In this document: piece after piece, positions 1 to 64,000 of the stretch | Layout: the number at the start of each line of letters is the position of its first letter | Position numbering within the stretch: the first letter of the stretch is position 1 | Assembly: GCA_963719515.1 (NCBI GenBank) | Contig: CAVRCJ010000001.1 | Span: 64,001 to 128,000, forward strand | Source: an uncultured cyanobacterium | GTDB lineage: Bacteria > Cyanobacteriota > Cyanobacteriia > CAKZMO01 | Direction of reading: 5' to 3' | DNA: 64,000 bases | Program-made: the position numbers and the translations under genes | The notes under the pieces: generated by a model | Database searches by the model: none | What the model was told of the DNA's origin: nothing | The model's input: only the letters and a program-made list of their open reading frames with translations

Positions 1-416
1 ATCAGCAGCTAGCGCTGCTGTGGGTGGTCTACACCAAGATTGGAACGTCAATTACGCCTGCTGCCCCCGATGCCGCCTCACCCGCGATCGCGGGCGGACT
101 GTTCGAGCAGGTCAAGCAGCTCGGACAGCAGGAACAGCTCGAGGCAATGCGCGCCATCGCTCAGGGAAGCGATACTACTCTGAGCCGCGAGTATGGTTCC
201 CTCAGCGCTGAGACAAAGCTCGCGTTTTGGTACCAGCTAGCGCAGGGTATGACGTCGGGCAGCATTATTCCTATGCCTGAAGACTATTCTCTATCCAGCG
301 AAGTCAGCCAAGCAGTAGGGACTCTAGAGTCGTCTGGGTTCGAGGAGCAGATTACGGTGCTGCGGAACGTTGCTGATGCCATGGGCGCTGCGCCTGCGCC
401 TGGCTCCAAGGTGTAG
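1..416 (+). CDS. Orange carotenoid protein N-terminal-domain protein (helical carotenoid protein), 5' end outside window
   Basis: Frame open from base 3: QQLALLWVVYTKIGTSITPAAP...SREYGSLSAETKLAFWYQLAQGM...IIPMPEDY...EEQITVLR; typical OCP-NTD/HCP motifs, no NTF2 C-domain. Confidence 0.85.
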   Translation, partial: QQLALLWVVYTKIGTSITPAAPDAASPAIAGGLFEQVKQLGQQEQLEAMRAIAQGSDTTLSREYGSLSAETKLAFWYQLAQGMTSGSIIPMPEDYSLSSEVSQAVGTLESSGFEEQITVLRNVADAMGAAPAPGSKV

Positions 417-641
417 GGAGTCGAATCGGTCTAGAAGCTTGCCTAGGATAGTCTCTTAGCGACTCCAAATCGAATGCCGAGTTGGAGGGCCTTTCCGTCG
501 TGAGCAGCCCCACAGCTCGGCATTCCCTTTGCCGGACCAAGCGGAGGGTAAAGGCCAAATGTTAAGTGTTTCACCAGTTTCAGGGTCGTATACCATCAGA
601 GCGAGAAAGATGAGATATAAAACTGAGTCCTCTACGGCGAG

Positions 642-2381
642 TTGATGCATACAAAATCCTGGATGTCTCGCTTAGCAATGGTTCCCCGAAGCCGGCCCTT
701 GACGATTGCCACCGCTTTAGCGCTAAGCGCCTGCGGCGGCAGCACCCCAAGTCCCAATCCGTCTCAGGCCAATGGTTTCGAGGTAAAGCTGCTGTTTGGT
801 AGCGCCCTCGGCGACTTCTGCGAAGAGGCGATCGCAGACTTCAACGCGACTCGCCCAACGTTAGAGGACGGCAGCGCCTTTACCGCCACCTGCGAGGCTG
901 AGGGTAGCGGCGATGTGGTCACCACCATCACTACTCTGGCCCAAGGGCTGCAGGCCGGTACGGTGAACCCCGACGATCCAGCCTTTCCCACGCTGCTTTC
1001 CGTAGACGGTGAAATCTACCAGAGTCAGCTCAAGTATCGCGTCGATCAGCTGTTTCCAGGCCAGAACTATATCCCCGAAATCACTGACGCACCGCTGCTG
1101 GCCAATAGCCCCATGGTGTTCATGACCCAGGAGCAGCTCGCGCCGGGACTGCAGCAGGTTGACAATCTGTTTCAGGTCCTCGTCGATGCCGAAACCCACC
1201 GAGACATCGACCCCGCCAGCGAGCCGCTGAAGATTCACTACGTCCACACGGCCCCTACTCGCTCCAATTCGGGCCTGCAGACGCTGGTGACCCAATTCGC
1301 ATCGGTATCCGGCAAACGCCCCAGCGAGCTAGCCCCCGGGGACGTTCAGAGCGCTATTCCGCAGGTGCAAAAGATTCAGAATAAGATCACCCGCTACGGC
1401 ATCTCCACGAGCTCGCTTGCGAGATCTATGGTGGAAAATGGTCCTTTTTGGGCCTCTATCGGTTCAGTGTATGAGTCGTCGGTGATTGCCGCCAACCAGT
1501 CCCTACCGCCAGGACAGCCGCGCTACGCCGCCGTGTATCCCCCTGCTACCTTCACCTCTAACATGCGGGCAATTTTGCCTGACGCCCCTTGGGTGAGCGA
1601 GCAGGAGCGGCAAGCGGCGGAGCAAATTATTGAATATCTGCGATCGCCCAACGCTCAGAAAATCGCCGCGCGGCTAGGCCTGCGCCCTGGCGTTCCCGGC
1701 GTTGCCCTGGGGCCTTCCTTTAGCCCTGAGTTTGGGGTCGACCCCGATGCGAGCTACGACTCCTACCGTCCGCCGGAGCCTGAGGTCGTAGAGGCGATGC
1801 TCGCGGCCTGGGAAAATACGGCCAAGAAGCCCTCCATGGTGGTGGTGGTGGTGGACTCCTCCGGATCCATGGAAGGGAGCAAGCTGCCCTCCGTGCAAAA
1901 TACCCTGCAAACCTACATCAATAATCTCGGACCGCGCGATCGCATTGCCCTTGTTGACTTCGACGACGCCATTCGCCCCCCCGTGCTGGTTGAGGGGACA
2001 GAAGCGGGTCGCTCTACGGGCTTACAGTTTATTAGCAGCCTCGAGGCTGACGGCGGTACCCGCCTCTATGACTCAGCGCTGTTCGCCCGCAACTGGCTGC
2101 AGGACAACTTGCGCCCCGAGGCGATTAACGCCGTGCTAATTTTGACGGATGGTGTGGACTCAGGGGAGGGCATTTCCCTAGAGATGCTGGAGGCTGAGCT
2201 GCGGGAAAGCGGCTTTAACAGTGACCAGCGCATCGCCTTTTTTACCATTGGTTATGGAGATCAAGGAGAGTTTGACCCCCAGGCCCTAGAGGCGATCGCC
2301 CAGCTCAACGGTGGCTACTATTCCCAGGGTGACCCCTCAACGATTTCTGAGCTAATGGCAGACCTGCAGCTGGAGTTTTGA
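642..2381 (+). CDS. Lipoprotein with extracellular solute-binding domain and C-terminal VWA domain
   Basis: Lipobox LSAC; SBP-like PTRSNSG and YESSVI segments; MIDAS DSSGSM, GGT-LYD, LTDG. Confidence 0.85.
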   Translation: MMHTKSWMSRLAMVPRSRPLTIATALALSACGGSTPSPNPSQANGFEVKLLFGSALGDFCEEAIADFNATRPTLEDGSAFTATCEAEGSGDVVTTITTLAQGLQAGTVNPDDPAFPTLLSVDGEIYQSQLKYRVDQLFPGQNYIPEITDAPLLANSPMVFMTQEQLAPGLQQVDNLFQVLVDAETHRDIDPASEPLKIHYVHTAPTRSNSGLQTLVTQFASVSGKRPSELAPGDVQSAIPQVQKIQNKITRYGISTSSLARSMVENGPFWASIGSVYESSVIAANQSLPPGQPRYAAVYPPATFTSNMRAILPDAPWVSEQERQAAEQIIEYLRSPNAQKIAARLGLRPGVPGVALGPSFSPEFGVDPDASYDSYRPPEPEVVEAMLAAWENTAKKPSMVVVVVDSSGSMEGSKLPSVQNTLQTYINNLGPRDRIALVDFDDAIRPPVLVEGTEAGRSTGLQFISSLEADGGTRLYDSALFARNWLQDNLRPEAINAVLILTDGVDSGEGISLEMLEAELRESGFNSDQRIAFFTIGYGDQGEFDPQALEAIAQLNGGYYSQGDPSTISELMADLQLEF

Positions 2382-2384
2382 CGG

Positions 2385-3117
2385 ATGAAGCTGGCCAATC
2401 CCCTCTATTATCCACTTCCGGTGCTGGTGGGTGCCGTCGTTTTAGTCGTGGGGGTGCGGGTGCTGCGGCAGCCCAGCGTCGTGGTAGTGCCAGCGGCGAT
2501 CGCGGTGGCCACGGCAGGAGCAGCGCTGCGGAAAGGGCAAGAGCCCGACTCCTTAGGTCTAGAAGATCCGAGGCTGGAAAACACCCTTCAATCGGTGCGG
2601 CAGCAGGCCGTAACTATAGCCGAAAAGTCCGAAGCCCTGCGCGCAGAAGCCACTCGGCTGCTCAGCCAGGCCGAACAGCTAGATCTGCTGAGCGCCGTAC
2701 AGTTCGCCTGCGATCGCGCCGAGGAGCTGCCCGCGAAGATTGATGGCCTAGCGCAGCGGATGCGCGGGGGGCGATCGCTGCTGTCGATAGAAGATCTGCA
2801 GCGCCAGCGCCAGGAGGCAGAGCAGCAGGCCCACCAGCAGCAGCGGGGTGGCGCGAGAGCAGTGGCGCAAGCTAGTCAACACCCTGAGCCGAAATATTCA
2901 GCTGGCCCGCGAAGGTCAAGATGCCCGTCAGGCTCAGGTGGTGAGTCTATCGACGCTGACGCTAGAGGCTGCCGGGGTGCTCCAAAAGCTGCAGAATGAG
3001 CTGCGGACGGCAGACCTGACCGACACCCGTCAAACCAGCGAAATGCGATCTCTGAGCGCCGAATTTGCCAGCGTCCAGGAGAATCTGGATCTGCTGATGA
3101 CGGACGGGCGCTCTTGA
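2385..3117 (+). CDS. Membrane-anchored coiled-coil hypothetical protein, frameshift near 2831
   Basis: Two N-terminal TM helices then coiled coil; ORFs 2385..2999 and 2848..3117 join if one base is removed near 2831. Confidence 0.65.
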
Positions 3118-3219
3118 TTACACAGATGCTCAGACGGATGCACCGAAACGCCGCCTAGCTATGTCAGGGCTCAGCACGCTGGGCCCCCACCCTGATACCA
3201 TTCCTCATAGTCCTATCCC

Positions 3220-4308
3220 ATGGCTAACCCCCGTCTCCTCATCTCTCTCGGCATCACCGCCGCCGCTCTCGGTCTCGCCTACGCCCCTGTCCCTGTGGCA
3301 CAGGAGCGGCTGCTGGTTGTCAGCGGCACCGAGCTGCAGGAACCCCTGCAGGCGCTAGAAGCCCGCTTCGAGCAGGAGAACCCCGATATCCAGATCGATC
3401 TAGAGTTTGTCGGTTCGCGGGACATCGTTAACCGCTACATCGACGACGATTTCGACACCCCGCCGACTATTCTCATTCCCGCCAACGGCGAGCTGCTGCA
3501 GGAGGTGAGCGATCGCTGGCAGGGTGAAGGCAGTCCTTTTTACGGCAAACCAGCGCCGATCACCAAGACGCTGCTGGTGGGAATTGCCTGGAGCGATCGC
3601 GGCCAGGTGCTGTTTCCCGAAGGGGAGTTTGACTGGAGCCGGGTAGAGGCAGCGCTCGGTGCTGGCGTTTGGCCTGCCATTGGGGGCCAGCAAACCTGGG
3701 GCAGCTTCGACTTAGTGATTACCGATCCGGGGCGCTCTAATAGCGGTCAGCTGGCGCTCGGGCTGTGGGCCAAGTCGCAGTCGGGGGGCACTCTGTCTGC
3801 TGGCACGCTGGGGCAGCCTCAGATTCAAGCGTTGTTTTCTTTAGTAAAGCGCTCGGTCTACCAGCCGCCCCGCTCCACTGATACGCTGCTGCAGGAATTT
3901 ATCACCCGTGGTTCTAACGACGCCGACGTCGCTCTGGTCTACGAAAGCATCGCCCTCAACCGCTGGGAGCAGTCTGCCGCCACCCAAAACGAGCCCTATC
4001 AAATCTACTACCTCAATCCCTCCGTTGAGACGGTGTCGACGGCGGCAGTGGCCACGCGGGATGTGGGGCGATCGCAGGCAGACGCTGCCGAGGCATTTCT
4101 AAACTTCCTCAAGGCGCCAGATCAGCAGGAGACCTTTGTACAGTTTGGCTTTCGTCCCGCAGCGGCTACTCTTGACCTGGCCGGAGTGCCTGATAGCCCT
4201 TGGGCGGACGCCATCCCTGGCGCAAAAGTCGATCCCCCCCCCGCCATCGAGACGCCGGATCAGGGCACCTTGAGCGAGATCGTGCGCCTTTGGCAGCGGG
4301 CAAACTAG
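3220..4308 (+). CDS. Extracellular solute-binding protein (paralogous to SBP part of 642..2381)
   Basis: Signal anchor; GSRDIV, TDPGRSNSGQLAL, VYESIAL, GFRP motifs. Confidence 0.8.
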   Translation: MANPRLLISLGITAAALGLAYAPVPVAQERLLVVSGTELQEPLQALEARFEQENPDIQIDLEFVGSRDIVNRYIDDDFDTPPTILIPANGELLQEVSDRWQGEGSPFYGKPAPITKTLLVGIAWSDRGQVLFPEGEFDWSRVEAALGAGVWPAIGGQQTWGSFDLVITDPGRSNSGQLALGLWAKSQSGGTLSAGTLGQPQIQALFSLVKRSVYQPPRSTDTLLQEFITRGSNDADVALVYESIALNRWEQSAATQNEPYQIYYLNPSVETVSTAAVATRDVGRSQADAAEAFLNFLKAPDQQETFVQFGFRPAAATLDLAGVPDSPWADAIPGAKVDPPPAIETPDQGTLSEIVRLWQRAN

Positions 4309-4408
4309 TCTCCCTGAAGCCAGCCCCTCTTGTACTCAGGACCCTGCCCTAAGCACGATATACAATAATTAAATACGGTTTAGCCGTACGCGCTGCTGAG
4401 GAGCCGAT

Positions 4409-4675
4409 ATGCCCTGGTTTGTCAAAATAGAACGTGGAATTGTTGAAAAATCTACTTTTGATAAATTCGTATCTGCTCACAAGCAGTATATAGCTGAGCT
4501 GATCGCCGACGGCCACGAGGCCAAGACAGGGTATTGGGCCGAGCGGGGCGGCGGAATGCTGCTGTTTAAGGCGGCATCGCTAGAAGAAGCCAAGAGAATT
4601 GTCGCCCGCGACCCCTTGATCAAAGCCAACTGCGTCAACTACGAACTGCACGAATGGTGCATTGTGATGGAATAA
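4409..4675 (+). CDS. YciI family protein
   Basis: 88 aa; AH..Y, GGGMLLF.A.SLEEA.....DP motif. Confidence 0.85.
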   Translation: MPWFVKIERGIVEKSTFDKFVSAHKQYIAELIADGHEAKTGYWAERGGGMLLFKAASLEEAKRIVARDPLIKANCVNYELHEWCIVME

Positions 4676-4693
4676 TTTGGAGCGTGATGGACC

Positions 4694-5152
4694 ATGGCAG
4701 AAGGACAAAAAATAGTCGCCGATAACCGGCAGGCCCGCTACCAGTATGAAATTTTAGAGACCTTTGAAGCAGGACTGGAGCTATTGGGCACCGAAGTAAA
4801 GTCCATCCGCGAAGGGCGGGCCAACCTGCGGGACGGCTACGCCTCCATTCGGGACGGAGAGGCTTGGCTACACAACGTGCATGTCTCCCCCAGCAAGACC
4901 GCCAGCCAGTACTTCAACCACGAGCCGCTCCGGGCGCGCAAGCTGCTGCTGCACCGCCAGGAAATCCGCAAGCTGATCGGCAAGACGGAGCAGCAGGGTC
5001 TGACCTTGGTGCCGCTGCGGCTGTATCTGCAGCGGGGCTGGATTAAAACCACAATCGCTCTAGCGCGGGGTAAGAAGCTGCACGACAAGCGGGAAACCCT
5101 CAAGCGGCGACAGAGCGATCGCGAAATCGCCCGGGCTGTCAAAAATTATTGA
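4694..5152 (+). CDS. smpB: SsrA-binding protein
   Basis: NRQARY, GLELLGTEVKSIR, RKLLLHR, GKKLHDKR. Confidence 0.98.
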   Translation: MAEGQKIVADNRQARYQYEILETFEAGLELLGTEVKSIREGRANLRDGYASIRDGEAWLHNVHVSPSKTASQYFNHEPLRARKLLLHRQEIRKLIGKTEQQGLTLVPLRLYLQRGWIKTTIALARGKKLHDKRETLKRRQSDREIARAVKNY

Positions 5153-5397
5153 TGTCCCGATTATTGAGATGCCCCAACGGCTATTTCTTCCCGCTTCAAC
5201 AAAGCGCTACCACATCTGGATTCTCCAGCAGCGCTGCCTCCGGCCACTCCACACGTAGCATAGCCTCGCTGCCCATTCCAGTTGGGGCGTAGCTCAAGTA
5301 GGCGTTTCCCCTCAGACAAGATGTCGCCTCTGTAGGGCTAGGGCGTCAGCGTCTGCATGAGCGTCTCAAACTTCTAGAAACGGCGTGGCCGCAGCGG

Positions 5398-5625
5398 CTA
5401 TGCAGGCGTCTTTTGCAGCTCGGGGCGCTCTTCAGGCAAGATTGCGCCTTCGACGGGGCAGACCTGTAGACAGATACCGCAGTCAATGCAGGTGGCAAAG
5501 TCGATCCAATACCAATCGGTTCCTTTTTGGTTTTTGCCGGGGCCTTCGTGGATGCAGGCGACGGGGCAAGCGCCGACGCAGTCAGATACGCCTTCGCAGA
5601 CGTCAGTAGCAATAGTGTGTGGCAC
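5398..5625 (-). CDS. Dicluster ferredoxin, probably [3Fe-4S][4Fe-4S]
   Basis: CEGVSDCVGACP (second Cys replaced by Val) and CIDCGICLQVCP; GTG start. Confidence 0.9.
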   Translation of the reverse strand: MPHTIATDVCEGVSDCVGACPVACIHEGPGKNQKGTDWYWIDFATCIDCGICLQVCPVEGAILPEERPELQKTPA

Positions 5626-5838
5626 GGTGCACTTTCAGAGAACGTTTTGTATCTGTCTCAGCCTAACAGGTTTGCCTAGAGGTTTCTTGCTGTAAGGCCG
5701 CTTAATTCTGACGACACCACGGTCGACAACACGATTGACTATCGCTGGACTGCTCGCCTGGTTGCCCGCCTGAATTTGCTTCAGGGGCAAATGACCTCTA
5801 AATGGTGTTCGAAATCATATCTCCTAGCAATAGCGCCG

Positions 5839-8598
5839 CTATTCTCGCTCTACAAAAACGATATTCTCCGTATACTGCTCAAAGGTGTCGTCGTGGCTGA
5901 TTACAAACAGCTGACGGAAGGACTTAATATTGGCGATCGCCTCAGCAAGTCCCTGACGGCGGCGGCGGTCCATGTTCGTCGTCGGCTCATCGAAAAAGGC
6001 AATATCGATGTCGGCCAATACCCTGAGCAGCGCCAATCGTACCGCCAGCGCCGCGCACATTTGCTCCCCCCCCGATAGGTTCACAAATCGGCGACGGTGG
6101 GCACCCTCCTGCACCAGGATGTCGTAGTCCCGGGTCCACTCTAAGGCCACGTTGGGTCGGTTGAGCAGCTCACGGAACAGTCGGTTGGCCTCCTGAGAAA
6201 CCGTATAGACGTAGCGCTCGGTAATTCGGGGTCCAGCCTCTTTATAAACCTTGCGGGCGAAGTTGATAAACCGCTTGACGCGCTCCTTTTGCTTGAGGTC
6301 CGCTTTGGCGCGATCGCAGCTTTGAGCCACCTCGCGGAGCTGGGCGAGCCGCTGGTCCAACTCGGTCAGCCGCTGCCGCTGCTGAGGCAGCTGCCCTTGA
6401 AGCCGGTCGGCCTCGCTGCGTAGCTGCTGGATCTGGGCCTCAACCTGCTGTCGCTGCTCGGCGCTATAGGCAGATTTAGCTTCGTCATAGGCCTGCTGCT
6501 GCGCCTGCTGCTGCTGAACGAGCTGCGTCACCTGACCCTCGACTTCAGACAGCGCGGTCTGATACTGCTCTAGCATCTGACCCTCGGGCTGCTGCTGCAA
6601 ATAGGTCAGGTAGCTGACGCGGTGGGCGTCGCGGGCTTGGGTCTGAGCCTGCTGGCGCGATCGCAGGTCGGCAAACTGTGTCAGCTGCTGGTCGAGGAGC
6701 GCGATCGCCTTTTGAATAGTCTCTCGGATCGTCTTTTGCTGCTCGTGGGACTGGGCAAGGGCAGGTTGCTGGGCCTGCTGCTTTTCTAGGAACGCGGCGC
6801 GAGCGCGAGGGTTGTCCAGTGCCTTGAGTTGAGCTTGAACCTCGCGCCACTGATGCGCAACGGCCTGCTCGCTTTCGAGGGCCGCTTCGAGCTGTGAGAA
6901 CTGCTCTGCTGAGGCGGCTATGGTTCGGCTGAGCTGCTGATGGCGATCGCGAGTCTCTTCTAAGGTGGCGTACCGAGCGCGATCGCGGTAGGCCTGATCG
7001 AGCTGGGCGGCCCCTGCCTTGAGCTGTCTGGAGAGCGCTGCTGTGGAGGTCTGCTGAGAGATGTCCGTCAAAATGTCGTCCAGCGCTCGAATGACGCTGG
7101 CGTTGAGGGTAACGCCAGATTCCAGCGTCGCTAAGGCAGCATCCACAGCCTCAGAAGCCAACAGCGGCGCGGCCTCCTGGAGCTGGCGCAGCACCGACAG
7201 GGCAGTGCCAGCCTCTTCTTCGTATTGCTGCTGCTGCTGCGAGCATTGAGTGACGAGCTGACGCAGGTCGGCTTCAAACTGCTTGGCGGCGTCGACGCGG
7301 CTGATTTGGGTACGGAGGCGGTCTTGTTGAGCTTCGATGTTTGGAATTTTCTCTAGCCCCGAGGCGATCGCCTCCAGCTGGGCAATGGTCTTTGCTAGGG
7401 AGGTCGCCTCAGTCTGCAGCAGGGTGAGCTCCCGCTTGAGGCGATCGCGCTCTTGGCGCTGCTGCTGCATCTGGCGCTGCTGCTGGTCGAGCTGGGCCTG
7501 GGTCTGCTCTAGGGTCTGCTGCTGCTTCACCTGGGGCAAAAGCTGCTCTAGCTCCCGGCTCGCCTGCTCCACCTGCTCTAGCTTTGTTTTTACAGTGGCC
7601 AAGGTAGCAGCGGCGGTGGCGGCGGCGGCCTGCTGCTGCTGCCGCTCCTGCAGCAGATCGGTTTGCTGTCCCAGCTGGGCGCTGAGCTGTTTTAAGCTGT
7701 CCTCGGCCTGGAGAAAAGCGTCATGCCCCGCCCGGTGCTGCTCGCACTGCTGTAGCGCCGTCTGCGATCGCGCTACGGCTTCGGCCTGGAGCACGGCCTC
7801 CCGACGCTTGCCGTCGAGCTGGGTACCTAGAGTCTGCAGCTGTGCGCGGCGCTGCTGGAGATCTTCGGCCTGTCGGGCAAGCTGCCCCTGCTCTTGGGTC
7901 AGCGTCTGCAGCTGGGTTTCTAGAGTTTTGAGATGGGCATCGCCGGTCGCGATACTGTCTGCAAGGTGCGATCGCTGCTGCTGCAGAGTCTCCAGCCCGG
8001 CTAGCGTTTCGTCGTACTGGACGATCGCCTGAGTCACCAGCGCCGTTTGGCCTTCGCTGTAGCGCTTTAGAGAGGCGAGCTGGCCGTAGAGCTGCTTGTA
8101 CTCTCCCACCTTGAGCACGGTGTCGAATACCTGCTTACGCTTTTCGACCGGCAGCTGAAAGTCGGCGGTGAAGGTCCCTTGGGGAACGCCGATGGTGTTT
8201 TTGAACAGCTGCTCTAGGCCGGTGCCGGGAGAGAGGCCCAGGTGTTGGCGCAGCCAGGGCAGCACTTCCGACTCAATGCGGGTGTAGGGTAGGCGCTGGC
8301 CTAGCTGGGGGTCGTAGAGGGTGTAGCCCCGACTGGTGCAGCGCTGCACATCGTAGGTGCGGCCATCGCGGCTGGAGACAAAGCTGACGGTAGCTTGGGC
8401 GCTAGAGGCCCCGTTGTAGATGAGGTCGTCTTTGGTGTAGCTGCTGCTGTAGTTGAATAGCGTCCAGCCAATCGCCTCCAGGATGCTGGTTTTCCCGGCA
8501 CCGTTTTCACCACAAATCGCGTTGGTGCCCGGCTTAAACTCAAACTGGCGATCGCGGTGAGCCTTAAAGTTTTTTAGGATGACGGAAATGATTTCCAT
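5839..8598 (-). CDS. sbcC: SbcC/SMC-family ATPase
   Basis: Walker A GENGAGKT, long coiled coil, LSGGEQ signature, FFDEPT Walker B, VISH. Confidence 0.85.
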   Translation of the reverse strand: MEIISVILKNFKAHRDRQFEFKPGTNAICGENGAGKTSILEAIGWTLFNYSSSYTKDDLIYNGASSAQATVSFVSSRDGRTYDVQRCTSRGYTLYDPQLGQRLPYTRIESEVLPWLRQHLGLSPGTGLEQLFKNTIGVPQGTFTADFQLPVEKRKQVFDTVLKVGEYKQLYGQLASLKRYSEGQTALVTQAIVQYDETLAGLETLQQQRSHLADSIATGDAHLKTLETQLQTLTQEQGQLARQAEDLQQRRAQLQTLGTQLDGKRREAVLQAEAVARSQTALQQCEQHRAGHDAFLQAEDSLKQLSAQLGQQTDLLQERQQQQAAAATAAATLATVKTKLEQVEQASRELEQLLPQVKQQQTLEQTQAQLDQQQRQMQQQRQERDRLKRELTLLQTEATSLAKTIAQLEAIASGLEKIPNIEAQQDRLRTQISRVDAAKQFEADLRQLVTQCSQQQQQYEEEAGTALSVLRQLQEAAPLLASEAVDAALATLESGVTLNASVIRALDDILTDISQQTSTAALSRQLKAGAAQLDQAYRDRARYATLEETRDRHQQLSRTIAASAEQFSQLEAALESEQAVAHQWREVQAQLKALDNPRARAAFLEKQQAQQPALAQSHEQQKTIRETIQKAIALLDQQLTQFADLRSRQQAQTQARDAHRVSYLTYLQQQPEGQMLEQYQTALSEVEGQVTQLVQQQQAQQQAYDEAKSAYSAEQRQQVEAQIQQLRSEADRLQGQLPQQRQRLTELDQRLAQLREVAQSCDRAKADLKQKERVKRFINFARKVYKEAGPRITERYVYTVSQEANRLFRELLNRPNVALEWTRDYDILVQEGAHRRRFVNLSGGEQMCAALAVRLALLRVLADIDIAFFDEPTTNMDRRRRQGLAEAIANIKSFRQLFVISHDDTFEQYTENIVFVERE

Positions 8599-8739
8599 GG
8601 GTCGCGTGATGGAGGGTTAGAGGAACCTACGGCGGCTGATGTTGCAGCCCATCGCCACTGTCGCCGCTCCCCATAGTACACCCGTTTGTCAGCTATGGTC
8701 TGGTCTCGCTCTAGTCGGCAAGTGAAGCGCTTCGGGGCC

Positions 8740-11552
8740 CTAAAGCGTAGAAGCCAAATTCATCCAAAGGCTGGGGCTGTCTGTTGCGAAAGCGTTTGCA
8801 AAGGCATATTGAGCCTTCTCAATTGTGTGGCTGGTTCCGATGGCAGCGGGGGCAGCCGCTAGGCTCAACGTTTGCAGCGGACTAGACATTGAAATGGGTA
8901 GGCTCTGAAAGTCTCCAGCACCAGCTGCTGGATGAGCGGTAGCTGTAGACGGGGCGCTTAGGAAATCGTGATGATCAAGCGGATTGACCCCGGGCGAGCG
9001 ATCGCCTGTTATCTCTCTGGCTAAGAGCTGAGCTGAAGCGTTTGTCCATAGATTTGGAGCGGCAAGATCTAGGGCGCTAGGGTCTGCAATGGGAATATCG
9101 CTCGCTGGGACCTCGGCGACTGGGGCGTCTGCCGTCGGACTTGTCAGCAATAGGTTGTCAATTACCAGCGTCGAATCGACCTGGGCGTCGTTGACGTCGA
9201 CAACGCCCAAGGTTAGGGCAACTGCGCCGTCGGTTTCGAAAGTATGACTCAGCGTCCGATAGCCAGTCGCCACTTCGAATGCTGGGTCTGCAGTTTGAGA
9301 TTGAACTAGCTCACTCAAGTTAGCGCTCAAGTCGGCCAGCTCAACCACCACGCCGTCAACGCCAAAAAAGCTGTAGTCGTTGAACTCCCCGTCGATGGGT
9401 TCGTCGGAAAGAAAGTTCCAGTCGAAAGTCAATACATTGCCTGCGGCGACCTTCACAGTCGTTCGAAGCGCAGAGCCCTCAATGGAGATCCCGTTTCCCA
9501 GTTCATCAAGACTCCCGCTGCTTAGGTCAACGGCCTGCTCTAGCAGCTCAGCGCTGAGAGCCCCCTCTCCAGTGGATATCGCCGCCTGAAATTTTTTCTG
9601 CGGAGCCGTCGCATCCGATACCACGGCGTCTACGCTAGCACTGCCAAAAGATTCCCAAGCCGTCAGTCCAGCCTCAAACGATAGAGTTTCGGGACTCGAG
9701 AGGGCTACAGTAGCGCCGGCGCTAGACAAGGCCTGTAGGGCATTGAGCCGTCCTCCGGAGACAGCGGTATTTTCTAGATCCGGCAGGAGATCTACCGACT
9801 CGAGAATGGCGGCTTTAATTTCGGCTGAGGATAGCTCGGGGTAAGCCGACAGCAGCAAAGCGACAGCACCCGTCACGTGGGGCGTCGCCATTGAGGTGCC
9901 GCTGCGTAAGCCATAGCCGCCCCCAAGCAGCGTGCTGTAAATGTCGCTCCCCGGAGCCAAGATATCGACGGAGGTTTGACCGTAGTTAGAAAAACTCGAC
10001 AGTCGGTCAGACGCCGTGGATGCGCCAACGCTGATAATGCCGCTGAGATCGTAGCCTGCAGGATACTCAGGCTGGCGATCGCTGTCAATTCCTAGGTTGC
10101 CGGCAGCGGCGACGAAGAGCTGGCCGACATTGGCAGCCGCGGCGATCGCCTCTCTCAAAGCTTGAGAGTACCCTCCCCCACCCCAGCTGTTATTGGTCAC
10201 ATCAGCGCCCATCAATATGGCGTATTCAATCGCCTGAATGGCGTCGAACGTACTCCCTTCAGACGCGCTGTCTAGAAACTTGAGCGCCATGACTTTGGCG
10301 TTGGGGGCGACGCCTACAGAGCCAAACTGATTACTGCCGTTCGCCGCAATTGTGCCAGCAACGTGGGTGCCGTGGCCGTTGTCGTCCATGGGATCGCCGT
10401 CGTCGTCGACGAAGTCATAGCCATAGTAGTCATCGACATAGCCATCTATAGCAATCCTGTTTGATTTATGAGAAGGAGCCATACCTGTGCAGTTTGGGGA
10501 AATCGAAGGTGTCCAACCTGAAGAACTGCTCAAACAGGGCTTTGAGTGCCGGAAACGATGGACACAACCCAGACATCCGCCTAAGCCAGGTCTTGCCTTG
10601 AAGCCAAGCATCTTCAATAGGGTTCTGAGTCGGGTCATTGGGGTCAAAACGAACACAGTGAATCTTCCATTCTTCTTGCGTAAGCCCCTCGTTCACCTGG
10701 GCTAGATACTCCTTAAGCTCGCCAGAGCGATGATAGCTGGCCCCATCCCAAAGAATGAGTAACCGCTGGTGGGGAAACTGAGCTTGTAAAGACTTCAGGT
10801 AAGCAATGGTACAAGCGGTGTTGCCCTTCTCATGCGCTTCGATAAATAACCGCTTGCTCACTAGGTCCACTGCCCCGTAGTAGGTTTGGCGCTCTCGCTC
10901 ATTGACAACCGGCACTACCACCCGCTCTACCATCGTCATCAATATCGTTATCGGGAATCTCGCCTGGGTTAGTCCATAGATTCCCGGCTAGGTCGGGATG
11001 GGTGTAGTCGATTCCAGAGTCGATAACGCCGACGACAACGTCACGCCCCGTAGAAATCTCCCAAGCCTCCGGGGCATCAATATCAGCGTCAAATAGTCCC
11101 CCCGTTTGGCCCTGATTGTCTAGCCCCCACAGCGGGTGAAAGTCGCTGCTGCTCGTGGCTGTCAGGTCGGCAGATAGCGCATAGTTGGGCTGCAGGTAGT
11201 CTATGGCGCTAACTGCATCAGCTGCCGTAATATCTCCCGCCTCTGCAGCAGCAGATATCGCATCAAGGCGATCTGCAGAAAGTGTCCAAAGCTCAAATCC
11301 TAGAGCTTGGGCTGTTTCCACCGTCTGAACGCCGTAGGCCGCTTTGAAAGCATCTAGGTCACCGCCGGAATGGTCGAGCTTGACGATAATCTGCAGCATG
11401 TCGTCCGGCTGAAGATCCTCCATTTGTAGACCCAATGCCTTATTGCTCAACGAGACGCTCCTGGAGGTCTGACCCAACGACACGCTGCGGCTCCGCACCC
11501 GAGCGCCGGCTTGATCGATGCTCGCATTGAGTCCCAAAGTCGTCATTCCCAA
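8740..11552 (-). pseudogene. S8 subtilisin-like serine peptidase interrupted by an IS630 fragment
   Basis: VIDSGIDY (Asp) in 10899..11552; HGTHVAG and GTSMATPHV in 8740..10446; deleting 10447..10928 fuses DDDG to DGYVDD in frame. Confidence 0.9.
10447..10928 (-). mobile_element. 3' half of an IS630-family element with one terminal repeat
   Basis: RQTYYGAVD, ILWDGASYH, NPIEDAW DDE motifs; end TATAGCAATCC at 10447; no matching second end. Confidence 0.9.
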
Positions 11553-11888
11553 ATCATCTCCAAAGCGATCGCAGTAACCGTCTTGTGCGGGGGTTGCTGC
11601 CTTCTGAGGCTAGCCCACAGTCCGGTATCCTAGCAGACTCGAATGGCCCGTAGTCACGGGCTACAGCCGCCGCCGAAAAAGCTTTTTTGAGAAATAGACA
11701 TTTAACCTTGCAAAACGTCATCAAACTTAACAAACTGGGGTTATGATGGTGTTGTCTCGATTGGGATAGGTATAAATCCTCATTGATTCACCTACGCTGA
11801 TGGCGTTCGGTCGCGCGTTCTCATTGTAAACAGCCGCATTCCGTTCGCTCACATCGCACCCACTGCTGTAAACGCTCGATAGACGCTC

Positions 11889-13511
11889 ATGATGAGTCCT
11901 CAACTTCCGTGGTTAACCATCCTCACTCTGTTACCACTAGTCGCGGCTTTGCCTATTCCGCTCCTGTCTGATAAAGAAGGCAAAACAGTTCGCTGGTACG
12001 CCCTTGGCGTGGCGATCGCCGAGTTTTCCCTGATGGTTTGCGTATTTTGGCAAAGCTACAACTTTGCTAGCCCTGACCTGCAGCTTGTTGAAACCTACAG
12101 CTGGGTTCCCCAAATTGGGCTCAACTGGTCCTTGGCCGTCGACGGTCTCTCGCTGCCGCTCGTGCTGCTGTCTGGCCTAATTAGCACCTTGGCAATCTTA
12201 GCCTCCTGGAACATCACCCGTAAGCCCCGGCTCTTCTTCGCGCTGCTGCTGGTGATGTATGCCGCCCAAGTCGGCGTCTTTTTGGCCCAGGACCTCTTAC
12301 TCTTCTTCCTAATGTGGGAGTTAGAGCTTATTCCCGTATACCTATTAATCTCTATTTGGGGTGGCCAAAAGCGCCTCTACGCTGCTACTAAATTTATTCT
12401 CTACACCGCTGCTGGCTCCATCTTTATTCTGCTGGCGGCGTTTGCGATGGCCTTCTACGGTGACACGGTCACCTTCAGCTTTTCCGAGCTAGCGCTCAAG
12501 AACTACTCGCTACCTTTCGAACTGTCGGTTTACGCGGCGCTGCTGATTGCCTTTGGCGTCAAGCTACCCATTTTCCCCTTCCACACCTGGCTTCCGGATG
12601 CTCACAGCGAAGCGCCTGCGCCTGTGTCAATGATCCTAGCTGGCGTCTTGTTGAAGATGGCGGGCTATGGCCTCATCCGCATCAACATGGAGATGTTGCC
12701 CAACGCTCATGCTCACTTCGCCCCCGCGCTGGCGGTTTTGGGAGTAATTAGCATTATTTATGCCTCACTCACGGCTTTCGCCCAAACCAATCTCAAGCGC
12801 CGCATGGCCTACTCGTCTATTGCCCATATGGGCTTTGTGCTCATCGGCATCTCGGCCTATACGCCGCTAGGGGTCAACGGTGCGGTACTGCAGATGATTT
12901 CCCATGGTCTCATCGCAGCGGCGCTCTTCTTCCTGTCGGGGGTGACCTACGAGCGGACCCACACCCTGGATTTGAGTAAAATGGGTGGCATGGGCAGCGT
13001 CATGCCGAAGACGTTTGCCTTCTTCACCGCGGGGTCGCTAGCGTCACTGGCGCTTCCGGGCATGAGTGGGTTTGTAGGAGAAATCACTATCTTCCTGGGC
13101 TTTACGGCTAGTGACGCCTACACCACGACGTTCAAGGTGGTCATCGTTGGTCTTGCAGCCGTTGGCGTCATCCTAGCGCCCCTCTATCTACTGTCCATGC
13201 TGCGCCAGGTGTTCTACGGGGAAGCGGTTGAATCCGAGGCGGTTCAGGACGGTGCAGCTCGCATGGCGTTCGACCTCAAGCCTCGCGAGGCATTCATTGC
13301 AGCCTCGCTGCTCGTGCCCATCATTAGCATTGGCGTCTACCCAAAGCTGGCGACCCAGACCTACGATGTCAAGACCTACCAGGTGGCCTCTCGGGTCACA
13401 GATGTGCAAATGGCGCTGGCCCGCAACCCCATCCAGGTCAACCTGCCATCCCTAAAGGCTCCATCAGTTCTTGGCCTCGAGGGCAAAGAGATCTCTGCGC
13501 TACGTCAGTAG
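11889..13511 (+). CDS. ndhD: NDH-1 subunit 4 (NdhD1/D2 type)
   Basis: [50 protein letters not shown]. Confidence 0.95.
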
Positions 13512-13533
13512 CGCGTCGTCACTAGCGTGCGGT

Positions 13534-13580
13534 GCTGAAGCGAAAGCGCGGAGGTCCCAAAGCCCCCGCTTTCGCTTCAG
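13534..13580. terminator. Stem-loop after ndhD
   Basis: CTGAAGCGAAAGCG...CGCTTTCGCTTCAG inverted repeat. Confidence 0.65.
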
Positions 13581-13588
13581 AAAAGCTC

Positions 13589-13619
13589 TTGACACGATTC
13601 CGCACAGACTTGCTATACT
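13589..13619 (+). promoter_or_regulatory. Sigma70-type promoter of tRNA-Gln
   Basis: TTGACA (13589) and TGcTATACT extended -10 (13611-13619); 19-nt spacer is long. Confidence 0.6.
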
Positions 13620-13633
13620 GGCGTAGTGCCTGT

Positions 13634-13705
13634 TGGGGTGTCGCCAAGTGGTAAGGCAGCGGGTTTTGGTCTCGCCATTCCTAGGTTCGAATCCTAGCAC
13701 CCCAG
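13634..13705 (+). tRNA. tRNA-Gln(TTG)
   Basis: Acceptor TGGGGTG/CACCCCA, anticodon stem GCGGG/CTCGC with loop TT-TTG-GT, GGTTCGAATCC T arm; CCA not encoded. Confidence 0.97.
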
Positions 13706-13728
13706 TTTAAAAGAACGTAGTGCATTCT

Positions 13729-13756
13729 GTAGGGACATGGAAAACCATGTCCCTAC
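13729..13756. repeat. GTAG-type REP-like palindrome or tRNA terminator
   Basis: GTAGGGACATGG-AAAA-CCATGTCCCTAC perfect 12-bp stem. Confidence 0.6.
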
Positions 13757-14023
13757 GCTGCGTTTAAAGTCTGTACGTAAAAAATTACTGGGCAGATCTC
13801 GTAAATCCTTTAGATCTGGGGATTTATGCGCCAGACTACCGCTTTGTAGCTGCGCATACGGAAGGCTTAAAGCAACATCGCTACAGTAGCTTCACGGAGA
13901 GCAGCGCCTTTTTAAAATGTGCTTATAACGTCAGCTAAACCTGCAAGGGCTGCTGGCGTTAGAGAGTTTCTCATGTCCATTTTTAACCCTTCTCGCCTCC
14001 AAGGCCCAGCGTGAAATAGCTCA

Positions 14024-15388
14024 ATGACAACCCAATCCAACGTCATCTCAAAGGCAGCGCCCCATGGAAACAGCCCCGATGGCTGGCGCCAGCTGACCTA
14101 CTTTCAGCTGGTGCTCTGCGCTGTCGTCATCGGCATTTTTGGGGGACTGGTCGCCACCCTCTATTACTTTGTTTTGGAGAGCCTGATGCATGGCGTCTGG
14201 CATACCCTCCCAGACCTCATCGAGCCCTACTTTCCCAGCTGGCTCTCCGCCGCTAACTACGTTTGGATCGCAACCACCGTAGGTGGTTTCTGCGTTGGAA
14301 TAGTGCTCTATTTCATGGGGCTTCCCGGCGAAATGGCTCAGGTGGTCGATAAGGTTCACAATCCCGGCCGCATCGACATCCGCAAAACCCCGGCTATGGT
14401 GATTGCCTCCCTGGTGGCTATTACCTTCGGCGGGAGCGCTGGCCCAGAAGCGCCGCTCGTTCAGGTCAACGGCAGCTTTGGCAGCTGGCTGGGGGATACC
14501 CTGAAGCTCGACACCAGCGTCGTTCGGGTGCTGACTTTCTGCGGCATGAGCGCTGCTTTGGGGGCATTCTTTGGCGCCCCCATCGGGGCCGCTATTTTTG
14601 CCCTAGAGATTCCCCACCGCCGAGGGCTGCAGTATTACGAAGCGATTGGACCCGCCGTTATTTCCGCCATTCTCTCTTTCAGCGTTTTCCGCATCAGTAC
14701 GGGCATGACCATTGGCGGCTTCTATCACTTTGAGTCAGTCCCTGCCCTAGTCCCTATCAATCTACTGCAGGGGCTGATTTTGGGCGCTGTCGGCGCAGGG
14801 GTCGCAGTCCTGTTTATTGGAGTCTTTCGCCTCGTTGGCTATGTCCTCGAACCCCTAGAGCAATACCGGATCGTGCTCGCTACGCTTGGAGGACTTGTCA
14901 TCGGTCTAATTGCCTTTTTCTTTCCCCAAACGCTTTTCTTCAGCGAAGAGCAAATTCATACCGTAATCGAATCGGGCATGACCCTAGGCGTGACGATGCT
15001 GCTGTTAATCGCGATCGCCAAGATGTTTGCCATCAGCTTCACGCTGCATTCGGGCTTTTTGGGGGGCTTTATCTTTCCGCTATTCTTCATCGGCGCGAAC
15101 GTTGGGCTGGCCATTTCCCTGGCGCTGCCGCAGTTTCACCCCACTATCGGCATGGTCTGTCTGATGGCAGCGGTGAACGTGGCGGTGACCAAAACCCCCA
15201 TCAGCACGAGCATTATTCTCAGCGTTTTGTCAGGGACGACGATGCTGCCGGTAATCGTGATTGCCAGCTACACCAGCTTTTTGCTCACGAGCCAGGTGAC
15301 GATGATCAAGACCCAGCGATCGCGCGACATTGAGGTTGGCAGCATTCCCGTGCCGCTGCAAAATGGCCTTGTTCCAACGGTTCAATAG
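14024..15388 (+). CDS. ClC-family chloride channel/transporter
   Basis: GGSAGPEAP, AALGAFFGAPIGAAIFALE, GFLGGFIFP; many TM helices. Confidence 0.9.
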   Translation: MTTQSNVISKAAPHGNSPDGWRQLTYFQLVLCAVVIGIFGGLVATLYYFVLESLMHGVWHTLPDLIEPYFPSWLSAANYVWIATTVGGFCVGIVLYFMGLPGEMAQVVDKVHNPGRIDIRKTPAMVIASLVAITFGGSAGPEAPLVQVNGSFGSWLGDTLKLDTSVVRVLTFCGMSAALGAFFGAPIGAAIFALEIPHRRGLQYYEAIGPAVISAILSFSVFRISTGMTIGGFYHFESVPALVPINLLQGLILGAVGAGVAVLFIGVFRLVGYVLEPLEQYRIVLATLGGLVIGLIAFFFPQTLFFSEEQIHTVIESGMTLGVTMLLLIAIAKMFAISFTLHSGFLGGFIFPLFFIGANVGLAISLALPQFHPTIGMVCLMAAVNVAVTKTPISTSIILSVLSGTTMLPVIVIASYTSFLLTSQVTMIKTQRSRDIEVGSIPVPLQNGLVPTVQ

Positions 15389-15499
15389 CAGCCAGTGGAA
15401 CAACTGCGGCCAAGCTGAGTCATAGAAGACAGCTACGGCAGTTTAGCTGCCTACAATCAGGCGCATCACCATATTCGCTAACGATAAAGATATGGTGTT

Positions 15500-15922
15500 A
15501 TGGTACTGCAATTAACTCAGCCGTCTCAGAGTCACGCTTCCAAGCAACATCCGCTAAAGATCCTATATCAGCCCTCGCCAGAGATTAAGCAAACTCTGCG
15601 AGACCAGATTCAAAACACGCTTCAAATCGCAAAACAGCTGCCGCCTGAGCTTTGTCTGCAGGTGGTTAAAGAGCGGCTGCTCAGCATTCAACGGTACTGC
15701 GGCTCGGTGGGTAAAACATTCATCGTGGTAGAAGAGGCGATCGCCTGTCACCAGTACGAGCTGCGGGGGGCAAGGGACGATAGGGCCACACTGTTTCGCG
15801 GCCCCGATGAGCAAGCAAGCGTCGCAATCTGCGTCACTCAAAAAGGATCGCTGCTGCACCGCAACGACTCGGTCTGGGCCGTCTATCGCAACGCGGGGGA
15901 TGTTTTGCTCACCCAGGATTAA
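15500..15922 (+). CDS. Hypothetical protein
   Basis: 140-aa ATG ORF filling the gap between ClC and sppA. Confidence 0.6.
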   Translation: MVLQLTQPSQSHASKQHPLKILYQPSPEIKQTLRDQIQNTLQIAKQLPPELCLQVVKERLLSIQRYCGSVGKTFIVVEEAIACHQYELRGARDDRATLFRGPDEQASVAICVTQKGSLLHRNDSVWAVYRNAGDVLLTQD

Positions 15923-15926
15923 CCGC

Positions 15927-17729
15927 TTAACGAATGGTGTAGGTGTAGGGAAGCCGCATGTAGACGTCCGTAGGGTCATTGAGGGAATTTAGCAGCTCCA
16001 TCTCGTTTTGAAGCGGGCGCAGAACTTTGGGCAGGCGGACTCCTGGTTCAGGAGAGGAGATGCCCAAAAGCTGCACGAACCCGTCCTCGAAACGAAGGGT
16101 GTTGGGGTACTCCTTGATCTCGTCGGGGTCCATATCCGACAGCTCGGCGGCAGCGGCGATCGCTGCCTCTAGTCCGCCTAGTTCGTCCACCAAGCCCACC
16201 TCTATTGCCGAGCGCCCCGACCAGACCCGGCCTTCCGCCACCTGCTCCACCTCGGCGCGGCTGATGGGCCTAGACTCGGCGACGCTGCTCAAAAAATCGT
16301 CGTAGACGGTGTCTACAAAGCGCTGGGCGATCGCCACTTCTTGCGCCGTCGGCGGTCTGGCTACCGTACCGATATCGGCGTAGGGCGAGGTCTTGACGAT
16401 ATCCCAAGTCACCCCATTTTTGTTTGCCAGTTCCTGAAAGTTGGGGAATAGCCCAAAGACGCCGATAGACCCCGTCAGCGTTGTCGGAGAGGCGAAAATT
16501 TGCTCGGCGTGGGTGGCCATGAGGTAGCCTCCGGAAGCGGCAATGGACCCCATAGAGGCCACAATGGGTTTCACCTCGCTGGTGAGAGACACCTCGCGGG
16601 CAATGACGTCAGAGGCCGAGGCGGACCCGCCTGGGCTATTGATCCTCAGCACGACAGCCTTGACGCTGTCGTCTAGGCGCAGCTGGCGCAGCAGCGCCGA
16701 AAAGCTATCCCCGCCAATCTGTTCGGCTCCGCCTTGACCCTCTACAATTGACCCTTCGGCATAAACCACGGCGATATGGTCTTCGAGGTCTGCGATGCCG
16801 GAATCCTGAGAGGTGACGACGGTGTCCGCGTAGGCCGTCAGGGAAATTTGCCGAAACGACTTGCTGTCGTCCTCATCTTCTTGAGTCAGCTCTCGCAGCT
16901 GCGGCAGCACCTGGTCAAAATAGACAACTTCGTCGACCAGCCCTGCCGCCTTGGCGGGCTCCGGCAGCAGTAGGGCATCGCTGTTAGCGACAGCCTGCAG
17001 CTGCTCAGCGGAAATCTCTCGGCTTTCCACCGCCACGGCCAAGAGTTCTTGCCACAGGTCATTTAGCAGGGTCGCGGTTTGCTCTTGCTCTTCGGGGCTA
17101 CGCTCTGTGCGCACGAAGGGCTCTACGGCCGACTTATAGTCTCCCGCCCGAATGGCGGATACCCCGACCCCGAGCTTTTGCAGAGCCCCGGCGAAAAACA
17201 GGGTTTCGACGCTCAGCCCGTTGAACTCGACGAGGCCATTGGGGTTGAGGAGTAGGGTGTCGGCGATGGAGGTGAGGTAATAACTGCGCTCATCCCAGCT
17301 CATGCCGTAGGCGATGATGGGCTTGTCCGCCTCCTGAAACTCGATCATCGCCTGACGCAGCTCGCGCAGCACCGTTAGCCCCGGAGGCTGACCCATGCCG
17401 CTATCCATAATGTATAGCCCGGTGATGCGATCATCGCTGCTCGCGGCCTCAATGGCCTCAACGGCGGCGCGCAGAGAGAGGCTGCGGGGGACTTGGCCTA
17501 GCACCCCTTCATCGACCCACCGCCCCAAAGAGAGTCCGGGGGGTCTGTCGGTAATTTGAGTGGACAGATCGAGCACTAAAACGGAGTCTGACGCCAGCTC
17601 AGGGTCGCTATCGCGGGAGGCGATCGCCACTAGCGACAGCAGAGTCAGGGTAACGACCCCGACGCCTAGCGCCCCAAACAGGACCAAACTGACAAAACTG
17701 GCGAAGACATACTTAAAGAAATCGCGCAT
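15927..17729 (-). CDS. sppA: Signal peptide peptidase SppA (long type)
   Basis: GDYKSAVEPF, LRINSPGGS, AASGGY, TGSIGV; start MRDFFKY. Confidence 0.95.
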   Translation of the reverse strand: MRDFFKYVFASFVSLVLFGALGVGVVTLTLLSLVAIASRDSDPELASDSVLVLDLSTQITDRPPGLSLGRWVDEGVLGQVPRSLSLRAAVEAIEAASSDDRITGLYIMDSGMGQPPGLTVLRELRQAMIEFQEADKPIIAYGMSWDERSYYLTSIADTLLLNPNGLVEFNGLSVETLFFAGALQKLGVGVSAIRAGDYKSAVEPFVRTERSPEEQEQTATLLNDLWQELLAVAVESREISAEQLQAVANSDALLLPEPAKAAGLVDEVVYFDQVLPQLRELTQEDEDDSKSFRQISLTAYADTVVTSQDSGIADLEDHIAVVYAEGSIVEGQGGAEQIGGDSFSALLRQLRLDDSVKAVVLRINSPGGSASASDVIAREVSLTSEVKPIVASMGSIAASGGYLMATHAEQIFASPTTLTGSIGVFGLFPNFQELANKNGVTWDIVKTSPYADIGTVARPPTAQEVAIAQRFVDTVYDDFLSSVAESRPISRAEVEQVAEGRVWSGRSAIEVGLVDELGGLEAAIAAAAELSDMDPDEIKEYPNTLRFEDGFVQLLGISSPEPGVRLPKVLRPLQNEMELLNSLNDPTDVYMRLPYTYTIR

Positions 17730-17786
17730 AGTGCTTTCTATCTCGGTGCCAAATTTTGAGGTCACAATCTATTATGGCCCGTCCCT

Positions 17787-19346
17787 CTAGTCAACGCTGC
17801 CCAAAACGAACAGCCCCAACATAGTGGCGCTATTCCACAGGCTATGCAGCAGCATCGGGGCCAGTAGATTGCGCGATCGCGTATAGACGAAGCCCAGCGC
17901 AATGCCCAGCACCATCAGCGGCAGAATCTCCGACACGCTCAGGTGAGCCGCTGCAAAAATGAATGCGCTGAGGGCGATCGCAGGCCAAACGGCCATGTAT
18001 CGCGTCAAAGAGGGCAACAGAAATCCGCGAAAGAGAAACTCCTCAAATACAGGAGCGGCTACGGCGGCGGTAAAGAAAAACAGCCCGAGCGCCACCGGGT
18101 CAGTCTCGTTGAGCACAATCTGCAACAGGGGATTACTGCCCCCGCGCCCCTGCCAAATCTGCTGATTGACCAAAGAAACGCCAATCACAAGGGGCACAGC
18201 AGCGAAGTAGCCGCCCAGCCCCCACAGCGGCCAACTGTCGGCGATTTTAAGCCGAAACCAGCCTTCGGGCAGCGGGCGATACTGCCGAATGGATAGATAC
18301 AGGACCCCCACCGACGCGGCCGCCAACATTAGGTAGGTCACCAACGTCGACGCCGCCAGCGATCGCCCCCCGCCGGCCGCCGGGCTGAGAACCCCGCTAA
18401 GCACCGTCTGCCTAGCGATCTGCAGCACAATGGGCAGAATGATCTGACCCACCAGGAAAAACCCAACGATAATCACTTGCCAGGTAATCTCCCACTCCCA
18501 AGGGGTCTCCCAGCGCAGCTGCTTACCGCCCGCGAGCAGCGCCTGCTCCCCTTTGGTGAGGCGCTGAATACCAAGGAAAATGAGCAGGCCAATGCCAATC
18601 ACGCCGCCCAGCACCGGACCGATACCCAGCAGGGTGAGCTTGACTAGGGACTGCTGCGCCAGCTCTTGCTCTGCCGCTTCTAGCTGACTGAGGGCGTCGC
18701 TGCGCTGCTGTACGGTGTAGAGCTGCGCTAGAGCACGGGTCTCAAACCAGCCCTGGAGCGATCGCTCCAGGGTTTGCTCGGCGTCGGGAAGGATTTTAGG
18801 CGGGGTGCTCCAGAGGCCCAGCAGGATCCGGGCCGTTTGGGCCTGGTCTGCTTCGGCTTGGGCTGCTGAGTCAACGGCTTGCCAGCGATCGCGAGCGGCG
18901 CTTAAATTATCTGCCTCCGCTTGGAGAATGCCCAGCCGTAGGTCCAACCGATTGAGGAATAGCCGCTGAGCTAGGGATGACGACTGGAGGGTTGGAGTCG
19001 CTGCGGTTGAGGGGCCAGTGGACTCCGTTGAATCGGGCTGGGCCAACTCGGACTGAGCTCGCTCACTTCCCGCAGCGCTGAGCTGGCTAGCAGTGTCGTC
19101 TCGAAGGGACTGATACTGATCAATCGCACCATCGAGAGGTGTTTTGCCCACCAAAGACTCGCGAACTGGGCCCAAGGACTTGTCGTCGAGCGCAATCTCT
19201 TGGGCCTGCAGCAGCAAATCGGCTTGATAGAGCTCTAGTCGACTAGAAATCTGCTGCTCTTCCAGAGAGCCGATCAACGCTGGCCCGACGGCTAGCAAAA
19301 CAACGACTAGGGTCAAAACGGATAATATAATTCGCTTCAATAGCAT
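17787..19346 (-). CDS. CPBP/Abi family intramembrane metalloprotease
   Basis: APVFEEFLFRG, FAAAH, LHSLWN. Confidence 0.9.
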   Translation of the reverse strand: MLLKRIILSVLTLVVVLLAVGPALIGSLEEQQISSRLELYQADLLLQAQEIALDDKSLGPVRESLVGKTPLDGAIDQYQSLRDDTASQLSAAGSERAQSELAQPDSTESTGPSTAATPTLQSSSLAQRLFLNRLDLRLGILQAEADNLSAARDRWQAVDSAAQAEADQAQTARILLGLWSTPPKILPDAEQTLERSLQGWFETRALAQLYTVQQRSDALSQLEAAEQELAQQSLVKLTLLGIGPVLGGVIGIGLLIFLGIQRLTKGEQALLAGGKQLRWETPWEWEITWQVIIVGFFLVGQIILPIVLQIARQTVLSGVLSPAAGGGRSLAASTLVTYLMLAAASVGVLYLSIRQYRPLPEGWFRLKIADSWPLWGLGGYFAAVPLVIGVSLVNQQIWQGRGGSNPLLQIVLNETDPVALGLFFFTAAVAAPVFEEFLFRGFLLPSLTRYMAVWPAIALSAFIFAAAHLSVSEILPLMVLGIALGFVYTRSRNLLAPMLLHSLWNSATMLGLFVLGSVD

Positions 19347-19363
19347 GCTGATATAGGTAATTC

Positions 19364-19397
19364 TTTGGGACCGAGACTGATTTGGGACCGAGACTGA
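19364..19397. repeat. 17-nt tandem duplication
   Basis: TTTGGGACCGAGACTGA x2 between divergent genes. Confidence 0.8.
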
Positions 19398-19654
19398 AGC
19401 CGGTGCCAACGCCTAAGGCTGACCCTAGATCCGTGCTCTGACGGCATTATCGCATCGTTCCTCTCTTTGTGGCGGTCCTTCTGGGGTGTGGAGGAATCAC
19501 AAGACAGGGTAATATGCCTTTGGAAACAGAGCGGCTCGTTGGGCCATCTGGTTGGTGATTGGTTGCCCGAGCAGCGCCTCGTTCGAGGTCCCTAGCAACG
19601 CGATGGCTGGGGGCAATGACGACTGGGGGTAGGATGGTTAGGGTTTGAGGCTAG

Positions 19655-21040
19655 ATGAACAGGGGGGATCCTTTGGCTACTCGAATTGTTTTAGTGCGTC
19701 ACGGGGAAAGCACGTTTAATACCCAGCGCCGCGTCCAAGGGCATTGTGACGACTCCACGCTGACGGAGACGGGGCGGATTGGCGCGCGGCAGGTGGGCGC
19801 TACGCTGTGCGACCTCCCCGTTGACGCCGTCTACAGTAGCCCGCTGCGCCGGGCAAGGACAACAGCTGATCTGCTGCTGGAGTCGTTCTCCGCCGCGCCG
19901 CCGGTAGAAACCAGCCCGCTGCTGCTGGAGGTGAATCTGCCTGCCTGGGAAAGACTGACCTTCCAAGAGATAGAAGAGCGGTTTCCAGAGGGCTACCGCC
20001 TTTGGAAAGCCCGCCCCCACGAGTTCCGCATGGATATTCCTTCTCCTGAGGGAGACATTGAGCATTATCCGGTAAGAGCGCTGTATCGGCAGGCCAGCCA
20101 GTTTTGGCGGTCTGTGCTTCCCCATCACCCCAACGAGACCATTGTGGTTGTGGGGCATAGCGGCATCAACCGGGCTCTGATTCAGACCGCCATGGGTTTA
20201 GGGCCAGAGGCCTATAGCCGCTTCTATATTTCCAACTGCGGCATCAGCATTCTCAACGTGGCTGGCAATAGCGCTGACGATGGTGCGACCGAGAGCGGTG
20301 GTCTAGCCGGCGTGCAGCTAGAATCGCTCAACGTTGTGTCCCATCTGGGCAACACCTATCCACCCGTGCGCTCGGGCCACGTGGGCCCTCGTCTGCTGCT
20401 GGTGCGCCACGGAGAAACCGACTGGAACCGGGATAAGCGCTTCCAGGGGCAAATCGACATCCCCCTCAACGACAATGGACGGCAGCAGGCTACCTACTGC
20501 GCCGACTTTCTCAAGGCGGCTCAAATCGATCGAGCGGTCAGTAGCTCGATGTCTCGCCCCAGAGAAACCGCTGAGATTATCCTCAAGCCTCACATCGGCG
20601 TTCCCCTGTCCACGATGGACGGCCTGCGGGAAATTGGCCATGGCCTTTGGGAAGGGCAGCTAGAGCCCGATATTGACCAGGCGTATCCGGGACTGCTGCA
20701 GCAGTGGAAGGACAAACCGGAAACCGTGCAGATGCCCGAGGGGGAAAATTTGCAGCAGGTGTGGGACCGGGCGATCGCCGCCTGGAGCGCCATCGTCACA
20801 GCCGCTGCCCCTGGAGAGGTGATTTTGGTGACGGCCCACGACGCGGTCAACAAAGCGCTGCTGTGCCATCTGGCAGGCCTGGGGCCAGAGCACTTTTGGA
20901 CCTTTAAGCAAGGCAACGGGGCGGTGAGCGTTATCGATTACCCCAGCGGCCCGGATGGCCCTCCTCTGCTGCAGTCCATTAACATCACGACCTTTCTCGG
21001 CGCGGGGGTGTTGGACAAGACAGCGGCGGGGGCGCTCTGA
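19655..21040 (+). CDS. Tandem-domain histidine phosphatase (phosphoglycerate mutase family, probable phosphoserine phosphatase)
   Basis: Two RHG motifs (LVRHGES, LVRHGET); start may lie a few codons downstream. Confidence 0.85.
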   Translation: MNRGDPLATRIVLVRHGESTFNTQRRVQGHCDDSTLTETGRIGARQVGATLCDLPVDAVYSSPLRRARTTADLLLESFSAAPPVETSPLLLEVNLPAWERLTFQEIEERFPEGYRLWKARPHEFRMDIPSPEGDIEHYPVRALYRQASQFWRSVLPHHPNETIVVVGHSGINRALIQTAMGLGPEAYSRFYISNCGISILNVAGNSADDGATESGGLAGVQLESLNVVSHLGNTYPPVRSGHVGPRLLLVRHGETDWNRDKRFQGQIDIPLNDNGRQQATYCADFLKAAQIDRAVSSSMSRPRETAEIILKPHIGVPLSTMDGLREIGHGLWEGQLEPDIDQAYPGLLQQWKDKPETVQMPEGENLQQVWDRAIAAWSAIVTAAAPGEVILVTAHDAVNKALLCHLAGLGPEHFWTFKQGNGAVSVIDYPSGPDGPPLLQSINITTFLGAGVLDKTAAGAL

Positions 21041-21047
21041 TACGCCT

Positions 21048-22367
21048 ATGGGCGATCTGTCTCTAGCTGACCCGTCTTCAACCTACCTCCTGCGTCAGGT
21101 CCGCGTCCTCGATCCACTCACCCAGAGCGATCGCGTTGCCGACGTGCTGATTGTCGCCAACAAAATTCGCGCCCTAGAAGCCTCTATAGAGACGCTGCCG
21201 GACGACGTTGATGCGAACGCAGTCCAGTCTGTGAGTCGCCCTGGGGCCGTACTGGGGCCGGGGCTTGTCGATCTGTATAGCCACGCCAGCGAGCCAGGCT
21301 TTGAGCCAAGAGAAACGATCGCGACGCTGACCCAATCGGCGGTGCGGGGGGGCTTCACCCGCCTGGCTATTTTGCCCGCTACGCAGCCCGTGGTGGACAA
21401 CGCCGCCCTGCTGCGGCAGCTGCGGGCCGAGTTCGCCGCCGCCTGCCCTGCGCTGGCGGTGAGCTTTTGGGGGGCGCTGACGCTCAGCCTCGCGGGGAAA
21501 CAGCTCACCGACCTGGGAGACCTCAAGGCCGCAGCTGCAGCTGGCTTCACTGACGCTAGAGCTTTGCCGTCGCACATTCTTTACCCAGCCCTCGACTATG
21601 CCCAAGCCCTGGGCAAGCCCGTCGGCGTTTCTCTCTGCCGCTCACCCCATCCGATCCGCGACGGGGCGATGGCGCTGCGGTTAGGGTTGCCCAGCGCGCC
21701 TCACACCGATGAAACGGGACCTTTAGCGGCCTTGATAGAGCAGGTCAAGATCGCCCCAACGCCGGTACATGTCATGCGCCTCTCTACCGCTCGGGGGGTT
21801 GCCCTGGTGGCGCGGGCGAAAGCGGATGGCCTGCCGGTCAGCGCTAGCACAACGTGGATTCATCTATTGCAGGATACGACTCACCTCACCGCCTATGATC
21901 CGAACCTCCGGGTCCACCCTCCTCTGGGCAACCCAGACGACCGGGAAGCTCTGATAGACGGCGTCGTCGATGGCACCATCGACGCGATCGCCATCGACCA
22001 CTGCCCACACCCCTACGAGGAGAAGACCGTCGCTTTTGCCGAATCGCCTCCCGGCGTCACTGGATTGCAGGTCGCGCTGCCGCTGCTTTGGTCGCATCTG
22101 GTGGAAACCAATCGGGTGAGCGCCTTAGCCCTATGGCGCGCCCTCAGCGCCCATCCCGCCCACTGCCTACAGCAGTCGCCCCCTCAAATAGCCCTAGGCC
22201 AGGTCGCTGAGCTAACTTTGTTTGACCCCGCAGACTCCTGGGATGCTACGCCCGAAGCGATCGCCTCCCTCTCCCGAAACTTCCCCTGGCTGAACAAAAC
22301 TATTGCGGGTCGGGTAGTGGGTCTGTGGACCCCCACGATGCCGCCAAAACTCTCCGCTAAGCAATAG
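21048..22367 (+). CDS. pyrC: Dihydroorotase-like protein (possibly non-catalytic)
   Basis: PGLVDLYSH, GGFT, PPLG, AIDHCPH..EK...F...PPG; first metal His of HxH replaced. Confidence 0.8.
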   Translation: MGDLSLADPSSTYLLRQVRVLDPLTQSDRVADVLIVANKIRALEASIETLPDDVDANAVQSVSRPGAVLGPGLVDLYSHASEPGFEPRETIATLTQSAVRGGFTRLAILPATQPVVDNAALLRQLRAEFAAACPALAVSFWGALTLSLAGKQLTDLGDLKAAAAAGFTDARALPSHILYPALDYAQALGKPVGVSLCRSPHPIRDGAMALRLGLPSAPHTDETGPLAALIEQVKIAPTPVHVMRLSTARGVALVARAKADGLPVSASTTWIHLLQDTTHLTAYDPNLRVHPPLGNPDDREALIDGVVDGTIDAIAIDHCPHPYEEKTVAFAESPPGVTGLQVALPLLWSHLVETNRVSALALWRALSAHPAHCLQQSPPQIALGQVAELTLFDPADSWDATPEAIASLSRNFPWLNKTIAGRVVGLWTPTMPPKLSAKQ

Positions 22368-24626
22368 GGCTGCCCTCTGACAGCACGGGGCTGCTTTCCG
22401 GAATCATCAGGCGGAAGCTGGTCCTTCCCTGCTGACTGTAGACCTGAACGGTGCCTTCGAGCTGGTGCGTTAGCTGCTTGACAAGCGCCAAGCCAAGGCC
22501 GGTACCGCCTTTTTGCCAGAGGGTGTTGTTTTGCACTCGGTAGAACTTATCAAACACGTAGGGCAGGTGACTGGCAGAAATCTCGACGCCGGAATTTGTC
22601 ACCTGGAGCTGAAGCGTTCGGTCTATCATCCGCACAGTGACCAGAATAGTCTCTCCTGGAGGGGTGTATTTGTAGGCGTTGTCCAACAGCTCTGTCAGAA
22701 TGCGGTGAACCGCCGTGACGTCAGTTCTAAAGGGGGTTAGCGGACTGAGGCAGCGGAACTGCAGCGTCTGCTGTCGGGTCTGCATGCGCTCTTCAAAAGA
22801 TTGAGTGATGCCCGCTAGCCATGACTCTAAATTGATGAGACCAATGCTGGGAGACGGTGCGCCGGAGTCGAGACGCTGCAGGTCTAGAAGATCGTTGATT
22901 AAGCTAATCTCGCGATCGCACTCGCCGCTGAGAATTTGCAGATATTGCTGGACCTTGCTTGTGGTGGAGGGCATTGATACGGATTTCGAGCCCTCTGCTG
23001 GCGGCGCGCTGACGGGCTGGCGCTCTGCCGAGGCATCATCCTGCAGCTTTTCGAAGGACATGGTCAGCATCTGAATGGCCATCTTCATGTTGGTGACCGG
23101 GGACCTAAGTTCGTGGGATACGGCGCTCAGGAAGTCATCCTTCTGCTGATGCAGGCTCTCTAAGACCTCGACCTGGTTTTGGGCCGCTTTGTGGAGATGG
23201 ACCTGCCGAATGGCGATCGCACATTGATCGGCAGCATGCTGCACCAGGGCAACTTCCTGGGGGGACACATATTGAACCTCACGGTCGGCAGGCCAAAACA
23301 ACCAGAGATCGCCCAGGAGCCCCTGGCTGCTGACGATGGGGCAAGCGAGGACAAGCTGCCAGCCAAGGCTGGGATGCCGATGGCACAGCTGAACGGCCTG
23401 GCATTCTGAAAGTCGGGGATAGACCGACTGAATAATGGGCGCAGATCTCAAATTAAGCTTGCTTTCACTTTGAGATTCGACCCCTGTAGGGATGTATTCA
23501 CAAGCCGTAGCGCCATTGTCTTCTAGCGTATCGATGGTGTGTAGCGTTGCGCTGCCATAGCTGAGCCCCAGACCTTTTCCCAGCTCCCCGATCACCGTTT
23601 TGAGAATCTGCGCATCTTCAGCGCTATCTCGGATGCTATCGGTGATCCGTTTAAGCAAGGTGTTAAAGTCAAACATCTGCTGCAGCTGCGCTGTCCGCCG
23701 CTCAACTAGTTGCCCTAGACCTACGTGCCGCTCTTCTTGAGGCACTTTTTGGAAATAAATTGCCAGCCCCGCCCGGTGAGTGTAGCAGCGATACTCGAAC
23801 CAACAGTCAGTCTTAGGGCAATAGTCCTCAAAAACAATTCCATGTCCTTTCTGCGGACCTTCTGGCCGGTCACGCCGGACGCGAAAAGGCAAATCCACCA
23901 GGCAGGGAAAGACTTCCCAAACAGGATGTCCAATCAGACGCGATCGCGATTGGGACAAGCAGCTGCTCAGCGTGATCGTTGACGTAGGTAAACCGCCACT
24001 CGGCGTCGAGGTTAAAAAAGCCGTCCGCAATGCTCTCCAAGATGTCGCTATCTTGATGGTGGCTTGGTCTAAAGCCTCTGCTACGTCCGTGAGAGATGGT
24101 TTACCCCGATAGTTTTGATCGCCCAGCGTATCTTGGGTGATGGGGCTCCGCCTCGGCCCAGCTTTGCTTTCCGTAGCCTGCTGGTACGCACCCCTGAAGG
24201 CTCTGTGGGTGCGCCGCTACCGTGCAGCTGCGGGCGTTGACAAGCGCCAAATGGTGCTTGAGTCTCACCGACACCTCATCTGCGGAGAACGGCGCTGCAA
24301 TATAGTCCGCTGCCCCCGCCGTAAATGAGGCAGCTTCGCTGGACGGATCGTCGGAGAGTCGATAAAGATGACGGGGATCTTGCAGGTCAAGGGGCTGTGT
24401 TTGAGCCGTTGGCATAGTGCGTGGCCGTCGCTATTTGAGGCCCTTGCGTCTAGCAGAATTAGATCGGGAGCGATCGCTTCTAGTTGCGTCATCGCCTCAT
24501 GACTGCTGACGCTCTAGAGATTGTGTGGCCGAGGGTCTCGAGTATGGAGAGTAGGGGATCAGCTTGGACTGAGTCGCCAATAGCTAAAAAGCTACCGCTC
24601 AGGGATTCGGAGGGGATCAGGCTCAT
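22357..24626 (-). CDS. Hybrid sensor histidine kinase (REC-PAS-GAF-HisKA-HATPase) with several 5' frameshifts
   Basis: PDLILLD and GAADYIAAPF receiver pieces in different frames; SHELRSP H box, NAYKYT, FDKFYR, GTGLGL. Confidence 0.8.
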
Positions 24627-24968
24627 CACTTGGGTACACACGGTCAGTAAATGGGTGTTGACGCTCTCGGCGATTGAGAAGACAGGGTGGCCTAACTGAA
24701 AAACTAGCTGAACAAAGGGGGGGCGCTGAAGGCTCGTAGGGTGCGGCGTTGGTGAAGCGGGTGTGTTGTTAAAAATATATTACATCTGGGTATGCTTAGA
24801 ATGACGCAACGGATACATCGTCTGTGGCCATCCAGCGGTCATCCCACAGCCTTTGATAGGTCTGCGCCAGAGTCTAGATGACTGTGGCGTCAGCCAGAAA
24901 CGAGGCTGGGAGCGGCGGCTGCCCCTAGCCGCGAAGAGACACCGTGGTTCCGACAGTGACGAAGCTGA

Positions 24969-25190
24969 CTAACCGCATCCTGGGCGGTGGTCAGATAGGT
25001 TACAGGTCGGTAGGGGGTCAAACCACGTATTACCCGATACAGCGTTGGGAGAAGAGATCGGAATAATACCGGGAAACTGCTGCGTCAACTGCCCAAACAG
25101 AGTAACTAGTACGCTGAGAGAGGCCACAGTGAGCAGCGCGTGTAGTGCGTGCAATAAGATAACGTTATGCTGCTTACTGGGTAAAGCCAT
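24969..25190 (-). CDS. Small hypothetical membrane protein
   Basis: 73-aa ATG ORF with one hydrophobic segment. Confidence 0.4.
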   Translation of the reverse strand: MALPSKQHNVILLHALHALLTVASLSVLVTLFGQLTQQFPGIIPISSPNAVSGNTWFDPLPTCNLSDHRPGCG

Positions 25191-25528
25191 GCTGTCTTAG
25201 GCAGTGGTGTGCTCCACTCCAACTTAAGAAATCTCAGGGCAGATCACATCAGGTGTCTTACGGAGAGATGCGATGTCACCGGCCCTCTATTACAGCGTTA
25301 CCTATACGAAATTGACCTCTGAAGGCTGGACGCTCGTCAGTCAGCGCAAAAGGCTACTGCGCAAAAATACTGATCTTAGGCCGCTATCTGCATTGGGCTC
25401 TTGCATTGTTCAAGGAATTTAGGCAACCTAAGGGCAGGTAGAATTAGAGCCTTCTTTCGAGGCCCGATGCTCTCGCTGAGTGAGCCCTGTTCCGCTACGC
25501 CATACTTGGTCATGAGGAGAGCCCGAAG

Positions 25529-27076
25529 ATGGTACTGCTATTTCGACGGACTGTATTTGCTGGTGCGTTTGTTTTCGCGATTTTAGGAGCCTCAGCTCGC
25601 GTAGCTGCTGCTCAGCTCGATCCGGCGGCAGATCTCCTGCTCGCAGAGCGCATGTCGGAGTTTGGTAGCACCACCATCGACCTCGAAGGCAGCGTCCCGC
25701 AGAGCAGTCAGACAATCGCCGATATCCAGGTGCAGTTCGTGAATGACGAGCAGCCTGTTGAGGGAAGAACGCGAGACCACATCATTCTTCAAGAGTTCGA
25801 CTTTGAGGTGGGCGATCGCTACGACGCCGCTCTGGCCGAGCGGGGCCTTCAGCGCATCAACAACTTGGACATTGTCAGCAGCGCGACCCTCTCCCTAGAG
25901 CCTACCGAAGATCCTACCCAGGTGGTGATGGTGGTGACGGTAGATGAAGCCAGTCCCTTCCCGATTGCCTTCGGCCTAACAATTCCCCATCCATCCGCTC
26001 TGCAAGGGGTTACGGTTCCCGACGCGGTTCTTCCGGGCACCGACCGCAAAGGGGGAACGCTGCTGAGCTTTCGCACTGAGCTATCCAACCTCGGCGGCAA
26101 TAATCAAACGGCGGCGCTGGGTATTGAAGGGGGCGAAAATACCTTCAACTACAGCGTGAGCTTCACCGATCCCTGGATTGGCGGCGACCCACACCGCACC
26201 GGATACTCGGTTAACTTTTTCAACAGCCGGGAGGTGCCGACGGTGTTCGACGGCGGGAACGAGGTAGAGCTCTCCAACGACCGCGACCCCTGGGTACACC
26301 GCCTCGGCGGCGGCGTTGAATTTTTCCGGCCCCTCTCCTCAGAGCTCGCGCTGGCGGCAGGGGTCTCGTTTCAGCGAGTCTCGGTGCGCGATAGCCTCAC
26401 CACCACCGATATCTTCACTGAAGATGAGCTGGGCAACGAACTCACGTTTAGCGACGAAGGGCGCGACAGCCTGCTCACCACTAGCTTTTCGGGCTCCTTG
26501 GACCGGCGCAACGATCGCCGCTACCCCACTGACGGCTACCGGCTACTCTTTCGTACTGACCAGTATTTCCCCGTCGGCGAGTCGAGCATTTTGGGCAACC
26601 GGCTGGCGGCCAACTACATTCACTACCTGCCCGTACCGCTGTTCGGGTTTGACGACGGCCCCCGCACGCTAATTCTCAACGTCCAGGGCGGAACGTTTAT
26701 TGGCGACCTGCCGCCCTATGAGGCATTTGCACTAGGTGGCGGCACCTCCGTGCGCGGCTACGACGCAGGAGAGATTGGCTCGGGGCGTAGCTTTGTGCAG
26801 GCTACGGCTGAGTATCGATTCCCCATTTTCGGCTTCGTCGCCTTTCAAGAGGAGGTCGATATCGGGGGGGCTCTGTTTGTGGACTACGTCACCGATTTAG
26901 GTTCTGGTGACACGGTGCGAGGGGAGCCTGCCGAGGCGCGAGATAAGCCGGGGGAGGGCCTGGGATTTGGCGTGGGGCTACGCGCCTTGACGCCCATTGG
27001 CCCTGCCCGGCTGGAGCTGGGAATTAACGACGATGGCGAGAGTGAGGTGATTTTCACCATTGGCGATCGCTTCTAG
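25529..27076 (+). CDS. Omp85/BamA-TamA family outer-membrane protein with a single POTRA-like domain
   Basis: Signal peptide, GRTRDHIILQEF POTRA-like segment, GGGTSVRGY, terminal IGDRF. Confidence 0.9.
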   Translation: MVLLFRRTVFAGAFVFAILGASARVAAAQLDPAADLLLAERMSEFGSTTIDLEGSVPQSSQTIADIQVQFVNDEQPVEGRTRDHIILQEFDFEVGDRYDAALAERGLQRINNLDIVSSATLSLEPTEDPTQVVMVVTVDEASPFPIAFGLTIPHPSALQGVTVPDAVLPGTDRKGGTLLSFRTELSNLGGNNQTAALGIEGGENTFNYSVSFTDPWIGGDPHRTGYSVNFFNSREVPTVFDGGNEVELSNDRDPWVHRLGGGVEFFRPLSSELALAAGVSFQRVSVRDSLTTTDIFTEDELGNELTFSDEGRDSLLTTSFSGSLDRRNDRRYPTDGYRLLFRTDQYFPVGESSILGNRLAANYIHYLPVPLFGFDDGPRTLILNVQGGTFIGDLPPYEAFALGGGTSVRGYDAGEIGSGRSFVQATAEYRFPIFGFVAFQEEVDIGGALFVDYVTDLGSGDTVRGEPAEARDKPGEGLGFGVGLRALTPIGPARLELGINDDGESEVIFTIGDRF

Positions 27077-27136
27077 AAAAATTCCAATGGCTTGACACTG
27101 CTCTAGCCTTGAGGGGGCCAGGCTACGATGCTGAGC

Positions 27137-27355
27137 TTACTTGTTGCCCAAGCCCTCGAAGAATTCCTCTTCGAAGCGGCCCTCTAGCTTGTTGCCCAAG
27201 CCCTCGAAGAATTCTTCCTCGAAGCGGCCCTCTAGCTTGTTGCCCAAGCCCTCGAAGAATTCCTCTTCGAAGCGGCCCTCTAGGGCTAGAACCGGCGTCG
27301 CCGAAAGCGCCAGTAATGATAGCGTCGACAGTACGATAGTGATTAAGCGTTTCAT
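27137..27355 (-). CDS. Secreted peptide: signal peptide plus 3 x LEGRFEEEFFEGLGNK
   Basis: AGGAGG Shine-Dalgarno upstream, Sec-type signal ending VLA, three in-frame 48-nt repeats with only synonymous differences. Confidence 0.8.
   Translation of the reverse strand: MKRLITIVLSTLSLLALSATPVLALEGRFEEEFFEGLGNKLEGRFEEEFFEGLGNKLEGRFEEEFFEGLGNK
27140..27283. repeat. 48-nt tandem repeat x3 (coding)
   Basis: Units 27140-27187, 27188-27235, 27236-27283. Confidence 0.95.
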
Positions 27356-27792
27356 GGTCTTGCCTCCTGATTCAGTAGCGTAAATGAGGGGTCTACTAAG
27401 CTGAGAGCAGAAGCAGGCGTTGGGATTGAGGTGAAGGGGTTTGCTGATCTACCCTCGACAGATTCACTATCCCACTCGAATGTGAGGATTCCCTGACGAA
27501 ATTTTGAGAGGATTCTGAGGAGAGGCTGAGAGCACTCTGAGAGGCCCGTGCTTCTACGGGAATGCCCTGTATCCTGGAAGATAGGGCTAAGCGACCCTTT
27601 TGCCGCGCCTTCAAACGTAATGGTGCCGTTGGCCAAAGAGAGCACGTTTTCTACACCTGCGCCAACGCAGAAGCAATGCAAAACCGAACCTAGTCAGCGC
27701 TTTCCATCGGGAAGTCCCTGGAAAAAAGCAGACTGTTTCTGAAAAAGAAATGCCGGTAGAAAAACCCTTATTGACGCTCAGTAAAGCCTAAG

Positions 27793-28410
27793 ATGCAGAA
27801 AAGATTCAGCCGTTTTCTTATCCTCACGTTAGTTGTTTTCATCAGCATCAGCTGGACGCTATCGACCCAAGCTCAGACCAATAACTTAGATAAGGCCACG
27901 TTTGCGGGAGGGTGCTTTTGGTGCATGGAGAAACCCTTTGAAGAGCTCTCTGGCGTAGTTGAAACAATTTCCGGCTACACGGGCGGCACCACCCCAAACC
28001 CAAGCTACGAGCAAGTGTCTTCAGGCACCACAGGACATATTGAATCGGTCCAGGTAACCTACGACCCGCAGCAGGTCAGCTATCCTGAGCTGCTGGAGGT
28101 CTATTGGCGCAATGTTGACCCGCTGGACGATGGGGGACAATTCTGCGATCGCGGTGAACAGTACGAAACGAAGATTTTCTACCACGACGAGGAGCAGCAG
28201 CAGCTCGCCGAGGCGTCCAAAGCCGCTGCCGCTGAGGAGATCGGACAGGCCCTAGTCACCGAAATCATCCCGGCGTCTACTTTTTACAGGGCGGAAGACT
28301 ACCATCAAAACTACTACCGCACTCACCCCATCCGCTACCGCGCCTATCGGTTCGCCTGCGGACGCGATCGCCGTCTAGAGGAGGTGTGGGGCAGCGCGCC
28401 ATCCCATTAA
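27793..28410 (+). CDS. msrA: Peptide methionine sulfoxide reductase A with signal peptide
   Basis: FAGGCFWC, GYTGG, TGHIE, AEDYHQNYY. Confidence 0.95.
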   Translation: MQKRFSRFLILTLVVFISISWTLSTQAQTNNLDKATFAGGCFWCMEKPFEELSGVVETISGYTGGTTPNPSYEQVSSGTTGHIESVQVTYDPQQVSYPELLEVYWRNVDPLDDGGQFCDRGEQYETKIFYHDEEQQQLAEASKAAAAEEIGQALVTEIIPASTFYRAEDYHQNYYRTHPIRYRAYRFACGRDRRLEEVWGSAPSH

Positions 28411-28458
28411 TCTAGCTCTGGAATATAGCGTTGAAAAATAACGCTGTTCTACATACCC

Positions 28459-28496
28459 AAAGCGCGATCGCCTAAAGGAAGGGGCGATCGCGCTTT
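28459..28496. terminator. HIP1-containing hairpin between convergent msrA and gloA
   Basis: AAAGCGCGATCGCC...GGCGATCGCGCTTT. Confidence 0.6.
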
Positions 28497-28656
28497 GGGT
28501 GATATTCAAGACTCGGAGAGTAAAGCCAGTAAGCCAGTCCACCGCGTAGGAGGGTGACTTACTGACCTGCATAGAGTGTTGCAAAGCCTAAGGAACCTTC
28601 CTGTAACGTTATACGCGCGGCGCGGCTATCGTCCGGACCCTATCGATTTTGACTGG

Positions 28657-29085
28657 CTAACTCGCGATCGCCTCGCGATCTTTGGGCTGGGCTGAGCCCT
28701 GGGTTCCCAGCTGAATGAGCTCAATTTTGTAGCCCGTTGGGTCTTGGACAAACGCGATTACCGTAGAGCCATGCTTCATGGGGCCTGGCTCGCGGACCAC
28801 TTTCCCGCCCTGGGCCTTGATCTGGCTGCAGGTTTCATAGATATCGTCGACGCCCAAGGCAATATGGCCATAGGCGTCTCCTAGGTCGTAGCTCTCGGTG
28901 CCCCAGTTGTAGGTCAGCTCGATAACCGTATGGTCTGACTCGTCGCCGTAGCCCACAAAGGCGAGGGTAAATTCGCCGCCGGGGTAGTCCTTTTTGCGCA
29001 GCAGCGTCATGCCCAGCACGTCGCAGTAAAACGCGATGGACTCGTCTAAATTTCCAACCCGTAGCATCGTGTGCAGCATTCGCAT
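28657..29085 (-). CDS. gloA: Lactoylglutathione lyase (glyoxalase I)
   Basis: [30 protein letters not shown]. Confidence 0.97.
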
Positions 29086-29302
29086 TTGTAAGCCTCCTTG
29101 GCGGTCTAAACGTTTTTGTAGGCGCTGTCTTAACTATTACGGCAATCGCTGAGGTCGCTCGCCTCGCGGGCGATCGCGCCTGTCAGCGGACAATTATGAT
29201 CTTACAGTTAAGCCGAGTCGGACGACCTATCGGCCCCAGTGCCCAAGCTGCCAATGGCTGCAGCGATCGCCGCTACCGTTGTTTCCCCAGTCAGAGTGCT
29301 AG

Positions 29303-30694
<1,392 letters not shown>

Positions 30695-31028
30695 GGTAAG
30701 CCATTTAAGCCGTTTAGAGACCCTCTAGGTGCGCCACTCGATTCTGTGGCGCACCTGCAGGGTCTTCAGCTTTTTGGCCATCCCTGAGCGCCCAGTCAAA
30801 AGAAGGAATCTATTACGCAGTGGGGCTGGGATCTGTCTTGAGCATGAGAGACGGCGTCGTTTTTCTCACTACTATTGATTGGATATCAGCGATCGAACTT
30901 CAATCTTTGTTCAGCCAGCTTTCCTCAAAATCCAACTCAAGGAAGGTTAGAACGGGTAGCACTCTACAAAAGCTTGTTCGCTGCACAATCAACTAGGGCA
31001 ACAGCCCCACGCCTAAGAGGTGAAATTT

Positions 31029-31568
31029 ATGACCGCCCGTCGCCCCAAAGAGACACCCCCCGACTCAGTGACCGCTCGAAAGGCAACGCCAGATGAAGTG
31101 GCTTACCGCGATGGCTACCACGAAGGTCAGCAGGCCCAGCGCGCTGACGCTCAGCGCGCCAATGCCAACGCCCAGCGTCAGGTCCAGCGCACCCGCGAAA
31201 CTTCGAACGCGATGAATGGCCTGCTGCTTGGGCTCATCGTCGCTGCTGCCGTCGGTTTACTGATTGGCGCGATCGCCTATCTCAGCCGAACCGACAACAC
31301 GGTGGAGCCGGTGGTGCAGCCTGAAACCGAGGAGCCGTCGTCGAACACCACAATCATCGAGCGGACAATTGAGCGCACGGAGACGGCTGTTCCCGCACCG
31401 TCTGAGATCAATCCGCCTGACCTAAATGTCGAAATCGTTGCGCCTGAACCTCCAGCGCCAGAAGCAACATCAGAATCAGCACCGGAAGCCTCGGAGTCTC
31501 CTGCGCCCGAGCCGCCCGAGGCAGAGCCTGCGCCCGAACCGGTGGTGGAGCCTGCCCCGGTCCAGTAG
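31029..31568 (+). CDS. Single-pass membrane protein with Pro/Glu-rich tail
   Basis: YRDGY motif, TM helix, TTIIERT, PE-rich C-terminus. Confidence 0.75.
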   Translation: MTARRPKETPPDSVTARKATPDEVAYRDGYHEGQQAQRADAQRANANAQRQVQRTRETSNAMNGLLLGLIVAAAVGLLIGAIAYLSRTDNTVEPVVQPETEEPSSNTTIIERTIERTETAVPAPSEINPPDLNVEIVAPEPPAPEATSESAPEASESPAPEPPEAEPAPEPVVEPAPVQ

Positions 31569-31588
31569 ACCGCTGCACTGAGGCCCCT

Positions 31589-31693
31589 CATGCTGGGGCT
31601 GTAGGGGTAGGTTTCGCCGCCGCGAAACGTCGGCTCAAGGATTGCCCAGACTGGGGACCAGTCGGCGGCCTTGATGGGCCGTATCGCTACCAT
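31589..31693 (-). pseudogene. N-terminal remnant of a GNAT acetyltransferase
   Basis: MVAIRPIKAADWSPVWAILEPTFRGGETYPYSP then loses similarity at the neighbouring gene end. Confidence 0.55.
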
Positions 31694-31773
31694 GGGGGGC
31701 TTCCTCAGCCAAAGGGCACCGGATGATATTAGCAGCGATACGGCCCATCTCGCCGGTTCGAGGCGCAGAGGCG

Positions 31774-32064
31774 CTATCGCTGGATGGGGGCGTCTAGGGT
31801 GCGCTGCCGCGTGAGGTAGGCCATCATCTGACCCTGGCTTTGGGTGATCCTGATGCCGTCGGGGCCAACCTTGAAGGGGCCGGCCCACAGGAAGTGCTCG
31901 ACGTAGCGGCGGACGTGGAGCACGTAGATGGCTTCGCGGATGCCTTCGGGAGAGCCGATGAGGATGTGGCGGATGATTTCGCCGTTGGGGTCGGCCTCGG
32001 GGGTGATCAGCACGGGGGGTGCCGCCTCAGGTTGAGACGGCTGCTCGGGGTATAGGAATGTCAT
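31774..32064 (-). CDS. Small hypothetical protein, copy A (RH.LIGSPEGIRE family)
   Basis: Clear paralog of 57208..57486. Confidence 0.85.
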   Translation of the reverse strand: MTFLYPEQPSQPEAAPPVLITPEADPNGEIIRHILIGSPEGIREAIYVLHVRRYVEHFLWAGPFKVGPDGIRITQSQGQMMAYLTRQRTLDAPIQR

Positions 32065-32279
32065 GATTTTGTTGAGTTAATGGGCAAGAAGCCCAAAAAC
32101 TTGGCCATCCCGGACTATGGCATGTCTAGGATGGCCTCTTGCGATTGGTTAAAATCACAAAAGTCCAAGACAGCGTACATCTGTCGCGGGCTAGGGCGCG
32201 ATCGTCACCGTGAATGGCGATCGCGTCCGCTGCTGACCAAATTTTTGGGAAGGTAGAGCTAGGTGTTAAACAGCTCTAG
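32065..32279 (-). ncRNA. Putative structured 5' leader RNA, copy A
   Basis: Six hairpins and a CCCAA.A.TTTGGTCA box shared with 56993..57207. Confidence 0.6.
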
Positions 32280-32285
32280 ATAGAG

Positions 32286-32314
32286 AGGATAGCGCACCTA
32301 GTACAAAGGGGCAA
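32286..32314 (-). promoter_or_regulatory. Putative sigma70 promoter of cassette A
   Basis: TTGCCC-N17-TATCCT; same arrangement in copy B. Confidence 0.6.
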
Positions 32315-32632
32315 GTGTGTTGTGCTCTTGGCAAAGGGCCCCACCTTTCCCCTACGTCTGCCCAGCCACCGAGCTGATGGCCCGACAGATGCGCCTTTTC
32401 GACGTCCAGATAATGGCCGCCACCACCGCCAGCCCCACCCCAGCCAACCCATAGGTGGAGGCAAAACCGACGCTAGCGCTAATGGGTTGGGAGACAATGG
32501 GCGACAGAAACTGTCCCAGAAAATGGTGGCCCCCGACAGATCATCGTTTCCAGCGGCACCTGACAACCGATGCCGCCAGAGCCGCCGGTAAGGGCAGCAA
32601 CCTTTCCATTCAAATTCACAGATTTTCCACCC

Positions 32633-33435
<803 letters not shown>

Positions 33436-33602
33436 CAAAGGGCTTTGCGAGTGGGCGATCGCTCACTTTGATGAGGTGGAGGTAGCGCGAGAACAGACCT
33501 GCGTCACGGAGCCGTAGGGCCAAGTGCTGAAAATCCATGCTGGAGCAGTCTGAGGAAGCTTCACGGGAACGCTCTCAATTTACGTACGGCGTAGGCTTAT
33601 TG

Positions 33603-33660
33603 TGAGACTTGTGCTCTTACGGTAAGTCTGATAATAATACTATTAATCTCATATTAATAT
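33603..33660 (+). repeat. 58-bp composite palindromic site, copy 1
   Basis: TGAGAC-N5-CTCTTA-N3-TAAGTC-N17-ATCTCA-N3-TAATAT. Confidence 0.55.
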
Positions 33661-33722
33661 AAAGGGGTGCAGCGGCGCTTCGGGACCGCTCCTAGGGCTG
33701 CGGCCCGCCCACCCAAAGACCA

Positions 33723-35669
33723 TCACGTTCTGAGCACCCGTCCAGCATTCAAAATAGCCAGTAGAGCTACCCCCACATCAGCGAACACCGCTTCCCAAAG
33801 CGTGGCGATGCCTATTGCACCTAGGGCAATGAAAAGGGCTTTGACAGCCATAGCAAGAATGATGTTTTGCCAAACAATCTTCAGGGTTCTGCGGGCGATC
33901 GCGATCGCTTCAGCCACCTTGGCGGGCGAGTCGGTCATAATCACCACGTCGGCGGTCTCGATGGCCGCATCGGAGCCCAAGGCCCCCATCGCGATACCCA
34001 CGTCAGCCCGAGCGATCGCCGGGGCGTCGTTGATGCCGTCTCCCACGAAAGCAACTTTGCCGTTGGTTCGCTTGGCCTGCTGTAGGAACGCTTCTAGGGC
34101 ATTGACCTTATCCTCAGGCAAAAGCTCAGCGCGGTGCTGGTCAATCCCGATTCTCTGCGCAATGCCGTCGGCAACGGATTGGCGATCGCCCGTAAGCATG
34201 GCGGTCTCAATGCCCTGAACTTTCAGGGTACGAATGGCCTCGGCGGCATCGGGCTTCAGCGCATCGGCGATGAGAATCCGTCCGGTATACGTCCCTTCTA
34301 CGGCAAGATGGACCACTGTCCCCTCCATCTCACAGGCCTCATGGGGGACAGACTCTCGGTGCAGCAGCCGGTCATTCCCCGCAATCACTCGCTGCCCGTT
34401 CACGCGGGCGCGAATGCCGTGGCCCGAAATCTCTTCGTAGTCTCGCACCTCAGACCCATTCACCGGCTGTCCGTAGGCCCGCCGAATCGACTGCGCCACA
34501 GGATGATTGGACTGAGACTCAGCTTGGGCCGCTAGGGCCAGCAGTTGCCCTTGGCTCAAGCCGTTTTCGGAAACCACCTCGACAACTCGAAAGTTGCCCT
34601 GGGTGAGGGTACCCGTCTTGTCAAACACCACCGTCTTCACCTGGGTTAAGGTATCCAAGAACGTCGAACCCTTAACCAAAATGCCGCGCTTCGCCGCCCC
34701 GCCCACGCCGCCAAAGTAGCCTAAAGGAATGCTAATGACGAGGCCGCAGGGGCAGGAAATCACCAGCAGGACTAAAGCCCTGTAGGTCCATTCCGCTGGC
34801 GTTGCACCGGGCAGCAGCAGCGGCGGCAGAATCGCCACGGCCAAGGAGAGAACCACCACCACAGGGGTGTAGTAGCGGGCGAAGCGGGTGATGAACTTCT
34901 CGGTGTCGGCCTTTTTACTGCTGGCGCTTTCCACCAGCTCTAAAATTCTAGAAATAGAGGACGCTTCAAAGGGCTTGGTGACCCGCACGGTAAGCGCTCC
35001 GGACTGATTGATCATGCCCGCCAGCACGGAGTCGCCTACAGACAAACGGCGGGGCATCGACTCCCCCGTGAGCGCAGAGGTGTCAACCTGAGTGCTCCCT
35101 TCTAGGACTTCCCCGTCTAGAGGCACTTTTTCCCCAGGGCGCACCAAAATTACGTCCCCAACGCTCACCGAGTCCGGAGAGACCTGGCGAACTTCCCCGT
35201 TGACCTTCAAATTGGCCGTATCCGGTCGCACCTCTAGCAGCGCCTTAATCGACCGCCGCGATCGCCCTACGGAATAGCCCTGGAACAGCTCCCCCACCTG
35301 AAAGAACAGCATTACGGCTACCGCTTCAGGAATTTCGTGAATGGCGATCGCCCCTAGGGTTGCGATGGTCATCAAAAAATTCTCGTCAAAAATTCGTCCC
35401 CGCACAATGTTGCGTCCGGCAGTGGTCAGCACGCTCCAGCCGCTGAGCAGATAGGCAGGCATTAGAACCGCGTATTCGGCGATGGCGAAGGGGGTATTGT
35501 GCAGCGCGGTATTGAAGATTAGCCCCACCAGAAACAAGACAGCGGCGATCGCGATGGGCGGTAGTTCGTTGCGCAGGTCAAACTCGTCTGAGTCGTGCCT
35601 GTGTCCATGGCTATGATTGTGCCCAGGGTCATGGCCGCAGCTACCGCACCCGGCGTGGAATTCTGTCAT
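33723..35669 (-). CDS. ziaA: Zn/Cd-exporting P1B-type ATPase
   Basis: His-rich N-terminus, LTGES, SCPC, DKTGTLT, GDGINDAP. Confidence 0.9.
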   Translation of the reverse strand: MTEFHAGCGSCGHDPGHNHSHGHRHDSDEFDLRNELPPIAIAAVLFLVGLIFNTALHNTPFAIAEYAVLMPAYLLSGWSVLTTAGRNIVRGRIFDENFLMTIATLGAIAIHEIPEAVAVMLFFQVGELFQGYSVGRSRRSIKALLEVRPDTANLKVNGEVRQVSPDSVSVGDVILVRPGEKVPLDGEVLEGSTQVDTSALTGESMPRRLSVGDSVLAGMINQSGALTVRVTKPFEASSISRILELVESASSKKADTEKFITRFARYYTPVVVVLSLAVAILPPLLLPGATPAEWTYRALVLLVISCPCGLVISIPLGYFGGVGGAAKRGILVKGSTFLDTLTQVKTVVFDKTGTLTQGNFRVVEVVSENGLSQGQLLALAAQAESQSNHPVAQSIRRAYGQPVNGSEVRDYEEISGHGIRARVNGQRVIAGNDRLLHRESVPHEACEMEGTVVHLAVEGTYTGRILIADALKPDAAEAIRTLKVQGIETAMLTGDRQSVADGIAQRIGIDQHRAELLPEDKVNALEAFLQQAKRTNGKVAFVGDGINDAPAIARADVGIAMGALGSDAAIETADVVIMTDSPAKVAEAIAIARRTLKIVWQNIILAMAVKALFIALGAIGIATLWEAVFADVGVALLAILNAGRVLRT

Positions 35670-35691
35670 AGGTTTTGCTCAGAAAAGCTTG

Positions 35692-35717
35692 AACAACTGA
35701 AGGGATATTCAGATATT
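35692..35717. promoter_or_regulatory. SmtB/ZiaR-type 12-2-12 operator upstream of ziaA
   Basis: AACAACTGAAGG-GA-TATTCAGATATT. Confidence 0.75.
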
Positions 35718-35770
35718 AGGAAGCAGCACGGGCTGTTGACAACCGTAGCGATATCTTTGTGGAGGTGAGC

Positions 35771-36994
35771 TTACGCCTCGTCGACATGCTCAGCCACATC
35801 TCGGTAAGGGACATTCAAGCAAAACGTCGTCCCAACTTGAGCGTCTAGACTTAGAAGGAGTTGTTGAAACCGGGTAGGCAAGAGTGGAACTGACAGAAGG
35901 TGTTAAATCGCTTTTCATTGAGACCGCAGAAACGCTCAAAGGGCACGAGCGCCGTCGTTTCATGGCAAAGACAGTTACCGAACTGGGGCCAGGAGGGCAA
36001 CGGCTGGCCGAGCGGGAGCTGGGGTGGAGCCGCGAGGTGATTCGAAAAGGGCAGCGAGAAGTGAGCAGCGGCATCATCTGCATCGATAACTTCAAGGGGA
36101 GGGGACGAAACCCAACAGAGCACTACTTGCCGAGGCTGGTAGAAGATTTACGCTCTATCGTCGATAGTCAAAGTCAAAGCGACCCGCAGTTCAAAAACCA
36201 GCGGCTATACACCCGGCTGAGCGTAGCGCAGGTAAGGTCGCAGCTGATTGAGAGCAAAGGCTACCTATCAGAGGAATTGCCCAGCAACGAACCTGGCTTA
36301 CTATCCGCCCTACCACAGCAAGTACAACCCTGTTGAGCGCGTTTGGGGCATCTTAGAGCAGCACTGGAACGGCAGCATCCTCGATGAGGTTGACACCGTG
36401 GTGCGCTTTGCCCGAACGATGTGCTGGCGAGGACGACCTCCAGTGGTCACCTTGGTGACGAAGACCTATCAAACTGGGGTCAAGCTGACTCAAAAAGCGA
36501 TGGTCCAGGTGGAACAACAAATCCAAAGACTCTCTCACACTGACCAAGAAGGGCTCCCTGACCTCGGCAAGTGGTTTGTGGACATCCCCTGGACCACAGC
36601 TTGAGCATTGGCATACTTTTTTCTTTGAATGTCCCTAAAGCGCCACAATATGCTCATCCGCTAGGCTGTAGTAGACGTTGCGGCCCTGGCGGCGATATTT
36701 AACTAACCGGTGCGATCGCAGTACCCGCAGCTGGTGCGACACCGCTGATTCTCCCATTGTGACGGCAGCGGCTAAGTCACAGACGCAAAGCTCCTGCTGT
36801 GCTAGGGCTGAGAGCAGCTTTAGTCGGTGGGGGTCGGAGAGGGCGCTAAAAAATTCTGCCATCCGCTGCGCTTTCTCCGTTTCAAGCACTTTGGGCTGGA
36901 CCTGACGCACGTTGTTGAGGTGGACGAGCGGTTCCGCACAACCGGGAATATTGGGGCGAGGATCTCTTTCTTTGGCGGAGCGAGAGGCGACCAT
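35771..36994 (-). pseudogene. ziaR: ArsR/SmtB zinc-responsive repressor, C-terminus cut off by IS
   Basis: [25 protein letters not shown]; remaining YRDVAEHVDEA* lies at 35771..35806. Confidence 0.88.
35808..36635 (+). mobile_element. ISAzo13-family element, internally deleted (828 bp)
   Basis: Inverted repeats GGGACATTCAA, 3-bp TAA duplication; N-terminal transposase part fused out of frame to YYPPYHSKYNPVER...LEQHWNG C-terminal part. Confidence 0.9.
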
Positions 36995-37044
36995 GATGAG
37001 CGAACCTCGAAGTATTTCTGTAACCTATGGTACTAGTGATCCCT

Positions 37045-37070
37045 GTCACCTGAACGCTTGTTCAGATAAG
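37045..37070. promoter_or_regulatory. Second SmtB/ZiaR-type operator upstream of ziaR
   Basis: GTCACCTGAACG-CT-TGTTCAGATAAG. Confidence 0.7.
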
Positions 37071-37263
37071 TTAGCATTCTTGCAACCTGTGCTAGATGGC
37101 GTGCTGCGTACCTGTACTCAGTCTAGCCAAGGCGAAGGGGTGGCATCTTGAAATGCTCAGCGCAACTGCTGATGGAGTTTCAGCATCAGGTTGTCTACAT
37201 AATTTCAATCTTATTGAGCTTATAGCCCCCTTTAGACCAGCGATTACGCTGTGCTAGCCAAAA

Positions 37264-38022
37264 ATGTACAACCTAAAGAATTTCGCGAAAGAAGATGTGT
37301 TTGAGAGTGCAATAGCGCTTCGGAACATGGATAATGAGTCAGCTAATACTGAAGAAACTGCCAACAAAATAGTCAAATATATTTATAGCAAATTTACCTT
37401 TCCTGATACTGAAGAAAGCGCCTGTGCTTTAGTCCGTTTTTTTAAAACCCATCCCTATCAGCTGCTAGAAGATGACGTTCAGAAAGCGGCTCAGGCGCTT
37501 ATAGGCAGGGAGGATATACCTGCTGCTACACAATGTCTAACGTTGCTCGGAACTGCTGGCGACAGGCCAGAGTGGAATTTCAGGCAAGGGTCAAACGGGC
37601 ATCAGGCAATTCCGCTAATCGACGGAGACTTTGTGCGCGGCATCCCTATGATTTTTCAGCTGATTAGGCAATTCGGCTTAGATGTTAGCACTGTGCTTGA
37701 AGGCTCTCCTACCATGATTACTCAGTCTGCCTGCAGGGGATTCAACGTTTTCTACGTTCCTGAAGCCTTGGACAGTCCCTATATTCCTGCCCAAAGTGAT
37801 TTTGTGGCTCCCCATAAGGTTCAGTCGGTTTTAGGGTTTGGCGGGTTATTGGCGACTGGAGACTTATTCGCGGTTATTCTATTCAGTAAAGTTTTTATCC
37901 CGCTTGAAACAGCCAAACAGTTTAAGTGGCTCTCGGCTTATGTTCGTCTTGCTGCTGAGAAGTTTGATCGGGAGAAAACCTTTGCTAGAAGCTTGAAGCC
38001 ACAGAGCCCGGTAAAATCCTGA
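37264..38022 (+). CDS. Hypothetical protein, possible stand-alone GAF-like sensory domain
   Basis: 252 aa, AT-richer than neighbours; CALVRFFKTH, SVLGFGG.L..GDLFAVILFS. Confidence 0.7.
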   Translation: MYNLKNFAKEDVFESAIALRNMDNESANTEETANKIVKYIYSKFTFPDTEESACALVRFFKTHPYQLLEDDVQKAAQALIGREDIPAATQCLTLLGTAGDRPEWNFRQGSNGHQAIPLIDGDFVRGIPMIFQLIRQFGLDVSTVLEGSPTMITQSACRGFNVFYVPEALDSPYIPAQSDFVAPHKVQSVLGFGGLLATGDLFAVILFSKVFIPLETAKQFKWLSAYVRLAAEKFDREKTFARSLKPQSPVKS

Positions 38023-38099
38023 CGGACTTCGCTGGGAGGAGATGCGGCGTACTGCATCTTCGAGAATGGCCCGCAGTTCAGCAGCGCCAAAGTTTGCTT

Positions 38100-38157
38100 G
38101 TCTCGCGTCAAGACTCGCTTCATCAATATTAGTCTAACTATGAGATACGCAGTCTCT
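38100..38157 (-). repeat. 58-bp composite palindromic site, copy 2
   Basis: Minus strand AGAGAC-N5-ATCTCA-N3-TTAGAC-N17-GTCTTG-N3-CGAGAC. Confidence 0.6.
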
Positions 38158-38272
38158 CATGAGACAAGGTGGTGGGGCGATCGCTCCCTGCCGCCCGCCT
38201 CGCGCAGGCGTTCTAATTAGGCCCTAATATAAAGCTCTAAGCGCCGTTATTGTCAGGCGTAGCAGGAGCAGC

Positions 38273-40052
38273 TTGGTTGATTCTCAGCCCCAATCCTCTT
38301 CCCTACGGCATCTACGGCGGGTGCTGGGTCGTCTCGCCGCCTATCCCGCCCTTGCCCTCGGCACGTTGGGGAGTGCCCTGCTGCTGGTGGCGGCCTATGT
38401 GGCCACGCCGCAGCTGTTCCGCTGGGCCATCGACGAGGGCATCACCAAAGGCAACTTCACCGTCATCCTGCACAGCGGCATTGGGCTATTGATCGCCGCC
38501 GTGGCCCGTGGCCTGTTCAACTTTGGACAGAGCTTTTGCGCCGAGGCCCTGTCCCAAAGCGTGGTCTACGACCTGCGCAACCGCATCTTTAGCAAAATTC
38601 AGACCCTCAGCTTTAGCTACCACGACCAGGCCCAGACCTCTCAGCTGCTGACGCGGGTGACCAGCGACATTGAGCAGATTCGCACTTTTTTGAGCACCAA
38701 CCTGGTGCAGGTGATCAGCGGCTCCGTCACCCTGGTGACCATCGCCGTGCTGCTGCTGGTGATGAACTGGGAGCTGGCCCTGATCAGCCTGACGGTGGTG
38801 CCCATCGCGGGGTGGCTAATGGCGCGGTTTTTTAGCCGCAATAACCTACTGTTTCGCCGGGTTCAAGAGCAGCTCAGCGATCTCAACGGGGTGCTGCAGG
38901 AAAATCTGCTGGGGGTGCGGGTGGTGAAGGCCTTTGTGCGGGGGCCGGTGGAAACCGAGCGCTATACCCGGCTCAACCAGGACCTGGTGGCCGCTAACCT
39001 GAAGACCATCCAGGCAATCCGCAATACGTTTCCGTTTATGTTCCTGGCCAGCAACCTGGTGATTGTGGTGGTGATCGGCTACGGCGGGGCGGCGGTGATT
39101 GACCAGCGCTTTTCGGTGGGGGAGCTGGTGGCCTTTAACGCCTATCTGCTGCTGATTTTGCAGCCGATTTTGCTGATTGGCTTTGCGGCCCCGGCGATCG
39201 CCCAGGCGGCGGCTTCGGCGGAGCGGGTCTATGAGGTGGTGGACGCTGAGGTTGAAATTAAGGACCGGCCCCGGGCGGTGCCCTTCGAGCGATTGCGGCG
39301 GCAGAATCACCTTCGAAGACGTCTCCTTCCGCTATCCGGGGGCCACTACCCCGGCCCTGTGCCACATTTCTTTTGAAACCAAGCCCAACGAGCTAATCGC
39401 TATTTTGGGCATGACCGGCTCGGGCAAGAGCACCGTCACCAACCTGATTCCTCGCTTTTACGACGTAACCTCGGGGGCAGTGCGCATCGACGGGCGAGAC
39501 GTGCGGGACTTTACCCTCCACAGTTTGCGATCGCGCATCAGCACGGTGTTTCAGGAGACTACTCTGTTCTCGGGCACGATTTTTTCTAACATCGCCTACG
39601 CCAAGCCCGAGGCTACCCTAGACCAGGTGATGGAGGCGGCGAAAGCGGCCCAAATCCACGACTTTGTGGCTGGCCTGCCGGAGGGCTACGACACGGAGGT
39701 GGGAGAGCGAGGGGTGGGGCTTTCGGGCGGCCAGAAGCAGCGGGTGGCGATCGCCCGTACTCTGCTTACGGACTACAAGATTTTGATTCTGGATGACAGC
39801 ACTTCTGCGGTGGATGCCCAGACCGCTGCCCAGATTCAGGCGTCGCTGGATGACCTGATGCGCCGCCGCACCTGCACGTCGTTTGTGGTGGCGCAGCGAA
39901 TTAGCACGGTGCGCAATGCGGACCGGATTTTGCTGATGGATAAGGGGCGACTGGTGGCGCAGGGGACCCATGAGTTGCTGATGGCGAGCAGTCCGCTGTA
40001 TGGGGTGATTTTGGAGTCTCAGGTTGGGGCAGCCCCGGCGCTGACGGGGTGA
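38273..40052 (+). CDS. ABC exporter permease/ATP-binding subunit A, frameshift near 39292
   Basis: TM domain; GMTGSGKS, LSGGQKQR, degenerate Walker B ILDDS. Confidence 0.88.
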
Positions 40053-40072
40053 GCTATGGTTGTGATATTTTC

Positions 40073-40303
40073 ATGAGCATGGGGATAGTCAACACCATTG
40101 CAGAATTTGCCACGGCTCAGGGCTGCAAGAATGCCTACGAGTTTTGGAAGCTTACAGGGCTATCCCAACCCACTGCTTACCGCCTCTACAATGACCGCGA
40201 CGCATTCCCCTCGAAAGAGACGCAGGCGGCTATCTGCAGCGCGTTCAATGCACAGCCAGGCGATTTCCTGCGGTATTTAGAAGATGGCGAGGATTGTAGC
40301 TAA
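40073..40303 (+). CDS. Small Cro/C1-type HTH protein
   Basis: AYEFWKLTGLSQPTAYRLYND...ICSAFNAQPGDFL. Confidence 0.75.
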   Translation: MSMGIVNTIAEFATAQGCKNAYEFWKLTGLSQPTAYRLYNDRDAFPSKETQAAICSAFNAQPGDFLRYLEDGEDCS

Positions 40304-40631
40304 CCCGCTCGCGCGCTCCTGGATCTTTGTTTGGCCGTGTGGATGTCTTTTACCAGCACCTGCAGCAAGTCTTTGGCAAAGCGTTGGTCAACCCTGTCCA
40401 ATACAACCCCACAAGACATCACGCATTGGCGAACGATGGGCCGACGCTATAGCTACACTTGAGATAGCGTTACCCTAGCCCACTATGTCTGCAAGTGACC
40501 CTCTGAGTCCTACCCATACTGTGCTGGAAGCCGTAATACAGGAGATTAGGCGAACGCTATCTGAGCATTTGCCCAATTTTCTATAAATGATTCGACTGTT
40601 TCGAGCAAGTGTCGCCCTAAAGGCGGCTTAG

Positions 40632-40760
40632 GAAAGCTTTCGTCAAGGTTGGCATGAGGAAATGAGCGGGCAAGCGCTGCTGCGCTCTGAACTCTGGCGA
40701 GATATTGATGCCGAGTGAGCGATCGTTGGTCAATCTTGAGTTTCGCCTGAATCTGTATAC
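40632..40760 (+). pseudogene. Remnant of a type II toxin-antitoxin pair
   Basis: ESFRQGWHEEMSGQ....SELWRDIDAE* resembles cyanobacterial antitoxin C-termini; overlapping ATG at 40708 (MPSERSLVNLEF) resembles a RelE-type start. Confidence 0.5.
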
Positions 40761-41263
40761 AACTAGCTATGAGCTGAATATCGCTTTTCGGGTATGGCTA
40801 CGCTGGGTCGGTAGGCAACCTAACTAAACTATTGATGCTGACTTAAAAATGCCTACCTATCTCCATGGATGCTATTGAACACTATTTATGAAGACTGTTG
40901 AGTTTTTAAAATTTAGCCTAATCTATAACTTTTCGCGCTCTAGAAAAGCAATAACCTATTAGAACAATAGACAAGCTTTTCGGCGGTCCAAAATAGTTAA
41001 CAATTATTAACAAACTAATCTTTTGATTTCTTTAATTAGCTCAAATTCAGTCGCAGAGTGAATTTCGGCATAATGCATGCTTGTCCTTCAAGTTCAAATG
41101 CCCTAAAAATATAGATAATTCATACCAAGCTATACTATACGGCTTGATATGCCTTCAACACAAAGCTTTGAGCTAATGGCTAAGATGAATTTAGTACAAA
41201 GACTCAGCGTCATAATTCGCTGTGATTTACTGGGTCTTTCCCAATTAGAAAAGGACTGTTGAA

Positions 41264-41506
41264 ATGCCAAAAAATATGAAGCCAAACTTTCCGTACGCTC
41301 GCTTTATGCCAGATAACTTTTTTTCTTTCCTGCTGTTTTTGATTGCGCTGACGCTTCTTCTTCCTCGACCTGTGCAAATTATCTACACTAATAACTCACC
41401 CAACACAACTGCAAAGCAATCTAATCCTGTGGAGACAGATATCAATAATGAATCCCCTAACGCAGCTATAGAAGAGTCTGAGCGCGCTGAAGAAGACACC
41501 CCATAA
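41264..41506 (+). CDS. Small single-pass membrane hypothetical protein
   Basis: AAGGA upstream of ATG; one TM helix and acidic tail. Confidence 0.5.
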   Translation: MPKNMKPNFPYARFMPDNFFSFLLFLIALTLLLPRPVQIIYTNNSPNTTAKQSNPVETDINNESPNAAIEESERAEEDTP

Positions 41507-41779
41507 GTGTTCAGGAACTAGACGATCTTGTACAGTGAATAGAACTTGTTGCTGTTGCCAAAGACCATTCTATGGAGCAAAATATTTGCGAAACTCTTGA
41601 ACCCCGCTACGTCTCTCGCTCACCTGTGATTGAGCGAATTCGTCAGCGTTGGTCAACCTTATCCAATACGACCCCAGAAGACATGAGCATTGGCGAACAG
41701 TAGGCCGTCTTGATAGAGTTCTATCACCCAGCGATCGCCTGCTCCGCTCAGACAACTCTTATTCCCCCGCACCTACCCC

Positions 41780-43549
41780 ATGACCGCTCTCCCCCTCGCG
41801 GCACCCCCGCCCGCTAAGCCCAAGCTCTCCACCGCGAGGCGGTTCCTGCAATACTTCGCCCCCTACCGCCAAGAGCTCCCCGTGGCCCTGCTGCTAGTCG
41901 CCATCGGGGCCACCACCCAGGCCATCGGCCCGCTGCTCATCGGCTGGTCCATCGACAACCTCATCCTCAAGGGCAACCTGCCGGGCCTGCTGCGGATGCT
42001 GGCTCTGCTCACCGCCATCTACTTCATAGGTCTGTGGGCCATTCGCGGGCAGATTTTGCGCATGGGCTCCATCGTGCAGCGGCTGCTGGGGCAGCTCCGG
42101 CAGGATATCTTCGACAAGGTGCAGAGCCTGCCGGTGAGCTTCTTTGACCGCAGCGAATCCGGGGACCTGATGAGCCGCCTGCTCAACGACGTGAACACGG
42201 TCAACCAGGCCTTTGGGCTGACGATTCCCCAGATGCTGGGCCAGACCTTTAGCCTGGTGGGCATCATCATCGCCATGCTCTCCATCAACCTGCAGCTGGG
42301 GCTGCTGAGCAACCTGGTGGTGCCGCTGATGATCTTCACCACGGCGGTCTTCTCCCGCTGGGCCCGAAAGCGGTTTCGCGTTACCCGGCAGACCATCGGC
42401 GACCTGTCCGCCAAGCTGGAAGAGGACATCGGCAGCGTGCGCGAGGCTCAGGCGTTTAACCGCACCCAGCTCAACATTGAAGAATTTGACAGCCTCAACG
42501 CCGCCAACCGCCGCGCCAACGTGCAGGCCGTAGCGGTGACGGCGGCGTTCTTGCCCTCCATCGACTTCCTCAATACCCTGGCGATCGCCGGCGTGATGAC
42601 CTACGGCGGCTACCTCGCGGTGAACGGGGTGATGACAGTGGGCACGGTGACCGCCTTTTTGCTCTACGTGCAGCAGTTCTTTCGCCCGATTCAGATTCTC
42701 AGCCAGTTCTACACCCAGGCCCAGTCTGCCCTAGCGGGACTAGACCGCATCTTTTCGCTGCTGGATGAGCCCGCCACCTTAAAAGACGCTACCGACGCCA
42801 CCGAGATGCCCCCCATTCGCGGGGAGGTGCGCTTTGAGCAAGTGGAGTTTGGCTACACCGCCACTCAGCGGGTGCTCCAAGGGATAAACCTCTGCGCTCA
42901 GCCGGGGGAGATGATCGCCTTAGTGGGGCCGACGGGGGCGGGGAAAAGTACGATCATTAACTTGATTTTGCGGTTTTACGACGTCTCAGCGGGGGCCGTC
43001 AAAATTGACGGCATCGATGTGCGCCAGGTGACCCAGGCCAGCCTGCGGCGGCAGATTGGCATCGTGCTGCAGGACAACCTGCTGTTTAGCGGCACTGTGG
43101 CCGAAAATATCGCCTTTGGGGCTCCCGACGCCAGCCAGGCCGACATTGAAGCTGCGGCCCAGGCCGCCAACGCCCACGAGTTCATTACCCTGCTGCCCCA
43201 GGGCTACAGCACCCGCCTGGGAGAGCGGGGCGCGCCTTTGAGTCAGGGGCAGCGGCAGCTGGTGAGCATTGCCCGCGCGGTGCTGATCGACCCGCGCATT
43301 TTGGTGCTGGATGAGGCCACCAGCAGCATCGACACCCGCACCGAAGGGCTGGTGCAGGCGGCGATCGCCACCCTCCTGCAGGGGCGCACCAGCTTTGTGA
43401 TTGCCCACCGCCTCAGCACGGTCACCCAGGCGGATCAGGTGCTGGTGATTCAGCAGGGGGCGATCGCAGAGCGAGGCTCCCACAGCGAGCTGATGGCGCT
43501 CCAGGGCATCTATGCCAACCTGTATGGCTTACAGCTCGGGAGCGACTGA
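41780..43549 (+). CDS. ABC exporter permease/ATP-binding subunit B
   Basis: GPTGAGKS, LSQGQRQ, VLDEATS, IAHRLST. Confidence 0.93.
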   Translation: MTALPLAAPPPAKPKLSTARRFLQYFAPYRQELPVALLLVAIGATTQAIGPLLIGWSIDNLILKGNLPGLLRMLALLTAIYFIGLWAIRGQILRMGSIVQRLLGQLRQDIFDKVQSLPVSFFDRSESGDLMSRLLNDVNTVNQAFGLTIPQMLGQTFSLVGIIIAMLSINLQLGLLSNLVVPLMIFTTAVFSRWARKRFRVTRQTIGDLSAKLEEDIGSVREAQAFNRTQLNIEEFDSLNAANRRANVQAVAVTAAFLPSIDFLNTLAIAGVMTYGGYLAVNGVMTVGTVTAFLLYVQQFFRPIQILSQFYTQAQSALAGLDRIFSLLDEPATLKDATDATEMPPIRGEVRFEQVEFGYTATQRVLQGINLCAQPGEMIALVGPTGAGKSTIINLILRFYDVSAGAVKIDGIDVRQVTQASLRRQIGIVLQDNLLFSGTVAENIAFGAPDASQADIEAAAQAANAHEFITLLPQGYSTRLGERGAPLSQGQRQLVSIARAVLIDPRILVLDEATSSIDTRTEGLVQAAIATLLQGRTSFVIAHRLSTVTQADQVLVIQQGAIAERGSHSELMALQGIYANLYGLQLGSD

Positions 43550-43641
43550 CGTCGAGGCTGTGAGGCTAGCGGTAGATCGGTCTGCGAGCCGGGGCTTAGT
43601 GAGCACAACGTCTGATGGGATGGGGCGGCTTGGTACGGGGT

Positions 43642-44925
43642 CTACGTCTGCTTGCTCACGATAGCTATGACAACCGGCAGGCCAATGATTACAGCGATGC
43701 CAGCGCCAGCTGCAATCAAGAGAATCGGCAGCACGGCCAATACCTCCCGTATCAACGCATCGGCAGTCCGTTTGCCTGTTTCCCAATAGACCCAATCGTC
43801 TCCCAACTGGCTGGCTAGAGTCGTGCTACCGGAAACCATCACCACAATGCCATTCCCGGTGGCCGGATTAATGCGTACCGTATGGTTTAAGGCGGGAAGG
43901 TTGGCCCCGTCGTGCCCCACCACAAGACCTGCCTCAGTCTTCATGTAGACACTGTGACCCAGTCCCCAAATGCCAGAGGTACCGGGCTGAGGCGTCGTCA
44001 TCTCTGATAGCGTCGCCGGACTGAGAACCGGGTTGCTGCCAAAATAGGCTCGTGTAAGAGCGGCCATATCTTGAGGTGTGGCGTACAGAGATGCCGCTGC
44101 TGTTGCTGTGTAGCGGCGGTGGGGTGCTGGTTGGAGGTCCGTATCAAAACTTGTGGCCAGGTGACTTTCGCGATCGCTCGCTTCAATGCTCTCCCAATCA
44201 AAGCTTGCGCCCGTCATATTCAGAGGCTGCAATACGGTCTCCGTCATATAGTCTGCAAAGGTCTGGCCAGTGACCTCTTCTACTAAAAGCTGCAGCACCG
44301 TGTAGCCACCCCCTGAATAGCGCCAGCGATCGCCCGGCTGCTGCGTCACCGCCACACCGCGCGGCTCACCGGCTGCCGGGTCATGGGCTAGGGTGAGCGA
44401 TTCTTCTAGGGTCTGCAGCGGTTCGCCGGGCAGAAATCCCGCATAGCCGAAGCCATCGCCCAAGCCCGCAGTATGGCTCAGCAATTGGCGGACCGTAACC
44501 TCGCTGGCGTCGTAATCTCCGGCGGAAAATTGCCAGCGGGTTAGATAGTTCGATACCCGGTCATCTAAAGTGACGATTCTTCCATCCTCAACGAGCTTCA
44601 TCACGCCCCAGGCGGTGACCAACTTGCTGACCGAGGCCATTTGGTAGAGAGTCTTATCGAACTGGACTGGGGCCTGTGATAAATCCGCGTCGCCAAAACC
44701 GTGGGTAGCGATCACCTGGCCGTTCTGCACTAGAGCAATGGCCGCACTGCCGAACCGCTGACCGGCGGCCTTACCTACGGTTGCCACGAGGTACTCCTCA
44801 AAGGCAGCGGCATCACCGCTGGAAGCGACGGGGCGAGTTACGGCAAGACTGGCGATCGTTACGCCAACGGCGGCTAGTACCCATAGGGCAATGAAACCCA
44901 ATTTAGAGAAGAGATAGGAACCCAT
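43642..44925 (-). CDS. Membrane-anchored serine hydrolase (beta-lactamase family)
   Basis: ASVSK, LLSHTAG, YSG, GHDG; N- and C-terminal TM helices. Confidence 0.88.
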   Translation of the reverse strand: MGSYLFSKLGFIALWVLAAVGVTIASLAVTRPVASSGDAAAFEEYLVATVGKAAGQRFGSAAIALVQNGQVIATHGFGDADLSQAPVQFDKTLYQMASVSKLVTAWGVMKLVEDGRIVTLDDRVSNYLTRWQFSAGDYDASEVTVRQLLSHTAGLGDGFGYAGFLPGEPLQTLEESLTLAHDPAAGEPRGVAVTQQPGDRWRYSGGGYTVLQLLVEEVTGQTFADYMTETVLQPLNMTGASFDWESIEASDRESHLATSFDTDLQPAPHRRYTATAAASLYATPQDMAALTRAYFGSNPVLSPATLSEMTTPQPGTSGIWGLGHSVYMKTEAGLVVGHDGANLPALNHTVRINPATGNGIVVMVSGSTTLASQLGDDWVYWETGKRTADALIREVLAVLPILLIAAGAGIAVIIGLPVVIAIVSKQT

Positions 44926-45243
44926 CAGGTCACACTTGGTAGGCTAAAACTTTTGTCCTTGGCTTGCCTCTCGGGAAAACGTAAATTTCTAGCTCCTCAA
45001 GAAATGCAGCAGGTGAAATGCTGTCGCTGCCTATCAGAAGACCCATATGAAGCTCACATCACCATGGGCGATCTGCCGCTGGGGTGGATTGTACCCCGAG
45101 AAACGCGGTAATGCGCTCTTGGGCAGCAGCAGCAGATGTCCTGCTTGCTGTAAAGCTGATGTCCTAATTTAGCGCAGCGTCCGTTTCTTATGCTAAGAAT
45201 TGATTTTCCACTATGAGTCCAATTTTGAGACCTTGCATCTTAG

Positions 45244-45799
45244 CCTAATACAGCTTCAAAAACCAAGCTCAACCTGCTCGCAGCTGCGGCTCAGGTCATC
45301 CGCGACAAAGGCGTCGCCCAGCTAACCCTGGAAGCCGTCGCCGACCAGGCCAAGGTCAGTAAAGGGGGGCTGCTATACCACTACCCCAGCAAACAGGCCC
45401 TGCTAACCGCCATGGTCACTCACCTGATTGATAGTTTCGAGACTGCGATCGCCGCCCAAATCGAAGCGGCGGATAGGAAAATGACCTGGCTAGAAGCTTA
45501 CGTCCTACTGTCCTTCGACCCTGAGCAGTCTCAGCTAGTGGAGAGCGCGGGCATCTTGGCGGCGGTGGTGGGCGCACCCTGAACTGCTAGAACCCCTGCA
45601 GCAGCAGTACCAGGCGTGGCAGGCCGCATCTGAGGCCAGCGGGCTTACACCTGCCTTAGCGACTGTGGTACGGCTGGCCGCTGACGGGTTATGGTTTACC
45701 GAGCTACTTGACGTCTCTCCACTGACGGAAGAGCGGCGATCGCAGGCTCTAGAGGCGCTGCTTGATCTGATTCGAACCCACAAGGAGCGACAGTCATGA
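45244..45799 (+). pseudogene. TetR-family regulator with disrupted start and frameshift near 45570
   Basis: LTLEAVADQAKVSKGGLLYHYPSKQALL; C-terminal VRLAADGLWF in another frame; stop overlaps P450 ATG. Confidence 0.85.
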
Positions 45800-47207
45800 C
45801 TAGCAACTTGATCCGTTCTAGTATCGAAAGGCCAAATCCGCCGAAAATCTCTCGCCTGACAGGGCTGGCCGCTCTTCGCAGCCTCATCCACTACAGCCGC
45901 CAGCCCCTAGAATTCTCCACCCTCACCCGCGAAAAGTATGGCGATGGCGTTTGCCTCACCCTTGGTCCGGTTCAAATCCACTTGCTCAACCATCCTGCTT
46001 TAATTGAAGCGGTACTGGCCAAGCAAAATCAGCGTTTTATCAAGGACATCAGCTACCGAGCCTTGAAGGGCGTATTCGGCGACGGGCTGCTGCTGAGCGA
46101 AGGGGACGTATGGAAGCGACACCGACGGCTGATGCAGCCAGGTTTTGAGGCGATCGCATGGCGCATTATGCCGCTACGGTGGTAGCAGACGCGGCTCAAG
46201 TGCTGGATTGCTGGCGAGTTGGGGAGGTGCGCGATGTGCATCAGGAGATGAGCCAGCTGACGGTGCGGGTGATCACCCAAGCGATGTTCGGCGTGGAGGT
46301 GGTAGAGACTGCGCTGGAGATTGGCGAGGCCATGGAGGCGATTATGGTGCGCTATTTTCACCAGGCGGAAACCTGGTTTTTGATGCCGAACTGGTAGCCC
46401 ACTGCGAGCAACCGGAAAGCCCATAAAGCCACACGGCGACTGAGGACGCTAGTCGACGACATCATTGACCAGCGCCGTCAAACCCCCAAAGGTGATCTGC
46501 TCTCAGCCCTGCTGCAAGCTCAAGACGAAGCCGGTGAACGGCTCTCCCAGCAGGAGCTGCGGGATGAGGTGATGACGCTGCTGCTGGCGGGGCACGAGAC
46601 GACGGCCAATGCCTTAACCTGGACGCTGTTGCTCCTGGCTCAGCACCCAGCAGTATGGGACAGGCTGGCGAAGGAGGTGCATTTGGTCTTGGGCGATCGC
46701 TTGCCCACCTATGGCGATTTGCCCCAGCTGCACTACACCAAGTGCATCATCAAAGAATCAATGCGGCTCTACCCACCGGCTTGGGCGCTAGGCCGCGAGG
46801 TGGTTGAGGATTGCCAGATTGAGGGCTATAGCCTGAAGCGCGGGACCGCAGTTTACGTCAGCCAGTGGGTTATGCAACGCGTCCCACGCTTTTTTGAAGA
46901 ACCAGAGCAGTTTTGCCCGCAGCGATGGGCGGGAGGCTTAGAGCAGCGCTTGCCTCGCGGGGTCTATTTCCCCTTTGGCGCAGGACCACGGGTTTGCATT
47001 GGCAAAGCCTTTTCGATGATGGAGTCGGTGTTGATTTTGGCAATGGTAGCGCAGCGGTTTCGACTGAGGCTGGCACCGCAGCCGCCGGTAGAGCTACTGC
47101 CGTCGATTACGCTGCGGCCAAAGCGGGGCGTTGAGATGAGAGTACAGCGCAAATGGTGCTTCTCCGCGCAAAAGCCTATACTTGGACAGAGGGCTTGTCT
47201 CGATTGA
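45796..47207 (+). pseudogene. Cytochrome P450, frameshift near 46150 and in-frame TAG at 46395
   Basis: AGHETT, ESMR, FGAGPRVCIG heme motif. Confidence 0.9.
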
Positions 47208-47632
47208 GCTGGACCTTGCCAACAGAGCCAGAAAGGCGAGAGCTTTTCATACCCCTAGACTGAATTGAGTGCCGCCTTGGTCGTTCTGAGATAGGCTAGG
47301 AATGGGTTATAGCCTATCCTGACGGGGCGAGCATCTTGTTCAAAAAGCTCTGTAGATTTAGTCCAATTTTAGTCCAACTAAGAACGCGATCGCCAAAACC
47401 CTTATCGGGCAAGTGTTTATGGAAGTTTCTGATTATTTGCGGGTTACCGCAAATAATCAAAGGGCTGTTAATATCGGCGGGAGTCCTAGCGGAAGCTCTA
47501 ACCTTATACAACTTCTCTGTAGACTGTCTCTCCACTTCCTTACCCCCTTTTTGCCCTGGTATCCTGGCCTGCTATGGTCTAACGCGCTCCAAATCAGCAG
47601 CTAGCTGAGTCTTCAAGGCACCCAATTCGTTA

Positions 47633-48037
47633 ATGCAGCCCCGCTCACCCCGTAATTCAGGCCCCACAACAGAGCTAGCAAAGCAGCGCAACCAGGCCGC
47701 AGCGGAAAGGACTCTGCTTGCCTGGATTCAAAACAGCCTGATGCTGCTCGGCTTGGGCATCACGCTCAACTATGTTGCGGCTTCACTTCTCCAAAACGCT
47801 TCTAGTTTTAATGAGGCGATCGCTCAGTCAGCGTTTGATTCACTCAGCCTACTCGTCATACCCTTAGGGCTCATCTTGCTCGCATTGGCAATCTGGCAAT
47901 ACCGGCTTTCGGTGCGATCGCTTCGGCGCAAGAATGACGTTTTGCTCCCAAGTCAGCTGATGGTGATAGTTGCAGTCGTATCAGTGACTCTGTTTGGAAT
48001 TATTTCAGCCGTCATCGTTTTGTTCAGAAGCGTCTAA
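47633..48037 (+). CDS. YidH/DUF202 family membrane protein
   Basis: ELAKQRNQAAAERTLLAWIQ plus three TM helices. Confidence 0.85.
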   Translation: MQPRSPRNSGPTTELAKQRNQAAAERTLLAWIQNSLMLLGLGITLNYVAASLLQNASSFNEAIAQSAFDSLSLLVIPLGLILLALAIWQYRLSVRSLRRKNDVLLPSQLMVIVAVVSVTLFGIISAVIVLFRSV

Positions 48038-48043
48038 TCCTTT

Positions 48044-48442
48044 TCAGGTAAACGCCTTGATTAAAATTCCAACAAAAGCAACCACCCCAAACACGAGTAG
48101 CGAATTGGCCACGATCAGGCCGATGGAGCGCTCAGGAACGTAGGTATAGTCCTCGTGCTGGATGTGCTTAAGCTCCTGGCGATGCTGCACAGCTGCCGCC
48201 AGCGTCGCCCAGGTCCCCAGAGCAATGAAGAACAGGCCCAAAATTCGCGATAGCCGAATTGGGTTATTGACCCCCGCTACGTTGTTCAGCGCTGCCACGA
48301 TCTGGTCAATACCGAAGCCAAAGCTAATCAAAGAAAGACTTGTCCGAATCCACGCCATCAGCGTTCGCTCTGCGGCCGCCTGGTTTCTTTTCTTAGCAAG
48401 TTCAGTTTTGAGGTCGAGGCGAGTAGTTTGAGGAGCTTGCAT
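48044..48442 (-). CDS. YidH/DUF202 family membrane protein
   Basis: AAERTLMAWIRTSLSLISFGF plus three TM helices. Confidence 0.9.
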   Translation of the reverse strand: MQAPQTTRLDLKTELAKKRNQAAAERTLMAWIRTSLSLISFGFGIDQIVAALNNVAGVNNPIRLSRILGLFFIALGTWATLAAAVQHRQELKHIQHEDYTYVPERSIGLIVANSLLVFGVVAFVGILIKAFT

Positions 48443-48863
48443 GGCTGTAGTTTCGGTGGGGCGATCGCTAAGCGAGTAGTCTTTCAGATCGTAGTCGTAT
48501 CGGTAACTCTCCTTGACCATTCCAGGCAGGTCACCTAGGTGATTTGGCCTTGCTGAAAGGGGTCGAGGAGAACCAGGGTGATCTTCCCACAGCCCGCGAT
48601 CGCCTAGCTCACGTCCCAGACCGCTAGCGCTGAAGATGGGAGGCCCCATGACAAGATAATCGCGGTCCAACTGTGTTGCCCCTCCACCTTACACTCAGCG
48701 TCGGGGCGGCAATTTGTCCAGATACAGTCCTGGTACTTCAGTCCGGGAAGGAAGTAATGAGAGTAACCTACTGCTTTGGGCATATTCAGCACAGATACCG
48801 CCACAGCGATCGCCAGAAGTAGTGGCGCAGATTCAGTTTGCCCAAGACAAATACTAATGCTCA

Positions 48864-49454
48864 ATGCTCAAAAACTATATTGCCCTGGCCGGTTTACTGG
48901 TCTCCAGCCTCTCCACCGCGATAATGCTCCCTTGGAGTCAACCAGTCAATGCTCTCCCGGCCGTTGATTCCGCCTGCTACATGATTGGCGGACCCGGACA
49001 AACCCTCGACTTATCTGCCCTATGCGGGCAGGGCTCAACCGCCGCACCACAAGCACCAGCGCCCGTTGGCACCTCCAGCCCTAGCTTCGAGCAAGCGATG
49101 GACAATATAGGCTTAAGGCGCTGGACAGATGGCCAATTTGACAATATTGCTTTTGATGTTTGGACCAAGCAGGGCGGGGGATTCTACTACTTCCTCTGGT
49201 CTATGCCAGCCCCTGAAGATCGCAGTGATCCAGACGTCGTCGTGTTCTTCGATAGCAGCGTTTCTCGCCTCAACAGAGCCTTCGTGCTGGGGTGCTACTT
49301 TTCCTCTGGAAGCACCTGTACCGGGGATGGACTCTCGCCAGCAGGCTATACCGAGAGTGCCGTTGAACATCTTATCGACGATCTATCGATAATATCGCCG
49401 CACGTTCGGCGAAGAGGCCCCTGCAATGTAAACTGCATCAGCGGATTTCGCTAG
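48864..49454 (+). CDS. Secreted hypothetical protein
   Basis: Signal peptide; CYM....GQTLDLSALCG motif. Confidence 0.7.
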   Translation: MLKNYIALAGLLVSSLSTAIMLPWSQPVNALPAVDSACYMIGGPGQTLDLSALCGQGSTAAPQAPAPVGTSSPSFEQAMDNIGLRRWTDGQFDNIAFDVWTKQGGGFYYFLWSMPAPEDRSDPDVVVFFDSSVSRLNRAFVLGCYFSSGSTCTGDGLSPAGYTESAVEHLIDDLSIISPHVRRRGPCNVNCISGFR

Positions 49455-49558
49455 ACTCTACCCCCGTTCGGCCTGAGGCCATCACTTGCCTATTGCGCTC
49501 ACCATAAGCCCAGCAGCAACTTCACCGATAGCCTTTAATTCAGCTTCAGAAAGACACA

Positions 49559-49693
49559 ATGCATTCGTTTATGGCAATTCAGCGTCACGCTAAACCGGCT
49601 GAGGTTGCGGGGATGGTGGCCTATTCGGTTGGCCCTGAGGTGTCGATCGCGACGGGGGCGCAGCACGCTATCGATGGTGGTTTTGGGGCGTAA
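49559..49693 (+). pseudogene. C-terminal remnant of a BdcA-like SDR oxidoreductase
   Basis: MHSFMAIQRHAKPAEVAGMVAY.VGPE...ATGAQHAIDGGFGA*. Confidence 0.75.
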
Positions 49694-49716
49694 AGAACGG
49701 GCATCTTTCCTCTTTT

Positions 49717-49764
49717 AGGCGATCGCTACGCGGGCGTTTTCCGCAGTGGGCGATCGCCTTTTTG
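49717..49764 (+). terminator. Intrinsic terminator-like hairpin
   Basis: AGGCGATCGC...GCGATCGCCT followed by T run. Confidence 0.65.
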
Positions 49765-49822
49765 TGAGACTGTGAGTTTCATAGTGAGACTCATAGTGGT
49801 TGAGGTGGTCTCAGATTAAGAG
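49765..49822 (+). repeat. 58-bp composite palindromic site, copy 3
   Basis: TGAGAC-N5-GTTTCA-N3-TGAGAC-N17-GTCTCA-N3-TAAGAG. Confidence 0.65.
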
Positions 49823-49902
49823 CAATAGAGCTATTGACCGAGTTATTCCTCTTCGACTATGCTGCAAAGGTCATAGTTGATTGAGCCGCTAAACGGTAAT
49901 TC

Positions 49903-49977
49903 ATGCAGCAGCGTTCTCCACAATTCGCCCTACTCCTAGGGCTGCTGCTCCTGCGCGTCAAGCGCAGAACAATTTGA
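49903..49977 (+). CDS. Putative leucine leader peptide
   Basis: MQQRSPQFALLLGLLLLRVKRRTI: 7 Leu in 8 codons, upstream of leuA. Confidence 0.7.
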   Translation: MQQRSPQFALLLGLLLLRVKRRTI

Positions 49978-50147
49978 CATACTATTTTTCCACCGCAGTA
50001 TAAGCATCGGACGCCCTAGGCTACGCTAGGGGCTGACTTCATATAGGCTTTTGCTAGCAAGGCAGGCACCGTACAGGTGGCCTGTCCTTCATCCATCTCT
50101 GGTGCTCTTAGGCAGTGGTCCATAACACCGCCATGGACGTGTTCAGC

Positions 50148-50228
50148 GTTCTGGAAGCCCCTCGTTTTGAGGGAAGGGAACCAGACTCTCCTCTCCCAAA
50201 ATTGGGAGAGGGGCCGGGGAAGAGCGCC
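50148..50228. repeat. Cyanobacterial short dispersed palindromic repeat
   Basis: CCTCTCCCAA-AA-TTGGGAGAGG hairpin with companion hairpin. Confidence 0.6.
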
Positions 50229-50343
50229 AAAGCCGCGCTAAACACATGCCTACCATGCCCATACTCTCAATTCCATGCCCTACCGTGGCACCGTCGCATT
50301 CCCACGGCCCAATATCCAAATTCACAACACCCGAGTTTCTACC

Positions 50344-52050
50344 ATGTTGACTAATCCCGCAGCCAAATATCAACCCTTTCAGCCCGTCAATTTACCCAAT
50401 CGCACCTGGCCCAGCCAAACCATCACCCAGCCCCCCGTCTGGCTGAGTACCGACCTGCGAGACGGCAACCAGGCTCTCATCGAACCCATGAACCGTCGCC
50501 GCAAGCTGGATATGTTTGAGCTGCTGGTGGCCATCGGATTTAAGGAAATCGAAGTGGCCTTTCCCTCCGCCTCGCAAACTGATTTCGACTTCGTCCGCGA
50601 CCTCATTGAAGGCGATCGCATCCCCGACGACGTCACCATTCAGGTGCTCACCCAGGCCCGAGAGCACCTCATCCGCCGAACCTTCGAGTCGCTGCGGGGG
50701 GCAAAGCGGGCCATTGTTCATGTCTACAACGCCACTGCGCCCAACTTCCGCCGCGTGGTGTTCCGGCAGGATAAAGCCGGCACCATCGAGCTCGCTGTCA
50801 ACGCGGCCCAGCTGATTCAAGCGTTGGCTGCCCAGCAGCCCGACACCCACTGGCGCTTTCAGTACTCCCCGGAAACCTTCACCGCCACTGAGCTAGACTT
50901 CGCCAAAGACATTTGCGACGCGGTCCTCGACGTCTGGCAGCCTACCGCTGACCGCAAAGCTATCATCAACCTTCCCGCCACTGTGGAAGTTTCTACCCCG
51001 AACGGCTTTGCCGACCAGGTGGAGTGGATGCACCGCCACATGGCCCACCGCGAAAACACCGTTCTCAGCGTTCACACCCACAACGACCGGGGCTGTGCGA
51101 TCGCCGCCGCAGAGTTGGCCCAGCTAGCGGGAGCCGACCGAGTAGAAGGCTGTCTATTTGGCAACGGGGAGCGCACCGGCAACGTGGACTTAGTCACCCT
51201 AGCCCTGAATCTCTATACCCAGGGCGTTCATCCCGGCCTGGATTTCTCCCACATTAACGAGGTGGCCCGCACCGTAGAAAACTGCACCCAGCTCCCTATC
51301 CACCCCCGTCATCCCTATGTGGGCGACTTGGTGTTCACCGCCTTTTCCGGCTCTCACCAGGACGCCATCAAAAAAGGCTTCGAGGCCCACGACGCTGCTG
51401 GGCTGTGGGAGATACCCTATCTGCCTATTGACCCCGCCGACCTGGGCCGCACCTACGAGTCGGTGATTCGGGTCAACAGCCAGTCGGGCAAGGGGGGGAT
51501 GGCTTTCTTGCTTGAGCGGGACTACGGTCTGGCCATGCCCCGCCGCATGCAGATTGAGTTCAGCCAGGTGGTGCAGCGGGTGATGGATGAGCGGGGTGAG
51601 GAGATGACCTCCGCACAGCTTTGGGATCTGTTTCAGCAGGAGTATCTGCAGCGGTCTACGCCGTTTAAGCTAGACACCTATCGGCTGATGGAGAGCGGCA
51701 CGGACCAGGAGATTGGCGCTACGGTGCGCTTTAACGGCCAAGACTTTTCTATTGCAGGCTGCGGCAATGGTCCTATTGATGCCTTCTTAGACGCACTGGA
51801 TATGCAGGTGAAGGTACACCACTACGAAGAGCGATCGCTCTCCCACGGTAGCGACGCTAAGGCGATCGCCTTTGTTGAGCTGTCGGGGGACTTTATTCCT
51901 AGCTCAACGTTTGGTGTAGGAATCCACGAGAACATTGTGACGGCGTCGCTGCTGGCGGTGCTGTGTGCAGTGAACCGGGTGATGGCGCAGGTGGATGAAG
52001 GTGCTCGTCGTAGGCTGCTGCAGCGATTTGAGCAGGCTTTGATTGTCTGA
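50344..52050 (+). CDS. leuA: 2-isopropylmalate synthase, LeuA type 2 (yeast/proteobacterial-like)
   Basis: [45 protein letters not shown]. Confidence 0.96.
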
Positions 52051-52087
52051 AGGAGGCGATCGCGTGCTTGCTCTAGCCATATCAAGA

Positions 52088-52153
52088 TAAGACGGGAAAA
52101 GCCAAGATAAGACTAATTCTGAAGAGAGTCGTCTTAGTCTAAGACGACTCTCT
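52088..52153 (+). repeat. 58-bp composite palindromic site, copy 4, ending in a perfect 31-bp palindrome
   Basis: TAAGAC-N5-AAGCCA-N3-TAAGAC-N17-GTCTTA-N3-TAAGAC; 52123-52153 has 15-bp arms. Confidence 0.6.
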
Positions 52154-52411
52154 CGAACAATTCATTCAACTGCGGCACGGGGCGGGCTTTTAAGAGGGGA
52201 GAGCGCTGCTTTGGACTGGGCTGGACAATCACTCGCCTAGAGGTGATCTAAATCACTCGGTCGTATGATTGACAACCTGAACTAATCTCGGAGTCTTCCT
52301 GAATAAACCTCAACTTTTCGGGATTTTTTCTGCTCAGCGATTTTGGAATACTTAAGTCATCGAAAGGCCACACGAAGCACCTCTCACCTGACAACTTTAC
52401 CCCCCAAAGCC

Positions 52412-52588
52412 ATGACTACTCTCACTTATCGCGGCGTCCAGTTCGAGAACGATACGACTTCCGTTGAGACTGCTGACCTCGGTATCTCTGGGATCTATCG
52501 CGGCAGCAAGACATCCTTTACCCGTTCCACGGCCAAGCCCTCAACCGGCAAACCTATGCAGTTTCTGGGTAAGAAATACGCAGCTTAA
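52412..52588 (+). CDS. DUF4278-like small protein
   Basis: LTYRGV...GIYRG...QFLGKKY repeats. Confidence 0.75.
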   Translation: MTTLTYRGVQFENDTTSVETADLGISGIYRGSKTSFTRSTAKPSTGKPMQFLGKKYAA

Positions 52589-52619
52589 CTCTATGGTTTG
52601 AGCATCTACGGAGTCCCCT

Positions 52620-52892
52620 ATGCAATCGCCATCCTTCCGTTCTCGCGGTCCGCTCCCCTCTTCCACAAATCTGGCTCGCCCTGCCCACTTAGAGCCGCAG
52701 CGCTGGCTGCATCAGCTAACGAGCAGCCTACACCGGCTGCTCACGGCAGACGATTCTATGCGCGTCACGCGTCAAATCTGGGGAGGGCGAACCTACTGGG
52801 TCGCTTACGACCCGACTACCTCGAAGCAGTATCTATTTGAATCTGAGGATGAGGGCTACGCTTGGCTAGAAGCCCATACGCCTCAAGGCTAG
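52620..52892 (+). CDS. Conserved-looking cyanobacterial hypothetical protein
   Basis: W.AYDP.T.....F.SE.E...WLE motif. Confidence 0.65.
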   Translation: MQSPSFRSRGPLPSSTNLARPAHLEPQRWLHQLTSSLHRLLTADDSMRVTRQIWGGRTYWVAYDPTTSKQYLFESEDEGYAWLEAHTPQG

Positions 52893-53480
52893 AGGTGAGG
52901 TGTATGGTCAGAGCTATCGAACCTGTCGCTCTGCCATTAGTCTGCACTTCTTTGCTATAGCAAATGGTTCTGCGGTCATATCCAACAACATTGATGCCTT
53001 GGCCTTCAGTGGTCAGGGCGCTTTTCTATATGCGATCGCTCAAGCAGGGCGCTTGAGTTTGAGCCCTGCTTGACGAGAAGGCCTCTATTTACCGGCTAAT
53101 TGCTCCGCGCCGCTTTTGTGTATGGCTTCGCCGACGATTTCGCTGACTGACTTAGACTGCTTCTCCGCTAAATCCTTAGCAATTTTGACAGTGGACCGCG
53201 AAATTCTTAACGTGACAACAACCCAATCTTTTTTATCACTTTTCATTTTGCGTGCCAGGAATTGTTTTGGATGGTCATTGAACCCTGATTTTTACCCTGC
53301 TAAATAGCAGTTTGTAACCTGCCAAGGCTTGAGAAGAATCCTTTCTTTTATCGCAAAATACTAAGTTAAGGAATTCCGTTCCTAAACATAATTATAATCG
53401 AATCCTACAGCAAAGTCAGGGCTAAATGCACTGCTTGCATTATGTCTATACCGTAATTACATAATTAAAACATTACCGCT

Positions 53481-54395
53481 TCAGGCTGCCTCAGAAGCCT
53501 CAGACTGCGGCAGCGACAGCACCAGCACCCCAGCAAGAATCAACGCCGCCCCCTGCAGGCTCAAAACCGGAATTTGCTCACCGAGCAGGACAACAGCCAC
53601 GATCGCCGCAAAGATTGGGGTGAGTAAGTTTAGCGTCGTCGTCAAAATGGGAGAAAGGTGCTTTGCCGCAAAGCTGTAGCAAAGCGTTGGCACAACCGTT
53701 GACACTGTCCCCAAACCTAACGCAATCCACCAGACGTCAGGCTGTGCCAGCTTCTCGATCCAAACTGGCGACGGTAGCGAAGCCATTGGCACAATGACAA
53801 TTGACCCCAAAGCGAACGTCATAAACGCGATCGCAATCGGATTGAGGGCGCGTCTTTTTCCGGCGTAGTGCTTAAACAGCGAGGCGTAGCCAAGGGTGAC
53901 GCAGGCGGAAAGTAGCGCAAAAAATAGCCCCGTTAAATAAGTCGAGCGTCCAAATTCGACCTGAAGTTTGGGCAAGACAAACAGCACTAACCCTACAAAC
54001 GCGGTGATGGCCCCAATCCCCTCGCTTCGCCTTAGCGGCGCTCGCAAAACCAACTTGAGGCCCAATCCCATCAGCGGTGAGAGGCCGACAATCAGGACGA
54101 CGTCGCTGACCGGAGCCAGCTGAAAGGCCCGCACCGCGAACAGATAGTAGAGCACCATCAGGCTAGACAAGCTGAGTCCCGGCGGCGATCGCATCAGAGA
54201 GAGAAACTCTGCTCTCAGCGAGTCATTGGCCAAAAAAACTGGCCCCGTCACCCCGCAGGCAATGGCAAGCCGAAGCGCCAGCACCTCCAGCGTCGTAAAG
54301 TCTGGCAGCAGCTTTACAAAGGAGCCTGTAATCCCCCATCCCAGGGCGGATAGGCAACCCGAAGCAATAGCGTAGGCGCGGAGGGACTGGGTCAT
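53481..54395 (-). CDS. DMT/EamA family transporter
   Basis: About ten TM helices in two EamA repeats, LLGE motif. Confidence 0.9.
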   Translation of the reverse strand: MTQSLRAYAIASGCLSALGWGITGSFVKLLPDFTTLEVLALRLAIACGVTGPVFLANDSLRAEFLSLMRSPPGLSLSSLMVLYYLFAVRAFQLAPVSDVVLIVGLSPLMGLGLKLVLRAPLRRSEGIGAITAFVGLVLFVLPKLQVEFGRSTYLTGLFFALLSACVTLGYASLFKHYAGKRRALNPIAIAFMTFALGSIVIVPMASLPSPVWIEKLAQPDVWWIALGLGTVSTVVPTLCYSFAAKHLSPILTTTLNLLTPIFAAIVAVVLLGEQIPVLSLQGAALILAGVLVLSLPQSEASEAA

Positions 54396-54431
54396 AGCTT
54401 ACACTTTGGTCGTTTATCCTAGCGGCGATCG

Positions 54432-55208
54432 CTACAAGAAGAGCAGCAAAACCGTGTAAGCAAAAGCGCCCAAAGCAAACGCCGAAAACTTACTCTGCCG
54501 CTCCTCTGGAAGCTCCTCCTTAAGCACATTGAGAATAATGCTGCCCGCTAAGAACGAGAACAGCAGGGATATCCCGATCTCCGATATCTCACTGCCCCAG
54601 CCCACCACAGATCCCGCAATAATTGCCGCTGCCACAATCCACCGCCCGCTGTGGCGGTAGGCGCTGGGATAATCCTGACTTAGACCAAAATCATTCACAA
54701 CAAAGTGTAGGGCCATCACCAGCGTGTAGACCAGCAGGTCACCTAGCCCCGGTTCTTCTCGGTGAAAGAGCGAATAGCCAATCAAAGCGTTGTAAAGTGC
54801 AAAAGAGCCAATGTGCAGCCAATAAATTCCTGGGTTAACGTCTTCTGACCCTTCATCCTGCTGTGCCTGAAAGTCTATGACGACCCGCTCCAAACCGTAA
54901 AAGGTCGTCATGCCAACCAAGGCCATAATGTACAGATGCTTTTCGATCCAGCCTAGCCCAGTCCCTACAAACGACGCCTGCATCTCACTCAGCTCTGGTA
55001 AGAGATGAACAAATACGTAGGCCACAGAAACGCCGCTCGCTCCCGACAGACACCGGCTTCTGGGACGGGTGCCAATAAACTTCAGCTTATTGACGAATAA
55101 GTGAGTGAGGGCCAGGGCGATCGCGCAAAGCCCCGATTGAACGATGTAGTTTGCGCTTGTCTCGGCAGCGCCGGATACGGCAATCAGCATGACTTCCTTT
55201 ATTCCCAA
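54432..55208 (-). CDS. ZIP-like polytopic membrane protein
   Basis: GVSVAYVFVHLLPEL, HF, NVLKEELP; start uncertain. Confidence 0.7.
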   Translation of the reverse strand: MGIKEVMLIAVSGAAETSANYIVQSGLCAIALALTHLFVNKLKFIGTRPRSRCLSGASGVSVAYVFVHLLPELSEMQASFVGTGLGWIEKHLYIMALVGMTTFYGLERVVIDFQAQQDEGSEDVNPGIYWLHIGSFALYNALIGYSLFHREEPGLGDLLVYTLVMALHFVVNDFGLSQDYPSAYRHSGRWIVAAAIIAGSVVGWGSEISEIGISLLFSFLAGSIILNVLKEELPEERQSKFSAFALGAFAYTVLLLFL

Positions 55209-55269
55209 GCGCGTTGGTTTATCATTTTAGCTGGAGGTGAGGAAAGTATTAAGGGCGATCGCCTTCAAG

Positions 55270-56010
55270 CTAACGCTCCAGTTCCAGCAAAGCCCGCTTG
55301 CGCTCTAATCCCCACCGATAGCCCCCCAAACCGCCATCCTCTCGCACAATGCGGTGACAGGGCACTAGCACAGCAACCGTGTTGGCACCACAGGCCGAGG
55401 CTACCGCACGCGTCGCTTTGGGCTTACCCACCGCCTCAGCCAGCTTCCCGTAGCTCAGAGTCTCCCCCCCCTCCATGCTGAGCAGAAACCGCCACACCAG
55501 CATCTGAAACGCCGTCCCCCGCAGGTCTAGCGGCAGATCTGGGCGCGGTGTCCGCTGGGTCAGATGGGCGTCGAGCGCTGCTATCCACTCATTCAGTGGC
55601 CCGCTCTCACTGGCCTCTGAGACGCTGATGTCTGCCTTCGGAAACTCGGTCTTAAGCTGCTCCAGCAGCATTTCCCCATCTTCGTTAAAAGCGACAAAAC
55701 ATACGCCCCGCTCCGTCGCCGCCATCATCATCAAGCCCAGCGCCGTCTGCCGCAGCGCGTAGTAAATCACCTCGCCCTCCCGCGACGCTTCGGTAGGGCG
55801 ACAGCGCTTGCAGGGCCGAAACCCAGCGGCGATCGCCGTCTCGCAGGTGGAATAAAACCGCACGTTCTGCCGCAGTGGCGTCCGCGCCGAGCAGGAGGGC
55901 CGGCAAAAGATTCCGGTGGTCACCACGGCGCAGACAAACTGACCGTCGAAAGCGGCGTCTCTGCTGGCGATCGCCGCCCACATGGCGTCATCGGTTGCTC
56001 GCTGCCCCAT
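55270..56010 (-). CDS. ada: Ada Zn domain fused to O6-methylguanine-DNA methyltransferase
   Basis: CRPSC and CKRC; VPCHR active site; no AraC HTH between them. Confidence 0.85.
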   Translation of the reverse strand: MGQRATDDAMWAAIASRDAAFDGQFVCAVVTTGIFCRPSCSARTPLRQNVRFYSTCETAIAAGFRPCKRCRPTEASREGEVIYYALRQTALGLMMMAATERGVCFVAFNEDGEMLLEQLKTEFPKADISVSEASESGPLNEWIAALDAHLTQRTPRPDLPLDLRGTAFQMLVWRFLLSMEGGETLSYGKLAEAVGKPKATRAVASACGANTVAVLVPCHRIVREDGGLGGYRWGLERKRALLELER

Positions 56011-56292
56011 CGCTCACCGTCTCCTTGCCCTTACACAAAGTCTCTCATTAGACTACAGCCTTGCCCTCATCCTCGCACTCCGCTTCTTGTCGCGTAATTT
56101 GTGGGGGTGGGTTTGGGCAGCACCCAGCTCAGATTAGGAGGTACTTTTCTCATGAAGAAGATCAATGCCGATGCGATAACAGCTGTTTTCGGATTTACAC
56201 ACTCTTAATTAATATTACTGAGATTGTTTTGCTGTCTTTGTATAATATGTGAAAAAATAAAAGTGGACTACTGAAGTGAACAGAAAAAACTA

Positions 56293-56835
56293 ATGAAAAA
56301 GTACATCAAAACGCTTGCGGTCACTGCTGCTGTTGTCGCGACGGCTGCGATCGCGGCTCCTGCTGCTTTTGCTTTCGACTTCCGTGGAAGCGTATCGGGT
56401 ACCTCAGGAGAGTCGTTCTCGTTCGACTTTGATGCAGACGTGGCGGGCGACGGAGATAGCTTGACCAATCTGACAAATTTTGGAAATTTGTCATTTGAAT
56501 GGATTCGGCTTTAGTTAAATCCGGACTCTCTGAGCAGACGGCTCGTCTCCCTGAGATATTTGGCTCAAACGATGTTTTAGACGTTTCTTTATCTGGGGGA
56601 ATTGGGAATCTCTTTGCATTCAATGATGCCGCTTCCGACGGATTTTACGTAGCAGAAAGGATCTTTTCGGGATCATTCCAGAAGGATTTTTATCGCTTCG
56701 TCAACCTCTGTCGTCGCCCTTGACACTTCCACCCCCACAGATAAGATCCCGACTCCCGCGCTCCTCCCTGGCCTCATCGGCATGGGCATTGCCGCCATCC
56801 GCAAGCGTGGCCAGCCGAAAGCCGAAGAAGCATAG
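56293..56835 (+). CDS. PTPA-CTERM sorting-domain surface protein with two compensating indels
   Basis: Signal peptide; C-terminal IPTPALLPGLIGMGIAAIRKR; frame changes near 56500 and 56690. Confidence 0.8.
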
Positions 56836-56910
56836 ATCGACCTACTGCTTCGGCCCAGTTGCTTAGAACAATGCAGACGGCAAGCCTCAGTGTTTCATAG
56901 GTTACTGGGC

Positions 56911-56947
56911 AGCAGGTCCCGGCGTCCCCACGGTCGTCGGGACTGCT
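56911..56947. terminator. Stem-loop between PTPA-CTERM gene and cassette B
   Basis: AGCAGGTCCCGGCG...CGTCGGGACTGCT. Confidence 0.5.
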
Positions 56948-56957
56948 TCGATTAGAC

Positions 56958-56986
56958 TTGCCCTCTGACCGCGAATAGTGTAAATT
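56958..56986 (+). promoter_or_regulatory. Putative sigma70 promoter of cassette B
   Basis: TTGCCC-N17-TAAATT. Confidence 0.6.
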
Positions 56987-56992
56987 TTACGC

Positions 56993-57207
56993 TTGAGAGC
57001 TGCAACCCGCAGCTTAGCTCCCAAGACTTTGGTCATAAACGGCGACGACCGTTGCTGGAGACAGCGATCGCCGCCTGACCCCCAAGACAGGACAGAGCTG
57101 TCCGGGCGCTATGGGCATTGTCCCATGGCCATCCCGAACACCCAACGTCGCAGGGATGGCCAAGGCTTGGGTTTCCTACCCATCAACGCAAAACAGGAAC
57201 CCAAACC
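56993..57207 (+). ncRNA. Putative structured 5' leader RNA, copy B
   Basis: Same hairpin series as 32065..32279 with a compensatory change. Confidence 0.6.
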
Positions 57208-57486
57208 GTGACATTTTTATACCCCGAACAGCCCCTCGACCGCGAGGCGGCACTGATTCGCCTAGACCAAATTCCGCCCCAGCCCGACGGCGAGGTGGTG
57301 CGTCACCTGCTCATCGGCTCCCCCGAGGGCATCCGCGAAACCATCCACCTCATGCACATCAACCGCTACTACGTCGAGCAGGGCCTGTGGACCGGACCGG
57401 TGGACATTGGCCCCGACGGCGTGAGGCTGAGCCGCCGGGAAGGGCAGGTGTTGGCCTACCTAATGCGCCAGCGCGGGCTGCAGTAG
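57208..57486 (+). CDS. Small hypothetical protein, copy B (RH.LIGSPEGIRE family)
   Basis: GTG start aligns with ATG of copy A (MTFLYPEQP). Confidence 0.85.
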   Translation: MTFLYPEQPLDREAALIRLDQIPPQPDGEVVRHLLIGSPEGIRETIHLMHINRYYVEQGLWTGPVDIGPDGVRLSRREGQVLAYLMRQRGLQ

Positions 57487-57514
57487 CCTAAACGCCGGCC
57501 AGGGCGGTGCTGGC

Positions 57515-58604
57515 TTACCACAGGTGGCACTGCCCGTGGTCGCGCAGCAGATGGTCACAAAGCACCAGGGCCATCATCGCCTCCACCATGGGCACCGCCC
57601 GAGGCAGCACGCAGGGGTCATGTCGCCCCCGCGCCGCCAGCACCGTATCTTCCCCCTCGCGGGTCACCGTGTTCTGCTGCTTGCGAATCGTGGCCGTCGG
57701 CTTAAAAGCGACGCGAATCACCACCGGCTCCCCGTTGCTGATGCCCCCCTGCACCCCCCCCGAGCGGTTGGTGCGGGTGCGGGTGTTCCCCGCCTCGTCG
57801 ATATAAAATTCGTCGTTGTGCTCGCTGCCGGTCATCGTCGTCCCGGCAAACCCCGAGCCAATCTCGAAGCCCTTACTGGCGGGCAGCGACATCACACCCT
57901 TGGCTAGGTCAGCCTCCAGCTTATCGAACACCGGAGCCCCCAAACCACGCGGCACCGAGCGGGCCACACATTCCACCACGCCACCGATGGAGTCTCCCGG
58001 CGCGCCCCGTTTGCTCAATCAGATCGATCATCCGCTCGGCGCAGTCGGCGTCAGGGCAGCGGACGATGTTGCTCTCCACCTGCTCTAGAGTGACGGTGGC
58101 GGGGTCTACGACCCCTTCTAGGGTCTGAATGCGCTTCACGTAGCCCACGATTTCCACGCCCGCCGCCTGACGAAGAATTTTTTTGGCGATCGCCCCTGCT
58201 GCCACCCGGCCAATGGTCTCCCGCGCCGAGGAGCGTCCCCCGCCCTGCCAGTTGCGAATGCCGTACTTAGCGTCGTAGGTGGCGTCCGCGTGGGAGGGGC
58301 GGTAGGCCGTCTGCATCTCGGTGTAGTCCTGAGAGCGGGTGTCTTTGTTGCGCACCAGGATAGAAATAGGCGTCCCTGTGGTTTGGCCCTGAAACACCCC
58401 CGACAAAATCTCGCAGGTATCTGACTCTTTGCGCGGCGTGGTGATTTTACTTTGGCCCGGACGGCGGCGGTCTAGGTCAAACTGGATTTCTTCCGCCGAA
58501 AGCTCTAAGCGAGGCGGACAGCCATCTACCGTGACGCCGACTCCGCCCCCGTGGGACTCTCCAAAAGTGGTGATCCGAAACAGCTGTCCAAAAGTGTTGC
58601 CCAT
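57515..58604 (-). CDS. aroC: Chorismate synthase, apparent frameshift near 57997
   Basis: [33 protein letters not shown]. Confidence 0.96.
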
Positions 58605-58708
58605 GCATCAGTACCCAACGGCGCTCTCGATCTTACCGCAGCTTCTGATCGTTTGAGCGCGATCGCAGCGGGGCCAACCGCCAAAAACAGGCGAGAGCGC
58701 GGGTGAAT

Positions 58709-59134
58709 TCAGTACTTATCCGGGAGCGCTTCTTGGTAAGTGGTTTCTTTTCCCAATAGCTCAGGGTAGGGCTCAGTCGCCGGCAGGTTTTTCTGGTCAG
58801 CAGTGGAAATATGTCCGGTATAAAAGGCCCCCGGTTCAATGTCCAAAGAGCTCGCGGTTACATCTCCCTCCAAGCGAGCCGTTCGGCTCAAGCTCAGGCG
58901 GCCCTGAACGAACACGCTGGACTTGATGACGCCATGCACCACCAAATTGTTGACCCGTAGCTCCGGCCCTTCCACCAAACCGCTTTGAGAAACCTCCATA
59001 TCGCCAATCACCTCAACAGTACCGTGAATGATACCGTCAACCCGCAGATTACCATCGACGTGAAGATCCCCTTGAAACTCGCTCTTCGCGCCTAGATACG
59101 TAATCGAGGACGCCTGCTGCTTACGCCAAATCAT
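58709..59134 (-). CDS. Bactofilin (polymer-forming cytoskeletal protein)
   Basis: FQGDL...GNLRVDG.I.G beta-helix repeats, IEPGA..TG. Confidence 0.9.
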   Translation of the reverse strand: MIWRKQQASSITYLGAKSEFQGDLHVDGNLRVDGIIHGTVEVIGDMEVSQSGLVEGPELRVNNLVVHGVIKSSVFVQGRLSLSRTARLEGDVTASSLDIEPGAFYTGHISTADQKNLPATEPYPELLGKETTYQEALPDKY

Positions 59135-59238
59135 TCACTTACCTCGCGCTTCAAATTTGGTTGATGTCCGCTCTGCCGCCAAGCGTATCAAACCGTCCCC
59201 CTAAATATAGCCCGCTTCCCCTGATAGAGCGCCATGAG

Positions 59239-60096
59239 CTAGGGATTGTAGTTCAATAAATCTTGAGGGTCGACGGCTTTTTCGTTGTAGTACACGGTGT
59301 AGTGGAGATGCGGCCCGGTCGAGCGCCCTGTGCTGCCGATACGACCCACTATATCCTCGCGCTCCACGGCATCTCCCGCCGCCACCGTCATTTGCGATAG
59401 GTGGGCATAAAGCGTCTTATAGCCGTAGCCGTGGTCAATAACGACGTGACGTCCGTAGCCTCGGCTAGAGATGGCCTTCTCCACCGTTCCTGCCCCCGTC
59501 GAATGGACCGGCGTGCCGGTAGGGCCAGGGAAGTCAATCCCGTTGTGCAGCTCATACCCCCGGCCAAAGGGATTAGCGCGAACGCCAAACTTTGAAGAAA
59601 TGCGGCTGCCTTTAACCGGTCGTCCTGTGGGGAGGGCCGCTGCCTGCGCTTCCTCTTCCTCTAAGGTGTCGGTCAGCGCTGGCTTGACCTGGCGGTGTAG
59701 CCTGAGGGAGACCGAGGGAAGCTGATGCTCTGCAGCTGCCAAAACTTCCTCCGGCGTCAGCTCATTGGGAATTCCCCCGCGCGATCGCTGAGTACCCCGA
59801 TCCTCATCGTCTTCAGAAAGTCCGGCCCGCTCTTCTAGACGGTCAATCTCTGCATCGATCTGATTGAGCGCCTTGGCAACGTCGCTGGCGGTCTCGCTGA
59901 GATCGCTGTTTCGCTGAGTCAGCGCCTGGTTCTCCTGGTGGAGCTGGTAGATTCTACCGAATAGTAGCCCTAGGGGCGTGAGGGTCAATGCAGCAAGCAG
60001 GAGCATTAGCGGCAGAGGTTTAACCGACAGCACCAGCGGATGCTGCCCGGTCTGGGTCACCAAAACGGTGCAGTTTTTGGGGGTAGAACGGCGCAT
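59239..60096 (-). CDS. M23 family peptidoglycan endopeptidase
   Basis: TM plus coiled coil; HNGID, YAHL, STGPHLH. Confidence 0.93.
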   Translation of the reverse strand: MRRSTPKNCTVLVTQTGQHPLVLSVKPLPLMLLLAALTLTPLGLLFGRIYQLHQENQALTQRNSDLSETASDVAKALNQIDAEIDRLEERAGLSEDDEDRGTQRSRGGIPNELTPEEVLAAAEHQLPSVSLRLHRQVKPALTDTLEEEEAQAAALPTGRPVKGSRISSKFGVRANPFGRGYELHNGIDFPGPTGTPVHSTGAGTVEKAISSRGYGRHVVIDHGYGYKTLYAHLSQMTVAAGDAVEREDIVGRIGSTGRSTGPHLHYTVYYNEKAVDPQDLLNYNP

Positions 60097-60324
60097 TTAC
60101 TTGGGACAAGGTAAGCCAATAGGTCAGCTTCGAAAAGCTTCGGGGATCATATCAAATTTTGGGTTCACTATTGCATTGGTTTAGCTGCTTAGGACACCAG
60201 AATCGGCTGAAAGCCTGACGTTATGTAGGCAACCGAACGCGCAAATGTCCCAATACATCAGGGCATTTGCTATAAGCTCTAAATGCTGCAGGGCTATTTT
60301 AGACTCGCTCTCACAACAGCACAG

Positions 60325-60360
60325 AAGCGCCCCCTCCAAAAGAGATTGGAGGGGGCGCTT
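60325..60360. terminator. psbA terminator hairpin
   Basis: AAGCGCCCCCTCCAA...TTGGAGGGGGCGCTT. Confidence 0.8.
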
Positions 60361-60411
60361 CTGCTACGTCTGTCTGACCTGCAGCAAGCTCAGACTAACT
60401 GCAATGGGGGG

Positions 60412-61473
60412 TTAGCCTTTAATGGCAGGTGCCTCAGCAGCAGCAAGGTCAAGCGGGAAGTTGTGAGCGTTGCGCTCGTGCATCACTTCCATACCTAGGT
60501 TGGCGCGGTTGATGATGTCCGCCCAGGTGTTGATGACCCGGCCCTGGCTGTCTAGAACAGACTGGTTGAAGTTGAACCCGTTCAGGTTGAACGCCATCGT
60601 GCTGATGCCCAGCGCCGTGAACCAGATGCCTACGACAGGCCATGCGCCCAAGAAGAAGTGCAGTGCCCGTGAGTTGTTGAACGATGCATATTGGAAGATC
60701 AGGCGGCCGAAGTAGCCGTGCGCTGCAACGATGTTGTAGGTCTCTTCTTCTTGCCCGAACTTGTAGCCGTAGTTCTGCGACTCAGACTCAGTCGTCTCTC
60801 GCACCAGTGAAGAGGTCACCAGTGAACCGTGCATCGCGCTGAATAGTGCGCCGCCGAAGACGCCTGCCACTCCCAGCATGTGGAAGGGGTGCATCAGAAT
60901 GTTGTGCTCGGCCTGGAACACGAACATGAAGTTGAACGTGCCCGAGATGCCCAGCGGCATGCCGTCAGAGAATGAACCCTGGCCGATGGGGTAGATGAGG
61001 AAGACTGCCGTTGCTGACGCTAGAGGCGCGCTGTAGGCAACGCAAATCCAAGGGCGCATGCCCAACCGGTAAGACAGCTCCCACTGACGACCCATGTAGG
61101 CAAAAACGCCAATTAGGAAGTGGAATACCACTAGCTGGTAAGGTCCGCCGTTGTACAGCCACTCGTCAAGTGATGCTGCTTCCCAGATGGGGTAGAAGTG
61201 TAGGCCGATGGCGTTGGATGACGGAACAATTGCACCAGAGATGATGTTGTTACCGTACATCAGTGAACCTGCAACAGGCTCGCGGATGCCGTCGATGTCG
61301 ACGGGAGGCGCTGCAACGAATGCAATCAAGAAGCAGATGGTTGCGGTTAGCAAAGTCGGAATCATCAGGACGCCGAACCAACCGACATAGATGCGGTTGT
61401 TGGTGCTGGTGACCCAGTCGCAAAACCGCTCCCATACGTTAGCGCCAGAGCGCTGCTGTAAAGAAGTAGTCAT
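60412..61473 (-). CDS. psbA: Photosystem II D1 protein (Q130 form, 353 aa)
   Basis: Complete D1 with normal Mn-cluster ligands; ends [17 protein letters not shown]. Confidence 0.99.
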
Positions 61474-61627
61474 GATTAAGTAATCCAGGTATGTTGCTAT
61501 TTACAAAGATGTATAGTCGAACCCAATTCCGAGATATTTGGAACTGGGCTGCTCACCGATTATTTTATTAAGACTTAAAAGGTTTTTTGACGATCGCTCT
61601 TACAAACTTCACCTTTTTTCAAAAAAG

Positions 61628-62764
61628 TTAGTTAACTTGCGTAAAGAGCTGACTGATAGTTTGGGCGGCGGCGGCCTGAAGTGCCTGGTAGGTATAGACC
61701 TTCTCTCGGATGTGCTGGCATTGCTCCTCGTAGCGATCGCCGATCCAGCTCACCAGCGCCAGCAGAGATGCTATGCACTGCTCCGTTGGGGCCAGCGTAT
61801 CGGTGCGCATCGTGAACAGCTCTAGGTCCATGCTGGCCATGTGGTCATAGCATTTGGGCGCATAGCTCAACAGAATGGCGGGCACCCCGCAGGCATGGGC
61901 GGCGACCGCAGCGTGGAGGCGTTGTCCGATCAGAAGGTCGCAGCTTTTCAGATAGGCCAGGGTGTCTGGGATGTCGCTGGCGAGGCGGCAGGGAAAGGGC
62001 CGCTCAAAGACCTGCAGCAGCGCCTCAGCGATCTGCTCAGCGATCGCCTGGTCGGTGTCGTTGAGGGCCAGAAACTCCACCCACCAGCCCTGTCGATGGA
62101 GGGCGAAGCAAAGGCTTTGAACGGTCTGATTGATTGTCTCTTGGTCGCCCCACTGGATGCCGTGACTACCCACGTTGATGGTGACTCTGCGGGTGCGCCG
62201 ATAGGTCGCTCGTGGCGTATCAATAGAGAGCGCCGGGTCGCCGATCACCAGAGGCTCTAGGCCAAACGACTGCAGAGCCTTGGCCGAGTTCGGTCCGCGC
62301 ACCCCTAAATAGGTGACGGCCTTGAGCGCTACGGCCCAGTCCGCCATCAGCTGAACGGGGTCAACCTCAGGGTGGTGCCGCTGCCAAAACTCCGGGTCGC
62401 AGACGCCAGTACCAAATACGGCGCAGGCGTAGTCAGACATTGCCTGCTGCAGCCGCGACAAAAAAGCTTCGCGGTTGATTAGCGTGCCGCCGCCCAAGAT
62501 AATGCCGTCGTATAGCGCAGGCTTAAAGACGCGGCGATAGACCTTGAGTCGCTTAGGGAGATTGTATTTGGGGTCCCGGTGGGCGGGCTGCACCGCTCCG
62601 TCGTAGGCGAGCAGCTGCTGTCCCGCAAACAGACGGGCGATCGCCGCAAACAGCAGCTCGTCGCCGAAGTTGCCGTACCCGAGGTAGCCAATATATCCCA
62701 GAGTAGGCTGGGGCCAAAAGTAGTCCCGGCGGTGGCGGAATCTGTTATAGCGCGGGGTTGTCAT
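61628..62764 (-). CDS. Polysaccharide pyruvyl transferase family protein
   Basis: GYLGYGNFGDE, GGGTL, VRG, DPA, RLHA. Confidence 0.88.
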   Translation of the reverse strand: MTTPRYNRFRHRRDYFWPQPTLGYIGYLGYGNFGDELLFAAIARLFAGQQLLAYDGAVQPAHRDPKYNLPKRLKVYRRVFKPALYDGIILGGGTLINREAFLSRLQQAMSDYACAVFGTGVCDPEFWQRHHPEVDPVQLMADWAVALKAVTYLGVRGPNSAKALQSFGLEPLVIGDPALSIDTPRATYRRTRRVTINVGSHGIQWGDQETINQTVQSLCFALHRQGWWVEFLALNDTDQAIAEQIAEALLQVFERPFPCRLASDIPDTLAYLKSCDLLIGQRLHAAVAAHACGVPAILLSYAPKCYDHMASMDLELFTMRTDTLAPTEQCIASLLALVSWIGDRYEEQCQHIREKVYTYQALQAAAAQTISQLFTQVN

Positions 62765-62828
62765 GGCGCTTTAAAAGAGAGATACGATGAACATAAATAG
62801 AGCTATAGGACGCTAAAGGACCAGGGAA

Positions 62829-62859
62829 AACCGCGATACAAAGAGAACCGCGATACAAA
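62829..62859. repeat. Direct repeat with 17-nt period in a divergent intergenic region
   Basis: AACCGCGATACAAA at 62829 and 62846. Confidence 0.7.
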
Positions 62860-62891
62860 AAGGCTGCGATGCAGACGGGACCGGAACGCCG

Positions 62892-63521
62892 ATGAACCTC
62901 TTAGCCCACCTTTGCTTGAGTCACCCCACGCCGGAGTCCTGGTTGGGGAACCTGATGGGCGATTTCATCAAAGGAACGCCTAAAGCAGAGCTGGGCGAGG
63001 GGCTGATTCGCGGCGTTAAGCGCCATCGCGCTATCGATACCTTCACCGATACTCACGCTATTGTGCGCCAAAGCAAACGCCTGATCAGCCCCGAGCGACG
63101 TCGCTTTGCAGGGATTATATTAGATGTAGGCTATGACTACTTCCTCTGCCGTCACTGGCAATCTTATAATCCGATGCCGTTAAGGGCTTTCGTTCAAGTG
63201 GTGTATACCGGGCTAGCCGCCCAGCTGCAGCAGCCTTCATCTCAGGTCGTGCCCCCTGCCTGCCGCCACTCAATTCAGCGGATGATTGCCGGGGATTGGC
63301 TGACATCCTATCAAACGCTGGCGGGCATTGGGATAGCGTTAGATCAAATATCTCAGAGATTGAAGCGGCAAAATACGCTTCGGGGCTCCGTGGAGGAGAT
63401 CCAGGAGAACGACGCTGCCCTAGACCAGTCTTTTCAGCAGTTTTTTCCGGAACTGATTCGACATGTGAACGGTCTCGATGAAGGGTATCGCGATGAAGGG
63501 CATACAGGGCCTCCTTCTTGA
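62892..63521 (+). CDS. acpH: Acyl carrier protein phosphodiesterase
   Basis: MNLLAHLCLS, GNLMGDFIKG, HRAIDTFTDTH, F..FFPEL. Confidence 0.9.
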   Translation: MNLLAHLCLSHPTPESWLGNLMGDFIKGTPKAELGEGLIRGVKRHRAIDTFTDTHAIVRQSKRLISPERRRFAGIILDVGYDYFLCRHWQSYNPMPLRAFVQVVYTGLAAQLQQPSSQVVPPACRHSIQRMIAGDWLTSYQTLAGIGIALDQISQRLKRQNTLRGSVEEIQENDAALDQSFQQFFPELIRHVNGLDEGYRDEGHTGPPS

Positions 63522-63669
63522 GCCTTAGTCAATGGAAGCGTTTTTAGCTGTTTCCCCATCCATGCTCCCCTACAGCACGCTGCGGGGGGAGTTATGTCAA
63601 ACTTAAAGGGTCTGCCGGGCGTGCCATACTGTTGTACTAAGCTTGGCGTAGCCGACCTATCGTCCCCCT

Positions 63670-64000
63670 ATGCTCATCTCCCTTCACGTTGAAAATTTTG
63701 CGCTGGTTGACTCGCTAGACCTGCTATTTGGCCCTGGGCTCAACGTGCTCACTGGAGAAACAGGGGCTGGAAAGTCGATTATTCTCGATGCGATCGATGC
63801 CGTTCTAGGTGGACGGGTGTCAGGGCGAATTGTGCGGGCCGGGGCCGAACGGGGGCTCATTGAGGCCCGCTTTGCCCTAGTGCCCGAGCTGGCTCAGTGG
63901 ATTGCTGAGCAAGAGATTGAGCCCGAGGAAGACGGGGTGATGATATGCCGTCGGGAGCTGACGGCGGGGCGGGGTGGGGTGCGCAACCGCTCGCGGATAA
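63670..64000 (+). CDS. recN: DNA repair protein RecN, 3' end outside window
   Basis: MLISLHVENFALVD...GLNVLTGETGAGKSIILDAI. Confidence 0.95.
   Translation, partial: MLISLHVENFALVDSLDLLFGPGLNVLTGETGAGKSIILDAIDAVLGGRVSGRIVRAGAERGLIEARFALVPELAQWIAEQEIEPEEDGVMICRRELTAGRGGVRNRSRI

Follow-up and report, generated by a model that had tools for sequence, protein, structure and literature searches.

Two related cassettes in the window

The window, i.e., the entire stretch of 64,000 nucleotides analysed here, contains two copies of a compact cassette composed of a promoter, a long structured leader and a small gene (Table 1). The ORFs start with ATG (copy A) and GTG (copy B), and the encoded proteins are 55% identical. 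In both copies the -35 and -10 boxes are separated by 17-nt spacers, and 221 nt lie between the -10 box and the start codon. An earlier note on this DNA had described the two paralogous small genes with these promoters, spacers and distances, together with a series of leader stems; all of this was confirmed, including the position of every stem that it had named. The two leaders have folding z-scores of -7.5 and -4.2, and none of 200 shuffled sequences folded as well.

Table 1. Features of the two cassettes in the window.
Feature	Position	Strand	Sequence or basis
Copy A sense -35 box	32309..32314	-	TTGCCC
Copy A sense -10 box	32286..32291	-	TATCCT
Copy A hairpin P1, 5' end of leader	32256..32276	-	fold
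Copy A P2 5' strand, long-range helix (box of the earlier note)	32235..32249	-	fold, covariation
Copy A hairpin P3, variable tip	32186..32230	-	fold, covariation
Copy A hairpin P4, 5-bp stem, variable 7-nt loop	32169..32185	-	fold, covariation
Copy A hairpin P5, contains antisense -10 box	32136..32163	-	fold
Copy A predicted antisense -10 box, TAAAAT	32150..32155	+	sequence pattern
Copy A predicted antisense RNA, two hairpins, start taken from -10 box	32162..32250	+	inference and fold
Copy A hairpin P6, base overlapping P2 3' strand	32103..32136	-	fold
Copy A P2 3' strand, common to RBS hairpin (decayed in copy A)	32092..32106	-	fold
Copy A ORF, 96 aa, Pro-rich N-terminal tail and beta-alpha-beta-beta core	31774..32064	-
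Copy B sense -35 box	56958..56963	+	TTGCCC
Copy B sense -10 box	56981..56986	+	TAAATT
Copy B hairpin P1	56997..57015	+	fold
Copy B P2 5' strand	57020..57034	+	fold
Copy B hairpin P3	57040..57073	+	fold, covariation
Copy B hairpin P4, variable 7-nt loop	57086..57102	+	fold
Copy B hairpin P5, antisense -10 box in loop	57108..57129	+	fold
Copy B predicted antisense -10 box, GACAAT with extended TG	57117..57122	-	sequence pattern
Copy B predicted antisense RNA, two hairpins	57020..57110	-	inference and fold
Copy B hairpin P6	57127..57161	+	fold
Copy B P2 3' strand	57158..57171	+	fold
Copy B RBS-hiding hairpin, 57167-57177 with 57195-57204, exclusive with P2	57167..57204	+
Copy B ORF, 92 aa	57208..57486	+

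The cassette is present in about 70 copies

The earlier note had counted the cassette as present twice. Both copies are real, but the genome holds about 70: a leader profile identified 69 loci, 66 of which continue into the ORF, and 12 ORF matches have no leader. An iterated protein profile gave 80 matches (E ≤ 0.001) among 84,848 six-frame ORFs, split pseudogenes included, and a separate genome search for the ORF gave 79. The copies are spread over 18 of the 21 contigs and fall into three protein subfamilies with one common leader layout. Similarity between cassettes begins at the -35 box and stops at the stop codon, and the flanking genes are unrelated. The pattern TTGnnn-16..18-TAnnnT precedes 55 of 57 paralogue leaders, compared to 2.9% of 2000 random windows. 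The sense promoters were also scanned with the generally known consensus motifs of LexA and NtcA, and both were rejected as regulators (LexA box in 1 of 57 promoters at a background of 1.25%; NtcA box in 0 of 57). The ORF core is under purifying selection, as dN/dS is about 0.2 by a rough count over 11 pairs.

Members of the family were found in 15 of 16 other genomes of the same taxonomic family, with up to 60 matches each, and in 24 of 201 genomes of a phylum-wide sample that includes the genome studied here. The protein family comprises 800 clusters at 50% identity. Homologues occur on 13 of 72,556 plasmid records, and there were no matches among 50,697 phage records. The assignment of the leader to no named RNA family holds: at the gathering threshold, Rfam 15 returned only tRNAs for the window and 13 related loci, and in E-value mode merely unrelated matches of 8–20 bits. 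The literature searched, which did not extend to subscription papers and supplements, contains no description of the cassette. The main texts of PMC11109978 and PMC8632094 hold no passages on cyanobacterial motifs, and the supplements of these papers could list such a motif.

The leader contains competing helices

Forty leaders (34 from this genome and six from others) were aligned with MAFFT, and a common structure was derived with RNAalifold. It consists of five elements, i.e., a long-range helix P2 that encloses the hairpins P3–P6. Two-sided changes were observed at 21 of 31 base pairs, G-U wobble pairs are retained in the helices, and 91.7% of the cells in the alignment are paired, compared to 74.4% after shuffling, a test that overstates the effect because the paralogues are related, and to 37–47% with slid partners. 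These values support the proposal that the leader is under structural selection. What had been noted as a conserved box is real, and turned out to be the 5' strand of P2, whose partner lies just before the RBS region. Likewise, the last hairpin with the TGGG motif exists in both window copies, but the element found throughout the family is a longer hairpin in which the same GGG pairs with the Shine-Dalgarno region.

In its 3' strand, P2 shares nucleotides with the base of P6 as well as with the 5' strand of this Shine-Dalgarno-hiding hairpin, and two mutually exclusive folds were found, one of which hides the RBS. The RBS hairpin covaries by subfamily, with a duplex energy of -16.6 kcal/mol for cognate strands vs. 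-9.4 kcal/mol for strands from other subfamilies; the corresponding values for the P2 duplex are -17.2 and -12.9 kcal/mol. In another genus group (L068, L072, L088, and L089), all three competing strands change in concert. The RBS hairpin carries no U run and covers the Shine-Dalgarno sequence. In the window, copy B retains this duplex (-13.2 kcal/mol), whereas it has decayed in copy A (-3.6 kcal/mol). As copy A has lost most of this hairpin and also has no Shine-Dalgarno sequence, it may be silent. At one locus in a related genome (L066 in G012), the copy directly follows a tRNA gene that replaces most of the leader, and the RBS hairpin is kept.

The balance between the two folds was calculated for nascent prefixes, defined as transcripts ending just after the strand common to P2 and the RBS hairpin, and for complete leaders. 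By equilibrium folding, which does not model kinetics, P2 forms with at least 6 bp in the prefixes of 34 of the 40 leaders and in 20 of the 40 complete leaders; six leaders have no P2 even as a nascent prefix. The window copies reach 12.9 bp (copy A) and 13.8 bp (copy B) in their prefixes. With 30 coding bases appended to the leader, P2 averages 1.4 bp; holding the RBS open in the calculation increases this to 6.8 bp. Since P2 is more common in prefixes than in complete leaders, the RBS is predicted to be open in nascent RNA and closed in mature RNA. Taken together, the leader very probably contains a switch, and the competing helices support the cis-regulatory option among those that the earlier note had considered.

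A putative promoter on the opposite strand of P5

Hairpin P5 had previously been described as a short stem with unrelated sequence. The stem is present, but a -10 box on the opposite strand inside it had been overlooked. An opposite-strand TAnnnT located 11–20 nt behind P4 was identified in 46 of 57 copies of this genome (shuffled sequences: 6.7 ± 2.4, a contrast that the kinship of the paralogues exaggerates); these 57 were scored out of 74 copies, as 17 without a P4 anchor were dropped. A looser -10 pattern, chosen after the data had been seen, covers 55 of the 57. Leaders from other genomes gave a comparable picture. A leader match was obtained at 32 of 164 loci, and after removal of four without an anchor, 28 were scored, which belong to four families and include some near duplicates. 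Among these, the strict pattern was found in 17 (shuffles: 3.2 ± 1.6) and the looser pattern in all 28 (shuffles: 5.6 ± 2.0). The antisense -10 boxes comprise 13 different hexamers, all of them -10-like, within a variable P5 sequence. They reside in the stem or the loop of P5 alike (0–6 unpaired bases), as expected of a DNA signal. An extended TG accompanies 5 of the 11 hexamers that lack the first T, compared to none of the 46 others, and four of these five cases belong to one subgroup. In the leader sequences, neither a consistent -35 box nor a clear terminator was recognised for the antisense unit.

The predicted antisense RNA starts about 7 nt past the -10 box, forms two hairpins complementary to P4 and P3, and reaches the P2 strand. 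On the strength of the -10 pattern, the leader probably yields an opposite-strand RNA of about 90 nt or more. In an equilibrium model of 40 leaders, blocking the region covered by this RNA made the RBS costlier to open, the mean rising from 8.6 to 10.3 kcal/mol (mean difference +1.7 kcal/mol), with an increase in 25 leaders, a decrease in 5, and no change in 10. For the two window copies, the increase is only 0.1 and 0.2 kcal/mol.

In one family-1 cassette (G000:C1:181060-182316), about 770 nt interrupt the sequence right after P4; P5 with its antisense -10 box is gone, and the ORF is intact. As far as we can tell, the start of the insert resembles the 3' end of a group II intron in reverse complement.

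Loops of P4 and P3 vary between copies

The hairpin loops facing the predicted antisense RNA are highly diverse. Among 57 copies, 53 distinct P4 loops were counted; eight copies carry the same P4 loop as some other copy, and 23 have a loop that is one base different. In 19 close pairs, which were selected by leader similarity, differences affect 58 of 129 sites in the P4 loop, 78 of 197 in the P3 tip, and 372 of 3946 elsewhere. Where the ORFs could be aligned as well (13 pairs), sites in the P4 loop (32 of 89) differ more often than those in other loops (68 of 341; p = 0.003) and not significantly more often than four-fold degenerate sites (100 of 353; p = 0.19). The loops of P4 and P3 can change freely. 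We considered diversifying selection for the P4 loop and dropped it, as a p-value of 0.001 on unmatched pairs became 0.19 on matched ones. A tRNA-like reading of P4 was rejected as well, as the loops vary freely and neither ARAGORN nor Rfam finds anything at P4. As the loops differ between copies, each antisense RNA is expected to act mainly on its own copy.

The gene product belongs to an unclassified family

The proteins consist of a variable Pro-rich tail followed by a core of about 60 residues in which one Gly is invariant, a Trp is nearly so, and His, Tyr, and Glu residues are conserved. AlphaFold2 predicts a beta-alpha-beta-beta arrangement (mean pLDDT 74.5). A membrane helix was absent from the four proteins analysed (highest 19-residue hydropathy 0.37–0.95). 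Searches of Pfam, NCBIfam, PHROGs, PADLOC, and PDB sequences with single proteins and alignments gave nothing credible, the ESM Atlas returned unnamed cyanobacterial clusters only, and named homologues are cyanobacterial hypothetical proteins. Family searches with the 92–96-aa window proteins revealed neither a Rep domain nor a transposase match, and family and fold searches revealed no likeness to known anti-defence or recombination proteins. Foldseek gave no match at E ≤ 0.001, either for the single domain or for P0017, in which the core domain is naturally duplicated in tandem. With SHS2-, dodecin- and MinE-like folds considered for the predicted topology, a fold search decided on no fold, with a best Z of 4.1 (rmsd 4.6, 66 aligned residues), followed by MinE (3.9) and dodecin (3.2); the best Z for the P0017 model was 5.4, which likewise decides no fold. 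As judged from these analyses, the product is a soluble protein of an unclassified family. The tandem duplicate suggests that the single core domain dimerises.

Homologues in other genomes are mostly without the leader

Among 129 loci of other genomes, 16 have the leader, 44 have a short HIP1 hairpin of a Nostocales type, and 69 have neither; these shares are biased, as 80 loci are the closest relatives of one Nostocales protein. Because homologues thus occur without the leader at 113 of the 129 loci, the earlier suggestion of an RNA–protein complex finds no support. The short Nostocales leader of these 44 loci (among L102-L169, L204, L207, and L209) comprises one or two HIP1-containing hairpins behind the promoter. 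In this promoter, a GTA-N8-TAC palindrome, which we assume to be NtcA-like, is located between the -35 and -10 boxes.

Many of the leaderless homologues adjoin repressor genes. Out of 80 candidate upstream ORFs, 30 were picked by eye, and 15 of these matched HTH/Xre or RHH families (E ≤ 0.01). Examples include divergent Xre/HTH genes (L073, L208, L218, L223, and L225), divergent RHH/ParG genes (L101 and L227), upstream DUF7662-HTH_3 genes (L076, L077, L200, and L221), and upstream HTH genes (L098, L124, and L145). Altogether, the gene adjoins at least four unrelated repressor types, and operator-like repeats separate the two in several cases. The gene tends to have a private lock, either an RNA or a protein, as would suit a product that does harm or is needed for a short time only.

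Among the 112 ORFs that neighbour 60 loci of this genome, no partner recurs throughout, and neither an integrase nor a reverse transcriptase was found. These ORFs comprise core genes as well as matches to TIR (6), TPR (6), Uma2 (5), and restriction-modification (4) proteins, none of which was found among 47 window ORFs that served as a small control. In sister genomes, the nearest relatives of the two window copies (L191, L179, and L177) have only the cassette in common with them, and the flanks differ. Behind aroC, the site of copy B, genome G002 has a cassette of another subgroup with its ORF deleted, and G001 has no cassette. Such differences in cassette sites between sister genomes show that copies come and go. 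By eye, no terminal repeats were seen at the cassette ends in alignments and at pair boundaries. Several recent duplicates end at HIP1 octamers; since HIP1 occurs here at 1.5 per kb, BLAST alignments end there by chance, and we regard HIP1-bounded movement as a lead only. Three cassettes (L024, L030, and L049; see also window 60412-61473) lie head-to-head behind psbA-type genes. The psbA-type and aroC cases hint at a preference for sites after the 3' ends of core genes.

Regarding plasmid-borne homologues, one on plasmid D of Trichormus variabilis (L091 1180-1620) is flanked by a divergent parG on one side and a replication gene on the other; the region upstream of the homologue contains a long-range inverted repeat that ends next to the start codon. 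Another homologue precedes a tyrosine recombinase.

Comparison with known antisense systems

By analogy, the arrangement is best read as antisense-controlled translational attenuation as in RNAI of pSK41. According to excerpts of PMC5703833, RNAI is about 83 nt long and folds into two stem-loops with a 5' tail; it pairs with the leader about 100 nt upstream of the start region, and this makes a hairpin form that hides the RBS. The cassette resembles this system of staphylococcal RepA_N plasmids, as far as those excerpts describe it, in that two hairpins are predicted for its antisense RNA, whose target stops about 100 nt short of the start codon. However, pSK41 RNAI controls a replication initiator, whereas the cassette encodes a 60-residue domain and is chromosomal, with about 70 paralogues that carry different loops. 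Moreover, the two share no sequence relation. In the systems of pT181 (RNAI), pIP501 (RNAIII), and repABC (ctRNA), the antisense RNA flips the nascent leader, and the RBS is open without it (excerpts of PMC5703833 and PMC3155836). These stop transcription at an induced terminator in the accounts excerpted there, in contrast to the cassette with its RBS-covering last hairpin that has no U run. Plasmid copy-number control itself was rejected as an explanation, as the gene is no replication initiator and about 70 copies are dispersed over most contigs.

Multi-copy type I toxin–antitoxin loci such as hok/sok and ibs/sib comprise paralogues with private specificity. The common type I class encodes membrane toxins, whereas the product of the cassette is predicted to be soluble, without a membrane helix, and the putative antisense gene is nested in the leader. 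The timP/TimR pair, as described in excerpts of PMC11228461, shares several features with the cassette: a small ORF, a long structured 5' UTR, a stem-loop hiding the Shine-Dalgarno sequence, and a long-range activating pairing that the antisense RNA prevents. According to the same excerpts, type I toxins are usually closed in the nascent mRNA, which is the reverse of the RBS predicted to be open in the nascent cassette transcript. The earlier idea of an RNA antitoxin with its toxin can be kept for the nested antisense RNA only, and does not hold for the leader itself as the antitoxin.

In cyanobacteria, msoT1/msoA1 of Microcystis is the first type I candidate (PMC12390103, in excerpt), and it was the only one found in the literature searched. 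The excerpt lists ten candidates of 39–81 aa with one or two membrane helices each, and has msoA1 overlapping the CDS and the 3' UTR. Like the cassette, msoT1/msoA1 combines a cyanobacterial small ORF with a predicted antisense RNA; the two are set apart here by their descriptions alone, as excerpted. The control of establishment genes in pLS20-family plasmids by EGeRS1 and EGeRS2/Reg also involves repeated structured upstream regions, and one gene class is governed there by either such a region or a dedicated repressor (excerpts of PMC8708921). In those excerpts, EGeRS1 has no constitutive promoter or antisense promoter activity and precedes varied operons, whereas the cassette is one promoter, one leader, and one ORF. 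NsrR1 of Nostoc, an NtcA-repressed trans-acting sRNA, was judged unrelated from its description in excerpts of PMC6166021.

Proposed mechanism and alternative explanations

We lean, by a modest margin over doubt, towards a self-contained cassette that is locked by its own antisense RNA and whose product may inhibit growth. On the sense strand, the promoter pattern would act as a constitutive sigma-70-type promoter and give an mRNA with a 215-nt leader. During synthesis, the 5' box would pair with the segment before the RBS (P2), and the RBS would emerge open. The open state with P2, for which covariation was observed, would be metastable and relax to the RBS-hiding hairpin, an order of folding that rests on computation. 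From the opposite strand, the -10 box inside P5 would direct synthesis of the two-hairpin RNA of about 90 nt or more. By comparison with plasmid systems, this RNA would meet the loops of P4 and P3, block P2, and force the RBS hairpin to form. Given the observed loop variation, each antisense RNA might work mainly on its own copy. Protein would then be produced only in the absence of the cognate antisense RNA, i.e., when the cassette enters a new cell, when the locus has been lost, or when transcription stops. In the weakest step of the scheme, a growth-inhibiting product would turn the cassette into an addiction module that gains one new specificity at a time.

Toxicity of the protein is close to an even call, falling slightly on the side of doubt. 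More tentatively, the family may represent a selfish chromosomal module, i.e., a soluble toxin or establishment factor under a plasmid-style antisense lock that has reached 50–70 copies per genome via new loop specificities. If this is true, each change in the two RNA loops makes a lock that is proof against the antisense RNAs already present, a single genome operates dozens of orthogonal antisense switches in parallel, and the protein family alternates between RNA locks and private HTH/RHH repressors across cyanobacteria.

The alternative that fares best keeps the same antisense lock with a non-toxic protein, an establishment or mobility factor produced in a burst on DNA entry (zygotic induction) that helps to fix the cassette or its neighbours. 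We consider it unlikely, roughly half as credible as the locked cassette with a harmful product. It agrees with a leader that is open when nascent and closed by antisense RNA, which is the logic of plasmid copy control, and with the 13 plasmid records with homologues, including the neighbouring parG/replication gene and tyrosine recombinase. Repressor-controlled forms exist, as they do for plasmid establishment genes (excerpts of PMC8708921), and the closest relatives of copies A and B occupy other sites in sister genomes. The searches for anti-defence and recombination proteins, however, found no likeness, and the neighbourhood survey yielded no integrase or reverse transcriptase, nor were terminal repeats seen.

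A switch acting purely in cis, e.g., a riboswitch, a thermometer, or a protein-binding and possibly autoregulated leader, would need no antisense RNA and would have the P5 hexamer as an RNA motif. The competing helices are established independently of any antisense RNA, the antisense unit has no recognised -35 box or terminator, and the computed antisense effect is small in the window copies, all of which suits such a switch. However, the loops are the least conserved part of the leader, unlike ligand pockets, the hexamer holds the opposite-strand -10 pattern in stems and loops alike, and the downstream gene is always the same ORF family rather than a pathway. A purely cis-acting switch is thus improbable.

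A non-autonomous mobile element or MITE-like repeat, with structure serving DNA movement and the ORF as a passenger or helper, is very unlikely: about 70 dispersed copies with sharp ends, the turnover of sites between sister genomes, and recent duplicates ending at HIP1 octamers would fit it, but the ends are a -35 box and a stop codon without inverted repeats, target duplications, or a transposase match, the octamers are frequent enough to be hit by chance, G-U wobble pairs are kept as in RNA, and the ORF is under purifying selection.

To summarise the preferred reading, the antisense-locked cassette, we see a real, covarying leader switch with a probable nested antisense RNA in about 70 copies, as far as sequence comparison can indicate. 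What would be new is plasmid-type control on a chromosomal small-gene family of about 70 copies; the control principle itself is known. If confirmed, an undescribed RNA family and an undescribed protein family work together here, and a principle of plasmid replication control has been carried over to a chromosomal small gene. The family would then be a candidate RNA-controlled addiction or establishment system for filamentous cyanobacteria and, to our knowledge, possibly the largest collection of paralogous loci under antisense control within a single bacterial genome. Its dozens of loop variants would provide a natural library for the evolution of antisense specificity and for orthogonal translational switches.

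Other features of the window

Two genes in the window are split into separate frames, possibly by assembly indels: chorismate synthase (57515-58604, reverse strand), which is broken into two frames, and an ABC transporter (38273-40052). A tRNA-Gln(UUG) at 13633-13706 is unrelated to the cassettes. Finally, a repeat at 32746-33143 lies 430 nt upstream of copy A; its end presumably resembles that of an IS200/IS605-family element. A 21-nt core of this repeat occurs 51 times in the genome, and a 400-nt piece is 93.5% identical to a site in sister genome G002.
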